64,000 nucleotides of DNA. Source: Trichosphaerium sp. ATCC 40318. Taxonomy: Eukaryota; Protista; Tubulinea. The stretch covers positions 1-64,000 of the forward strand of contig JALMLS010000062.1 in the NCBI GenBank assembly GCA_038496445.1, given 5' to 3'. Positions 1 to 64,000 of this stretch are shown here, one piece after another (position 1 is the stretch's first letter; each line of letters starts with the position of its first letter). The position numbers and the translations under genes are program-made. The notes under the pieces were generated by a model. The model worked only from the letters and a program-made list of their open reading frames with translations. It was not told where the DNA came from and searched no databases.

Positions 1-105
1 GAAGTAAGATCAGATTTACCAAACCAGAGCTGATACTCCAATTTTTTTTCTTTTAAACTTGGTTAAAAGTTGGTTTAATTGCTTCTAAGGGTTAAATACC
101 AATAG
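1..105 (-). other. ITS1 (partial), downstream of 18S rRNA
   Basis: AT-rich sequence directly 3' of the 18S terminal GGATCA on the minus strand; runs off the window edge. Confidence 0.8.
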
Positions 106-2759
106 TATTGATCCTTCAGCAGGTTCACCTACTGAAACCTTGTTACGACTTCATCATCCTTTATGAGCGCAAGTTCGAGCAGGTTCGATAACCGGCAAGC
201 CGGTCGTCCCCCTGGTCTCACTCGCACCCACATCGGTCGATGCGACGGGCGGTGTGTACAAGCAACAGGGACAGATTCCAGGTGCGTTGATGACACACCT
301 GTACGAGGCATTCCGCGTTCGTGGCTACAGTTACAGCAACCAGTCCCTAAGCACGCATGTGTCTTTTCGGAGAAGCAGCATTGAGCACACTTAACATCCA
401 AATCGACCACACGGTGCGCTTTCATGTATTTTTTTTATGAACATTGCAGAAACTTACTTCATAATAAAGTTTGCCTTGGTAAAGATATATAATCTTCCAA
501 GTCAAAGCATTTAAGTGAAGAAGAAACCTTATTTGTTAATTTGAAACGATCCACAGCTCTTTCAATGTTTACACTAAGGAAACGAGTCCAAAGATGTAAG
601 TTTTCATCTAACAGCGCTTCTCATCTTAACATTAAAGGAATTTAACTTCCTAAAAAGCCTCGACGAGGGGGTTAACTCTTTATATTAGGTTCAGGACAGA
701 CTTTTGTTATGAAGGTGGTAGTTTCCGAAGGTGCGTTTAAGTGTAGTCGTATTTAGATAATAAAATCTGAGGTTTAACTCGCTGTCGTGAAGAAGTGTTC
801 TGGCGGTTTCAGGGCTTGCCCGGATGCCTGTTCGGCCCAGGAACCCGTTGAACTAAGCAGTGTAGGCCGCGTGCGGCCCGGAATATCTGGGGGCATCCCG
901 GATCTGTTATAGCCGCCGCTTCTTACGACTTTTCGCCGTCAGTCCTGCACAGGGGTCCCGCACGAGGCGGGGGAATCAATGTGACAGTAGCGATCTCGCC
1001 CGTTATCGGAATAAACCTGACAGATAAGTCCACGAGCCTAAAACGACCATGCACCACCGTTAGCTAACTCGGAAAAGACCCTTCAGTCTGTTCGTCCCCT
1101 TAGAGCGTCCGATCCCGGTAAGTTGTCGCGCGTTGAGTCAAATTGAGCCGCAGCCTCCAGAGCCTGGTGGTGTTGCTCCGTCAATGCCTTTAAGTTTCAG
1201 CCTTGCGACCATACTTCCCCCCTGGGCCCGATTACTTCGGTTTCCCGTGGGAACGGGCCCCGAGCCTTGGTTTGCCCGGCGCCCATTCAGTCGGCATCGT
1301 TTACTGTGGAGACTACACGGGTCTCTAATCCGCTTCGCTCCCTCCACCATCGTTCTAGATCACCGGCCACGCCCTTGCAGAGCGCCTTCGCTTCGGGTAG
1401 TTTGGATCAGGTCAAAAGATTTCACTCCTCGCTGATACCACACTCTCTACCCCGTACGCACCTAGTAATCGTGTGTTCTTTATTAGTGTGAAGACTAACT
1501 CAAGTTTTTTCTCAAAGTACTTTTGTAATTCACAATGTTTTTATTCCCTTAATGAAGAACATAAGTTTTCACTCTGACTTGCATATCAGGATATTGTTCA
1601 TACTTAGTTAAAAATGAGACTTGAGCGTCGCACTTGGTAAAGTGTTGTTTTTTGTTTTTTTAAAGCCCAATTCCAGGATGCTGGTGGGTGGCATAGCGGC
1701 CGAAGCCTAAACTGACCTTGCGTTTGAGCGAAGCCATTTATGCCTGGTCGGGCGATGAAAAAGAGTCGGGGGGTTTTGTCAAGGAGTAAACTCCTATATA
1801 AACCTTGTCCCTCTCAGCTGTGTCGTTGTTTGGACTGCGAGCGCTTTAACAGCAACAGCAAAAGTATAAGCTTTCGGAGTGGGTGTTACCGCGGGTGCTG
1901 GCACCCAACTTGTCCTCCAATAGTTTCTCAGGGCGACATTCAGTTGCCCCTCATTGCGACGACCGGTTTAAATGCCGGCCTCGTTACACTCAGTCGCTGG
2001 CTCGATTTGCAATCAATGGCCAAGTTACGCGCCTGCTGTTACCCGTAAGTACAGGGGCCGTATCTAATGCCCCTTCTCCGGGAACCGAACCCTAGTTCCC
2101 CGTTACCCGTCACTGCCGCGGTAGGCCGTTACCCTACCGCCTGGCTGATAGGTCGGCCGCCCTTCCGACTCGTGGAGGGGGAGAACTCTCAACTTTATAT
2201 CGATATGATCTTTATGAAAAAGCACATTCAGCGAAGGATCGAGATTGAACAAAGTGTTCATTTTTCTTTCACCTAGTTTCACCTTATGTAACTTTACATT
2301 ATTTTTTAGAAACATGTCTAGTCAGAGAGAACTCCTCATAACTCCATCGCATGCCCCAACGCCGCTCTTCCCGACGGAGTACGGACGCCGCTTCCTAAGG
2401 GGAGGCTGCTTCCCTTGGCGAACCAAGATGGGATCGGGTGATCGTCCGCTCCTGAGCGTTGGATGCGACCGATGGGTCCTTGCAGCAGAGGGGCCCATCG
2501 GCAGCGCTAGGCGCATTACGTATTAGCCGCAGGTTTCCTTTAATCCCGGTTATCCGCGGGGGAGGCCACGAGTTTTGGTTATAGTGCGTTTAGGAAAACA
2601 AGTTCCTGTGTGCAAAATGACGTGACCATTATTAGTCTTGTCGGGTGGGTTACGACCGTTTTAAGGAGCCGTTTGCGGCTCCGAGGATACCTCTTTGCTG
2701 AGCTTGCATGGCTTAATCCTTCGAGAAAGCTTATCACTCCTGGCAGGCTCAACCAGGTA
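106..2759 (-). rRNA. 18S rRNA: Highly divergent 18S (SSU) rRNA with large expansion segments
   Basis: Minus strand starts TACCTGGTTGAGCCTGCCAG...GATTAAGCCATGCA. It contains GTGCCAGCACCCGCGGTAA, AAACTTAAAGGCATTGACGG, GGTGGTGCATGG and TTGTACACACCGCCCGTCG, and ends GTCGTAACAAGGTTTCAGTAGGTGAACCTGCTGAAGGATCA. These are eukaryotic SSU conserved blocks with many substitutions. Confidence 0.97.
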
Positions 2760-5750
2760 CCTTTTGCATCAGAGTTTTTAAAGCAGATAGCTGCATTTAA
2801 AATAATTTCTCATCAGACCAAAGGTGGTTGAGGTTTTTAGGTGGTTTTTTGAAGAATGAACTTCATAAGAAACCATTCGATCTTTATTCCTATTCTCTTT
2901 CAAGGAGGATGTAAGATGAAGGTCTTTTTGATGAACATCACAAATACCTGGTGCCGGACAGTACCAGCCTTTCTTGTTGGAGAAGAAGCTGGTATGTCTT
3001 GGTTATGGTTTTTATGGCAAGAGATGCTCATAGAGCACATTGCCACAACAGCATAGGGTTGTGTCTTTTTAAAGGACTACTTTTCTTGATGAGTCATGCC
3101 TATTTTTTACTGAGTAGCCCTTGAGGCATCATCGGTAATAGCTTGCAACTGCATCATTTTTTATACACTCTTTTTTTTGTTTTTCTTTACTATTCAAGTA
3201 CTTGGACTATGCCTTTCCTTGTTAAGCCTTCAAGTTGTAGCAATTAGCTACACTTGCTTTCATTGATGTACTTGGCTTGTGTGCCTTTCCGTCAATTTGC
3301 CTTTCACATTTCTGCTTCAGGCTCACATCTATTATTTAACCCAAGTACTTGATACTTTTCTTTCCATTAGGGTTTTTTTATAAGATATGTTATCTTACAG
3401 TCTTTACGGACTAGTTGGAACACTTTGATTCCTTTCATCCGCCCAAAGCATATGACTTTGCATACACTTTGAACTGTAGTCTTGCATGAACTAATACCTC
3501 TCGATTAGCATTTCTACATCTCCTCCTTTTTTCTTAAAAGAGGAAGTGTTATAATGTTAGAAGAGAAGTCAAGTCAGCTCATTTGCATGATCTAGAACTC
3601 GATTGGCATTTCTACACCACATGGGTGTTATAATGTCAGAAGAGAACCAACGTCATACATTTTTTAGATGGGTTTTGTTGCCCACTGAGGGCTTCAAATG
3701 CACATCTTTTTGTACTACCAACAAAATATGACTTGCACATCATCATATGGTAATTATGGTGTTTTACATAAGCTCAGTACTCGATTAGCGTTTCTACACC
3801 TTTCCCTTTTGGGAGAATGTGTTATAACGTTAGAAGAGAAACAAAAGAGCCAATGCGGTTTTTTGTTGTTGCCCACTTAGGGCGTCAACTTAGTTGTACA
3901 ACTACAATTGTTGTTCACTATGGAACTTCAACTGATATTGTTGAGCAACTTGATTTGCTTACAAGCACTTTAGAGATAGGTTTGATGCTCATCTACTTGA
4001 GATTGCATAACCATGTATGAGATACCTCGATTAACATGTGCCACACTACATTGCTGTAATGCATTACTCATGAAAGAAGAGGAATCCAAGTCTTGTTTGA
4101 CTTCAGAACCTGTTCATCACACAGATGCATTCGGTTCAAGTCACTCTTGGTGTTGTAGGCAACAACAATTACTCGATTAGCATTTCTACATCTCAACAAT
4201 AACGTGAGATGTTCTAATGCTAGAAGAACAAAAGGTTTGCCATTACATCAGTACTCGATTAGCATTTCTACACTTCAAGTGAGTGTTATAATGCTAGAAG
4301 AGCACAGGTACAACGGTTGTTGTCTTTATGGAATGGATGTAATAGAAAAAAAAGCAAGTTGAGGTAAACTACATTGCAACACATTTCACCAACTGGCATC
4401 GTCATCGATGGATATACTAAGAGGCGAGCCGTAACTCGTCCTTTTCTATCACATAATAAAAGCTAGAGTAGCCATACTTGTGTGGTTATGTGGTTATGTA
4501 GGAATGCGCATTGCTGGTTTCTGCTTCCATTCCAAATACAAAAGGTGGGTGCGTAAAAGCAAGAGGACTTACAGCCATGTGCTCTAAAACGCGCAAAACC
4601 CAATTAAAATACATTATTTGGGTTCTTTCTGCGATAGAAGAATACAGGCTACCCTCTTGTGGAATATGCTTGTGTGTGTGGAGGTCGTTTCAGTGCTCTG
4701 TAGTTACAGAGTGACACGTTCGCTCACACTTTCCAGCCATCGAGACACCTGTCTTGTGTAGACAAGCGTTGCTTGATGGAGAGCCAAAAGTCGATTACCA
4801 CTGCCTATGCTATGTTTTTTAAAGCATTTTTCATAGGGGCTTATGTGGTAGAAGATTAATGGCTCGTTAAGGTCCCTCAGCCCGTGTTGTGGCTACAAAT
4901 GTGCTGCACGATGGGCGGGTCCCATACCACCGTGCACTCCCTGTGGGCTTTTAAGGTCCAGCAATCTTTGCTTGGAGGTTGCGCTTTTACCATCTTTTCT
5001 GTATCTTACCCGCTATTGGGTTCAAAGAAAAAAATGGCGCGTCTGATTACCCCTCCTTTTTTTTTTTGCGTGGATCTTGCCAAGGGAAGAGAAGTGACTT
5101 TCTACAGGTGCGCACTACACAATTTTTTTTGTAGCTCCTCTTGCAAGGGCGATTGTGTCGCCTGTTGCTGGAACTAGCTCTGTGGTGCTAACCCTTAGCC
5201 AGCTTCTCTATTTGCGCCGCTTTAGGCTACACGGTTGTAAGACTGACTCCCTTTCCCGAAAATATCGAGTTTTCACGACCCTCACTGCACTTGCTAACAC
5301 TCCCTAAACTTGTAGAGCGTTTGGTATCGTAGTTTTTGATCATCGAAAAACAACTCAAAAAAAAAAGCCTCTTTGCGGTGTTGTACCGCTCACGCCACAC
5401 CGGCGACCTTTTTTTTTATTTCTTTCAACGCGACACGGTTCTGAAATTTACTGGGAGCGTTAGGATATGTCTATGGTACAGTTCGTTTGAGTACAATCTT
5501 TTTTTTGCCCTATCCATAAAATCGAAAAAAAATCCATAAAATTACTCATCGCGCATTCTATTGTACCCTTTCACCATAAATTCGTTAGTTTCGCCTCTTT
5601 TAGGCCGTTCCTGTGCGTCGCGAACGGCAATGACCATTCGATCATTTGCTCTTACAACGCTCCTTCAAGCCCTCAAATCAACCCAAATAACAAACCTTTT
5701 AACAAGCGATAGCAGCCTTGGTCACTTTATGGTAACTTGTTTATTTGACA
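2760..5750 (-). promoter_or_regulatory. 5' ETS / intergenic spacer expected to contain the Pol I promoter
   Basis: Non-coding, hairpin-rich region upstream of the 18S 5' end. No credible spliced gene was found. The promoter position cannot be located by eye. Confidence 0.55.
3500..4302. repeat. Six dispersed copies of a hairpin motif CTCGATTRGCRTTTCTACAY-[variable stem-loop]-RTGTTMTAAYGYYAGAAGAR
   Basis: Copies at about 3500-3565, 3598-3644, 3780-3838, 4026-4081 (degenerate), 4172-4227 and 4254-4302. The arms are complementary and show compensatory changes. Confidence 0.9.
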
Positions 5751-5872
5751 ACTTTTAAAAGCGTTGGGCGCACTGTATCGAATAAAAAAGGGCAACAAAC
5801 TTGGTACAGCGCTTGTAGGAAATTGTTAGCACATTTACATCTGGTTGTTGTTTATTAATCAAGCGTTGTGCG

Positions 5873-7596
5873 TCATAAGTTAGATGTAGCTTTAAATACA
5901 GAGAGTTTATCGTTTGCTTGAAGTGACACCTCCGTCGAACTGTAAACGAAATACACTTTACCTTTGCTCAGCGGCACGCTATTATTACTAGCCTACAAAG
6001 CATTAACGGTTTTTTTTTTCGGTGACTGAAGTATGTTGCGTCAAATATTTGATGCGCGGCTGCTGCAGCGCAATTGTTTGTGATGCTTACCTTTAGTGTA
6101 CCAGAACCTTCATAAGTTAACAATATCGTGGGTCCTTTTTCAGCTGCTAGTGTAATTTTCTCTCCTTTGTTGAGACTCACTTTCACAACTTTGAAATCTG
6201 TCACAGGTGGAGTAAATAGTGTCAAATGTTTTCCCTATTAAACAGCTCTTAGAACATATACAAATTTGTGGAGGCGTCACAGCGCGTTAGCGTACTTGAG
6301 TGACGCCTGACGATGGGATAACCTTTGCACATTCGTAGGTGAGCATACTTGTCAGGGTTTTGACATCTTTGTATTTAGGAGTAAATCCTGCTCTTACAAC
6401 ATTATCAGAGCGTGCCATGCACTCTACACAGTCGCCCTACAAGAAATAGGTTAGTTAAAAGAAGTTTTGTTATTGATTGTTGTGACATAATTGGGTTAAG
6501 ATATGCGTACACTCAAGTAAGCGTGCGGTTGGTTAGGTCCAAGAAAAATAGAAGTTCCTGGAGCGAGTTCAACGTAATTAAGTAAAAACACAATAAAAAT
6601 GCCAACATCAGTAGGATATTCTTTTTGCAATCGTTTCAATAACACGTGTGTTTCTCCTTGTTCGTCTTTGATCCTCTCCATCAGTGTATCAATTTGTTCT
6701 TTAACTTTAGCGTTGTCTCTGGTTACTAGTGTTTGTAACAAGTTCTTCAAAGCAGCTTTTTGTTCTTCTACATCTGTGGCGTCTTTACCAGCTTGTACTA
6801 ATTTTTTTGTTGCTTCTTCGCCTGCGATAGCAGCGAGTTCTGGCTCCTAGTATGGGCTAAACAATTTTTTCTTTAATTTATTGTTTTCAGAAAGTTGCTA
6901 TTGTACCGTTTTAAAGAATGACAATATTTCTGTGTAAGGTCTAAATCCGCACAACGCCTTCATTGGTGTCAATGCTAAAGCGAGTTCTGGTTTATGATTA
7001 GGATCCTTGTACCGCGTAGGCTCTGCGTCGTGTAGTTTTTTGGCGAGTTCTTTGTTTGGATGCGCTGAGATACAAGTATTAGAGTCTCCGAGATTGTTTT
7101 GGGTGTAAACGTGTACCTTGTATCGACAGCGCTGAGTTGATGGACAGCACCTGGGCGAGTAAGCACAAGCCACAAAAAAAAAAAAACACGTTTCTTTTTA
7201 TACAACGATGTGACTCGTACCTTGAAAAGGAAAGGCAATCCGTCGTCAAACTCTTTTGCAATGTCAGCACCCAAAATATCTTTGGGGTTTTTGTTTATGT
7301 GGTCTTTTAGTAATTCTGTTGTGCCGTCGGCGTGTTGCACCTTAGATGGGCCGTTTGGGTGATCTCCAAACCACAATTCTATCAATTAAAACAATAAGAC
7401 AACGTTTTTTAGTTTTAAATTGCGCTATTTACTTGTTTATAAACGGCTAACCTGCGTAATTCTCTTTTGGGTCGATATCATCGCTTCCATTTGGACATTG
7501 TTCAACTGCTAGTTTAGCAACCTCTGAATCAAGGCCTATCTTGCCCCAGGCATATTTTTGGATAGCACAGACTAAAGGAAATACTCTTGCTGTCAT
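5873..7596 (-). CDS. MPI: Mannose-6-phosphate isomerase (type I PMI), multi-exon
   Basis: Exons give [69 protein letters not shown] and [19 protein letters not shown]. Confidence 0.95.
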
Positions 7597-7679
7597 TTTC
7601 AGACGAGTTAGACGGCGAAAAAAGTACCAACAAAATTCTGTTTGACCAAAAAAAACCCAAAAAGCCATCAAAAAACAAA

Positions 7680-8077
7680 ATGGCGGGTACGGACGCGTCG
7701 ACGCCGTTACCTGGTGGTCTTGAGGAGAAAGATTGTGTTGAATGTATGCGGTTTGGTGGTATAGCCCTTACCGCTGGAGGTATGCGTAATACGGGAACTT
7801 ACAAGATGAAATACCGTTTTTTGAGCGTATTTTAGGTATTTATTCAGCTTTGCAGTACAGAACTATCCCAAAATCATTTGTACAGCGTAGATGGAGTGCA
7901 TCTTTATCTGGCCTTTTCGTAGCGACACTTGGCGTGTATTTTATGAGCGATCCTGACTTCAGGGTGCGTTACAATTCTTGCTTTTTTGTCTGTGTCTGCT
8001 TACTGGGTGTACAGTATTACAACATGGCGAAGAAATTCGTGCTTTCTAAAATGCAACCGACAGAAATAGACACGTGA
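7680..8077 (+). CDS. Small DUF4536/DMAC1-like membrane protein (3 exons)
   Basis: MAGTDAS...[21 protein letters not shown] (DCxxC followed by a Gly-rich TM segment) and a second TM segment [13 protein letters not shown]. Head-to-head with MPI, about 83 bp between ATGs. Confidence 0.65.
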
Positions 8078-8130
8078 CTTGGTTTACATATGTGGTCACG
8101 TGATATTATTCCATGCATTCACAAGGTTAA

Positions 8131-8209
8131 TGTAACTTGGCGGTCGGTCAAGACCCTGAAAACGCACCAGGTGTGGTGCGATCTGGGGGCGGAATAACTT
8201 GCCATTACA
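8131..8209 (+). ncRNA. Candidate structured small RNA (GC-rich hairpin with two internal loops, ends in ACA)
   Basis: Nested pairings TGTAA/TTACA, TGGCGG/TTGCCA, CCCT/GGGG and CGCACC/GGTGCG within otherwise AT-rich intergenic DNA. Confidence 0.3.
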
Positions 8210-8422
8210 CGTGATCACAGCGTGTTTTATGCGTTTAGCGCTTTCTAGTTTTTTGTATAATTGTACAGTAATAAAAGATATTAATCACTTCACTGCGCGG
8301 TTCTATAGTATGTTGGATGTTTTACAGCCACAGGCATTACTGATTCTGTATTTGGCTTTATTGCTTCCAACAAACGGGAAAAAAAAGTCACAACTTTTTC
8401 ACGACTTCACAAAAGCAGCACA

Positions 8423-10455
8423 ATGACCACTCTTGCCCGTGTCTTTAAAGTACGCTACAAAATTGTAGTTTTAAAGCTAAAATAAGGTGCTAGGGCAAAA
8501 TTGCTCACTGCTTATCTCGAGATGATTTTGAGGCTACCGACGCACTAGTTGGTGTGTCTACTAGCGGCACAATTGTTTTTGTAGTACGCAAACGCCTCGA
8601 ATTGCTTCTATCGTTCAACTTGGACTCTAGGCTAAGACAGAACAAGAGAGACAAAGTGTTATCGCTAAACATAATATTCAACCAAGTGTACGAGCTCATT
8701 TTCTGAAAGTTTTTTTTGTAATATTAAGACGCTACTTACATGAAACGTCGTTTAGGCTATTACGGACTTGGGTCGTAAATTTTTAGTACCTGGGTTTATT
8801 GACACTCATACGCACGCGCCACAATACGTATTTACAGGTATGCCAGGCCAACCGACGCGGAAACTTACATAGCCTTTTTTGTTTAATTTAGAAATTATTG
8901 TTTGACTCCTTACTCTATTTTGCGATAGGTAGTGGCTCCAATCTTCCGTTACTCGAGTGGCTAGACACCTATACTGTACGAAGAACCGGTCTAACCTCTT
9001 ATTATTCTTTCTGACTTGGCATAGTTCAAAAATGAGTCAAAGTTTAGTGATATGACATTTGCTGAGGAAGTGTACACAAAATGTAATTCTCCGTTAGGCA
9101 TTTGGCCACGTGTTAATGTATTGTAGGTATTAAACGGACGTTGAAGAATGGCACTGTATGTTTCTTTTGTTGTGTATAAATATTAACACGTGTAGTGTAC
9201 AGCGGCATACTACGCAACAACGCACTTGGAGGCAAGTAAATTACTTGCTGACATTATTGATAAATACGGCCAAAGGTAGGCGATATTTGATTGTGTTCAT
9301 TACTGGCGAGGTATTGTCGTTAAATCACCTTTAGGGGCTTTGTAGGTAAAGTGAACATGGACTCTAACTCTCCAGATTATTACATAGAAACAACTGAAGA
9401 ATCTATAACATCAACGCAGTCTTTTGTAGAGTATGTACTGGCGAAAAACAATTCTCTGGTATGGTTTATTGCTATTACTTGAACAAGGATTTCTGACACG
9501 TGTCAAAAGGTTACACCAGTTCTGACGCCACGGTTTGCCATAACATGCTCTCCTAAGCTTATGAAAAAGCTTGGCGAAATTGCAGAGAAGTATGACTTAC
9601 CTATACAGACACATCTAGCAGAAACCCACGGCGAGATTGAGTTTGTCAAAAAGTTGTTTCCAAACAAGAATTATACACAGGTTTGTTTTTTGTTTTTGTA
9701 GAGTGTCTCGGAGAGCATGTGTTAACTGTAATTGTAGGTGTACAAAGATTTTGGGTTACTCACAAAAAAGACAATTATGGGTCATTGCATTTGGCTAACG
9801 GATGCGGAGTATGCCTTAATGAGAGAGAACAATGGTGATGTCTTTTGAGTTTTTTCAAAAAAACAAGAAATGTAACCATTTTTATTAGCAAGCATCTCAC
9901 ATTGTCCAACAAGCAACTCCAACATTAACAGTGGCGTTTTTCAGATACGTAAGGCAGAAGAGGAAGGTGTCAAGGTGGGATTTGGAACAGATTTCGCAGG
10001 TAATCAACCCAGAAAAAGTTTTTCATTGTAATTTAATCTGTGCAAGGTGGATCACCTACAAACATGCTTGACGTAATGAGAAGTGCGTTGCAGACTTCAG
10101 TTGCCGCTCATTTTCAAAATACAGATTGGAAGCCTTTGTCGTTCAAACAAGCTTTTTATTATGGCACATTGGGTACGCACGCTTGCAAGCATCAGTAGCT
10201 ATGCTACAACAACAACAAAGCTGATTTCTTTTCACAACAGGCGGCAGTAGGGTGTTCGAACTGAGCGACAAGATTGGTAATTTCTTACCTGGTAAAGAGT
10301 TTGACGCTCTTGTAATTGATCCTTATGTAGAGGATTCACCATTTGACGTGTTTGAACACGAGACATTTATTCAAATTTTTGAAAAGTTTTTTTTCATCGG
10401 CGATGACCGTAATATCGCTCAAGTGTTTGTACAAGGCAAGGAAGTAACGCTTTAG
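8423..10455 (+). CDS. GDA: Guanine deaminase (amidohydrolase superfamily), many short introns
   Basis: PGFIDTHTHAPQY, LLEWLDTYT, TPRFAITCS, IQTHLAET, HCPTSN, GFGTD, GNFLPGKEFDAL and GDDRNIAQVFVQG. Confidence 0.93.
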
Positions 10456-10640
10456 TGTAAAATAAAGGTGCTTTATTGATTTTTGTTTGTATTGGCTTAC
10501 ACTTGTTGATGTAATTACGTACGTATTGGCATCGCTGATTACGCTATTGTCGCGGGGCGTGGTTATTCTTTTGGTCATCTAGATTGTTCTTTAGTATTTG
10601 GAGAAATGGCGAAGAAATAGAACAAAAAGAGATGATGCTA

Positions 10641-10705
10641 TGCGCTTTAGATAGCTAACGAAAGTTCATCACTAAGCAGACATTCTTATCCTCATCATCA
10701 GCGCA
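10641..10705 (-). ncRNA. Candidate intronic box C/D snoRNA
   Basis: Terminal stem TGCGCT/AGCGCA, box C ATGATGA, D' CTGC, C' GTGATGA and variant D box CTAA adjoining the stem. It lies inside an apparent GT-AG intron of a short host transcript. Confidence 0.5.
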
Positions 10706-10962
10706 AACAACGGCAAAACACAAAAAGTAATGAGAAAACAAGCAAGTACCTTACGAGGAGCGTTCATTCGCGTTAGCTTGACCATTTTATATCAAACTTA
10801 AACTCAACAGAGTTAAGGCAAGACGTCAGTTTTGTTGGACACCGTTTTATCACGGCGTACGTAGTTAGATTGAAACGTAATTTTGCTAGTATATTGACAA
10901 TTTCTACGGTGTAACAAAGAATGTAGACAAATCAGATTAGTTTACATTTCTTTTATTATTGT

Positions 10963-13900
10963 CTACATTTTAGTGTTATCATCTTCTCGTTCAGGTATAC
11001 TTGAATCAGCGATATCCTTAGCATTCTCCAATGCAGCTTGGTCTCTTAGACTAACCTTTCTATTTTGATTTTCGTACAACTACAAACAACGCATCAGTTT
11101 AAAAGTCAATTACTATGCTGTAGCAGCTAAGCTAAAGTGTCGTACCTTGTCACCATCGTAAAGAATAAAATCATGAACAGTTGAGAGTTCAGTAAGTAGT
11201 ACATCAATGATTTCTTTACTGACACCATACCCAGTCAAGAATGGCGCTAATGGTTGCTTCTTAAATTCAGCAACTTTAGTTTTCTTAGCATCTTCCAAGG
11301 ACCAAATATGACGTTCTTCTTCGAGCTCTTCAGCAGCTTCTTGGATTTCTTTTTCCAAGTCCTTGATGTCACTATCATCGTCATCATCCTTCTTAGTACC
11401 ATCTTCCTTGGCTTTTTTCTTTGCTTTTGCAGCATCCAAGAGTCCTGTACAAACAAAGGTTAAAACTGTAACATGTGACATCATCACGTTGTACCTTTTT
11501 TCGCTTTAGCTTTACTGATCTTTCTCTCAAGTTTGTATGTTGTTTTAGTACGGTCAAGCTCCTTACCAAGCTTATCTTCAAAACCTTCAGCATCTTTTTT
11601 AGCTCTATCTAGTCGGATAGTATCAATAGGACTCATTTTTATTGCTTCTGTTGTAATAGGTTCAAGAATTGTATCAACATCAAGTCTCTTGAACTCCCTG
11701 ATTGTTGAAATTTCTTTAGAAATCTCATCAACAAGATCTTTGCTCACATTGCACTAAACACGAAACATCAGAATAACAGCACACTAACATTTTGAACTAA
11801 AAGTAAAAACGAAAAAAAAAGCTAATAACGGCTACTTACCTTAGTCAATAAAGTGCTTATTGGCGACTCCAGATCTATACGCTCTCCGCCAACGTTGTTA
11901 GCACTTCTGAGTGTAACTGATTTTTGGCAAGTTACACCTGCAGATATATTATCCTCAATTTTGTATTGTCTAAGGAATCCAACAAGTGCAGCGCAAGAAA
12001 TATTCTTTCCGTCCAAGTTATTGTTTAATGTCTTGCATTCCTCTTCAGTAGCCTCCGGGAAGTATCTCTTAAATAGAGTACGTTGTTGTGATGCATCAGA
12101 CCAATCAAGCTTTATGTGATGATTAAAGCGACCAACTCTAAAAGAAATGTCAATAATCGTTTGATATCACATGATGTTTACCTAATGAGTGCTTCATCAA
12201 GGTGTTCATAGCGGTTTGATGTTGCGACAACTATAGGACCATCTTTATTTGCTGGACCATCAAGAGCAACTAAAGCAGAAGTTAATGAAGCTAATCATTG
12301 CTTTTTACTATGTAGCATACGTAACAATCCACCAAGCGTTACTCTAGAGTCTCTTTGCTTTGCGTTTTCTTTGTACAAGTCATCACGTTTAGGGCAAACA
12401 ACATCAATCTCTTCAATAGCAATAAGTGTTCTTGGGTTAATAGTACCGAACAGTTCTAAACAACGAAAGTGAGTTATCATGCATGGTCATTAATTAAACA
12501 ACAAAGAAAGATAGCTGCGACATACGTAATAGAGATTCATCGCTTACTCTTCCGGAAGAAAGACTGACAAGCATAATATCGTATCTTGGCATGTGTTAGT
12601 AACATAAAACTGTACAAGGGACACTAAGAGTGAACATACTGCAAGAAGCCTGCGATAAAGTTGAGTAGCATAGTTTTGCCGTTTCCTGGAGGACCAACGA
12701 GTAAAATACTCTCACGGTGAATTTGGTTGTACTTTCTCCATGTTTCTTTTCAATAAAAATTAGTTATCTTGTCACTTGACACGTGTTAATCTATTTTTAC
12801 CTGGATGATCTTTGAAGTTTGTGAGAATCTGCATAATGCTTTGCTTGACGTTGTCTGCAAGCGCGATGTCATCAAGAGTTGAAACACGTGGTTTAGTGAC
12901 CAATCTATTTCCTCGAGACCAAGTATCAGGTTGCCTAGATTTCGGTCGTTAGCGTCCATGTGTAATTCAGGTAAACGTTGAGTTTTGTGTACCAAATTGT
13001 TGTTTTGTCAGGATTTTTGTTAGCTTCGTAGAGATCTCTGGATTCATTCAAGATATCTCGTAAAACCTGGTCATGCCATCGAAATGTTGTTAATGTGATA
13101 GTACGAATCTAAGGATACGTGTCAGTTGATACTTGGTGACCAAAAAGGCTTAAATTGAGATTTTAAAGAATAATCTAGCGTACACTTCCAGGTGTGTTGT
13201 TCCAACCGGTACCGTGTTTAAGTTGTTCCTTGTTTATGTTAATCCAAATTGGAGCTCCACCGTAAGAAACCATGTAGCTTCCATCATCAGGTTGAAAGAC
13301 AAGTGTCATATCATCATCAGGTATAGCTAAAAATGTCAACAATGTGGTGCTACAGCTTGGTAAAAAAAACCCAATCATTCACGTGCTACTAGTGAGATTA
13401 AGGTTTCACGTGTTTGTGGCATGGTGCCCTCACAAAAATAAAAGAGCTCAAGGCTGTTAATGTTTTAATCAATTTGGAAGTTCTCGAGTGTACCTTCGTC
13501 AGGCCAGTAGTACTCTGTTGTTTCTACCTTAACACTTGAGTTGCTGACTTTTTCTTGGTACTTGGTTACAAGCCAGAAGCATACTCTATCATAGACAGGT
13601 CCGTTATCTCCTTCGTTTGTAACCTAAAAATATGTCAAAGTCGAGGCCTATTTTAAAGAAAACCCTGGCAGACTGTGCATTATGTACGTACAGTGAGTGA
13701 TGTCATGAAACCGCATTCACCAACGAATAGTTTCCAGCAGTAAGAAATCGCTGATGTAAGTACGTCTTTCATGTAGTAGAGTATACCCATTGCAATTGCG
13801 CTTCTGAATAGAGCTTCTTGCATCATTTCGTTTGAGAACTCGAAAAGCGTAGAAGAGTAGTAACGCCAACTTGCTACTACGCCCTAAAAGCAATCGTTAA

Positions 13901-14004
13901 GGGCCAAGTAATGTGTGTTTGCTACGCACAACAACTATTGCAATAATCAAAGCATAGAAGTAATATTGTAGGCCATACACGCGTCTTAGCGTAGCCTTAT
14001 CCAT
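10963..14004 (-). CDS. BCS1-like AAA+ ATPase with N-terminal membrane region and long acidic/Lys-rich C-terminal extension
   Basis: Walker A GPPGNGKT, Walker B IAIEEID, the BCS1 signature VTLGGLLLALDG after splicing, and VVATSNRYEHLDEALI-RVGRFN. Confidence 0.8.
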
Positions 14005-14284
14005 CGTGGTGTTGTGTTAACCGAGTGAGCGTGTTGGTTTATAAATATTTTTAACGAAAGAGTTGTTCATTGAACGTTGAGACCAGACTTGGATTACGTG
14101 TTACAGAAAATTGCCAAGTATTTGTGAAAATATCTGTAAATTTCAGTAACGGCGAAGGGGTATCATGATATTCCAATAAACCAGTGTATATAAAAATATA
14201 AAAAGTTCGGGCAATATGTCGCCATCAACAACAAAAAAAACGGGAAGGAATTTTTGAAGATAGTTTTCTTGTGTTGCATAAATT

Positions 14285-15916
14285 TTACTTTACAGGTACG
14301 GCTGCTATTAAGATACAGAACAATATCACGCCGCAAAGAACACCATAAGATACTGTTAATACTGCTGCTGAATTTAACGAAGTATTGCTTCCAGTAGGAG
14401 CTACACAATGCGACATCAACAAAAAGGAAATCCAAAAAAAATAAAGAAAACGGTTGGAAAATTTTCATAATAATTATAATTCGGATTTCTCACCTGCGGC
14501 TGCTGTTGAGGGTGTAGTTGGTGGCGTAGTAGTAGGATTTGTTGGTGTAGTTGGTGAGTTTGTAGTAGGAGCTGGTGTAGATACTGTAGTGTTGCTACGG
14601 CACCCATTTTGTGTGCTACCAACTTGATCGCTTGACGTGATTGGAATTTTTGTCTTGTCGATGGATATTTCGTAAAGAAATGACCATTGTTTCCCTGTAA
14701 CATACAATGTATCGTTCTCAGCATTGTATGCAATGCCATTGACCACATTACCATTTAGATTAAGATTCTTTAATGATTCCAGCTCAATATAAGCTAAAAC
14801 AAGAAAACAACAATTAAAAATTATTGCATACAAATAAAAAAGAAACCCTCGGCCGCTAAAGTGCCTGTCTGATAAAAAACGCTGTCAAACATCATCACAC
14901 ATATTTGTTTGATGTTTGACAGTAGAAGTTCACTTAAAATTCGATTGTGTAATTTCTTTAAAAGACCCGAAAATCCTGATCGTTAAATGTGACGTACATA
15001 TCACAGAACCTGTCCTTGGTGAAATAATAGCAATTCTTGTATCAAACCATATATTAGCGAATATGTAATCGTATATATATTCTAGCTCGTTAAGGTTTGA
15101 TACGGGTACATTACCATCCAATACTCGCATTGAACATGTTACTTCAAATGTAACTGGGTCCAAGTAAAATATTGTAGAAGAGCCATCGCTCATAATCAAG
15201 TTCGAGTCGTCCTTGGCGAGACCCCATCCCTTAAAAGCAATGTATTAGCGTGTAAAGGCAATAAATACAAGCTTGACAGGTAAAACTTATTCGGATCTTA
15301 CTTACCTGTGTGTTGTAAGTCCACTCTTGGATAAAATTAAAATCTTTGTCATAAACAAATCCTTTTTTAGCTTGCCACGTGAATTGAACGAGTTTATCAT
15401 CCCAACTTGTTAGACCTACACGTGGGAATTTGAGAAGGAGAACAAAGGAAGACAATGGAGGATCGCGCTAGCGAATTGTTTTGCTTGTGGTAGCTGTTTC
15501 GAGGTCTTCACGCGAAAGGGCGCAAGTTGCTTGTTAAAGAAGTTTGCTTGTACCTTCAGCAAAATACTGGTCATCAATACGTTGCTGTTTGATTACCCTC
15601 CCTGTAGTTACTTCTACTTTGCGTATATTTGACTTTTGAAAGAGGCCAGCAGATTCGTAAAATACCTATTTTGATGTTATTGCTGTGTAATGCTTCACCA
15701 ACGCGGTGTTTTGCGTATACGATGAGCGTACACCGTCTTCATAAATTAGTCCTTGGGTGAAGGCGTCACTATCGTGAGGATACGTGTTTAACAGCGTCCA
15801 GGGTATTGATGGCGGTTGCGATAACACTACACAACATAAGAGGTCGTTTGTTAACGTCATAAAGTACCAATCGAAATAATTGTTATCAGGCATGCCAATA
15901 ACAGCGTGGAGCGCAT
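14285..15916 (-). CDS. Glutaminyl-peptide cyclotransferase (plant/bacterial beta-propeller type) with signal peptide, Thr/Pro stalk and C-terminal GPI/TM signal
   Basis: Spliced N-terminus MRSTLLLACLITIISIVLS-QPPS. Motifs YPHDSDAFTQGL, YFAEGLT, GWGL, MSDGSS, LNELEY, IFANIW, VNGIAY and LYVTGKQW. Last exon APTGSNTSLNSAAVLTVSYGVLCGVILFCILIAAVPVK*. Confidence 0.9.
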
Positions 15917-16008
15917 GGTAGGCTACAGACTGAGAAGAAATCCGCTGACAGGTTGAACGCGAGTAAAATTGTCCGGCCATTTTTTTGACTTAGCAAAACA
16001 GTTTTACG

Positions 16009-16802
16009 ATGAAAAGAGCACCTGAGGTTAAAGTAAATATCTATGACAATAATGTCGTAAAGCAAACACTTGATGACACGGCGTTAGAGGTGATTTTTTG
16101 AAAAAAGTTTTCCATTATTGTTTTTATCGCTAAAAAATTACTCTAGCTTATAAATAAAAACAGATACGTTGAGGACGTGTCCATTTCCAACAAGAAAATT
16201 TTGCTTGGCTTAGTTGGTTGTGCCTGTGGTGCTGTATCGCAATTTTATCCAGCCCCATGGCCAGAGAATAGGTCAGTGGTAATTGCTTGTATAATCGGGT
16301 GAGTCATCAAAAGATTAGAGCTTATTTAACGCGCTTACGCTTCCTTCTTAAGATACATGATTGTCAGCACTGTTTTACAACTCATGCAGTGGTTTGTCGA
16401 AAAAGACATATTCTTTTGGTCTACAAAAAGAGTAGGGGTACGCTATGTATTAAATACGCCGTTTATATCAAATTCGCGTAACAACCAACATTTTGACGTT
16501 AAACCGTCAAACATGTTGAACAAAATGTGCTTCAAAGTCATCCATCGCGTAAAATAGCACTAATACGTTACTTTAAGAAACTTTATTACACCCTTCAGAT
16601 TGGATCAACGCTTCCTCGTTTCTCAAAGGACTACACCATCCATCTTAGTGCAAACTTTACAGGGAGGAATAAGGTTACATTGAATACATCTGTTGAAAAG
16701 TATTTTGATGAAAATGGCGTATTTAAGAAGGTTAGATTTGCTTCTGACTTTGGATCACTAGTCAAAAAGTATGAAGCACAAGCTTTCAAGAAGTCAAATT
16801 AA
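16009..16802 (+). CDS. SPCS2: Signal peptidase complex subunit 2 (SPC25)
   Basis: KVNIYDNNVVKQTLDD, KILLGLVGCACGAVSQFYPAPWPEN, STLPRFSKDYT and SVEKYFDENG match the SPC25 pattern. Confidence 0.85.
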
Positions 16803-16824
16803 ATAAACCAAACATACCATTTTT

Positions 16825-19800
16825 TTAATAAAGCTCTACATAGTTGGTAGCCAACTCGGTTATTTTCAAGAACATTATTGTCATTTTAGTACTTTTTTGA
16901 CACTATTGGTGCACCCAAAAAACGAGAGTTAGGTCAACCAATACCAAAAGGATTTGTATGTTAAATGCAAAACCTTGCCACTAGAGGAAGGATTGTATAG
17001 CTAACTCAAGGGTATTGGCTCAGTTGGGCTTCACTGACGATCGATAATCTTGTATTGTTCGGCGACATACTTGTCAAAGTGTCAGTTTGCTTTAGAAATT
17101 TTTATTCTTTTTTTCACAATTTATTTTACACAAGTAAATCAGCCACGAGTTTCTTCAATTCATCACCATGATGACCAGGTACAATACCTTTTGCATAAGT
17201 AATTATACGTTTTTGAGATTCTCCAATATCACTTTCAAATACAATAGAGAGCAACAGAGCGCGCATTACAATAGAAATAAGGCTTAAAACAGGTACACCA
17301 CCAGACCGCCTTCGGGTACAAAAATTAGTTCAACGTCAATGAGAAAAAAACTGGAAAAGCTTTGCATCGCTACACGAGAAATACGTGTAAAATATCAAAA
17401 TCCGTGAAGACATTGGTAGCAGGTAGGCAGGACATTTTCAAAGAAAAAAACGTGTCGTACTGTTTAGTGACTGATTGAAGGAAAGGACCCAGATTAGGTG
17501 GTTGGTTTGTTCCTAAAGCAATGAAGCACATGGCAACTTCATTAGCACGTCTAATGATATTTGGAGAGTCGTATGTGCAGTACACTGTATACAATAAATG
17601 AACAAGTGTTTTGTCTTCAGTTACTATGGCGTTCAGCCCTCTCTGAGATTTTAAAACCTTTGCCAATGAGCTAAGAATCTTCAATACATTCTCTCCAGAT
17701 TCTAAGGTACCATTAGATAAACATAAATCCACAGATGACTTAAAACAAAAAGAACAAAGGTATTTCTTTGGAGTGTTTGAAAGTTTTGTTAAACCACACG
17801 TGCCATCAGCTTTTTTGAATTTTTCTGAATTCACAAGTGTCAGACCAGCTTGGAATAGTGATATTATATCATCAGGACTATAGTAGTCTCCATAATCACC
17901 TAATGTATTGGCTATAATCTCAACAAGTGCTAATTCTTGTTCTTCTGTTTGTGCTAACTTGCAGAAATGTAGAATCTCTTCAGCTGTTATACTGGTAGCG
18001 CTTATAGTAGTAGATATGACCTTTAATATTTTGATTGTAGGTAGAACCAAGAAAGGGTATTCCGAAATGATATCTCGTAGCATAGAAAAGAGATGATAAA
18101 ATAGTGTTCCTTCTGTTGGTTTTTGTCGACATAAACCTTCAATAAGTGGTACCAATCTCTTATTCAATTGACTCGATGATGTGTAGTGCCGCAACATATG
18201 TTGTAGTAAGTGTATGATGAATGGTAGTCGAATCCTATCAATTGGCATTCTGTATTGTAAGATTTTGATGAAAAGCTGCAAGCATAAAAGTTAGCACTTT
18301 CACAGTTAACTAGAAGGTTTTTTTTTTTCGTTTAACGAAAGTTTTGTCTCGTACCTTAGTGACCAAAGGTACCAATACATGGAAAGTATCAACATTACAC
18401 CATCTCACGTGATCCACAAAAGCGAGAAAAGTTGCAAAAGCTCCTTTTTCTAGAATCAATATTGCATCCTACGTTTCGTTTTAATTTGATGCGAGATGAT
18501 AACAGCTTGTCTTTTGCGTACCTCTTTAGAGCGTATTGATCTAATCAATGCTTTTAGAATAAACTTTTTCGTGTTAGTATTGATTTGAATAGCTGCAAGC
18601 TCATGTTTCATAGGTACACGCTAAGGGATAATCAGTCACTTAAAGTTTAGGCATTTTGGTTGGTAACAAGAAAACAAAATGGAATGCATTGAATGCAGAA
18701 TTAATGTACTGATGGGTAACAGAACATACCTCTACGTATAATTTATGTGATAACAGCAAGTAATGTTGCATTGCTTCAGATTGCTTAACGTCCAATCCAC
18801 GTATCTTATGCTCAATCTGCAAAAAAAATTAAAATTAATAGGAATAAAATAAGAATCCACTGAAGAAACGGAACTTCTTTGAAAACAATCAAAGAAAGAA
18901 GTTCAATGTTATGACATGTAAGGCCTTTTGTTTCAATTGGTTCTTATAATTAAGAACAATATGAAGACGTATAAAAAAGAAAATAAAAAGGGTACTTACA
19001 AAGAAATGAAGAAAACCAGCATGAAGACAAGGAACCCTTGCGTTTTCTTTGTCATCAGCATTCTGAATTATTCTTGTTATGTATTCAGCCAATAGAGCAT
19101 GATCTTCCGACCTGTTCGACTCAGAACGCTCCAAAACAAGACGTAAAACAGAGTAAGCCATTGCTCGGATAATAGCACACTTGGATGTTGTTCCTTGAAT
19201 ACTATAACCTACTATACCAGCGCCCATAGCTCTCTTCAAACCACACTTTGCAGTAGCAATAGCACGGTAGATGAGTGGTAGCATGTACGCCGGATCATAG
19301 CGCTGTTCTTCTTCCTAAAGAAAGAGTCAACATGTTTGTTGCTTTTGTTCAATGACGAGGATTTATGCGTACTTGTTTAGGTGTCCAAGTTTCCTCAGTT
19401 GTTATTATATCTGAAGGAATTGTGCGTGACGTAGGAAAGTGGCTTGCTTCATTGTTCAAATCAGGTACTTCAATATCTCCCTTTGAATCAACAAAATCAA
19501 GGCAAGGTAGCCCACAAGGTACGCCACCACGTTCCATTATCCACATGATACGCATTATCAATCTATCTGTAGGTGTACATCGCGCTTGATAAGAACTCAA
19601 TAGTTCTTTAAGTTGAACAGATACATCTGAAAAAAAACTGTTAGTTGAGTTTGTTGTTACCAATGAAAGCTTACTTGAAAGGAATGCGTTGGTATTAAAT
19701 ACGCATAGAATATGTAATACTATGCTCTCAAGTAATTCAAACGCAGTCAAAGGATCATCTTCATCTTTAGACAAATGTTAGAGCTGTACTTATAACTATG

Positions 19801-22800
19801 ATGGTTGTTATGTTTTACCTGTTTCGAAGTTTTCAGTTTGGATAGCCTCTATGGTACGGAGCAAGAACTCTGTAGCAAATCCTTCCTACATAATATTAAC
19901 AAAAGGCATTTGATAAGAAGGAGGTCATACGTCATCTGGATTCAGTCTTGTGAGCGTAAAAGTGTCCAAATCTTTTAGTACTTCCAATGTTGGAACGCTT
20001 GTTTGGAGCACTTCAACAATTTCAGTCATCATGCTCCATGGCATATCAGATTTCACTAGAGACTTGCCTATATATGTCATTAACAATTAGAAGAGTATGT
20101 ACATGCTCAGTACGTACACAAACTAGAAATTATAGGTGCTGTTTCTTCGCCTGCTTCTTCTACTTCTTCTAACTTGTTCTTTAACATGCGAACAAACACA
20201 GCGTCTCCTTGCACGACATGACGGAGCACAGTAAGTACTTCACTTGACCATGCAGGTATTTCTTCAATACGTGTAAGACAGACATCACGTATCTTCTCCT
20301 TGAGAGGTGACATTTCCAAGACTTTTGATAAGATCTCGTCAACATTTTCAAAAACTGTTTTAAGCTGTTGTATCTCCGACTCGCTTTCTTCAATAGTTTC
20401 TTTGTAGAGCACACTGCATATTAGTACAGGTGTGTACATCTCTCTTATTGTCTTTAATAGCTTCTCGTAAGGATATTGTAATGATAGCCTGTAACATAAG
20501 GTCTCAAGGCACAGCGGTAGAGATGAAAGGTGACTTTTATATTTCGATAAAGATCCTTTTGATATTTTCTTCAATAACGTCCTTGTATTACTAAACTCGT
20601 CGTCGTGGTGTTCCAGATGCTTAGCCAGGAACATGTCAAAGTCATGAACTCTAGATACATCTCCTTTGATGAGGGAGAGCCATACTTTATCACAAGTTGA
20701 TTTAGAAGCATTGTAAAACTCGGAGGAGATTATATTTGATGCTTGCATTGAATAATCAAACGCTGACTTTTCTTGAAATCCAAATCTGTTTGTTATGAGT
20801 AATTGGATGATATCGAAGCGATTATAGCTTGCTATGCTATCAATAGATTTGATTGGAATATGTAGTGTTGGGAAAGTGCGTAAAGCTGAGTATAGGACAG
20901 AAAGGAATAGCTTGAGGTATGGTTTCTCTTTTTTTGAAGTCCACTTGTACTTGTTCACAAAACTTGAGATACTCTTACGGCCTACATATCGTTTTAGTGA
21001 TCAGAAAGCGATAAGTAGTATGTGGGAGATAGATTGAAGAATTTTAAACGTACCGACAAGGACTTGAACTTCTGGGCGGGATAAAAACCATAAAGCTTGT
21101 GTTTTTGTTTTCGGTTCAGCTGTTTTTGAAGTAATGGCTTTTAGAAGCTTTGAAGTAAATTTAGGTAAGAAATCTGACATTGATTCTCCATTCTTAACAA
21201 TCTGTATAGTGAAATCAACCAACACTAGCATTCTTTGTTAGTCGAAGAAAATCAAGAAAATTGTAAGAAAATAATTGTTGTACTGTAGTTGAATTCTTCA
21301 TCGTTGCTATTCGCCATGAACCTATCCAAAATATTGTCTTCCTTTGATACACCAGAAACAACGATCTAAATATAACAAATCAAAACAAATACCAAGAATA
21401 TACGCGTACCTTGGCATAGGATAACCAATTCTTGCTGTCAAGGATTAACCCTGTCATACGGCTAATGATTGTACTTTCATTGCTGCCTTTACCTTCTTTT
21501 GGCTTTTCTAATCGTAGAAAATTTGCAAAACGCTTAACTGAAGACGTTGTGATGAAATGAGAGCCAGAAAATTGCGATGTGTGCTTATCTAATCGTGGAT
21601 GGTATCTTGACGATAGCATAGATTTAACAAACTTTTCTGTTTCTTTTGGGTCCTTGGCTGCTAGTATAATATGTGCTAGAGCGCCTGTGACGAACTCTGG
21701 ATTCTTTTTTGCGTTTTTACTTGAAACTTTGGCTAGTGTGCTAACAACATCTACAAAGAGTTAACGTAAATTTACAAAAAGGCAAGAAAAAGTAATAGAG
21801 GGACGACTGGGACTTGAACCCAGATTAACACGTTCCAAACGTGCGGTGCTGCCAATTACACTATCATCCCTTTGATTGTAATAACAAACGTAATTGGCAG
21901 CGTCGCACTCAAATGAAGGCCAAAAAAGCAAATAGTGTAATGAACAACAGAATTCTTTGAATTTTTTTGGAACTTTGTGAAAAATTTGATAACACTTCGC
22001 ATACCTCCATCGTATGCTGACGCATCTGCTAAGCATGTAGCAATTTGTGATAAAAACAATTCTTTTGAATCAGCTTTTAAGAAATCAACCCAAACAGGGC
22101 ACTCATCTGGATGTACTTTGAATATCCAAAGTTTTTGTAGCATGGAAACAAGTGTTGTATATAATGCTTCACGAGAAGCGTCACTCGAGCAATACTCTGT
22201 AGCAACAGTCTCTAGTAAGGCATTGTGTTGCTCGGCTAAAAACGTCGTTAAAACAGACATTAAAACAGAAAGAGGATGTAAGTACCTTGAAGTGTAAAAG
22301 TATCATTCATAGACGCATAAATTGTTGCCAACTTGAGCTGCAAAGCTTTATCATTACCATCCAATAATACAGTAAAGAACGTTTGTAGTGTTTGTGGGTA
22401 CATGACAGTATCCTGAAATAAACATTAGAAGACGTAATAATGGCGTTTTAGAAGGAAAAAAAGAAGCTCAAAAAAGAGGTATAGCGTACTTTTTGAAGGA
22501 CACGAACATAGTGTTCTAGGTAAACCAAGAATATTCTTTGTACCATTGCAGGCGGAGATGATTTTGATAATGTTGATTTAACAATATCATCAAGACTTGG
22601 TAGCCTATGTCTTAGAGAATCAAGAAGAAGTTGTACACATGCTTTCATGTCGTTTTCTTCAAGTTTTGCGGCACATAATTCACTGGCTTTAATGACAGCT
22701 GTTAAAAGAGTCAATCCGTGGTAAGGTATGAGCATCTGTTTCTTTTTAAGAGTTTTGGAAAAAAAGGTTTTATCCAAGAAAGATGGCAAGCATCTATGAG

Positions 22801-24589
22801 ATAGAGCCTTAATCACATTCGGATGAGTATACACAAATGGTAGAGATTGGTCTGGTGTAGGGAATGGTAACTTTGTAATGAGATGTGTTAAGAACGAAAT
22901 GCCTGAAACCCATGAAAAGCTGACATCAGGTTCACGTGATACCAAAGCAGCAAATCGACTCAAATACCTAATTTGTTGTTAAATCATTTTCGGTAGTTTT
23001 TTTTCAGAGACACGTGGTCTCCACTTTGGTGGTTTAAAAACACGTATTAAATTTAGGTACGTACTTGTGTCCTACATCTGGAACCTTTTCTAATACTGTG
23101 AATACGAGTTCTAAGCGGTGGTCGTTGCTTATTTTAATTTTTGATAAAATGTGCTCGAAAATCAAACTGTTAGGGCTGTTGTCAACAGGTTCAGATGTAC
23201 GGATATCAACACCTTCCCAACTAGGTTTTAGTTAGTTAGAATGTAGGAGAATTTAATATAAAGTACGTACTATGTGCATGGAGTGAGTAGATCTTGTGAC
23301 GAAGTAACTGTCGCTTGTAAGAAATGACGAACGATTGTTGACTTCAAATTGTCGCTCTAAAAAACCATTTAATATTAAATCATCTTTGACTTGTTCATTT
23401 ATTACCTTGGCTTTAAGTGGTTGCAGTAATTCCCATGCTTCCATCAGCTATTTATTATTAGAAGTGATGATAATGGTGGTTGTAGATTTCCATAACAATG
23501 AGAAATAACTTACACGCCGAGCAAAATGTGGAAAGAAGAACCTCTTTTTCTCCATCAAAGTGAATGCATCGCTATTCAAGAAGTTCTTGAATACCTTTTC
23601 CAGTATTTTAGGTAGCTCCTAAAATATTTTTAGAGAACAAGAAAGAACAGTTGATACAACTAAGCGCATTTTGTTTTCAAAAAATAAAAAAATACCTGAA
23701 TTGACATTTTGCCAAAATTTAATTGGATGCATCTCCAGACTTGGTCCATCTTCATCAAGAGACGGATTACAGGTGGTGAGTTTGTAGCGAGTGTTTCACA
23801 TGCTAACTCTATAAGTGTAGCAATCTCTACTTTTGGTATACGCTTAAGAGGGAAACGCTAAATCATCATTAATAACATGTCAAAATGTCATACTTCAATA
23901 TCCGCTCTAAGCGTTTTTTTGAAGTACATAAAACTTGCAAGCTTATTCTCTTGTACTTGCAGTACTGAAATCAAGCGGTTGCTTGGGTTTTTGAAAAAAA
24001 TTGCTTGAAAAATGAAATTTGGCGCTTCTCGGTTGCGTACCACTTTTCTGAGCACGTTGAGTACTTGTTGTGCGCGTGAGGTGTCAATAGAAATGGCAGA
24101 AGTGTACAAGCGTAAAATGCCATCTGATAGTGGACTGCCACGGACATTCTCCAGTGTTTCTTTAAAATGGTCTATGTGGTGAGCGAGCAGTCTGTTACAT
24201 ATTTTGGCGACACTTGAAGGAAATTCGGCTGTATAGTTGCTTAATATGCTCTCGAGTACACGTAATATGATATTTGCTACTTCTGAGGTCGACTAACATG
24301 AAATTGAGAAAAGCCAGTGTATTTTCCGTATTTTATTCCTACCTTTTGCTCGACTATAAAAGCCTGGTCATTCTCAAAACAGAGCGTAAGGAGCGTGAAT
24401 AATTCATTGCATTCAGGCGATAGGCGCAAATAATCTGGCAGTATTTTTTGAAGCGATGTTGGGTTGTCTAGCACTTCCAGGCCTAATATTCGCGTATTAC
24501 GCACTTAAAAAATGTAATTGGCACGTACCAGCCAAAATGTCGTTGGCACCAGACGCATTTAGCTTTCTGGTGAGTGTTTTAGCGTCCAT
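16825..24589 (-). CDS. URB1: Nucleolar pre-ribosomal-associated protein 1 (URB1/Npa1), large multi-exon helical protein
   Basis: About 7.7 kb gene. N-terminal YLRLSPECNELF, central LLSSYQARCTPTDRLIMRIM, YDPAYMLPLI and RVPCLHAGF resemble conserved URB1 blocks. Confidence 0.7.
21799..21870 (-). tRNA. tRNA with UGG (Pro) anticodon but Gln-like body, in a URB1 intron (21751-22004), same sense as host
   Basis: GGGATGA TA GTGT AATTGGCA GCAC C GCACG TTTGGAA CGTGT TAAT CTGGG TTCAAGT CCCAG TCGTCCC T. All four stems pair and a T5 terminator follows about 8 nt downstream. Confidence 0.88.
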
Positions 24590-24796
24590 GAGCTCTTAGT
24601 ATGATCAAATGCGCCACCAGAACGCCTGTCACAGAACTAAAAGCGAAAAAAAAAAAGTCGTCAAAAATCAAGCATAAACAAATGGCGCATACTAGTTTGT
24701 AGCGTACTCTAGTCTTGGTGGTGGCGTGCTACAAATGTGTGTAGACTCACTTTGTACAACTGCTTGACACATGCGCGCAATCAATGCGTTAAACAT

Positions 24797-27117
24797 ATGT
24801 TCGCGCTCCTATCGCGTAAACTGCGCCCAATGTACGAAAGAAAAACATGGGCGCCCAAAAAACCGTTGTACAGCCGCAAATGCCGTCAAAAACGCCTCAG
24901 AAATGCCTAGGTACTAATTTACTATCAATTACAGCATACTTACACAAAATAGTCACACAACTCGCCCACTGTACTTCTGGCATTCAAAAAAGAATCAACA
25001 CGCGTTTTTTGAAAGCGTTGCTCTTGTTAAAGGCATTAAAACGTTCGACGATTGGTATACCATTTTGTACAAGGATATTATCAAAGAAGGAGGTAGAACT
25101 GTACTTAGCAAGTACGTTACCACGTGATAGTGCCTTTTTTTTCTGACAAACTAATTAGGTATGAAGATTCTGTATCTATGGCACTTCAGTACATTTACCC
25201 TTACTACCCTTGGGAGCTATACAAGTTCAGGTATACTTTCGTAAGTTTAAGGGTTATCTCACCGAACTAGCAATGTTCCGTATAAGTACTGGGAGGATCA
25301 GAGACATCAAAGAGCAAAGCTTGAAGATGTTGCAAAACAACTTGGCATTAAAACTTTTGACGGTTGGTACTCAGCCACAAACGAGCGTGTTTCGGAACTA
25401 AAAGCTCATGGACTTCTTTCTAAATATAATGGACGCCTTGCTGTAATGCTGGAGCAAGTATATCCATCTTATGAATGGAACGTGCTTGAGTTTGGGTACA
25501 CCTTTAGATGGTTTTTAGAAGGATCCTAACACGCTTATTCAGAATTGCTCCAAGGAATCATTGGAATGATGTACCCAATCAAACAGCAATGTTTGATGAC
25601 GTAGGAGAGTATTTAGGTATAACTACACTTGAGGGTTGGACGCAGCTCAATAAACAAGACTTACAAATGCATGGATTGATGCCTATTCTCAAAAAGTACT
25701 TCTTTTTCAGCGCAGTGTAAGTGACAATATACTAAGTGTATATAGGTATAATCTAGATTATGTAAAGACTCTCCAGGGTGTTTATCCTGACTTTAAATGG
25801 TCTTCACATAAGTTCAAGTACGGTTACTATGTTATGTCCGCAAACTTATCTGTTAATGTTTTTTGTTGCAGAAAGCAACCTCCAAAACACGTGGTGTTGA
25901 AACAGATATTAAAACTGGAAGTTATTGCGAAGCGGTTAGGTATAAAGGTCATGGATGACTGGTCTACAATTGCAACTGATAAAATTGCTAAGTTTGATGG
26001 ATTAAGTATTCTCAAAAAGTACGATAAGCACTGTTTTCTCAATATTTAATACATTGATTTTAGGTACAACTGGTCCTTTACTCAATTGTTAAGTTCAGTA
26101 TTTCCTCGTTTCAACGTTGGAGCAAAGTACAAAGTATTATAGACACGAGTATTTTAACTTACGAGTCTTTACGGTAGAACACCCAACTACTACTGGCAGA
26201 ACACTACAAATGTCAAAGAATTTTTATTTTTCGCCAAGAAAAAACTTGAAATAAGCAAACCAGAAGATTGGTACGTTCCACTCTTACTAACAGTCAAAAC
26301 TGATTTCTATATATAGGTACCGGATATCTCACAATCAACTGAGCAACATTGGTGGATACGGTATTCTAAAATACTACCCACGTGCATTACACGTGGGATT
26401 TCCAGAGATATCATGGGATTGGTCAAAGTTTCAATTTGGTCACAGAAAGGCAGTGCAACGGTGAGAAAGGAGCTAGTGTATTAAAAACTTGTGTAACTAA
26501 TACGTGTCTTTAGGTGTATGTATAAATGCATTAAATTAATATTTCCAGATGCTACTGTACTTGAAGAGCATGCATTTACAGTACAAAGTCATGGCAATTG
26601 TATAGTAACAGTGGACGTGTATGTTGTAGAACATAACTTGGCTATAGAGTACCAAGGTTAGTTGTCTCTTTTGTACATTCAGATCTCGAAAATGTGACTG
26701 CGTTGTTTTGTACTTAAACCGTATACTAGGTGAGCATCACTACTACGACGTCCTTCATTTTTCTCCTTCTGTACGTCTTGACCTATATAATGATAACTTT
26801 CACTAACGTAACGTAGGTTATATATGAAGCACGTGATGTTGAAAAGCAAGCGTTATGTGAAGAAAAGGGTATAACGTTAGTACCTATACCATATTGGTGG
26901 CGTGACAATGATATCGAAACGCTTAAGGCCACATTGAAATATTATAAAAACGGCTTGGATTTGGATGTTCAACAAAGTGCAGAGCCACTGTTAGTTGATG
27001 CAACTAGGATTCACGGTAAAAAAAGTACGTTTTTCTTTAAGCTTGGTTGCAATGTTGAGCTTTTTCATAGATGCAAGAATGATGTATGCTGCACCGCTAC
27101 TAGCAAGTAGCAATTAA
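24797..27117 (+). CDS. Repeat protein (five ~70-aa Trp-rich repeats) with C-terminal PD-(D/E)xK / RAP-like nuclease-fold domain; putative mitochondrial presequence
   Basis: Spliced N-terminus MFALLSRKLRPIILTQNSHTTR. Repeats W..NQ..F...LGI...DW...GG..LL.KY...L..VYP..W..F. C-terminus VDVYVVEHNLAIEYQGEHHY...RDVEKQALCEEKGITLVPIPYWW. Confidence 0.8.
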
Positions 27118-27365
27118 GAAATTGTAATAAATTGTAAAAATAGTCACAAAAAAACCCGTGATTTTAGAGCTTCTAACAAATACTAAGGAGTAGCCACAAT
27201 CCCAGTTGGCAACAGTTATGTTTTCTTTTCTTATTTTTTCATGGACAATTGTGGTAACGCAAGAAAGTTGTCCACACGCACAATTGGTTTTTTGAAGAAA
27301 AAAAAAAGCTAATTTCGCCAAAAAAATGTTGAATTGGAGCTGGTAGTCATTCAAACGCCAACAAC

Positions 27366-30300
27366 ATGGACTTCTTAGCAACAATATCAGACCATGCTCC
27401 TTTCGCTCATGCTCTTTTTTCTCAAGTGTCGAACGGCCAACCAGTGGTACAAAAGAGCTACAAGCAACAATCACTGGTGCGTAGAGCGCGTGTGAACAAA
27501 CCACGTAGGCGCCAAGTAACAAATCACCGAAAAAATCGTACAGGCGCTAAAAAGCGCACGCCACCATCAAAGCAAGCAAATGAGCGCCGTAGAACTAACA
27601 CAAACAAAAAACCTCGGTACGCTCGCTTTAAATAGATTTTACGTTCCCTTACGCCCTGGTAGTCAACTGACGCTCACAAACAAAGAAAAACAGGTTTGGG
27701 ACAAGGACGTTAAAAGTTTATTTCAACCCGTGACGCCAATCAAGCCTTCACCTGCTCAAAGGGACTGGGAGGTTGTAAGAGTATTTGTTTCTTCAACATT
27801 TACCGATTTTCATGCTGAAAGAGAGGTACAAAAAAGAGATCTTTCAAAAAACCATTATTGTATTTTGTAACGGTTTTGTAGATTTTAGTGAAAAAAGTGT
27901 TCCCAGAGCTCAGAGAATGGTGTCAAAAGCGGCGGCTTCGTCTAATTGAAGTAGATCTTAGGTATGATCTAGCAAGCGAGTGTACACCGTTTTAATCCAC
28001 GTGGTTTAGGTGTGGTATTCCTGAGTTTACACCAACCGGTGAAGTACTTTCTATTTGCCTCAAGGAGATTGAGCGATGCCAAAAACAGAATGGTCACGTA
28101 TTCTTTGTTAACTTACTATCTCATCGTTATGGTTGGGTACCAGAAATGAAGCATGTGCCGCCACACGTGCAATACAAATACAACTGGGTATGTGTAAAGC
28201 AAGAAGATGGAAATGAGGTTAAAGTTCTTCGTAGGTTGAAGGTTTTTCGGTTACTGCTATGGAAATACTACAAGGCGCATTCCTTAACCGTAAGTACATA
28301 TAGCCTTTGAATCTATATTTTGTGTTAAGATAGAACAATACAGGTAACCCGAACGCTTCCTTCTACTTCAGGAAACAAGAAGCGATTGATACTTTACCAC
28401 AAGATGAATCAATTAGAAGTAAATTCTTAGATACACCTGAAAATATTCGAAAAATAACAAGTACACGTGTTCTCTTATATTTCCTGTTTTAACCGTTCAA
28501 ATTAGTATTAAAACAAAAGATAAAACAGCGTTTCGATAAGGACCAAGTCCATGAGTACACATGTGCTTTCGATGGTGTTGACGCACATGAAAAACCTATG
28601 ATGAAAAATTTAGAAGAATTCTCCAAATCAGTGCTGAATCATCTCAAGAGTAACATTGAACGTAAATATCCTTTTGAAGGTCTTCCATCGGATCTATTAA
28701 AAGCTGAAACTGAAGTGCATAATGATTTTATGAATAACAGAATGCCTTCTATTCTTTACAGCCAACAAGATTTTATTAAATATCTCATCAAAGAAATCAT
28801 ACCAAAATCGACCGATGTACGTCATACATCGATTCATTATTTACTTACGATAGAAATATAGTCTTATTTTGTCACTGGAAAGCCTGGTTCGGGATGTTCA
28901 TCATTCGTTGGATACATGGCAAAGGCGTACAAGAAAAAAACTTCTTGGAAAGTTTTTACACATTTTATTGGTGCTGTAAGTCTAGTCTTTGTTGTCATCT
29001 TTTTTTTAACTTAGTGATGCCTTAGACACCTGCATCTTCTTCGCAAAGAAATATTCTTACTCGCTTGTGTGGTTTCTTTGGTACACCTCTGAAGAAAATG
29101 GAGGAACTCTCACTAGACGATTTGGCAGCGATTTTAATGCTTCACTATCAACGTGTAAATAACGGCTCACAAAACTACATGATTATCATAGGTAACGACA
29201 TGAGTATAAGCTTACACACGATCACTCTAAACTGACATTTTTAGATCATCCTGATAGAATTATCCAAGAGGATGCGCGGAGCCCACTTTGGTTTATTGAA
29301 CCTAAAAACTCAAAGAACCTAACATTTGTGTACGGTGGTAAACCAACAGGGGATGCTCCTCTGTTAGCAAAATTAGAAAGCTTAGATGTTATGCCACTGG
29401 AAAAATCGCATGCTAAAGTAATAATATCGCAAACACTAAAGCAGTACAACAAGAAGCTAAGTGACGATCAAGTACGGAAAAAAACAAGAAAAACTGTGTT
29501 CTTATGTAAACTGCAATTGTCTTTCAGCTCATCATCTGCGCTTTAGATGAAGTGTTTGCTGGATAAAAAGGATATAGTGGTACCTCTATACCTATCAGCA
29601 GCCTGTGAACAGATAAGGATATTCGGTATTTTCGAACAATTGACAAGCTTGATCAAGTCAATGCCTGAAACATTAAATGAACTTTTATCTTGGATTTTGC
29701 TTCAACTTGAAAAAGACTACGGAAAAGTAGCTGTTCGAAAGCTGTTGTCTCTCCTATCATTCTCCAAGAATGGATTACTTGAATCTGAAGTTCTTGATCT
29801 ACTTGGAGAGGGTGATACACCGTACCCTCAAGCAAACTGGCTGCCATTATACAGCGTATAATAGAATACTTTTTCTTCCAAAAAAAAAGTTAACTGTATG
29901 TGTAGACCTTGAAACGCTTCTTAACAAGTGGTGGTGCAAATGGATTGATCCGATTTTATCACAAGTCATTCCTAGAATCAGTCAAGAGTAGTTACAATCT
30001 CACTGACACAAGTGTAAAATCAGGTTTCCAAGCTACACTCTCCAATTACTTTAAGGTGCGCTGAAAAGAATAAAAACCTTAACACGTTTCCTCAACCTCC
30101 TGGTTGACATGTTGCAAACAAGTTTAAAATACTCTTCTAATAAGACTTACACAAATTTAGAGTAAACCTAAGAGCGATACAAGAATGATAGAAGAGCTGC
30201 CTTTCCTTCTTGAGGAGCTCGTAACAAGTGGAAAGGTAGAAGGTATTGAACTTGCCAAGTGTATATCAGGACACGGCGTTTTCGATTATTACTACAATCC

Positions 30301-31842
30301 TACGACGAAATACATGCTGTACAGACTATGGCTTGCTTCAGGTTGTATCGATCAAGTGGGAAAACTTCATAAAGGTACGCTACCAAGAGCAAACAGAACT
30401 TCTTTTTTCATTGTCAAAATACTCAAGCTGGAATTAGAGAACTGCCTTTCGCACTTTACTGATGACGATAATGTTGAAGAAAGAGCAATGATGCATTTCA
30501 GAGTTGCAGAGCTACTACTATACCTTGGAGCATACAAGGTAGTAATTATATTATAATTTGAGCCACAGCCCGAGTATTTCTTGGTTCTACTCCATCGTTC
30601 TTTATTGACTTTTTTTGGTTTAGGATGCAAGACCAATTGTTGAAGATGCTATTAGGCGTGTAGATAAAGTTAATTTTGGTAATACAGAAAGTCATGCTTA
30701 TTGCGTTAATGTATTGGCACGTATTGTTGAAAAACTAGGTGAAGAAGATAAAGCGTTTGAGCTATACAACAAGTAAGTATCTTTCTCTTTTCCTATTTTT
30801 TTAGTCATTTATTCACTTCTTTTTATAGAGCTTTGAAGATACGTAAACGTGTTTATGGGTATAACCATATGCTTGTTTCAAACAGTTTGAATAATATAGC
30901 TGTTTTCCATCAAGTCCACAAACGTCCTTGGGATGCACTACCTGGTACGAAAAATCTTATTTTTTTCTTTGTTTCAGACTTTTAGTCTTTTGTTTTTCAT
31001 CGGTGTTGGCTTACCATACCCCTTAGTTTTCAAAGAAGCGTTAAAAATTACAGAAAAAATTCTTGGTAAAGATGATCCTGAAGTAGCTGATTTGTTGAAT
31101 AATATGGGACAAATTTATGGAAGGTAAAAGAAATCTTGTAGTTTGCTTTCAGAAATTCAGACATATATTGACGACTTTGTACCTATTTAGAGAAAAGAAG
31201 TATGAAGAAGCAATAGAGATATTCGAAAGGGCATTAGAAATAAGAAAAGCAAAACAAGGAGAACATCCAAAAAAAGCAGCAACGTAAGATAAGAAAACAT
31301 TCACAACTTTTTACTTTGTTATTTTTCTCAAACTCACTTTGACTCTTACTTTTAGCCTTTCTAATATGGGTAATATGTACGGCGCTATGGGCAAAGATCT
31401 TGACGATGGAAAGCTACTTGAAAAAGCATTAGAGCTTCACTCAGACGCTTATGACATTGAAGTCAAGGTACCACGAACTGATTTTTTTTTTACTTGCATC
31501 AACAAAAAAAGATGATCTATTAGTATTAATACTAATGCTGTTCATCCCTAGATCTATGGTATAAGACATCCGCGAATTGCAGAAGTATTCATAAATTGTG
31601 GATGCGTGCAAGTATCTCTTGGTGATGGTGGTGCAGTTTTCGCATTCAAAGAAGCTCATGATATTAGGTAAAAGCTACCGTTTTTTTTTTTGAAATCACG
31701 TGATTGTTAACACTGTTTTTTTTTTAGAGTAAAGGCTTTCGGTCATGATCACAGGTTGACAAAAGAAGCAAAAAAGTATGTTGATGATAACACAGAAGCA
31801 GATTACTACGGCGCTTCTATAGTACATAGAAAGTGTTTTTAA
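27366..31842 (+). CDS. DUF4062 - NACHT/STAND-like P-loop - TPR protein (NPHP3/TEP1/NWD-type, NLR-like)
   Basis: VRVFVSSTFTDFHAERE...VDLRCGI...LLSHRYGW; P-loop VTGKPGSGCSS; PLYLSAACEQIRIFG and SKNGLLESE; kinesin-light-chain-type TPRs (VSNSLNNIA, VADLLNNMGQIY). Confidence 0.85.
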
Positions 31843-32126
31843 AAATATCAATAAAGAAAATGGTTTCATTGTTTTAGCTTTGCGTTTGTTTCTGTTTTAC
31901 TCCCTTCACCTTGGTTTTTGATAACAAGCACTGGCTATTTAGGTGCGCTAAGTAGGTGTTATTTTACATACAAACTTGCAAGGAGTTAACTTGTGCTTCG
32001 CTCGTCCTATTGACATGCACCTGGTCTGAAAATGAACACGTTTGCACAACCACTGGCACCAAAACCGGCAATAGCTGCAGCTTTAAGGACGCTAGTTTGT
32101 GATGTTCCAAATTTATTAGAAAGCTA

Positions 32127-32926
32127 CTACACTGAGGTTCCATTAAACTTTGTTAAGAAGAAACACTGGTTGTATAGGCTACTAACTTTCCATTCTCCAA
32201 TAAGTTGAATACCATACAGAGTGTCATCACATTGAGGACCGTCTGGGCTGTTAGAGAGATTAGCAATAGTCACTTCTAATTGTATGAGTACCGAAGAGGG
32301 TTAACGGCATCTGTATATACTGGCTTAGTATAGTAGTTTAGTTTAGGGATGTAAAGGCAACAGTTGATTGGATCACCTTAAACAAAGTTAAACTTTTTTT
32401 AGTAAATCTGAAATAACTCGAGTGCTAGCTTACTCTGCTCGATATTTTTCTTTTCTTCCTTTGCTACGCTTACTTTATTATCATTGGAAGATTCTATCGT
32501 CTTTTCAGAAGACGAATAGTCGAATGAACCTACAATAATTAAACTAACATTCCCAAATGAAGCTAATTTTGTTTTGTTTAATTAAAACTAAATTGCATAC
32601 CACAGTATTCGCAATCCACAGTAAACCATTGTTTTCTTAATTGTGCCCATCCAGTAATAGCGGAAGAGCAATAGTAGGCAGTACACGCAACACCCCAGAG
32701 ACCTGTAAGAGATTAATAGGACAAATAACACAAGGGAAGTCGACAGGTTTTTTTTTTTGTGCCAAACACGTGCTCAAACGTTAGTACCTTTTTGAGCGGC
32801 GTTCTCGTATTCGCAGCAGTAGTAGCCATCTAAAAAAACAAATTACCCTCGAGAAATTAGTACTATGAGCTTACTTGCGGTTAAAGCAAAGCAAATCAAA
32901 AACAAAGAAAGCAGCAGATACTTCAT
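32127..32926 (-). CDS. Small secreted Cys-rich protein with two CC-x-Y-initiated modules
   Basis: Signal MKYLLLSLFLICFALTA. Module 1 YYCCEYENAAQKVSGVACTAYYCSSAITGWAQLRKQWFTVDCEYC; charged linker; module 2 INCCLYIPK...PQCDDTLYGIQLIGEWKVSSLYNQC. AATAAA follows the stop. Confidence 0.65.
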
Positions 32927-33572
32927 TTGAGGTAGTTTACAAAAAAACAGTAATAGAGAAGACTATTGACGCGCTTTCGGTAGTCAAGTTCGAAAGTCCA
33001 AGATAGTAGGTACATCTAAATAGAGCGACATAGGTTCGTTCTATTGGAGGTCTATTATACTAAAGTCAGCAAGGTTAAGGCTTTAGAGCTACAACAATTT
33101 GCAAGTGAAGCTTCGGTTAGCAATCCAACTAAGTTAGTACTAAATTAGTCTGAACACGCCACCTAGAAATGTCAAAACAAAATTTTCGAACACGTTTTTC
33201 ATGAATCCTTGCAACCCATGGTTTAAATAAGATAAATGTACGCGTGGCGCTTCTTTATAGACGTCAGGATAGCCGGGTCTTTATTTGTTCCGTGGTATTT
33301 CAATTATTCTGTAACCAACAGAAAATACACAACAATTACCCCTATGCGAAACAGCGTGTACTGTCTTAACTTCCACGTGCATGAGCATTTGCACTTGTGA
33401 GGACAGCCTGAAATTTTGCGAATTATTTTGTTCACTTAGCTGCACGTACGCGATTAGCACAAACCCACCCATTGCAGTGTAAGCATGGCTACTAAAATAA
33501 ACCAGAAAATGTGCACGTGAATCTAAACGGTTTTTTATGCTGTCATAAAAAGTAAACCACCAACTCATAAAC

Positions 33573-33895
33573 ATGCGCTCTGGGTACGTCCCTTACCCTC
33601 TCACTTCTACCTTCGCTCTTGCTAATAGACTTGTAGACTTTTCTGCCTTGTACTTCTCTCTCTCTTCGTTGTAGCCTACTCGCTAACTTGTGACCTGTGC
33701 GGAACTAGAGACTGTTGTAAACCTACAGCATGCTCCATTTACTGCCGCCAGATTGGCAAAGCCGGCGGATCATGCGACTACAGTGATAGAGAAAACCGTT
33801 GCATCTGCTACTGTTACCAAAAAGAGGACCAAAGCGATGTACCAATACGTTTAGAAATTCTTGAAGAAATGTCATCCAAGAAGGCTAACGAATAA
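33573..33895 (+). CDS. CS-alpha-beta (insect-type) defensin-like prepropeptide, 89 aa; exons 33573-33583 and 33637-33895
   Basis: The GT-AG intron 33584-33636 has a GCTAAT branch site. Removing it gives MRSGLFCLVLLSLFVVAYS | LTCDLCGTRDCCKPTACSIYCRQIGKAGGSCDYSDRENRCICYCY | QKEDQSDVPIRLEILEEMSSKKANE*, with CxxxC, GGxC and CxC motifs. Confidence 0.85.
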
Positions 33896-34171
33896 CTGTA
33901 CCCCTTTGTAGCCTTTTTTGGGCCTCTGGAATAAAACCAACGAATCCTATGTTAAGCAGGTAGTTATGCTACGCGTTTAGATTACTTCAGAAAGAGGTAA
34001 ACATGTAAAAAAGGTCACAACGTGACACTATACCCGCAATTTATTTTATTCGCTATCAATGAATTTTAACAAATTTTTCTTTCGTAAATTACGATCGTCT
34101 ACGGCTTTTTTGTCTTTTCACATTACCCACACTACTTCACCACCTTATGTATCACCGATTGCAGTCATTTG

Positions 34172-36198
34172 ATGGAACAACTTAACCGCTTTTTTGTAAG
34201 CGAACTTTTTAAATACCCCCAAATACTGTTATAACAAAGGCAACGTGTAGTGTGGCCAAATGCTTGGCTTGTCACTCGCCGAAAAGGCGCGTACGAAGTG
34301 TATTAATTATAAGAATGTGGCGCGCTTTTTAAATAAGTACACGAGGCGTACGTTATAATGCGACAGCGTAATTTGTACCTTACAAATCAATTTGTAGCTG
34401 CATTAGCTGATTTCGCCTCTTATATGGCTAAACAGTATCCCAGCCGTGATGCAACCGATATTACAAACGCTAAAACAAAATCTGGTTTCGTTCAAGCTTT
34501 GAAAAACGCATACTTCGTAAGAACACATACAATCAACTCTCATACGCTCATAGTATTTATTACGGCAACCAAAATACGCTTTAGTAGTTGACAGCTCTGT
34601 ACAACTCGCAATTTCTTCTATTTTCTGCTTTAGCGAACCCACACGCTAAGAAAATCTCTGCAGTCGCTTTTGGTGACACTTTCAACCGCTTTTACAAAAA
34701 AATAACTGAATACTTAGACAGAGGGAATTACACATGATGAGGCAGCGCACCTTGATCTAACGCGTACGGAATTCGCTATAAATAAGAACTGTGGCTTTTC
34801 TAACGGTTGTAGATTGTCAAAAATACAGCGGAAAGACTAAATCATGGTGTGCTCTTTCTCTCCAAATAGAGCCACAAAAAGGTGATCGTGGTCCTTCAAC
34901 AGATGAAAAGATACTGCTACGACAAATATATAACGAACTCACAGCATATTATGAGCATGTAAGTCAGAAAAATTGCAGAAAAGAAAAAAAAAATCAAGAA
35001 AAAAAAATTAGCTTTTTCTGACTTTTTATCTTTTTAGTATGTGAGCGCTAGCACTCTAGACGATGCTATATGGATACGCATAGTATTAGATAATGCTCAG
35101 TCACGTATTCCAACATCACGAGACGTTACCTACGTAAGAAAAGAAGTTTTTCTTTATTTTTAACTTACTTTTTTCTGCAGGTCGTTTTTTTCCCACATAC
35201 AAAATACTTACTGCTATCACGGAGAGCATCTGAGCAATATATACTGCATGCACTTAAAGGTATTTTTTTAAAAACTGCGGGAACTAGCGCCAGTAGCACG
35301 TTCACAACACTTGCGAATTTTTTTTCTTATCATTTTGTTTCGTATTTAATCACGTGCCTCTTGCTTGGTTGTATGTTTAATCTTATGTTTTTTTTTAGCT
35401 GCTTTGAAATGTAGTGATATTAAGGATTGCGAACTACAAACGAATAGCGTTGGTAAGAGCAAGAAACTGCGCAACAAATCTGTTGTTGGCAAAATTTTTT
35501 TTCCAATTTTCTGAAAACTTAAACCTTGTTTCTTTAGATGTCATGAAAGAATTATTACTACACCAGTACGTTTCACTCTATACATGTATATAATGAGGAG
35601 TTCTTACTTAACCTCTTTCAATAGACACAGTCAGGGCGCTCATAGAAAGCTACGGCGTAAAATGAAGTTCGATAATCCTTTGGACCGAAAGCCAAAGCGA
35701 CCAAAGTTGGAACCAAAGCCTAGCCCTGTTAAGAGAGATGATGCTGATATAATAAAAAAACGTAAAGAACATATAGAAAGACTTTTTGGTGAAGGAGACG
35801 AAGAACAACCAGCATTGAACCAAGCAAACTTTACGGTAAACTGAATTCACAATGCACATGTTCTCTTTGTTTTTTGAGATTTCTCTTTATCTTATAGTCT
35901 TTTATAGATGACTGGAAGGTTTCATGGTGGTGAGAGTGTAGGAACAACAACGGAGAGTGATTTTATGATAGGTGTTACATTGCGTGGACCGAATATCCTG
36001 GAAGGTATGTACACCTTGTTTCAAATTCTTGCGATACCACGTTTTTTTTGCCTACTCCTTTGTCGCTCACGTTTTTCTCTTTTACTAGGATTGAAAGATT
36101 TAGCAAAACAAGGCATAGCTGTTCCTCCCTTCCCAGACTTCCTTGCTAATTTACATTCATATGGATCAAATACAATGGAGCTCACTGAAAACACTTAG
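34172..36198 (+). CDS. CENPN: Centromere protein N (CENP-N/Chl4/Mis15)
   Basis: IWIRIVL, YVVFFPHTKYLLLS, LLHQHSQGAHRK, QPALNQANF and VTLRGPNILEGLKDLAKQGIAVPPFPDFL match the CENP-N pattern. Confidence 0.7.
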
Positions 36199-36324
36199 TA
36201 TGAAAATAGCCTTCTACTTTATCGGCTGTTCTCTCCAACCTTGTGTTGGATGATGTAAATAAACAAAACTTTTCTTGTATCTTTTATCGCATGGTAAGAT
36301 CCCCTGAAGAAGACAGTAGCTCAT

Positions 36325-36778
36325 TCACGTCATCCCCAAGGTCGGGTTCTTGTATCGGCAATAGTGATTGGCTAAAGTTGGTGGGCTAGTTATGTTTCAT
36401 TGTCTGTAATGAACTCCAGCTTACCTACACCAACGAGCAGTACCAACGTAAATGCGATATTACTTCTCGCTCTTATATGATAAGCTTCTAGAGGGAAAAC
36501 TGGTTCAGTAATTGGGCGGTAACATTTTGGCATGTGTCAAAATGAAGTGTCAAAATGCGATCTTACCTCCATAACAAGCAATAGTTTAAAGTATGTAGAC
36601 AGCATTTTACAACGCGGCAAACTTCCTGCCAAATCTTCGTAGTAGATTGGATTTTGAACAACTTGGTTTTTTTCCGTATCAGTGTCCAGATAAGATAAGC
36701 CGTTGATACAAGCGTAATACCGTATACAATACGCAAGTCATCTTGTATGTGACATCGTATTGAACGGGTGAATGCCAT
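36325..36778 (-). CDS. Small two-TM membrane protein (weakly HIG1-like)
   Basis: LRIVYGITLVSTAYLIWTLIR followed by HIRARSNIAFTLVLLVGV after splicing. Exon structure is uncertain. Confidence 0.4.
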
Positions 36779-37167
36779 TTTTATACATCATAGCTGTTTT
36801 AAAGGTTTTATGCGCCAAAGATACAAACAGCTAGCGGGTGCGTTCACTAGGAATTGTGACATTTACACAGTTCCGGAAACATAACTGTCCAGTTCAAGAG
36901 TATGTGGCGCGTATGCTACCACGTACAAGGGATAGAGCTTGTAGTTTTTAGTTAATTCCTCTTTTAATTAGTAAAGAACTACCGTTACAGTACTACCTTG
37001 TCAGGCAAAAAAACGAGAACTACTAATAATAAACGATACGCTGTTTTTTTAGGGCATATCCCAGAATGTAAAGTCGAAGAAACAGAAAAAAAAAGTAGGC
37101 AATTAAGGAAGCCAGAAGTCAACGAAAAGAAAAAAAAAAAGCAAACAATAACAAGGCAATTAATGAT

Positions 37168-39261
37168 ATGTTGGTGATAGGGATTCGTTCCTTCTCCCCT
37201 CACCTTTCTACCGATAGATCTCGTCGGACTTTGCATGAAATTCAGTTTGCCCCTAGGCGAACGTCTCTGAAGCTATCAGCGCATAGAAAACCAAGAAAAA
37301 TAACACCTGCCCCTTCTAGACGAGCTTTTGTTTCATGTTCATTTTCCTCCTCAGGAAGCCTCAGTAGCGCCACAAGAGATACCTCACCCTTTGGTAGCTT
37401 GCCTTTCGATGTTGTATTCGATGTTATAAGCTATTTGAGCGTAAAAGAAACTCTAAACGTCAAACAAGTACGCAAATTTTTAAATAATACGAAAAAAAAA
37501 TAGTTGCGTCATATTACGCATCTGCTTTGGGGGGTGTTAAAATACTTGACGGCTAAATATTTATTTTTTGGAAACTGACATACGCCTTCAATTTATGCTG
37601 TTAATATTACCCTAAATATATTTTTATTAATACCTTACAGGTAAATAAGCGCTTTTATCTGATATTAGAACACCACACAATTTGGCACATGTTATTTCAT
37701 ACACACTTCCCTAAAAAGCTCAGAAAGCAACGTTTTACGAAGAACACAGTAGATTTAGACTTTCAAAAATTATGTAAACAAATGGGTGCGGAAAATAGTA
37801 AAATTTTTTTTTAAATGGCTCTGTGGGCTTTTCAATCACCTTTTCTGTTCCCTACACAGTCGTGAAAATCACACGAGGAGCGTATCGGAAAATACAAAAC
37901 AAGGCAAAGGCGGAGAAAACAATTCCAATTTGAAGTTTTTTGATTTTTTTTTTTCAACAAAAAAAAAAAGCCTGTAATTGAATTGTAGGCCTACTGCGGT
38001 TCTTCTTATACCTTTCTTTATTACTTACAAATTTATTTAAACAGTATGTGATGCTCCAAATACAAGTAACAGCCTTCGCGCTCGGCCTATCTTAGATGTC
38101 ATGTTCTATTACTGTCGTGTTGGTGAACGTATGCTGGGCGAGAAGACAGAGCGATTGATGAGTCCAACTTCTCGCGTGGTACGTTTTTTTTTTTGTTTAC
38201 GACGTTTTGCAGTTTTTGAACGCAAACATTTCTCTGGATCTATTTAATACGCCTACAATAACCTTAATTTAGTCGTAGTGCTCTTTTATTAATTTTTGTA
38301 GACTTTGTTTTTCTTTTTTTTTTTTTTGGTTTCAATTGCTTACGTTCTTCTTTAGCCTAATATCTTTCCTGGACTCAACTTCTATGTAACTACACGGTCA
38401 TTTAGACAAGCACAAACAATTAAGCTTTTAATTCTGCACGCCAATAACGAGTACTACACATGCCTTCAACAGTGGGGTGGTATTCCACGAGGTACAACGC
38501 CAATTAAAGCATTCATATGGCCGGACGAGTATAAATGTAGCTTTAACAATGATACGTTTTTAACTTTTGATGACGAGACGGATATCACTTCTATAGCCCA
38601 ATTACCTCATCTTAAAACATTCCCACTTCACCAGACAATACATAAATGGCTTTTGCTTTACGCGAGACTTGGGATTTTGCATGGTTATTTCGCCCAAAAA
38701 ATATTTCAGCTACTTTGCGCTATACACACGCCCACAGGTGGTAGTTATGCTTATCGATACCCAAACAAATTCTATACTGCAGAAGCTTTGAAGAACCCTG
38801 ATTTAAAGATTTTCACGTGTTCCAAAACTCTTTTTAAAAGCACACAGCAGGCATTGGATAAAGAAACAGATCATTATTATTTCAAGCAAGCAAACGGTAA
38901 GTTTTTGTAGAGTAGGAAGCTGTTGGACCAAAAGAGCTATTACAATCTTTTTTTTTTGCAGTTTTTCTCAGTCTGAATGAAAAAACGTTTTTACGATAAT
39001 TTTTTTGTAGATCAGCTTTATTTGTAAGCCCAAAGTTTTATTTTGCCTACACTATAGCGTTATTCTTGTGTCTAACCTTTTTTTGTTTTAACAGGTAAGC
39101 TCGTTATTAAACTATACTGGTTTGACTCTATTGGAAGAGATGGTTGGTATGGTGGATATGATAAGCACCTTTGGCGTCTTACGTTAACGGTTACGCGTAA
39201 ACAATGGACTTTTGATAAAACTTCGATTTGGCACTTTCGCCGACGAGGTTTACACATGTAG
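37168..39261 (+). CDS. F-box protein with uncharacterised C-terminal domain
   Basis: FGSLPFDVVFDVISYLSVKETLNVKQ|VNKRFYLILEHHTIWHMLF is a typical F-box. Start codon is uncertain. Confidence 0.75.
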
Positions 39262-40091
39262 ATTAACGACACATACACTCACACACATTTTGCTTGGTTC
39301 AAGCAAATAAAAAAAAAAACGAACAAAACGAAAAAGAAAAAGTACCTCCGACTGTCGACAATACCAGACGCGTTTTCTGTTTATTGTAATTTCTGGGATA
39401 TAACTTTACGCGTTTTCAGCCGGATTTGTATTTCTGTTTTCATTGAGGTACATTAACGATGTTTCTTCTTTGGCCTGGCAGGGACGTCTCGCTCTTGCCG
39501 CCAAAAAAGAAATAAAAAAAAAAAATCACACACCCAACCCCTTCACGGGATAACGACGATTGTAAATAAAATTTGCTATAATATTACTACCAGGGTATTC
39601 GTTTTGTTCTCCTTGTACAAAATAGGGCGAATTAGTTTATGTGTCACACAATGTATCGTTCAATGTGTTTTATTTTTTCTGCCTTTTTGCTGTCTTTTTT
39701 TAAGGTGGGCCGTAGAGGCTTGTATTTGTATTTGTAGTTTAGTCGTACATGACATCAACATTGTTGGCAAAGTGCACTATTTATTTTTAACACAAACCAC
39801 GGATAAGGTTCACCTTCATTTTGTCACGTGCGATAATGTCAGGAAAGCGTACTCTCGTATTCTTGAAAGTGTAGGCATGTTTGAGTTATCCTGATATCGT
39901 AGGCAGTGGGAGTACTCGTTACTCGAAAAAAACTACTACAACACGTGATGAGCCTAAGCCGTTTCGCAGTACAAGCTTTGGCTCTAGTGTTTAAAGTATT
40001 AAAAGGCGAGTATTGACAAATAGAATCTTTTCATTGCGACAACAAATACTCAAGCCAGAGACTATTTTAAACTAAAAGGCGAATTTATTGT

Positions 40092-41213
40092 TTATTCGTT
40101 ACCACTTGCCCATGCCTGACTACTACCGATGGAGATTAATCTACTGCGCCCGTATCCAACAGCAAAAACTTGTGTATAGTGGTCTCCTGATCCAATGTGC
40201 CAATTACCAATCAATCCATTACCATTATTTCCACTTACATATGTCCACTGGTTGTTCACTAACTTCATCGTTTGCGAATGACCGTTATGATTAATAACCA
40301 CAACAGAATCAGTAGGTGAAAATGAAGACACGTCAAAGTCTCCAGCAAGGAAGCGATCGCTAGCCTGAATGTACCACGAACCGATAAGACCTCCATGTCC
40401 GCCTTCTGCATAAACAAACTTTTTGGTGTTTCCATCAAATCTCATAGTATGATGCCATCCGTTTGGGTTTAAAGCTAAGAGATCCTCAGCTGGAGCATTA
40501 TAGAAGCTTCCTACAACGTAATGGTCGTTTGAATTGATCACCCACCAGTATATTTGTCCTGTTGTTGTACTTGATAGGATATCCCAGTTATTTGTAATTC
40601 TGTTATATTTCATCACGTGACACCCACTGGATTTAATGAGAGCGACGTATGTTGAAGGATTAGGGTTGATTACTTCGAACATGCCCGAAATAAGCTTATC
40701 TGAAGAAGAAATGTCGCCGTTCGATGCGTATTGTATTTGTGTCCAAGTGAAGCCATCAACATTGAATTGAGGGGTATATTCGAGCTTGAGAGTTGCGTAT
40801 CTACCGTCAGGGTTTGCTGCGAGTAGAGATTTACGTCCTGCACTATCGAAGTATCCTGAGACATATTTGTCGTTCCACTTTGTTGGCCATGAACCGATTG
40901 ACATTCCCCCGCTTTCCGCAGCTCGCCACTCCTTTGTAGCATCGTCGATGTAAGCTAACATCCACTTTTTACCAGGCTTTATAAACAGAGTGAAAGCACC
41001 GTGGTTGGTGGAAGAGAGGTATTCCATTGGAATGAATTTATCTCCTGAACCAACATTCCATGTTATAGTTGTATATGGTCCGTTCGGGTGAAAATACCTT
41101 TGGTATCTCTTTGCCACAATCTGGTTACCACTTGCGTGTGTTTGCCAGTAGCCATAGATACTTGTAGTAGCACATAAGAGAATTAGGAGGGGTATACAGA
41201 CGTGTTGCTTCAT
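40092..41213 (-). CDS. Intronless secreted repeat protein (FG-GAP/VCBS-like beta-propeller, lectin-like)
   Basis: Signal MKQHVCIPLLILLCATTSIYG. About six repeats IG(S/N)W...D(K/H/R)(F/Y)..G.F...LLA.NP.G, including DRFLAGDFD. Single exon of 373 aa. Confidence 0.85.
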   Translation of the reverse strand: MKQHVCIPLLILLCATTSIYGYWQTHASGNQIVAKRYQRYFHPNGPYTTITWNVGSGDKFIPMEYLSSTNHGAFTLFIKPGKKWMLAYIDDATKEWRAAESGGMSIGSWPTKWNDKYVSGYFDSAGRKSLLAANPDGRYATLKLEYTPQFNVDGFTWTQIQYASNGDISSSDKLISGMFEVINPNPSTYVALIKSSGCHVMKYNRITNNWDILSSTTTGQIYWWVINSNDHYVVGSFYNAPAEDLLALNPNGWHHTMRFDGNTKKFVYAEGGHGGLIGSWYIQASDRFLAGDFDVSSFSPTDSVVVINHNGHSQTMKLVNNQWTYVSGNNGNGLIGNWHIGSGDHYTQVFAVGYGRSRLISIGSSQAWASGNE

Positions 41214-42144
41214 TTGTCTTGAGCCTTTTTGTTTACGTTCTTGCTGTTTTTGAACATGTGATTTTTCATTTTTAGCGCACAATCAGTGATTACTTCACGT
41301 GAAAGATGTCTCGAGAAAAAAACGTGTCAATTACTTTTGGGAACCTTGTAGGAGTTTCAGCCCAAAAAGTCGCATCTGTCAAGGTAAATGGGGGAAGACT
41401 TTAGGCAAGTGGAAATTTACATGCTTGTATTTTTGCGAAACACAGTGTTCTTACATTTATCGGGGTTTTTGGAATGCGTTCCACATTGAGTTTTGGGTAC
41501 TCAGTCTACGACTCCAAAAAGTAACTGGGTAAGGATACTTTGGTCTGGAAGGTGGCTGTCTATAATAGACATTCCAGGGGTTGTAGAAATTAGCAAAAAA
41601 TACGTTCACAGATTCAAAGAAAACAGAACGCGGACGTAAAAAGTTAGGATGCTTTAGAGGAAAAGATCTTGCAACTTTTGTCAGAATAGTAAGCGGGTAA
41701 AAAAAATACCCTTTTCTTTCGTGACAACTACAAACCGTCAACACGATGGATGGAAACTTGCAGATATCTGTAAATTCAGCATTTATTTTTGAGTTAAATT
41801 CAAAGACTGTCTAATTTTAGCTAGAGTGAACTATTCAAACATCTTGTGTTGGCCTTAGGATGTACTACCAAAATGCTTTACGCTCTATAGAATAGTTGTT
41901 TGTTCACTTACATTTCTATTCATTCAAATCTACTTTCTTGTCCCCAACATGTAGGAAGACTTTGCTTTTTATTAATTCATGGGATGGGAAAACACCCGCG
42001 AAGAATGAATAGAGGTGTAAGCGTCGTTTGGTGGAAAAACAAGCACCTCATGGAAATCACGTGAAAACGTAAAAAAGAAAAAACACTAGATACTGCATTT
42101 ACAACGTAGTGCAGTTTCTGAAGTTTTTTATTTGGCTACCTAGT

Positions 42145-42860
42145 TTAGAGCATACCACCGTCAACACCGAAATGAGCTGAAGTAATAAAGTTACTATTGT
42201 CAGACATAAGGAAAATAATCATCTGAGCAATTTCACCATTGTAAGAAGTCTCTTTCATTGTCTTTGCGTTACTAAAAAAGAGTGTTACAACAAAAAGGAG
42301 GTCGTGTGAAACTAAACAACACGTACCCTGTACAGCCTTAAAAGCTTCTTCAGGCATGCCACCACCAAAGAGATCAGTTTCGACAGGTCCAGGACGAATT
42401 GAGTTAACGCGAATACCTACTTCGGCTGTTTCTTTTGCAAACATTACGAAAATCGTCACGTGTTGTGTCTAGTAAAATTAGAACTCGCCCTTGTCATAGC
42501 ATCTACGGCATCTTTGCTAGCTGCATATGAAGAGAATCCAGAATACGCTAAAGAATGAAAATATGTAAAACGAGTATGTTAATGACACTACCAGTTCGAA
42601 AGTGCGCTTCCGTAATGCGCATGAACTATTGTTTACAATGCTACCTTGTGGTTGCTGCTTCTTCATCTGCTCAATTTGGTACTTATTTCAAAGATAAGTG
42701 CCCTCAATATTAACAGGGTAGATCTTCTAATCATCCATGTAAACAAGCGTTCGTTTCAAAGAACAAACTAGGACTAGCAGACGTACATCAGGTTGCTCTT
42801 CAGCAACACTGTCAATTAGTGTAACGCCACCGTAAATTCCATCATTGTTGAACTGAAGTA
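42145..42860 (-). pseudogene. Truncated short-chain dehydrogenase/reductase pseudogene
   Basis: FNNDGI (degenerate NNAG), GSIVNNSS, YAASK, GIRVNSIRPGPVETD and VDGG are present. There is an in-frame TGA at 42688-42690 and no N-terminal TGxxxGIG exon before the next gene. Confidence 0.7.
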
Positions 42861-43103
42861 GCACCGGTGACTTGGAAATCAACGGATGTTGTATCATAAA
42901 GCCAATAATACAAATACTATGCGTTACAATCAAGTAGAAAAGAGGCAATTCCTCCGCTCAAAACTCAAAATAACATGTGTCAAAATACAAGAAGCAAATA
43001 AACTATGTCCGGACAAATAACAAATTAAAATGAAGAAAAAAAGAAGAAAAAAAACCACATGATTGCTTAGAATCAACGAAACTATGAACAAGTTGAATGT
43101 TTA

Positions 43104-44982
43104 TTAGATCGCAATGAGTACAAGAATGATGATCGAAATAACGTTGGCAATGATACGGGTTGTAGTACTTGGAGGAGCAGTACCTCCCATTGGAGAAACA
43201 GGTCCAGCGGTAGGCATATCAGTAGTCGTTGAATTACCTCCAGTTGGTACAGTTGTATTTGACATGCCTGTTGGCGATTCTACAGCCATTGGTGCTTGTG
43301 GTTCTTGGCTTGGAGCGTCAGTTGGGGCCTCAGTTGGAGGAGGAGGGCAAAACCATGGATCGTTTTCAATGACAATAAGAGATGACGTTGTATTGCAGTC
43401 TTCTGGCATTCTTTCGCTTTGAGTTGCTACCTAATATCAAGCTTTAGTATAAACTCTTTGGCTCTTTTTTGTAAAGAGTACGTACTATTCCAAATCCACA
43501 AGGAGGTACAGATACAAACGTGATATCTGGATGTGTTGCGAGGTAGCCGCTATCATATTCTTGCTCAGTTACAGTTCCATTAGCTGATATGACTGCAACA
43601 TGAGTTTCGGTATCGTTATCATGAACATAGGCAACAATAAAAGCGCTTTTTGGAGAGTATCCATTTGTTATTGAGTAGGTTGAAACGACATGCTCATTGG
43701 AGATATTGTGCTTTCCAAGAATTGTAAAAGTTCCATTTTCCGCGCAATCAACAGTAAACCGTACAAGTCTTAGTCGTGTGGTAGCAGGTTTTACCCCAAC
43801 TACGGATCCATACAGCAGACCATATTGACCTGAAGCAGCATCGTATGCGAGGTCCATAACGTTAGAAATTTCTTCAGGCGATACATCGAGTAACACAGTG
43901 TCCTCGAAAGCCTGTAAAGAAAATTAGTTACAAACAAAGCTTCATTTTGTTGGCGTACGTTCAAGTCAGTTGTTATGTCTGTTGCTGTAACAAGTACTTC
44001 TCCTTTGGCACCCGTACTCGATGTTTTAAATGCTACTACAACGCAAGTTCCACCAAGAGCCATAGTACTTCCGTCTGCGGATAACATGGATGCTATAAAA
44101 AAAACACGTTAGCTTTTTTTACAGTTTTCACAAACAAATCTTACCTGGGTCACCAATTTGTGTTTGACCATTTTTTGAGTTGATAACAAAGGGAAGTAGA
44201 GAGTATTCGGTTAACGCAACGTATAAAGTTGAAATAGGTTCGTAAATAAAGCCAGCTGATACAGGGTCACCCATAGGTAACGTAATAGCCTCAGATACGT
44301 AAAAGAAAGGCTGTTTAAAACAGTTAGAAATAAAAACAAGGCAACATCACAAAACCGCATACTGGAGAAGCTGTGTCGTTAAAATGAACGAGACGCATTT
44401 CACACTGTGCCGCGTATCCTCGCTTGAACACACTATTCTCACAAGCCAATATTGCGAACTCGTTATCTCCATGTAGAACTCCGACAGGGTAAAAAGCGCC
44501 ACCAGGTCTAACAGTGAACGTTGTTGCGTTTCCTGCAGCAATATCTAAAAAAGATGAGGTTTTTGAAAAGAAACTGTGTCACGTGTTATTTTTAATGCTT
44601 TGATCTATTACGTACCATTGTGGCTTCCTAGTACGATAGAGTACCCATCATTGATTTGAGGCACTTGAGAGCGCTTGTTTTGTGTCGGTGGGTTTGTCGA
44701 TGGCATTTTAATGTCTGTCTTGAGCTCTGAAACAACAATAACTGTTTGACCGAAACCTTGTATGTCTCCAACAGCAACATAAGGGCGCCCAATATTCTCG
44801 TTGTAACTGCTGTTGAGTAGAGGCTCTACATATAGCTCTCGGAGGTCGGCCCACTGATTAAAACCCTTTGCAGCGTGCACTGTAGAGTGTTAAAATTAGA
44901 ACAAAGAAGCTCTAGATACAACAAACAACGTACCCGAAAAGATGAAGGCAAAGAAGCAAATGATAATTGATAATTTAATCAT
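43104..44982 (-). CDS. Cell-surface glycoprotein (signal peptide, beta-rich ectodomain, Pro/Thr stalk, C-terminal GPI/TM signal)
   Basis: MIKLSIIICFFAFIFS; many NxS/T sites; PPPPTEAPTDAPS stalk; terminal IIANVISIIILVLIAI*. Confidence 0.75.
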
Positions 44983-45157
44983 GGATACGTGTATTTGCTG
45001 GTATGTTTTTTGAGATTATAATTATGGTTTTGTGTTAAACTATGTGAATTTTTTTTTTGATTTGTGTACAAGTTTAGATTACTACAATTCATGTTTCTGA
45101 TATGCTGTCGGTTAAAAATGACATAAAGAGGATAATGTTATAACATGAAGAGTACAT

Positions 45158-46563
45158 CTAACCGAATTTACGCATTAAAGGCTTTAAAAAATTGTTAATA
45201 AACCAAAAGTACATCATAGCCGCTAATATCCCGTAAATCAGTGTCTTTTTCCATTCTGATGATTTATCTTCTTTCTAAAAGCAAAATACCAAGTTAACAT
45301 AGAAAAAGTGTAACAAAAATCTTATGAGCATTATGAGTTTTGTGTACAGCTCAACAAAAAAAAAAACGAACAAAAATTTTATCACGTACCACTTCTCGAA
45401 GTAACTCTGCTAAATCATAATTAACAACTCCTTTTTTTTCATCTAAATCTAATAACGTTTCATTCTGCATCTCTTCTATCATATGCTTTGGTCGTATCTT
45501 AATTAAGAAGCAATTAGAATCAGACAACCACGTGTTTGCAAAAAAGAAAAAAAAAGATTTGTCTACACCATTGCTTCTCTGTGGTCTTTTTTCTTTTTAG
45601 TTGTATCGTACCTCTATATTAATTGTAGCTACTGCATTTACAAGAGGAATAAAGTGTCCCCATGTAATCTCTTTCATGTAATCCTCATTTGTAACTATCC
45701 ATTGAATAGCTTTTTTAACTTGAAGGTAGAACATCCCTGTAATCTCATCGAAATCATCCTCATTACCGAAAAGAATAGACTCACAAGCAGGCTGACATAA
45801 ATATCATAAGTATAATGAAATAAAAAAGGTCATCAGCAGCGTGCTAGACGAGCTTTGAACCAAACAAAAAAAGGAAAACTCTTTAAAACACGCATTGCGT
45901 GTCAAATAAAAATTTTTTCTACTGCGTACACTATCTATCGCTTCTTTAACAACATCCCACACATCCAATTTTGATAACGATTTAAGAAGTTCAAAATCTA
46001 TTTCGACGTTGTCTTTGGCACCACGTTGTCTAGGTGGTTTTTTCTACAAGTGGTTGGTCAAAAGGCATGTGTGTGCTTTTATAAAGCGATATGGAAAGGA
46101 TAGTTGCGTACAACAATCTTGGTAAACAGTAAAAAGCTCAAAAGCTCTTGTGGGGGTTCTCGACGCGTTTTGCAGTATGGAGCGACGTATTCTACGCGTT
46201 TGAATTAATTTGATGTTGTCTGTGGTTCTTTTCTTTGTTGGACAATGTGGGATGTACCTGTAAGCCCTTTGATCGTTTTGGGTAACTTTTCTGCGCCTTC
46301 CGCTCTCATTTTGAGAATCACGTTGTCTATGCAGCAACGCGCGTACGCTACCCACATGGTATCTTCAGGGCCTTCTAAAAATTATGTAAATCGTACAACA
46401 AACAAAATAAGCTCCAAACCTTCTTCATCATCGGATAGAGGCTCAACAAGATCACTAAATTCATCTATTACGTGTTAATTTGGTATTTTTTGACCAGTCA
46501 TCGAATACCATCTGACAACTCTACCTCCTCCTCTAAAATCGGTTCTGACATATGCTCGCTCAT
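45158..46563 (-). CDS. Unknown protein, acidic N-terminus, C-terminal TM (tail-anchored)
   Basis: MSEHMSEPILEEEVELSD...; last exon WKKTLIYGILAAMMYFWFINNFLKPLMRKFG*. Splice sites are consistent. Confidence 0.55.
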
Positions 46564-46791
46564 TTTTGAAACACAAGTGCCGTTACATAGGCAGTTTGGG
46601 AGTTTTGTACAAATTTCGTGCGGAAATTAGTGGACTTTCGCATTGGCTTGTTGGCGCTGCTACTGTACATCATAACATTCAATTTCTAGGTCATATTATC
46701 GTTTCATATCGTAGTTGATTATTAGCCGTTACATCTTTCACGCAAACTGTACTATAAACGTCGAAATATCATTCAATCGCTGTTATAAACG

Positions 46792-49700
46792 ATGTCTACG
46801 CGAAAACAAGTTGGTACTGGATTTTTTTGGAAATGCTGTTACGCTAAACTATCATAGAGCTCAAACTCAAGGAGATTAAAACAAAACTAAAACGATGGGA
46901 GGCGGGATTTCAGATAGAATTTGAATCAAAACCAACAAAGGCTGATATTGTCAAAAGGCCCAGAATATGCACGAATACATCACGTAGCGCTATAAAATAA
47001 CGTTTTTTGCAGACAAATTACACAAACACTATGGAGCGCTAAAAAGAAAGCTAATACAAGTAAAAAACAAGCGCAAAGCAAAACAGTCGGGTGCTGGACA
47101 CGAGCTGTCACAGGCAAGCGTTTTATTTTTTTACCGCGTTATCTATTTGCTAAAACAGCCTAGAGTTCAATTCTAAGCGCCAGTCAGGGTGACTTAGAAG
47201 AAGATGACACTTTCATGTCAAGCCAAGGCTTTTCTCAGCCAGTCGAAGAAGAGGTGCATTTCTAACACCTCCATACTAAACCATCCGACCAACTAACGCG
47301 TAGGAGAGCCCTTTCGCGATGTTTTTTGGTTTATCTCAGACACAATCCCAAGACGTTCCTACATACGAAAGCGAGGTTGAACAGGACAACAATGATAACA
47401 ACCTTGACGTACAGAACAATAACGAAGATGATGAAGAATTTTTATTCACAACCAGCAAGCCAAAGACAACAGAACAACAAGGTGAGCCTTCCCTAAACGC
47501 GTTTTTAATTAAACAAGAAAAAAAAAATCTGACTTGATTTCTTTTCCTCTAGACGCCATAACCGATGCAACGCTTGAAACAGGCGCTTCTCAACAACTAG
47601 CGTTCTCTAGTAGCTTTACTAATAATGTATTGTCTACTGATAGTGATAGAGTGGCGGTTGTTTCATCTTCTGATCCTATTGGTGCTAGTATTGTTGATTA
47701 CGCTAGTGATATTGGACCTGATGATTCAATGGATGTTGATCCAAAGTATGTTTATGTTAAGGAATCAAATAAGCAAGTTATACATAATGAAGATGCCCAA
47801 ATGGCGACTACAGCACGTACGATTTCTACAAAGCTCTTTGTTTGAGGGTTTTTTTTATTTTTTTTTGGATTGAGCTCTTCTTTGAGTTGTTGCTTGTCAC
47901 ATGTGATTTTGGTTGTTTTTTCCTAATGGTATATAGCTGTTATTAATAAATATGAATTCAGAGGATGTGTTATTAATATTGGGGATAAGGATAATACAGC
48001 TGGTACTACAAATAAAATCTTTGGGTTTCTTTTATACTAATTTTTTCCTTACAGATTTTGGAAACGCCTTACCTGGTTTTGGAGCTCCTAGTCCTTTTGC
48101 AAGATCGCATGGATTATCTGGTTTGACTAAAGAAAGTATTGAAAAGAGTAATCGTAAACGTAAACGAGAGATTGATGATGAAGAAGAAGTACGAGTTTTA
48201 AAAACCTATGAAATGCTTTTTTTCTTTGGACATTTCTGAACCGTTATTCTGACATATATCAGTCACGTGCACCAAAATATACAAAGAAGGGAGAATCAGC
48301 AAGTGCGTAAATTGGTTTTATGTGTTTGTTCTAGCTTACTAACCTAAATAAATAGCAACTGCAAAGAGAGTTGCAGCTCCAAAGAAGAAGAGACGCTTTG
48401 TAAAAATAAAGAAAAACCAAACAAGAAAGAACTTTGTCAGGATGGATATCAAAGGTGCTTGGAAAGGAAGAGCTGCTGTGCGCTCAGGTGGTAATTGGAA
48501 AAACGCCAAAAAGTACGTAGCACGAAGGAACCACATTAACCTTAAGTTGACCGTAGTGTCATATATCTTCCTGTTCCTAACTGTTGCTTTTTTCCAGGTT
48601 TAACGTTGCTGAAGAGAAGAAAAAAAGGCTTCAAGAAGAAAGTGCAGATAACCCTGTATTTCAAACAAGTACAGTTGTATTTGATAAGTTCCAAGAAGAC
48701 AAACTACACAGATTTTTGGCAGATCACTCACGTAAACCTTTTTATTTTTTTAATTCTCACTTCGACGCTAACAATCTTTTCTTATATAGTCGCGGATGTT
48801 GATTACAGTGTTTCTATGAGTTCTTTTAATGCGCGTGCACGACATGCATACACTCAAAAAGAGCTTGAAGGTCATTTAGAGAAGCATTTTGGATATACCA
48901 CATTCAGGGAAGGACAGCTTAACGCTATTCAAAAAATAATGAGCGGCGAGTCCTCCTTGCTTATTATACCAACGGGTATGCGTTTTAAACTGATATAGTT
49001 GCACCTATGCATTATTTACTACTGTACTAATGCAAACAATAGGTTCTGGAAAGTCGTTGTGTTATCAGTTGCCAACAATTCTTAATGAGAATACTTTAAC
49101 ACTTGTTGTTTCTCCTTTGCTTTCTTTGATGAAAGATCAGCTTAAGAATCTCCCTCCTACACTTAAGGGAGCTTCTCTTAATTCTACTCTCTCGGTACTA
49201 TCAACTAAACTTCAACGTTTGTGCTCACCTTTCCTCTTAGATGCGCGAGTTGAACAGCAACTTGGATAAGCTTCGTGCTGGTGAAATTAATGTACTCTTT
49301 GTATCTCCTGAGCGCCTTGTTTCTCCTGTATTCATTGGCCTTATCAAGACTATAAAAACAAAGATATCTTTTGTATGTATAGATGAGGCACATTGTGTTT
49401 CTCAATGGTCACATAACTTCAGGTACTACAAGACAAAAGCAACTTTCGTGTTTTTCTTTCTTTGTTTCTTCTTTATCAACTGTTTGTTCTGTCCCTTTGA
49501 TCTAACCTCGTTTACAAGGCCTTCGTACTTGCGTATGCGTGCAATCATTAGAGATGAGTTACGTGTTAAAAATATATTGGCATTGACGGCTACTGCCACT
49601 AAAGAAACGGAAGCCTCTATTTGTGATGCTCTTAGCATTCCTGAGGAAAATGTTGTCAGGTACTTCGGATTACCTTGCCATCATAAAAAATTCTAATAAT

Positions 49701-51870
49701 GCGATTAGGTGTAGCGTTATTAGACCTAACTTAAAATTATCTGTGTCACGTGATAAAAAAAAGTACGCAGACAACGTGTCCGAGCACTTCTTTTTTTTGG
49801 AATAAACTAAGAAAAATCGGAGGAAAATATTTTTTTGTTGTTTTTACAGTTCGTCTTTCTTATACTTTTTCTAGGGATATGGCACTTGTAAAATTATTAA
49901 AAACAGAGCGCTTTGCTGGCTACAAATCTACTATTATTTATGTAACATTCCAAGTACGAAGAACTCTTCTTTGCAGTGTTTTTTTGAAATAACAAATGTA
50001 TTGACTTCTCTTGTAGAGACAAGCGGATGAGTTGGCTGCTTACTTGTCTTCTTGTGGATTTACAGCCTCAGCGTATCATGCTGGTAGACACACTAAAGAC
50101 AGGCGTCTTGTTCAAGAGCAGTTCACTGAGAACAAAGTGCCTATTGTAGTTGCAACTATTGCTTTTGGTATGGGTCTTAACAAACCGGATGTACGCTCAG
50201 TTATTCATTACTGCATGCCAAAGAGTCTTGAGAATTACGTTCAAGTACGTGACTAGTGTTTTTTTGACTTGAAACGTTCTTGTTTGTTTCACCAAATGTT
50301 TATCTTGATTTAGGAAGTGGGTCGTGCTGGTAGGGATGGCTTGGAATCTAACTGTCACGCACTTGTTGATGACGACGATTATTGGAACTTGCGATCTCTG
50401 GCGCATGCTAATACAATTGGCCGTTCAGCAGTTAAACGGTTACTGTTAAAAATATTCCCAGCCAAAGAAAGGTACATAAACATGTTCCTCAAAACAAAAT
50501 GAGCTTCTGAGTGGGTTATCCGAACTGATTTCTCATATTTGCTTTTTCGAACATCAATCCGGCTGAGTAGCATAGTGGTTATTGCACCTGCCTTGTAAGC
50601 AGGGGGTCGTGGGTTCGACTCCCACCTTAGCCTTTTTGCCATATTTTATTTGCTTACAATCTGTTTTTACAGCCTTCAAACGTCTTGGCAAATGCTCCAA
50701 CAGGAAGAGCTCTCGTTGGAATCTGATGTACGCGAAGCAACCCTTAGAACTCTCTTTGTGTGGCTGGAAGCAATGGGCTTCATTGTATTGAATCCAGGTA
50801 CGCGATCGCAGTGTACTTTTTTCGTTTACCTAACAGTACTTTACCTTAGACGCTAAAGTATCCTGTACACTAAACTTCTACAACACGTCGCCAGAAAAAC
50901 TTCAAAAAAGCAATGCCATGATAGAAACAGCTATAAAAATAGCAAAGAGATCACGCCATGGTACTCATATTAACCTGTGACAAGTCTTTTGAAGATTTAC
51001 GCCTTTCTAGGATATACATTCCGAGTTGACAAGGTCGCTCATAAACACGACCAAAAGGTGGAACATATCATTGCGCAATTATCTAGACTCATGGTAAGAG
51101 TATCAACTCGTCATAAATTACAACTAACGAGAATAAGGATTCCAAGGAGATCGTCTATGAACTTGACACGAAAGCTTTTTATATTACCATAAAATCGAGG
51201 CCAAAAAATATCGATAAACTCATTAGCGATATCTCAGAACGTGTTCTGTGTCTTGAAAAGAATACGCTCTATAAGATTAATAAGGTATTTAAGTCATTGC
51301 GTGAGCATAGTCATTGCAGCGTAACGTCTTTTCTGGAGAGCTTAAAGGACGATGAAAATTCTTCGAAATTAAATGAGGATATAAATAAGTACTTTTCTTC
51401 AAGAGTTCAAGCCACTGATGATACAAAACCTGTTATTGATTCTGGTTTGGAAAGCAACTTGGATTATCTTCGCAAGGATCTTAAGAACTGTCTTGATCGT
51501 GCACCACAGATACAGGTACGCCCTAAACTCGTAAACAAACAAATAAGTTTTCTTTATTGTTCTTCTGTTCATCACGTGCTTATAAATTTTTTTTTAGTCT
51601 GGACGACAACTTGCACGTATTTTACATGGTCTAAGTAGTCCTAAGGTACGATAATAACTCAAAATCGACAAATTTATTACAAGATAAACTTGGTTTTTTT
51701 TGTCGTTATCTTTCTGTTTTTTTTTTTTTGAACTGTACAGCCTTTCTTACTCTGTTTTTTTTTTATAGTTCTCTGCAATACACTGGTGTTCTAATACGTA
51801 TTGGAAGAAGTATAAAACATACGACTTTAATTATCTTGCTCAACTTGGGACAGAATTACTTGTACAATAA
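46792..51870 (+). CDS. RECQL4: RecQ4-type helicase with N-terminal Sld2-like domain
   Basis: N-terminal [21 protein letters not shown] (Sld2-like). Helicase motifs [64 protein letters not shown] and [13 protein letters not shown]-terminal [11 protein letters not shown]. Confidence 0.93.
50561..50633 (+). tRNA. trnT-UGU: tRNA-Thr(UGU), in a RECQL4 intron, same sense as host
   Basis: GGCTGAG TA GCATAGTGGTTATTGC A CCTGC CTTGTAA GCAGG GGGTC GTGGG TTCGACT CCCAC CTTAGCC T, followed by a T-run terminator. Confidence 0.95.
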
Positions 51871-52287
51871 ATTAAAAAAACATTACTTGTAAACGATATG
51901 GGTTTTATGACAACAATAGAAAAACACTGTTTTTGGAGTTTCGTGATGTGTAGCGTAGTATTGCCCAAAGAGCGCAACGACTCCCAAGTCAATGGGTTCT
52001 CCTAGATTTGTGTCTCTTTTAGCCGGGAAGTAGAAGTCTGGAAAAACCAGGTTTTTCTTTGCATTCATTGATTGTTTTGCCTTACCAACGTTCTCATAAA
52101 TACAAAGCAGCACCTCACTGTTCTCATTACTACAAAGTGTACGGCTAGTGGTAGTTAAAATTGGCATAGCTTGTAGTGTTAATTAACAAAAACAACCAAG
52201 TATGATGCGCAGCAAATAATGCGTTTGACAGCAGCTGACTTTTTATTTTTAGGTTGTTTTAATAGGCTGAGACACACGTGTGCTTTT

Positions 52288-54170
52288 ATGTCCCACAGTA
52301 TATTCGCGCTATTATTGTTTGTTTCCAGCGTAAGCTGCTTAGTTTTACATGACTTCGCACGTGGGGAAAACCGTACGACATGTCACAAATTGCCATTTTA
52401 AACTGTAGTTTTAGATTTCTTTAGTACGCCAGACATTTCCTGGATATCGCAGGACTCGTGGCCAGCAGAATCTTTTTTTGGTACGATGATACGATTAATC
52501 ACGTGCCCACAGCGTAGAGCTGGAGAAGCCTTTTTCTGGAGTAATGGAAATGGAATTTTTGTTATTTTAATCGTTCACTGCAAGCTTTCGTCCTTTTACT
52601 TTTCTTTTTATTTATTATTATTCTGACGACTTTTTTTTTGGAAACAGGATTCGTGGTTGGACTCCAACATCCAAATGTATCTGGTAAAATTGTTTTTATT
52701 CCAGAGTTAAATTGGGATACGAGTACGAAAAAGCGATAAAAAGAGGAGCGATAGCGGTAATACTTACATCACATGTTTTTGGTACTTTTTCTTTTACTTT
52801 TTTGTTACTCTATTTTCAGTCTTTACTGACTACCTTGTACAGAAGCTGGTATTTTGAATTATGCCCGATTCACAAATTTAAATGAGCCCTTACATTTATT
52901 GACACGAGCTTTACCAACAGTAGAAGGTTCTGGTGATAGATTCAAGGAAATATTTTACTTACTTGGATATAATAATAACGGCTCATTTTTCGAGTTCCCA
53001 TGCACTCTCTCTAATAACGGTACACCCAAATGCTAGCTAATAAATTAGTAATATGTACTAGATCCAAATCCATGGAAGGGCGTTGCATTCTATGGATCTG
53101 TACAAAACTACATCTTGCTCGTGTTATTTATAAGCTAATCCATTTTATAGCTTTTTATTTCGCTTGGTATTGGATTCTTGTGTCTTCTTGCATTGTCAAT
53201 GGCTTGTTACAAGATTTATGTAATAGCCAATACAAGCGGATTAGCTTTAACAGTTCAGTTGGCATGTCTTTATATTGAAGTATTTGCGAATACATGTACG
53301 CCGATTTTATTCTATTTCTGTCGTTTACTGGGTTTTTAGTGAGAAGTATTTTCATTATTATTGACCCACTATTCATGAGAAGAATATTTCCAGTAACTGT
53401 GTTCAGTTTCATGTCATTTGGACTTGTATCACTGTCTCTGGCAACAAGCGTTCTCATCGCATTTTACTGGTACGTCCCAAATAGTCTCGTTTAAAAATCA
53501 CGTGACATCTTTTGACATATTTCATTTTATTAAAGTTGCTTTAAGGCATGAGCTGCTGTATAATGCAAAAGATCTTAAGAGAGACGGCTCCACCTTCAGT
53601 ATCCAAAAACTATTGATTCCGAGTATCATTGTGATCACTATTCTTGTACTACTCGAGATAACAAATGGTGTTTTGTGGTCATTTGGTAAGAACCTTACTT
53701 TGATAGACGTATTCAATTCAATCTTGTTTGTTGCGTCATTTGGTTCTGGGTTATACTTGTTTATCACAGGGTCATTGGTGTTATGGAAACTTAGTAGAGT
53801 ACAAGCTAAAACAAAGACACTGAAAATGATCAAAATGGTAAGAAAGAACACCTTACTTTTTTCAAACTTGTTAGTGCAAGATGTTTACTGAACTTGCCTC
53901 TAGATTACAATACAAATAATGTCAAGTTCAATCTTCATCTTCTTTGTTGCGATTACAGGCATTGTGAGTGTATTCGGTGTATTTTCAGGTCCAGGAGGGT
54001 TCATAACGTTATTTGTTATTCATTGGATACCTTTGCTGTTGATAAGTATTATTCAAATATCAGCAATAAGACGAAAGCCAAAAGAAGAAAACTCAAGTTC
54101 CTCAAGTTCCAACGTTAAAACTAAATCCAAATCATCTGTTATGGAGCTTGGTCGTATCGAGAGTGTATAA
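52288..54170 (+). CDS. Signal peptide + PA-like ectodomain + 7TM receptor-like protein, paralog 1 (1-nt frameshift at ~52714)
   Basis: VSGKIVFIP...AIKRGAIAVIL (PA-domain-like), LPTVEG and DPNPW, then about seven hydrophobic segments. GGG here versus GGGG in paralogs 2 and 3 breaks the frame. Confidence 0.7.
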
Positions 54171-54759
54171 GAACGAACAGCTTTTGACTAATAAAGAAGG
54201 AGTGTTCTAATTTTAGCCGCTACAATAACTTGTACAATTAAACAATTATAGGCCGTTACCTCTATCATACCACTCAATCTTAAAATAATATTATATTGTC
54301 ACTGTCGCACAATCGCCTCAGGCGTAGGAGGATACACTCAATAGATGTCTCGTACATATTGAAGAGCAATAACCAAGGCACACTAATTAATACAAAGTGA
54401 AACGTCAATATCCCAGTGTAAGGAAGTGGTCTTGACCGCCCTTAGGGTAGACTGGTTTACAGCCTAAAGTGTCATATTTGTCACGTGATAATATAAACTT
54501 CAATGCTCGTAGAAATCCGTTTTTTCCCTATGCGCTGGTATGGAATAAATGTCAGCCTCACAGTTCCTACAACGTAACACAGCATTATTGTATGCCTTCG
54601 TAGTTTTAAACTGCCGCTTTTGCCAATAGATTGTTTGTAGTTTTTATTAACTAGCAGTACGAAATATGTCTGTACACACGTGGATGTAGTCTTGTACGAA
54701 CGTTTGACAGCAGCTGACTTTTACATTAGCATTTCCTCTGTAGTGACAACCACGCGTCC

Positions 54760-56623
54760 ATGATATTCAAAATCTTTCTAGGAGCCCTACTTATATCTAG
54801 TGTAAGCTGTTTGGTCATACACGCCCCAACAAGAAACTGTACGATCTTGTCACAAAATGCTGTATTTAACATTCGTTTAGATACCTTCAATACACCTGAT
54901 ATATCCTGGCTCTCGCAAGACTCGTGGCCAGACAAACCTATTGTTGGTACGAAAATACGATTAATCACGTGACCACAATGTAGAACTAGAGACCTTATTA
55001 TCGCCGTAATTAAAACGGATTTTATTATTGGTTATCATTCACTGCAAGCTTTCGTCCCTAACTTTTTCTAACGACTTTTTTTGTGAAACAGGGTTGGTTG
55101 TTGGATATCAACATCCAAATGTATCAGGGAAAATAGTATTCATTCCACAACTAAATTGGGGTTATGAGTACGCAAACGCGAGAAAAAGAGGAGCGATAGC
55201 GGTAATACTTACTTCACACGTTTTTGGTACTTTTTCTTTTATTTTTGAGCGTCACGTGTTTAAAGCACTATTTTATATTTTGTATCAGTCTTATCTGACT
55301 ACCTCATGTAGAAGCTGGTGTTTTAAATTATGCCCGATATACAATCCTAAACGAACCTATATATTTATTGAAACCAGGTTTACCAACAGTGGAAGGTTCT
55401 GGTGATGAGTTCAAAGACTCCTTTTATCTACTGTTACACAAAGTGTACGGAGAGTTTTTGGAGTTTCCATGCACGCTTTCACGTACAGGTATGCCCAAAA
55501 TACAACACGTATGAATAATTTAGGCACTAGATTCGAACCCATGGAAAGGCGTTGCATTCTATGGATCTGTACGAATTCTACATTCTCTGTTCTTTTTCTT
55601 GTTGATTGGTTTGTTAGCTGTTCATTTCGCTTGGTATTGGATTCTTGTGTCTTCTTGCATTGTCCATGGCTTGCTACAAGATTTATGTCTTTGCTAATAC
55701 AAGCGGATTAGCTTTAACGGTTCAGTTGGCATGTCTTTATATTGAAGTATTTGCGAATACATGTACGCCGATTTTATTCTACCTATTTCAGTCGTTTACT
55801 GGGTTTTTAGTAAGAAGTATTTTCATTATTATTGACCCACTATTCATGAGAAGAATATTTCCAGTAACTGTGTACAGTTTCATGTACTTGGGACTTGTTT
55901 CATTATCTCTAGCAACAACTGTTCTCATTGCGTTTTACTGGTACGAGCACGTGACTTTTTTTTTGGTTTTTTGACATATTTCATTTAATTAACTGCTTGT
56001 TTTTGAAGGAATGAGGTGCTTTACAATACAAAAATACTCAAGAACGATGATTCAACATTCAGTATCCAAAAATTTTTAATTCCGAGTATTATTGTGATCA
56101 CTATTCTTGTGTTACTCGACATGACAAATGGAATTCTGTGGTCGGCTGGTAAGAGTCTTACGCTGATAAAGGTATTCAATTCAATCCTGTTTATTGCATC
56201 ATTTGCTTCCGGGTCATACTTGGTAATCACAGGATCGTTGGTGTTGTGGAAACTTGATAGAGTACAAGGTAAATCAAAGACATTGAAAATGATCAAAATG
56301 GTAAGAAAGAACGCCTTACTTTTTATTAGCCAAGTGAAACTGTCTAATGAACTTGCCTCTAGATTACAGTACAGATAATGTTGAGTTCAATCTTCATCTT
56401 CATGGTTGCGATTACAGGCATTGTGAGTGTATTCGGTGTATTTCCAGGTCCAAAAGGGCTAGCAACGTTATTTGTTATTCATTGGATACCTTTGATGTTG
56501 ATAAGTATTATTCAAATATCAGCAATAAGACGAAAGCCAAAGCAAGGAAACTCAACCTCCTCGAGTGATAATATTAGTACCAGTCCAAAACCATCTGCTA
56601 TGGAGCTCGGTCGTATAGAGTGA
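54760..56623 (+). CDS. PA-like ectodomain + 7TM receptor-like protein, paralog 2
   Basis: Same exon structure and high similarity to paralog 1; frame intact. Confidence 0.8.
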
Positions 56624-57114
56624 GCACAAACAGCTTATTGTTTAATAAAGAAGAAATTGGTTTTTTTAATGTAGTGTCACGTATAGTAAGCTCTTTAACA
56701 CATAGGCACATGTCAATAAGTAGGGGTATTGCTGGTTCGTACTTCTATTGAGGTGCCAGTGGTTGGAACTTTGGTATCTCTGTTGTATACCGATTTTGTG
56801 ATTGTACGATTAGTCATTGTTGGTTAGTGCAGATTTAAATAAAGAATAAGCCTCTGCTCCCTGCCTCCTCTACGTGTGCTATGCGAATCACATCAGTGTA
56901 AAGTACGCTTACCCAGAAAAGCAACAAAATTAAACAATACTGTGGACAAATAATGTACCAAGTAACCAACGCCATTGTGACTGACTGTCTGGTACATGTT
57001 TCCTGGTACAAAAAGGTAACACAATAAAATATTCTCCTTGAACAAAAGTACAGTTGTAGCGGACTTGCTGCAGTTGAAATTCATTTATTGGGTGATTAAA
57101 CTGTATATTATTTA

Positions 57115-58032
57115 TTACTCCATAGTGCTGGCAAACTCGAAGAAAGCTTTGTGTGCCTCTTTGTACACAGGGTCTTTCTTAACCTTTTTATACAAAGAAG
57201 CAATCTTTTTAGGAAGCGCTTCCTTGTATCCGGTACCAATAGCTTGAGCCAGAGAAACGCAAAAAGCATAATCGGCCATAGATACAGAATACCCAACCAA
57301 GAAACGTGACTTCTTGAAGTAGTTCTTCTCGTAGAATGCTAACTATATCAAAGAGTAAGCAAATACAGAAAACACCAAAATTCAAGCGAAGTTGTTGAAC
57401 ATACCTCAGCTTGTAGTTTATCGGTGATTTCTTTTAGCTTATTAGGACACGGCTCTCTTTGCTTATACACCTTTGAAACAAAGCAATTCTCAACTGCGAA
57501 ATTGTTGCACGTGTTGAAGATATCACTACGAATAGATTGGTACGCTGAGTCAATCTAATGGAAAAAAAACAGAATTAGCAAGCGGTTCACAAAAAAAAAC
57601 GTGATATTACGTTTCCTTTAGAAAAGTTTGTGAAACGTACTGGAGCAAGTGCTACTGCGTTGTTTATAGGGTAAACAGTTGACGGGTTCTGGATGCTAAA
57701 ATACCTATTTGGGTGTAAGGGGATATACTATTTTTTGCCTTTGCGGAGAAAATGTGTTCTTGTATGTCACCTGAGAATAGCACTTGAGTCGCGTACTACA
57801 ACATCTCCTTCAGTTACAGATGGTACTTGGTGCTTTGGGTTTATCTTCAAGTAAGCTTCTTGTTTGTGCTCACCGTTGAGTAAATCTACAGGCTAAGAGG
57901 TACTGTATTGAGCAATAAAGTTTTCTGTTTGTTGCTGAGTACCTTGAGAGTTACGTCAGTGTTAGTGGCAAGAGCACCAATATGAGCAATACGACATGGA
58001 GCGGAGAGGAAAAGGTAGTGAATAGTAGCCAT
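57115..58032 (-). CDS. Glutathione S-transferase (theta/delta-like)
   Basis: MATIHYLFLSAPCRIA, LNGEHKQEAYLKINPKHQVPSV, RDSSAILRY and FLVGYSVSMADY. Confidence 0.88.
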
Positions 58033-58701
58033 TGGAGTTATAGTTTTGAGATAATGATCAAGTGATGCCAAGTCAGGAGACGGAACAGTTTCTAAAAAAG
58101 GAAGGAGAGCCGTGCCGGTTTTTTATTTTAATACAACTGTCCTCGGGAATATTCCGGCTTCTCTGAAATGTAAACCGACGCCTAAATTGTAGAGTTAACG
58201 GAGCAGTTTTACTACATAACATCCACGTCAACGTGCACGTGTACGATGGGCTATCTTCAACCGAAAAAAAAAACGTCATTAAACGATACTATCAATATTT
58301 CTTTCTAGCATGTTCAGTTTGCATGACAAAGTCTTCCCACTATGACTCCCAGCAAAATTTAATACAGTGATTGCCATAAATTAGACATGGCAAGTTCTTT
58401 TGCAACTAACTATACTCATTAGTACAAGAGGCTTCTCTCTTTTTTTTTACTGCCTTTGAACTTTGTATTGTTTTTGCTCCTATTAGCACCAAGTTGAATA
58501 TAACTGTTAACGGTTAGCCTCACAAACTTTTGCTCTACCTTTGCTCTATTCCATGTAATTTTCGTGCTCCATCTTTAACATCCAATAATTCAGCTGAGTC
58601 AATGAGCTTGACGCGCTATTCATTTCAAGGAGTGTATGCTAACTACGTGCCGTTAAAACTGTATTATCTATCACGTGATACAAAAACTGTTTTTATTCTC
58701 A

Positions 58702-60693
58702 TTACTCTAAATTTACAGAAGACGTTTGTGACCTAGTTCCATAATCAATTGAAGAAGCTCCTTCCATTATTTCCTGTTGTTTAGGCACAATCGCTGATAT
58801 CTGTGTGATACTTATCATAACTAAAGGAACCCAATGTGCTATATATAAACTTATGAACCCAGCCGGACTTGTAAATATGCCGAACATACTAATAACACTT
58901 GTGATTGATGATAAAAATATGAAGATTGCACTTAACAATATAAGTATTGTAATCTAAAGAATAATTGGTAATTAAGATGATATAGATTCAGCCTTACCTT
59001 TATTTTAGCCTTCACTACAAAAGAGTCCCTACCTTTGTATAATCCCCTTAATACCACGGACCCTGTGATTAACAAGTATAGTCCTGAAGCAAATGATGCA
59101 ATAAACAAACCCAAGTAACATGCTTTTATCAATGTAAGACTCTTACCAGCCGACCACAGAATTCCATTTGTCATGTCGAGTAACACAAGAATAGTTACAA
59201 CAATAATACTTGGAATTAAAAATTTGTTGAGTTGATATTTCGATGGACGAATGGAAAGCAGCCATTCATGCCTAACAAAGAAGGAATGCTGTTTAGTATA
59301 AAATTATCAAAGAAGTATAAAATACCACGTGATTACTTTGTGAACCCCACGTGATTTCATTTTTAAGACTTTTGTGACTCACCAGTAGAACGCAATGAGA
59401 ACAGTTGTTGCTAGAGATAATGAAACAAGTCCCAAGTACATGAAACTGTACACAGTTACTGGAAATATTCTTCTCATGAATATCGGGTCAATAATAATAA
59501 AAATACTTCTTACTAAAGAAACCTTGTAAGTGAAATAAACAAGCAGTAACAAAACTGTACATGTATTTGCAAATACTTCAATGTAAAGACAACCCAACTT
59601 AATGGTTAACCGTAATCCTTCTTCCGACTTGGCAGTGATGTAAATCTTATAACATGCCATGAATAGTGCGAGAAGACACAAGAATCCAATACCAAGCGAA
59701 ATGAACAACTAACCAACCAATCAACAAGAAAAAGAACAGAGAATGTAGAATTCGTACAGATCCATAGAATGCAACGCCTTTCCATGGGTTTGGATCTAAA
59801 ACACATTAACAACTGTAGTTTAACCATGGTCTATGCGTAATAGCCATACCTTGCCTCGAGAGAGTGCATGGGAACTCTAAAAAAGTACCATTTGTAGCGT
59901 ATCCTAGTAAGTAAAAGGATTCTTTGAACTCATCACCAGAACCTTCCACTGTTGGTAAAGCTGGTTTCAATAAACGCATTGGCTCGTTCAGGTTTGTATA
60001 TCGAGCATAATTCAAAATACCAGCTTCTTCATAAAGGTAGTTAGACAAGACTGACGAAAGAGCAAAAGAAAAAGAAAATACCAAAAACGTATGAAGTAAG
60101 TATTACTGCTATTGCTCCTCTTGTTCTCGCTTCTGCGTACTCGTATCCCCAATGTAAATTTGGGATAAATACTATTTTGCCTGATACATTTGGATGTTGT
60201 AATCCAACGACCAAACCTGTTTCACAAAAAAGTCGTTAGAAAAACAATCTTTTTCGGACAGACTGAAATAAGTGGAAGTTCGTTGAGCGATTTTTTTTCA
60301 CCACGCTATGGATAAAAGGGTATCCAATGTACTCCCCTGTAACATCGGGGTTTTGAAGCCCACCTGCGGAGACTGACCGGTCCCGATAGATGGTGAGAAA
60401 ACCCACTTCTAGAATACTTCCAGATTTATTTGCAGACAAACTGTAGATACAAAAAAAAAGAAAATGTGGCGTAAGCTCTACGGCCGTTTTTGCGTATCTT
60501 GTTCGTACCAAAGAATTGCTCCGAAGGCCACGAATCTAGAGAAAGCCAAGATACGTCAGGTGTATTGAAGTGATCTAAACCGTTAAAACAGCATTTTGTG
60601 TAACAAAATCGTACAGTCTCTTGTTGGGGCATGTATGACCAAGCCACTCACGCTAGCTACCATTAACGCGCATAAAAAGATATAGTAGACCAT
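58702..60693 (-). CDS. PA-like ectodomain + 7TM receptor-like protein, paralog 3 (inverted)
   Basis: MVYYIFLCALMVASVSGLVIHAP; same intron positions; tracts identical to paralog 2. Confidence 0.8.
60273..60422 (-). ncRNA. Structured ~150-nt GC-richer insertion in intron 2 of paralog 3 (candidate ncRNA or MITE-like element)
   Basis: Closed by TGGAAGT/ACTTCCA with internal stems GGGTTTT/AAAACCC, CTCACC/GGTGGG, GGGAC/GTCTC, TGGATA/TATCCA and AGCG/CGCT. Absent from the homologous introns of paralogs 1 and 2. Confidence 0.45.
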
Positions 60694-61062
60694 TGTACAG
60701 GCGTGTCTGTCACTGTAACGGAATTATAAATAGAAAAAAGTCGTTTGCTGTCAAGCACGTGTTGTATAGCGTCACACGACATTTGCTGTTCTTTTTATGT
60801 TCTAATATTACAAACAACGCTACGAAAAAGTTACCATTTTTAAAACAAGAACCTCGTACTTGTACCTTGGTACCAGGTGTCCTCTGAAAACGGACATGAA
60901 CAAAAAACGGAGTTGGAATTTTTTTTTGATTGAAACATTTTATCAGTTTCAAAGTCCTTGCTTGCTACCTCTCTACAAGCTTTCAAGGTTGTATTATTCA
61001 ACGGAAAAAAACTAAACCGCCCAATGTGGCGCAGCACTATCGCACCAAAATAAAAAACAGTT

Positions 61063-63545
61063 TTATTCTTTCTTCTTATTTTCTACATCACAGTCACATA
61101 CAGGACCCCACACTTTACAAACAGTACAAGCTACACCTCTTCCTTTAACTTTCTTTTCAAACGTCGCAATAAGCTCATCGTATAGCTCATCACGAGCACA
61201 CAAGACACACGGCTTCCATACTTCGCCAACAGCCAAAGAACGTGCTCGTAGAAGTTCATTTCGAGTTTGAAGTTCTTTTGCAGCATCTCTTGGTTGTTTC
61301 GAAGCCTCTGCTAACCATTTCTCGTAGGTAGTATCGATATGTATCCTTTGAGATGGTGTAGCGTATAGGTAAACCATAACGTATACCAATGAAAGCAGAT
61401 CATCACGCCCGCTGTACTTGCACACGCGATTTGGCTGGTAATACTGAATAAGGTTGAACGGTCCGTACTTGATACCGCCAGCAGCCACTACTTGCATGCC
61501 CGATTTAACCGCATAAGCAGTATCTATCAAAATTGGTTCTCCACTACCATCAAGGAGCAAGTTTGATAAGGAGATATCCCTAACAGAAAGTTAGAAAGAA
61601 AATTATAAGAAAAAGAAAAAAATACCTGTGAACAAATCCTTCACCATGCAGATACTGTAGTGCCTTTACAGAGCCAGAAAAAAACTTTACTGGGTCACTG
61701 ATATCCTTAATCTTACGTATTCTGAGGCCGACTGGATACGTAACGATAGTATCAGAAGTGCTATCAATCTTTGAAGAAAATCAGTCAAAAAAAAAGCACG
61801 TGAGTGCGTACCAGTTTTGGAAAGTGTTTAGCTCCTTTCACAATTTTTAAGCAGTTAACTTCGTCTATCATCTCCTGCTTGAAGTCTCCCTCGCTCTCGG
61901 AAAAATCCTTTACAGCTACCATTGTACGCTTTCCGTCCATTTTAACAGGAACAGCGTATACAGTAGCTGTAGCACCGATACCCAAAACACAATCAGGAAT
62001 ACATTGTTGTCCAGCAATTGTGAACGAACGCATTCGATGACCTAGCGCTTCAGGTGTTTGGTTTAACAAAGCGAACAAGTATTTGCCGCCGTTTCCTCCT
62101 CGCTTGTAAGGTCCGCAAGTGAAGTACTGAGGATTTCCAGGATCTTTAGGGTCAATAACCATCTTCAAAATTAAGACACTGTCGTAGTTCATTAACACAG
62201 CGTAAGCGAACTTTCTTGTTTTTTGGCTTAACATGATTGCGTTAAGGTAATACCAGGTTTGGCCGATATCCTTAGTTTCGAATTTTCCCACTAAAGAGAT
62301 GGCGTAAGCGCAAAACCAAGAAGAAGAAAGAGATAGAAATCAAACAAAAGAAGAAAAAAAGGGAAAAACGTACAGCCTTTTTTCAGTTCCCAAATCATCA
62401 CAATGTGATACATTTGCACGTTATCATGTTCATCGAAATCTATCAAATTAGACGTAACAGATAGATCTGGTTTTGATATCTTAACATCAGCACCAAAGCA
62501 AGTCATGACGCGAGAATGGGTGTCGTGAACTGTTAAGTATTTTAACAACTCAGGGTGATCTACAAAGTATTGTGCGATAACGTCGTTGAACTCTTTCTCG
62601 CTCTTCCACTTTTTAATGAGCCTACCTGCCTTCCGTAAGAAATCCCTAGGCACCACTACCATAGCAAAAGGGAATTTAAACTTTCGACACAATTTCAATA
62701 TCCTTTCACCAACTTTCTCGTGTGCTGGAGGAAAAAAAAAAATGAGTTGGTTGATTGATTAATACGAGGAATTCAAACATCGAGGGTTAAACGTACACAA
62801 CTCAGAAATGCTCGTCAATGTTTTGTTTCTATCAGACCTCGATAACGCAGCATACACCATAACGAGGTAGATGTTTAAAGCCTCGAGTTTAGTGTTTTGT
62901 TCAACTTTTTGACGCTTTAAGGTACTAATCTCGGTGCTCATCGCTTCAGTTGTGGTTTCCAGCTTTTCAGTCTTAGCTTCCAGCTTCTCGTTGTTGGCTT
63001 CCATCTTATCAGCCTTTCTTTTCAAGGGAGCAACTGCCGCATCGATCTTATCTTGAATGCCTACGTTATACTCGGCTATGAGCTCTTTGACGTCTTGCTT
63101 GGTATAAATCCTTAAAGCGTGCTCTCGTCGAATAGCATCCTTTTCAAGTATACGCTGTTTGGTAAAGGAATCTATAGAGGTAAAGTTAGAGGTTGAAACT
63201 TACAAGGTATCATTTTATTTGACGAAATTAAAGTGAGTGAAATTCGTACTCATTCGCTTGTTAATAGCCTCAACAAAGTCTGCTTCATGCCAGTTTTCCC
63301 TCCGCATAATCTTCCATTCGTTGGCTATGCGTCTAAGCTCTGTGATATCGAGCTTCTTCAGCTCATCTAACGTGTACTCTTCCATTTACATTAGGGGCAG
63401 TTGTAGTAGTTGTTGCTTTTTGAAATAATAAAAAAACGGACTTTGATTGACGAGTTAATGTCAGAGTTGATTGGTTGGAATCTTCTCAGAGAATAAAGTG
63501 GAATGACGTACTTGGTAACTCCTTATCAGCCTCTTCATCACTCAT
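61063..63545 (-). CDS. Crinkler/RHS-type effector: helical header + coiled coil + restriction-endonuclease-like domain + atypical protein kinase
   Basis: REase-like HDTHS...KPDLSV...WELKK...IGQTWYYL...AYAVLMN. Kinase LGIGATATVY, VAVK, HRDISLSNLLL and ILIDTAYA. 5' end is uncertain. Confidence 0.78.
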
Positions 63546-64000
63546 CTACAAGATAGCGTTAGGTTGGTCGTAAGAAAGAACTAGAAAAAGAGCGAAGGCA
63601 TGATTATACAAGTCAACAAAAAACGAGATTCACAAGTTTTGAAATCACGTGATGAAAAAATCGTATTGTAGGTAAGAATAGAGGTACTATACCAGTTGAG
63701 TAGGAAACAAGAACAGCAAAAGTTAACAAAATCGAGTCAGTTCACCGAGCGTTTTCCAAAAAAAAACAAACAATGGCCCCAATGGTAAAACTGTTGTACT
63801 GGCAAAGGCAATTTGGGTTTTGCGGGCACATTGAGCGACAAAGCTGGTTTTGAAGAAACAAAAGGTTTTCTGAAGTGATAAACGTTTAGCGTTACTAACG
63901 TTCAAAATACTAATACACGCACGTACTGGAGTTTAATTCTGTTCCTTTAATGCAGGAAATGACGTGCTAGAGTTTATTGCTATTACAATTTAAAAACGCA

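Follow-up and report, generated by a model that had tools for sequence, protein, structure and literature searches.

Structure-constrained hairpin modules upstream of dispersed rRNA genes in the amoeba Trichosphaerium

Repeats in rDNA spacers are textbook material; most are defined by sequence, and their active form, DNA or RNA, is usually ambiguous. In bacteria, REP/BIME elements recur in non-coding DNA that is transcribed and are protein-bound; each is a short palindrome, conserved but imperfect, with a loop that varies. They are prokaryotic, genome-wide and unrelated in sequence to the hairpins described here, and the analogy is one of form only. In the rDNA of the myxomycetes Didymium iridis and Physarum polycephalum, the upstream promoter region (UPR) consists of heterogeneous direct repeats, each with inverted repeats that can be folded on either strand, and a role in Pol I regulation has been proposed (PMC13182076). 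Hairpins in rDNA-derived RNA are also known to bind protein: in pre-rRNA, the NRE hairpins bound by nucleolin set a precedent for protein sites that recur as hairpins (PMC2919729), and the stem-loop of mouse pRNA is bound by the TAM domain of TIP5 (PMC4446428).

The array described here lies upstream of an 18S rRNA gene in a 64,000-nt stretch of the genome of Trichosphaerium sp. ATCC 40318 (contig JALMLS010000062.1, positions 1 to 64,000; hereafter, the window). It resembles the myxomycete UPR in its position upstream of the rRNA transcription unit of an amoebozoan and in its heterogeneous repeats with inverted repeats, a likeness of architecture. In the myxomycetes, each unit spans 260 bp, includes a 140-bp palindrome and belongs to extrachromosomal rDNA (PMC13182076), whereas the Trichosphaerium hairpins measure 47–70 nt, have two invariant loops and a hypervariable apex, and occur in chromosomal rDNA units dispersed at contig ends. 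Like the spacer enhancers and promoters of Xenopus, Drosophila and mouse (e.g., PMC2120851), they are rDNA-specific repeats of variable number and low transcription, with a distal promoter-like block on one side and the gene on the other. Classical spacer enhancers, however, have sequence in common with the gene promoter and no covarying hairpin, and no promoter similarity was found for the Trichosphaerium array. By analogy with pRNA and the NRE, the elements may be hairpins of rDNA spacer or ETS RNA that are recognised by shape and a few bases (PMC4446428, PMC2919729). NRE hairpins occur many times per precursor, but their loop, U/GCCCGA/G, is absent from the Trichosphaerium hairpins (PMC2919729), and pRNA is a single hairpin matching the promoter (PMC4446428); the Trichosphaerium hairpins resemble neither in sequence. 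Human rDNA miRNA precursors are likewise hairpin transcripts of ~50 nt from an rDNA spacer or 5'ETS (PMC13004009), but each comes from a single locus transcribed by Pol II, whereas each Trichosphaerium module is an array of 2–8 paralogous hairpins. The Trichosphaerium hairpins are probably repeated docking sites in an rDNA leader or spacer.

Table 1. Features of the 18S gene and its upstream region in the window. For the hairpins, the + strand is the orientation used in the initial annotation, not an assigned functional strand.
Feature	Position	Strand	Evidence
Hairpin A copy 1	3500..3566	+	pattern match; -22.9 kcal/mol, z -3.97; covariance model 61.6 bits
Hairpin A copy 2, TGGCATT/AATGTCA variant	3598..3644	+	pattern match; -18.0 kcal/mol, z -3.5; 66.6 bits
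Hairpin A copy 3, TAGCGTT/AACGTTA variant	3780..3838	+	pattern match; -23.1 kcal/mol, z -4.4; 66.7 bits
Degenerate hairpin A (copy 4 of the initial annotation)	4022..4085	+	direct repeat D5; z -0.75; 20.1 bits, E 0.014
Hairpin A copy 5, loop 2 = TCT/TCT	4172..4228	+	pattern match; -19.4 kcal/mol, z -5.5; 65.3 bits
Hairpin A copy 6	4254..4302	+	pattern match; -18.8 kcal/mol, z -3.9; 74.5 bits
Hairpin/motif B TTGTTGCCCACTGAGGGCTTCAA, partner element after an A hairpin	3675..3697	+	direct repeat D8
Hairpin/motif B, second copy	3866..3888	+	direct repeat finder
Hairpin C, longer relative, base TCGAT-TACCAC ... GTGGTA-GAAGA	4786..4860	+	covariance model 23.6 bits; conserved block
Conserved 53-nt block	4897..4949	.	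88-94% identity across unit types; RNA contigs of X1, X3, X4
Distal conserved block, upstream boundary of rDNA unit	5204..5277	-	homology among units ends ~5274-5300
Three small conserved hairpins	3195-3221, 3262-3296, 3340-3372	.	sequence; unit-type multiple alignment; kept in C14 elements
U3 snoRNA docking site (predicted), 5'ETS	3041..3054	-	helix scan: 14-bp helix, one G·U, with U3 nt 62-75
18S (SSU) rRNA gene, 2654 nt	106..2759	-	Rfam RF01960, 1028.7 bits

Five canonical copies of the hairpin (hereafter, hairpin A) and one degenerate copy lie within 3500–4302, and the longer hairpin C is a related seventh (Table 1). The 19-nt left arm, CTCGATTRRCRTTTCTACA, occurs five times in the window (at 3500, 3598, 3780, 4172 and 4254), compared with 0.00 expected from shuffles, and a direct-repeat finder listed the degenerate sixth copy at 4026. 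Tandem Repeats Finder called no array in the window because the spacing of the hairpins is irregular. The canonical copies fold as CUC, a GA-AA loop, 8 bp, a UCU-UAU loop, and an ACAC stem topped by a variable apex, with energies of -18 to -23 kcal/mol (z-scores -3.5 to -5.5). A covariance model made from the family scored these five at 61–75 bits, the degenerate copy at 20 bits and hairpin C at 23.6 bits. Thus, the initial annotation's six copies sharing one stem are five good copies and a degenerate one, in which CTCGATTAACAT and GAAAGAAGAG are retained, the middle is gone and the + strand fold is insignificant (z = -0.75). The stem variants it quoted (TAGCATT/AATGTTA, TGGCATT/AATGTCA, TAGCGTT/AACGTTA and TAGCATT/AATGCTA) match the sequence as written; the TCT/TAT loop it gave as conserved is replaced by TCT/TCT in copy 5, and the AGAGAA said to follow several copies does follow copies 1–3 but shares bases with the GAG at the foot of the stem.

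Hairpin A has at least 148–155 copies in the genome, nearly all of them 0.7–1.6 kb upstream of 18S in at least 25 dispersed rDNA units at contig ends, and their orientation to the 18S gene is constant. In the fetched loci, each upstream module holds 2–8 full hairpins at variable spacing. The copies are confined to the rDNA upstream module and its derivatives, i.e., orphan modules and an rRNA-less 2.5-kb repeat on contig C14, for which Rfam gave nothing credible. There were zero Rfam family matches over 2760–5500, even at E ≤ 5. No relatives were found outside this genome: exact matches to an 18-mer occur in 10 metagenome stretches, but all of these lack the right arm and are attributed to chance. 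Across the 70-Mb genome, the left arm has 155 matches and the right arm 160, with an identical strand split, and complementarity of the arms to 18S or U3 reached at most 8 bp, i.e., the chance level, so that a guide or antisense role towards these two RNAs was rejected.

To what extent the fold is constrained was evident from 74 distinct family members, in which 92% of stem cells are paired and 10 of 18 pairs have changed on both sides, values reached by none of 500 shuffles. Pairing dropped to 29–50% in slid-register controls, and RNAalifold independently recovered the same structure; the stem covariation noted in the initial annotation is thus real and significant. Between unit types the 20-nt arms are 97.5–99% identical, the spacers 67–81% and the apexes 40–73%. 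The apex ranges from ~7 to 29 nt in length, evolves faster than the spacer and is significantly self-complementary (p = 3e-9), in line with the earlier description of an apical stem-loop that differs freely. Because the apex is variable but self-complementary, the conserved arms meet only in the fold; along a DNA duplex they would lie at varying distances and helical phases. Both internal loops stay mismatched and unchanged in the 74 distinct copies, which is what a recognition surface, and not a plain stem, would show. Given the arm conservation, the compensatory changes, the self-complementary apex and the presence in RNA, the data support selection, or at least strong constraint, on the folded form, as had been suggested.

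Four known classes of hairpin were considered and rejected. An H/ACA snoRNA has a large internal pseudouridylation pocket, a single-stranded H box hinge and an ACA 3 nt from its 3' end. The ANANNA-like hint of the initial annotation fails here, as the internal loops are only 2x2 and 3x3 and form no such pocket, AGAGAA overlaps the paired basal GAG, and there is no Rfam match at E ≤ 5. In a kink-turn, tandem sheared G·A and A·G pairs come after a 3-nt bulge, whereas loop 1 is a symmetric 5'-GA/5'-AA without a bulge. No C or D boxes were seen by eye and no snoRNA matched in Rfam, which argues against box C/D. MITEs and foldback transposons are dispersed insertions at unrelated sites with target-site duplications; the present copies are restricted to the rDNA module and its derivatives and have no flank duplication. 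Hairpins of a replication origin or fork barrier, which would be marked by initiation or polar fork arrest at the site, are a separate possibility; such barriers normally lie downstream of rRNA genes, and the hairpin array lies upstream.

Other conserved elements share the upstream region. Motif B, of the form GCCC-N5-GGGC, has 87 copies in the fetched loci, 65 of which stand 20–39 nt after an A hairpin. Hairpin C is ~92% conserved across all unit types and the rRNA-less C14 copies and occurs in 19 distinct versions, including a double change from TACCAC/GTGGTA to TGCCAC/GTGGCA. The 53-nt block is exclusive to rDNA upstream modules, and a hairpin GCACG-ATGGG...CCCAT-ACCAC-CGTGC was read in it by eye. 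The three small hairpins have loops of the type GTACTTGR...CTTTCC, and two of them contain the 10-bp palindrome CAAGTACTTG.

Logan contigs, which are unstranded, were used to profile RNA from this region. Runs X1 and X2 are cDNA, since spliced contigs of a neighboring gene are present in both. RNA contigs cover the array, at a depth of 25–60 in X1, and the hairpins of other unit types are likewise found among RNA contigs; an exact-ORF look-up for the RNA contigs returned no matches. DNA carry-over was rejected as the source of this coverage because the single-copy flank (5261–5735) has zero depth and the window's unit type has only two genomic copies, and read-through from the upstream gene was rejected on the same grounds. 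The array region is transcribed. Coverage ends near 5200 (interpolated from bin depths), just inside the boundary block, and a 1404-nt contig of run X4 extends from the end of 18S to ~965 nt past 3188, into a part that the window's unit no longer matches. The depth changes in a step at a T-run near 3170–3190, by 30- to 200-fold in X3. The true start site could be there, in which case the array would be upstream spacer and not ETS.

The reading that we place first, though we hold it tentatively, is that the hairpins are reiterated RNA docking modules in a Pol I leader or spacer transcript. The array would then represent structure-constrained modules in a ~2.4-kb leader or spacer before each dispersed rRNA gene. 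We infer that Pol I most likely transcribes the region in the rRNA sense, initiating at the boundary block or just inside it (~5200–5277); given transcription of that sense, the block is a candidate Pol I promoter or spacer promoter. The transcript would be a long 5'ETS or a spacer transcript running into the gene. The U3 docking site predicted at 3041–3054 (the U3 gene is located at C29:148689-148918) anchors rRNA-sense transcription of at least the proximal part. Each module would fold in the nascent RNA, and its irregular but invariant stem (3 bp, a loop of 2x2 or 3x3, 7–8 bp, a 3x3 loop and 4 bp) would present a docking site for a putative protein, while the apex need only close the hairpin and would hence be free in sequence and length. 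With several sites per gene, the putative factor would accumulate on the rDNA or on nascent transcripts, and its effect there could be on transcription, early processing or chromatin. The persistence of hairpin copies in the rRNA-less C14 repeat counts against these docking modules, as does the folding preference of the opposite strand described below.

It is rather doubtful that the repeats work at the DNA level, as upstream promoter or enhancer repeats. Their protein sites, possibly hairpins that are extruded or transiently single-stranded and bound by an architectural factor, would strengthen or insulate the Pol I promoter, and the low-level RNA would be spacer read-through. The layout resembles the direct repeats with inverted repeats of the Didymium and Physarum UPR (PMC13182076) or the spacer enhancers of frogs, flies and mice, and the upstream position, rDNA specificity and varying copy number and spacing of the hairpins are typical of spacer repeats, beside a proximal ~700 nt next to 18S that is 88–98% conserved between units. 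Xenopus-type enhancers share sequence with the gene promoter, however, and a local alignment of 5140–5300 with 3150–3520 scored no better than controls, i.e., there is no promoter duplication, and neither the array nor the distal block is similar to the region beside the candidate proximal start. The sharp fall in RNA depth at ~3170–3190 would suit spacer repeats, but the region is clearly represented in RNA. Motif B and the CAAGTACTTG palindromes resemble duplex binding sites and have no compensatory change (for the latter, in the unit-type alignment). The complementarity of the apex is strand-neutral, as expected for a DNA palindrome (its stability gain over shuffles is equal on both strands, -2.27 vs -2.31 kcal/mol; p = 0.58), and the apex outpaces the spacer in evolution, as palindrome centers do. 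Yet the two conserved mismatched loops would make cruciform extrusion costly, and with an arm-to-arm distance that varies by >20 bp, a single complex on duplex DNA could not reach across both arms.

The initial annotation favoured the + strand and listed among its candidates a modular ncRNA antisense to the pre-rRNA, a reading that we consider unlikely; such an RNA might be a polycistronic cluster of miRNA-like precursors with the ~20-nt arms as conserved products. The + strand does fold better in 67 of 74 copies, with a mean advantage of 3.4 kcal/mol, and has an invariant U·G as well as one pair that runs from G-C through G·U to A-U; on the rRNA-sense strand, the two internal loops turn 3x3 and the mean stability falls to -11.8 kcal/mol. 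This lean stems from the conserved hairpin base and is not independent evidence across copies. The reported wobble preference for the strand opposite the rRNA is likewise present (142 G·T vs 32 A·C oppositions in + strand stem cells genome-wide), but 73 of the 142 come from a single invariant pair, and beyond that pair a few stem positions carry the bias. C·A oppositions, which are U·G on the rRNA-sense strand, are frequent and counter it (alignment columns 19-59 in 53/74 and 25-53 in 21/74), and the bias vanishes in the apex and is absent from hairpins B and C; the wobble bias does not decide the strand. In their size of 47–70 nt, clustering, conserved arms and variable loop, the hairpins have the shape of miRNA precursors and resemble miRNA clusters. 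Piwi-domain exons are present in the genome, and human rDNA spacer promoters and 5'ETS yield miRNA precursors of similar length (PMC13004009). A + strand promoter is not evident, however, and neither arm has a near-complementary trans target in the 70-Mb genome, the matches listed all being within hairpin modules.

A selfish or neutral palindromic spacer satellite, with arms homogenised by gene conversion, complementarity renewed by template switching and no cell function, is very unlikely. Concerted evolution is normal in rDNA, intrastrand template switching can mimic compensatory changes, and 10 of 74 copies have a non-Watson-Crick double change (G-C to A·A) at one pair. Template switching, however, would remove the internal loops, which are invariant in all 74, and conversion tracts would have to be confined to the 20-nt arms (~98% identical, vs 67–81% for the spacer) in units on different chromosome ends.

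It is an unlikely prospect that the array represents functional RNA modules in the full sense, an undescribed, lineage-specific family of ~150 copies beside rRNA genes that serves either as docking sites for a nucleolar factor or as an antisense miRNA-like cluster; if true, every rRNA-bearing chromosome end would link rDNA transcription to a second RNA output. The locus offers an unusually clean natural experiment, in which dozens of rDNA units sit on different chromosome ends, their spacers have drifted, and the irregular stem has been kept below a variable tip, a pattern that argues for recognition of the folded form. Should that form be RNA, the hairpins would offer a compact, testable case, in a little-studied amoeba, of reiterated modules for protein docking or small RNAs that are tied to Pol I transcription; should it be DNA, they would extend the upstream-promoter repeat architecture of myxomycetes to chromosomal, dispersed rDNA.

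The rDNA spacer upstream of the 18S gene holds five well-formed copies of a hairpin (hairpin A) and one relic, where the initial annotation had counted six covarying hairpins; in substance that description stands. Since the 18S 5′ end lies at 2759, the array is located 741–1543 nt upstream of it. The 19-nt left arm of hairpin A occurs five times in the window versus 0.00 expected from shuffles, and against a covariance model of the family the five good copies score 61–75 bits and the degenerate one 20 bits. On the + strand, opposite to the rRNA, the good copies have a basal CUC/GAG stem (3 bp) and a GA/AA loop, then an 8-bp stem including a closing U·G, a UCU/UAU loop, an ACAC/GUGU stem and a variable apical stem-loop (the apex). 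Two details required correction: the second loop is UCU/UCU in copy 5, and the AGAGAA said to follow several copies overlaps the paired GAG. Folding energies of the good copies on this strand are −18 to −23 kcal/mol (z-scores −3.5 to −5.5), and the degenerate copy gave no significant fold on the + strand. A longer relative, hairpin C, is the seventh of the series.

Features of the rDNA unit and its flank in the window
Feature	Position	Strand	Remarks
18S gene	106–2759	−	2654 nt, against a model of 1831 positions; window begins within rDNA unit
Three small hairpins	3195–3372		common loop sequence GTACTTGR...CTTTCC; perfect palindrome CAAGTACTTG in two
GGAA/TTCC hairpin	3417–3432		GGAG/CTCC in other units
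Hairpin A, well-formed copies	3500–3566, 3598–3644, 3780–3838, 4172–4228, 4254–4302	+	sequence reading, repeat finder
Hairpin A, degenerate sixth copy	4022–4085	+	sequence reading, repeat finder
Hairpin C, seventh and longer	4786–4860	+	covariance model 23.6 bits; same base TCGAT-TACCAC ... GTGGTA-GAAGA
Neighbouring spliced gene, transcribed towards rDNA	5736–6436	−	RNA contigs join 5991/6090 and 6233/6295

Across the genome (70.3 Mb, 642 contigs; arm matches with up to two mismatches), 155 left and 160 right arms of hairpin A were found, compared with 6 and 2 for reversed-pattern controls, and the covariance model recognizes at least 148 full hairpins. Nearly all are clustered 0.7–1.6 kb upstream of an 18S gene, and their + orientation is always opposite to that of the adjoining rRNA gene. 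The rDNA is not arranged as a single tandem array: solitary units, each with a unique upstream flank, stand at the ends of at least 25 different contigs (window 1–5275; others include C6, C34, C75, C84, C46, C176, C177, C197, C410 and C592), with the rRNA gene directed to the contig end. This layout resembles the rDNA on every chromosome end of Encephalitozoon and Aurantiochytrium; a first look gave 59 SSU candidates in the genome. A telomere-like fixed motif, CCCTAG(CCCTAA)3, is present in about 54 places (e.g., C581:3780–3803 and C469:9421–9444), with two of the listed copies a few kb past an rDNA unit on its LSU side and many others in small contigs. The motif appears to belong to a conserved subtelomeric junction and not to a terminal telomere tract.

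In the loci fetched, modules contain 2–8 full A hairpins at irregular spacing, with 4–8 in rDNA units and 2–3 in copies that have no rRNA gene. A small second motif, B (TTGTYGCCCACTNNGGGCTTCAA), was counted 87 times, 65 of them 20–39 nt after an A hairpin. The rRNA-less modules combine two or three A hairpins, B, hairpin C, the distal block (a conserved sequence at the upstream boundary of rDNA units) and CAAGTACTTG-type hairpins. They are found as a few orphans on C343, C354 and C136 and, at least eight times and in both orientations, within a 2.5-kb repeat on C14, whose copies are spread over about 170 kb (C14:347–517 kb; loci L058–L065, e.g., L058:1532–4053). This repeat, which has no match in Rfam, also carries about 1.2 kb of unassigned sequence in which a 220-nt segment is duplicated; possible identities are an orphan promoter module and a Pol I-type unit of unfamiliar kind. 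The small hairpins at 3195–3372 and 3417–3432 are conserved across unit types (classes of rDNA unit by spacer sequence) and are retained in the C14 element.

The hairpin structure is constrained, as indicated by five lines of evidence. In an alignment of 74 distinct hairpin A sequences, pairing holds for 92% of stem cells, and 10 of the 18 pairs have changed on both sides; these are counts of sequences and not of independent events, since duplication links all the copies, which belong to a single genome. Four stem positions, for example, change from A-U to G-C and two from C-G to U-A. None of 500 shuffles reached the observed pairing and covariation, and sliding the register reduced pairing to 29–50%. 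The stem covariation noted earlier is real, and the proposal of selection on secondary structure is supported, at least as strong constraint on a folded form. RNAalifold, given no structure, recovers the same helices. Between unit types, the 40 arm positions are 97.5–99% identical, the inter-hairpin spacers 67–81% and the apex 40–73%; the arms are strongly constrained, whereas the apex evolves more quickly even than the spacer. Even so, the apex has more self-complementarity than expected by chance (mean gain −2.3 kcal/mol over shuffles, p = 3e-9). The internal loop mismatches are invariant (G·A in 73 of 74 sequences, A·A and U·U in all 74), with C·A or C·C in the middle of loop 2. Our main argument is that the arm-to-arm distance differs by more than 20 nt among copies, so the two conserved arms are juxtaposed only when folded; we take the hairpin, not duplex DNA, to be the recognized form.

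Wobble pairs had been read as favoring the + strand, which is true within the window, where one stem pair is G·T in each of copies 1–3 and minus-strand RNA of copies 2 and 3 gives far poorer folds. Over the whole genome the evidence is mixed and not decisive. Stem cells hold 142 G·T-type oppositions on the + strand versus 32 of A·C type, 73 of the 142 being one invariant pair, and C·A oppositions, which would be U·G in rRNA-sense RNA, are frequent: 53 of 74 sequences have one in loop 2 and 21 of 74 have one at the first apical pair. For 67 of the 74 copies the + strand gives the more stable fold, by a mean of 3.4 kcal/mol; in the apex, the only freely evolving part, the two strands are stabilized equally (p = 0.58). 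In hairpin B, T·G and C·A variants are about equally numerous and compensatory changes are lacking; hairpin C has a single clear double change along with one-sided changes of both types. The wobble evidence thus leans slightly to the + strand and leaves the question undecided.

Transcription was profiled using Logan contigs, which show presence and not strand, ends or level, from four RNA-derived runs (X1–X4). X1, X2 and X4 hold contigs of the neighboring minus-strand gene with introns removed (CT..AC ends at both joints, i.e., GT..AG introns on the minus strand), which marks the three runs as cDNA; the fourth, X3, has the label RNA-Seq. Between 2761 and about 3170–3190 contig depth is very high; it is lower on to about 3385, over a conserved interval to which several unit types contribute. 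Coverage of the array and the stretch beyond it is low but continuous (X1 depth 25–60) and stops near 5200, as interpolated from bin depths; depth is zero at 5261–5735 in X1–X3, and no RNA covers the approximately 460 nt between the 3′ end of the neighboring gene and the rDNA unit boundary. The depth profile rules out read-through from the upstream gene and, together with the presence of only two genomic copies of the window's unit type (C12 and C84), DNA carry-over. Loose contig ends revealed hairpins of other unit types in the RNA as well. A 1404-nt X4 contig extends from the 18S end to about 965 nt past 3188, into sequence that the window's unit does not match, and an X1 contig covering 2947–3168 is very abundant (depth 3469). 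The 5- to 200-fold depth step coincides with a T-run at 3172–3180 whose length differs between units (at least 8–20 T), and could be a Pol I start or an early 5′ETS cleavage site.

The proximal 5′ETS is anchored by a predicted U3 site: nucleotides 62–75 of the single U3 snoRNA gene found (C29:148689–148918, 75 bits) can form 14 bp with the rRNA-sense strand at 3041–3054, about 285–295 nt upstream of the 18S, likely a hinge docking site. At the other end, homology among rDNA units ends at about 5274–5300, directly after the distal block (5204–5277), which is just outside the covered region given that coverage ends near 5200. Its position would fit a promoter if transcription is rRNA-sense and a terminator if antisense; no promoter duplication was detectable between the distal block and the proximal region. 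A 57-nt stretch (5067–5122), between a conserved block at 4897–4949 and the distal block, is absent from the 98%-identical sister unit on C84.

We tentatively prefer to see the hairpins as reiterated RNA docking modules, carried by a Pol I transcript (leader or spacer) that would start near the distal block. Recognition would be of the invariant irregular stem, with the apex serving for closure only. That the repeats instead act as DNA, as upstream promoter or enhancer elements, is somewhat unlikely, though the strand-neutral apex, the duplex-like companion motifs and the RNA depth step support it, and direct repeats with nested inverted repeats upstream of Didymium and Physarum rRNA genes offer a likeness (PMC13182076). 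The antisense or small-RNA origin proposed in the initial annotation seems unlikely: human rDNA spacers encode hairpin miRNA precursors (PMC13004009), the conservation profile of hairpin A is miRNA-like and Piwi-domain exons are present in the genome, but a genome-wide arm search gave no near-complementary targets outside the hairpin modules among the hits listed, and no + strand promoter is evident. A purely selfish palindrome maintained by conversion is improbable, as it accords poorly with loops whose mismatches persist in all copies. The hairpins were also tested, and rejected, as a mobile element, as H/ACA or K-turn structures, and in guide-RNA (by complementarity to 18S and U3) and U3-docking roles.

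Repeats in the spacer upstream of rRNA genes are well known. In Amoebozoa, inverted repeats nested in upstream rDNA spacer repeats have already been described (PMC13182076). The Trichosphaerium family, for which exact 18-mer matches in metagenomes gave no relatives outside this genome, differs from these and other known spacer repeats in being made of small hairpins with two invariant internal loops, in having a tip that is hypervariable yet always pairs, and in near-perfect arm conservation over dozens of diverged, dispersed units. What sets the family apart from known spacer repeats is thus the hairpin form and the evidence for its constraint.

Follow-up and report, generated by a model that had tools for sequence, protein, structure and literature searches.

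CS-alpha-beta defensins are generally regarded as having arisen in plants, fungi, and animals, with rare bacterial cases. Does the marine amoeba Trichosphaerium sp. ATCC 40318 express such a peptide, what might it do, and where might its gene come from? These questions are raised by a short locus in the stretch of 64,000 nucleotides analysed here (the window), where an earlier note, made from the sequence, had described a gene missed by the ORF track, with a 53-nt GT-AG intron and an 89-aa reading frame, and had read its product as a five-disulfide defensin variant. The genome of this organism has a GC content of 37.7% and a mean intron length of 75 nt, was obtained from single-cell libraries, and contains 1581 gene models of giant-virus origin, with introns in about 40% of the putative transfers (PMC10521059). 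The window agrees with this description, having 38% GC and short introns.

Gene structure and expression

The defensin-like gene lies on the plus strand, starts with the ATG at 33573, and ends with the stop codon TAA at 33893-33895. Its product of 89 aa consists of a hydrophobic leader of 19 aa, a core of 45 aa, and a tail of 25 aa. Among the contigs of public runs, a cDNA contig of run X4 skips exactly 53 nt with GT..AG ends, joining 33583 to 33637 as the earlier note had proposed, and all the coordinates of that gene model hold. In the same contig the template-switch adaptor is joined at 33547, which places the 5′ end of the transcript at about this position and gives a 5′ UTR of 33547-33572. 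The coding part of exon 1 (33573-33583) is only 11 nt long and comprises the first three codons of the signal peptide and two further nucleotides. It is followed by a phase 2 intron inside the signal peptide (33584-33636), with a GTACGT donor, a CTAAT branch-like motif, and a TAG acceptor. Exon 2 (33637-33895) encodes the remainder of the predicted 19-aa signal peptide (33637-33682, hydropathy up to 3.3), the mature core with its 10 Cys (33683-33817), which is delimited by the AlphaFold2 model, the structural matches, and the family alignment described below, and the acidic C-terminal tail with the stop codon (33818-33895), whose R-x-E-x-L motif is common to the spacers of relatives. The 3′ UTR (33896-33935) contains AATAAA at 33930-33935, and the X3 and X4 contigs end at 33921-33931. 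A leader of the same type is common to the relatives, where it ends just before an (L/I/W/F)TC start; the cleavage site is probably that indicated by hydropathy and by these leader ends.

Exon 2 is also present in contigs of three other studies (X1-X3), the junction being seen in X4. As the cDNA end at 33547 lies downstream of three alternative upstream ATGs, the ATG at 33573 is the first of the transcript. Five other combinations of ATG, GT, and AG with open frames were considered and rejected: four would have to start at ATGs lying 5′ of the cDNA end, and the reads show none of the five. The gene is thus real, transcribed, and spliced. Contig depth is 2780 in X4, against 118 and 14 for the neighbouring genes, and 412 in X3, against 24 and 4-6; in both runs this is about 20 times the depth of the upstream neighbour and about 100-200 times that of the downstream one. 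Since contig depth ranks genes poorly, high expression is graded as likely.

The strict pattern CxxxC..GxC..CxC occurs once in the six frames of the whole window. The looser pattern of the literature occurs in two places, this gene and a single spurious frame; none of 20 shuffles contains it. A chance motif is ruled out by the shuffles, by the expression, and by the existence of 19 relatives. Within the 64,000 nt of the window no paralogue was found. A low-depth X4 contig at 33333-33552 carries several substitutions and a 7-nt insertion, and 2 nt are missing in X4 at 33901 in the 3′ UTR; these differences represent a second allele or a strain variant.

Both neighbours of the gene are intron-rich host genes that are spliced in the same runs, so the gene occupies an ordinary nuclear locus; a contaminant or an endogenous virus block is ruled out on the same ground. 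The head-to-head neighbour (32926..32130, minus strand) was missed by ORF calling and has six exons, its five introns being seen in X3/X4. Its product of about 165 aa, with a signal peptide, 11 Cys, and two CC motifs, is a second expressed Cys-rich protein that is predicted to be secreted, and an intergenic region of about 510 nt is common to the two genes. The downstream gene (34112 to about 35845, plus strand; cDNA 5′ end at 34112) has at least nine spliced introns. By eye its product resembles the centromere protein CENP-N, and its single exons gave no Pfam match. Elsewhere in the window, an intronless frame of 396 aa (40092-41282, minus strand), unusual in an intron-rich genome, encodes a signal peptide and Trp/Gly-rich repeats; it looks like a bacterial-type beta-propeller or lectin and had no match in Pfam. 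A very divergent SSU rRNA gene of 2.65 kb (106-2759, minus strand) contains, within its 3′ portion, a long AT-rich insertion at about 830-360.

The family of relatives

The family emerged from an exhaustive protein search over 1.84 billion representatives, which yielded 17 true relatives with E values from 2e-23 to 7e-6, whereas word-indexed searches returned only 1 and 3 proteins. Two further distinct relatives from other searches bring the number to 19, that is, about 20 proteins with the amoeba protein. Two of the 19 hits of the exhaustive search were left out: P0019, whose repeats are ordinary defensin-like units with six cysteines, and P0014, a protein of 1294 aa with 12 short stretches. 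No relatives were found among IMG/VR contigs, GTDB genomes, or phages.

Two subtypes can be distinguished: 13 sequences have 10 Cys (one of them with its start missing) and 7 have 8 Cys. The alignment has eight invariant columns, including C17-x3-C21, G29-x-C31, and C40-x-C42, which are present in 20/20 sequences, and the consensus ends in RCICYCY. In a tree of 48 columns the split between the subtypes is supported at 99/99, and it is the only firm one. The family profile matches a scorpion defensin (E 9e-4) and scorpion long toxins (E 0.004). Individual members match Defensin_2 (15/20), Gamma-thionin (16/20), and actinodefensin (11/20) weakly, all below the curated cut-offs. His at the position of plectasin H18 is found in 12/19 members, P0003 and P0021 among them, the amoeba protein having Tyr and being also devoid of the GFGC start.

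Further Cys-rich sequence follows the spacer in 16/19 members, with 6-26 extra Cys. It is absent from the amoeba protein, from the copy of another protist (P0004), and from the nearest relative (P0001). One second module, occupying the C-terminal 70 aa, is common to five proteins (P0002, P0007, P0008, P0009, and P0016), which lie on viral-type and unplaced contigs; it has no match in Pfam or PDB and by eye looks defensin-like.

Predicted fold and disulfide pattern

The core contains Cys at core positions 3, 6, 11, 12, 17, 21, 31, 40, 42, and 44 and is weakly cationic, with a net charge of +1. AlphaFold2, run on the family alignment, gives a model with a pLDDT of 84.7, in which a loop is followed by a helix (15-23) and a hairpin (28-34/39-45), the helix being packed on the two-stranded antiparallel sheet. 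In an exhaustive structure search this model matches eurocin and plectasin NZ2114 best, with Z 4.6 and an rmsd of 1.8-2.1 A across 37-38 residues, and nearly all the top matches are CS-alpha-beta chains of the cis-defensin type. The Z score is modest in absolute terms, as expected for chains of 40 residues, and the evidence lies in the consistency of the match list. Shape matches in the Atlas are clusters of defensins, actinodefensins, and gamma-thionins with TM 0.53-0.65, defensin-type in 9/10 rows. Foldseek gave no match with E below 0.1, and BFVD contained no viral structure matching the model.

Sequence searches with the single protein gave weak matches only, every one a defensin or a scorpion toxin, and the best of them are antifungal plant defensins. 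The earlier note had asked for a profile check with Defensin_2 and Gamma-thionin beside a structure search. The profiles gave only 12.1 bits (E 0.19; gathering cut-off 20.4 bits) and 13.8 bits (E 0.07; cut-off 25.1 bits), respectively, and the structure search came out in favour of CS-alpha-beta. The actinodefensin model NF038042 did not match the amoeba protein, and the best relative reaches 27.7 bits against a cut-off of 65 bits. The predicted fold is therefore that of CS-alpha-beta peptides, closest to eurocin and plectasin, and, as no Pfam or NCBIfam defensin cut-off is reached, the protein falls within the superfamily and in no named family of it.

The 10 Cys, conserved in relatives, fit the five disulfides that had been claimed. 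In the structural alignments residue 1 of the model pairs with residue 2 of eurocin, residue 12 of NsD7, and residue 9 of drosomycin. If ungapped, these starts place C3 on the first Cys of the fold, bonded to C31 as in insect defensins, which leaves C11 to pair with C44; the likeness to the insect ATCDL start noted earlier finds support here. C6 and C12 are always absent together in the 8-Cys subtype, so a C6-C12 bond is predicted. The most likely arrangement, judging from the alignment ranges and covariation, would thus be C3-C31, C17-C40, and C21-C42 in the fold core, with C6-C12 and C11-C44 stapling the N-terminal loop. A plant-type pairing of C11-C31 and C3-C44, suggested by sequence alignments, is disfavoured by the alignment ranges of the model. 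A loop Cys bonded to the last Cys is not among the ten-cysteine reference array patterns in the part of PMC5116183 available to us.

The acidic tail

The tail of 25 aa has a net charge of -3 and is predicted, at low confidence, to be helical. It aligns with the start of the spacer between the domains of multi-domain relatives and so represents an inherited spacer or pro-segment. A [RK]-x-[ED]-x-hydrophobic motif is found in the tail or spacer of 10/19 sequences, against 1.8 expected in shuffles, a figure to be read with the post hoc definition of the motif and the relatedness of the sequences in mind. There is no dibasic site at the boundary between core and tail. It has been reported that the propeptide of the plant defensin NaD1 serves vacuole targeting and protects the producer (PMC3922462), and the amoeba tail may work in a similar way. 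Of the class II-type propeptide originally claimed, the acidic 25-aa tail stands; its homology is to the interdomain spacer, which leaves the plant class as an analogy.

Relatives on giant-virus-type contigs and in protists

Fourteen of the 19 relatives could be placed in a genomic context. About nine lie on giant-virus-type contigs and one in another protist; P0007, P0009, P0010, and P0017 were assigned to neither class. The closest relative, P0001, has about 78% identity in the core and lies on an intronless contig with 22% GC. Its neighbour starts with KYxKYKxKY, and the only named relative of that neighbour is Hokovirus_3_55 (60% identity). P0016 is found on a contig of 294 kb (ERZ25072490) in which AAAATTGA, the mimivirus early-promoter motif, is four times enriched and which contains genes for a translation-factor GTPase, a Rab, and a mitochondrial carrier. 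All the look-alikes of its neighbour are Nucleocytoviricota DUF3339 clusters, and a homologue of this neighbour, 44% identical, lies close to P0011. P0018, P0015, P0021, and L009 occur among F-box-LRR, ankyrin, eRF1-like, and orphan genes on contigs that are gene-dense and apparently intronless, with enrichment of AAAATTGA in most.

P0008 lies on the 80-kb contig L003 (SRR15505516_40422), which has 53% GC and is gene-dense, with histone, ankyrin, and phosphatase genes. L003 is a candidate for an unusual large DNA virus, and P0008 and P0012 are probably both on giant-virus-type contigs. One gene of L003 has tailed-phage protein look-alikes. Viral-type contigs bearing relatives range from 22% to 53% GC and include one of 84 kb (ERZ27297509), and an exact AAAATTGA stands 56-84 nt upstream of four viral-type copies. 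Capsid or polymerase genes were absent from the retrieved flanks of the relatives. The assignment of these contigs to giant viruses, which draws on gene content and motifs, is strong but indirect.

P0004 (L005/L006, 9185-9532) belongs to an AT-rich eukaryote. Like the amoeba copy, it is single-domain and has Tyr at the H18 position. In the neighbouring gene a short GT-AG intron joins a kinase to an AAA-GAF-cyclase, from which we would guess that the organism is possibly a heterolobosean. The gene callers behind the databases miss intron-split genes, so protist copies are undercounted.

The cores of the amoeba protein and P0001 share 36/45 residues, and 25 of those 36 codons differ, which argues for an old relationship under strong purifying selection and not for a recent copy. 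In the tree the amoeba copy falls inside the 10-Cys group, and viral-type rows stand on both sides of the 8/10 split. With 48 columns the tree is too short to root. It is compatible with the two protist copies forming one clade (p 0.31), and its rejection of a single viral clade carries no information, since unplaced rows may be viral. The position of the amoeba copy and the known virus-derived genes of its host fit a viral origin of the gene. Taken together, the relatives and the amoeba protein suggest an unnamed and undescribed family, common to protists and giant viruses and apparently traded between them.

A bolder account, possible but in our judgement doubtful, would make this the first secreted CS-alpha-beta defensin family of giant viruses (Nucleocytoviricota) and amoebae. 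It would have been an early viral antibacterial weapon against bacteria sharing the host cell, reshuffled into multi-domain precursors and passed to protists, and the highly expressed, intron-bearing amoeba copy would descend from a viral defensin that its host has domesticated, with a pattern of five disulfides not recorded before, two of them stapling the N-terminal loop.

Possible functions

The reading to which we incline, as somewhat probable, is that the protein is an antibacterial peptide of the cis-defensin superfamily, made through the secretory pathway and serving in host defence or in the killing of prey. The signal peptide would direct it to the ER, where the five disulfides would form, and the acidic helical tail would serve as a pro-segment that keeps the peptide masked or sorts it and that is later cut off, possibly close to the conserved R-x-E-x-L motif. 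The mature core, barely cationic, would end up in food vacuoles or in the surroundings of the cell. There it would not lyse bacteria by its charge but attack a particular component of their envelope, much as lipid II is the target of plectasin and eurocin. In giant viruses the same module would be present and rearranged, in many cases with additional Cys-rich domains fused to it, and the viral copies would probably suppress bacteria competing inside or around the infected cell. In favour of this antibacterial role are the splice, the 5′ end, the deep contigs in two independent studies, and the nearest structures, which are antibacterial fungal defensins that bind lipid II. Most relatives retain the His on which the affinity of plectasin for lipid II depends (PMC11222147), and Trichosphaerium feeds on bacteria (PMC10521059). 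Against it are the net charge of +1, the Tyr of the amoeba copy in place of this His at H18, its missing GFGC start, and the fact that the fold does not predict function: in this superfamily, whose members include toxins and peptides with other activities, function is fixed neither by the cysteine pattern nor by the fold (PMC5116183).

The same observations can be read in other ways. The targets of the peptide might be eukaryotic (fungi, algae, and protists that are prey or competitors) and be hit at their ion channels or membrane lipids, in the manner of plant defensins, drosomycin, and scorpion-type peptides; the viral copies would then affect other protists or the host cell itself. The antifungal plant defensins that head the matches of the single protein and the profile match to scorpion long toxins both point in this direction, and a tail that protects the producer fits activity on eukaryotic cells (PMC3922462). 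We nevertheless consider such a target unlikely. The structural matches lie on the side of fungal and insect defensins, the KCxN toxin motif is absent, and the long N-terminal loop is tied to non-toxic members (PMC5116183). Lipid-binding plant defensins are strongly basic, unlike this core.

The low charge would suit a signalling or recognition ligand on a defensin scaffold, comparable to plant defensin-like ligands, with a role in cell-cell recognition, aggregation, fusion, or encystment that viruses would mimic in order to manipulate the host. The very strong conservation between the amoeba and viral-type sequences suggests a fixed protein partner, the matches include SLR1-BP and other plant defensin-like clusters, and the life cycle of Trichosphaerium is complex (PMC10521059). 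This we hold to be distinctly improbable, as relatives spread over contigs of 22% to 53% GC and in an unrelated protist are easier to reconcile with a microbial target that is conserved than with the receptor of a single host. The extra Cys of 16/19 members would suggest instead modular binding proteins, and the apparently very high expression could also be that of a disulfide-rich module that kills nothing and is either structural or a binder of glycans or lipids, with a place in adhesion, in the cell coat, or on the virion surface, or possibly a protease inhibitor. The single-domain layout with a short tail in the amoeba and the other protist is, on the contrary, usual for a peptide precursor, and an exact AAAATTGA before four viral-type copies is ill-suited to a late structural protein; of the possibilities considered, we give this one the least credence.

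Comparison with known systems

With the six-cysteine CS-alpha-beta defensins (eurocin 2LT8, plectasin, sapecin, lucifensin, and actifensin) the amoeba protein shares the predicted fold of loop, helix, and hairpin (rmsd about 2 A at Z 4.6), the CxxxC helix, GGxC, CxC, the N-terminal xTC start, and a signal peptide. Most relatives also share the His before the second helix Cys, which is Tyr in the amoeba copy. The amoeba protein differs by two extra cysteine pairs (C6, C11, C12, and C44), by an acidic C-terminal tail and no N-terminal propeptide, and by scores below all family cut-offs. Class II plant defensins (NaD1; PhD1, PDB 1N4N) have the same order of signal, core, and acidic C-terminal segment predicted to be helical, and PhD1 has 10 Cys like the amoeba core. 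PhD1 forms five disulfides with them. The cysteine spacing of the amoeba protein is different, with CC in the loop and a terminal CxCxC, and its core is weakly charged. Its tail, of 25 aa against about 33 aa in the plant propeptides, resembles these in layout and is homologous to the interdomain spacer.

The earlier remark that defensins are scarcely documented in protists agrees with the literature, in which one earlier protist report of CS-alpha-beta peptides was found. LsAMP-1 and LsAMP-2 of the ciliate Laurentiella are six-cysteine heliomicin homologues identified in silico and described by their authors as the first in protists (PMC10040121). Like the amoeba peptide, they are predicted CS-alpha-beta members and not strongly cationic, whereas the amoeba peptide has cDNA support, 10 Cys, and a family of its own. 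Mimicin of mimivirus is the first giant-virus antimicrobial protein to be reported (bioRxiv 10.64898/2026.09.16.751764, September 2026) and sets a precedent for an early-expressed protein of this kind. Unlike the present family, it is Cys-free, disordered, and highly cationic, and it has no signal peptide; the screen that led to it excluded cysteine-containing peptides and so could not have picked up this family. No reports of giant-virus, other viral, or amoebozoan defensins were found in the literature covered, which includes few subscription journals, and the genome paper of Trichosphaerium does not mention defensins (PMC10521059).

Significance

What is new here is an expressed gene with a known fold that defines an undescribed family of protists and giant viruses; the distribution of this family is surprising. 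A transcribed amoeba copy, a second protist copy, and many giant-virus-type copies widen the range of CS-alpha-beta defensins, and transfer by viruses is a possible route to the scattered occurrence of the fold. The two subtypes, with 8 and 10 Cys, amount to a natural experiment on the gain of a disulfide and may offer a new scaffold for antibiotics. The core of 45 residues can be synthesized and is a candidate for how free-living amoebae kill bacteria besides amoebapores and lysozymes, and equally for how giant viruses may exclude bacterial competitors in their hosts.
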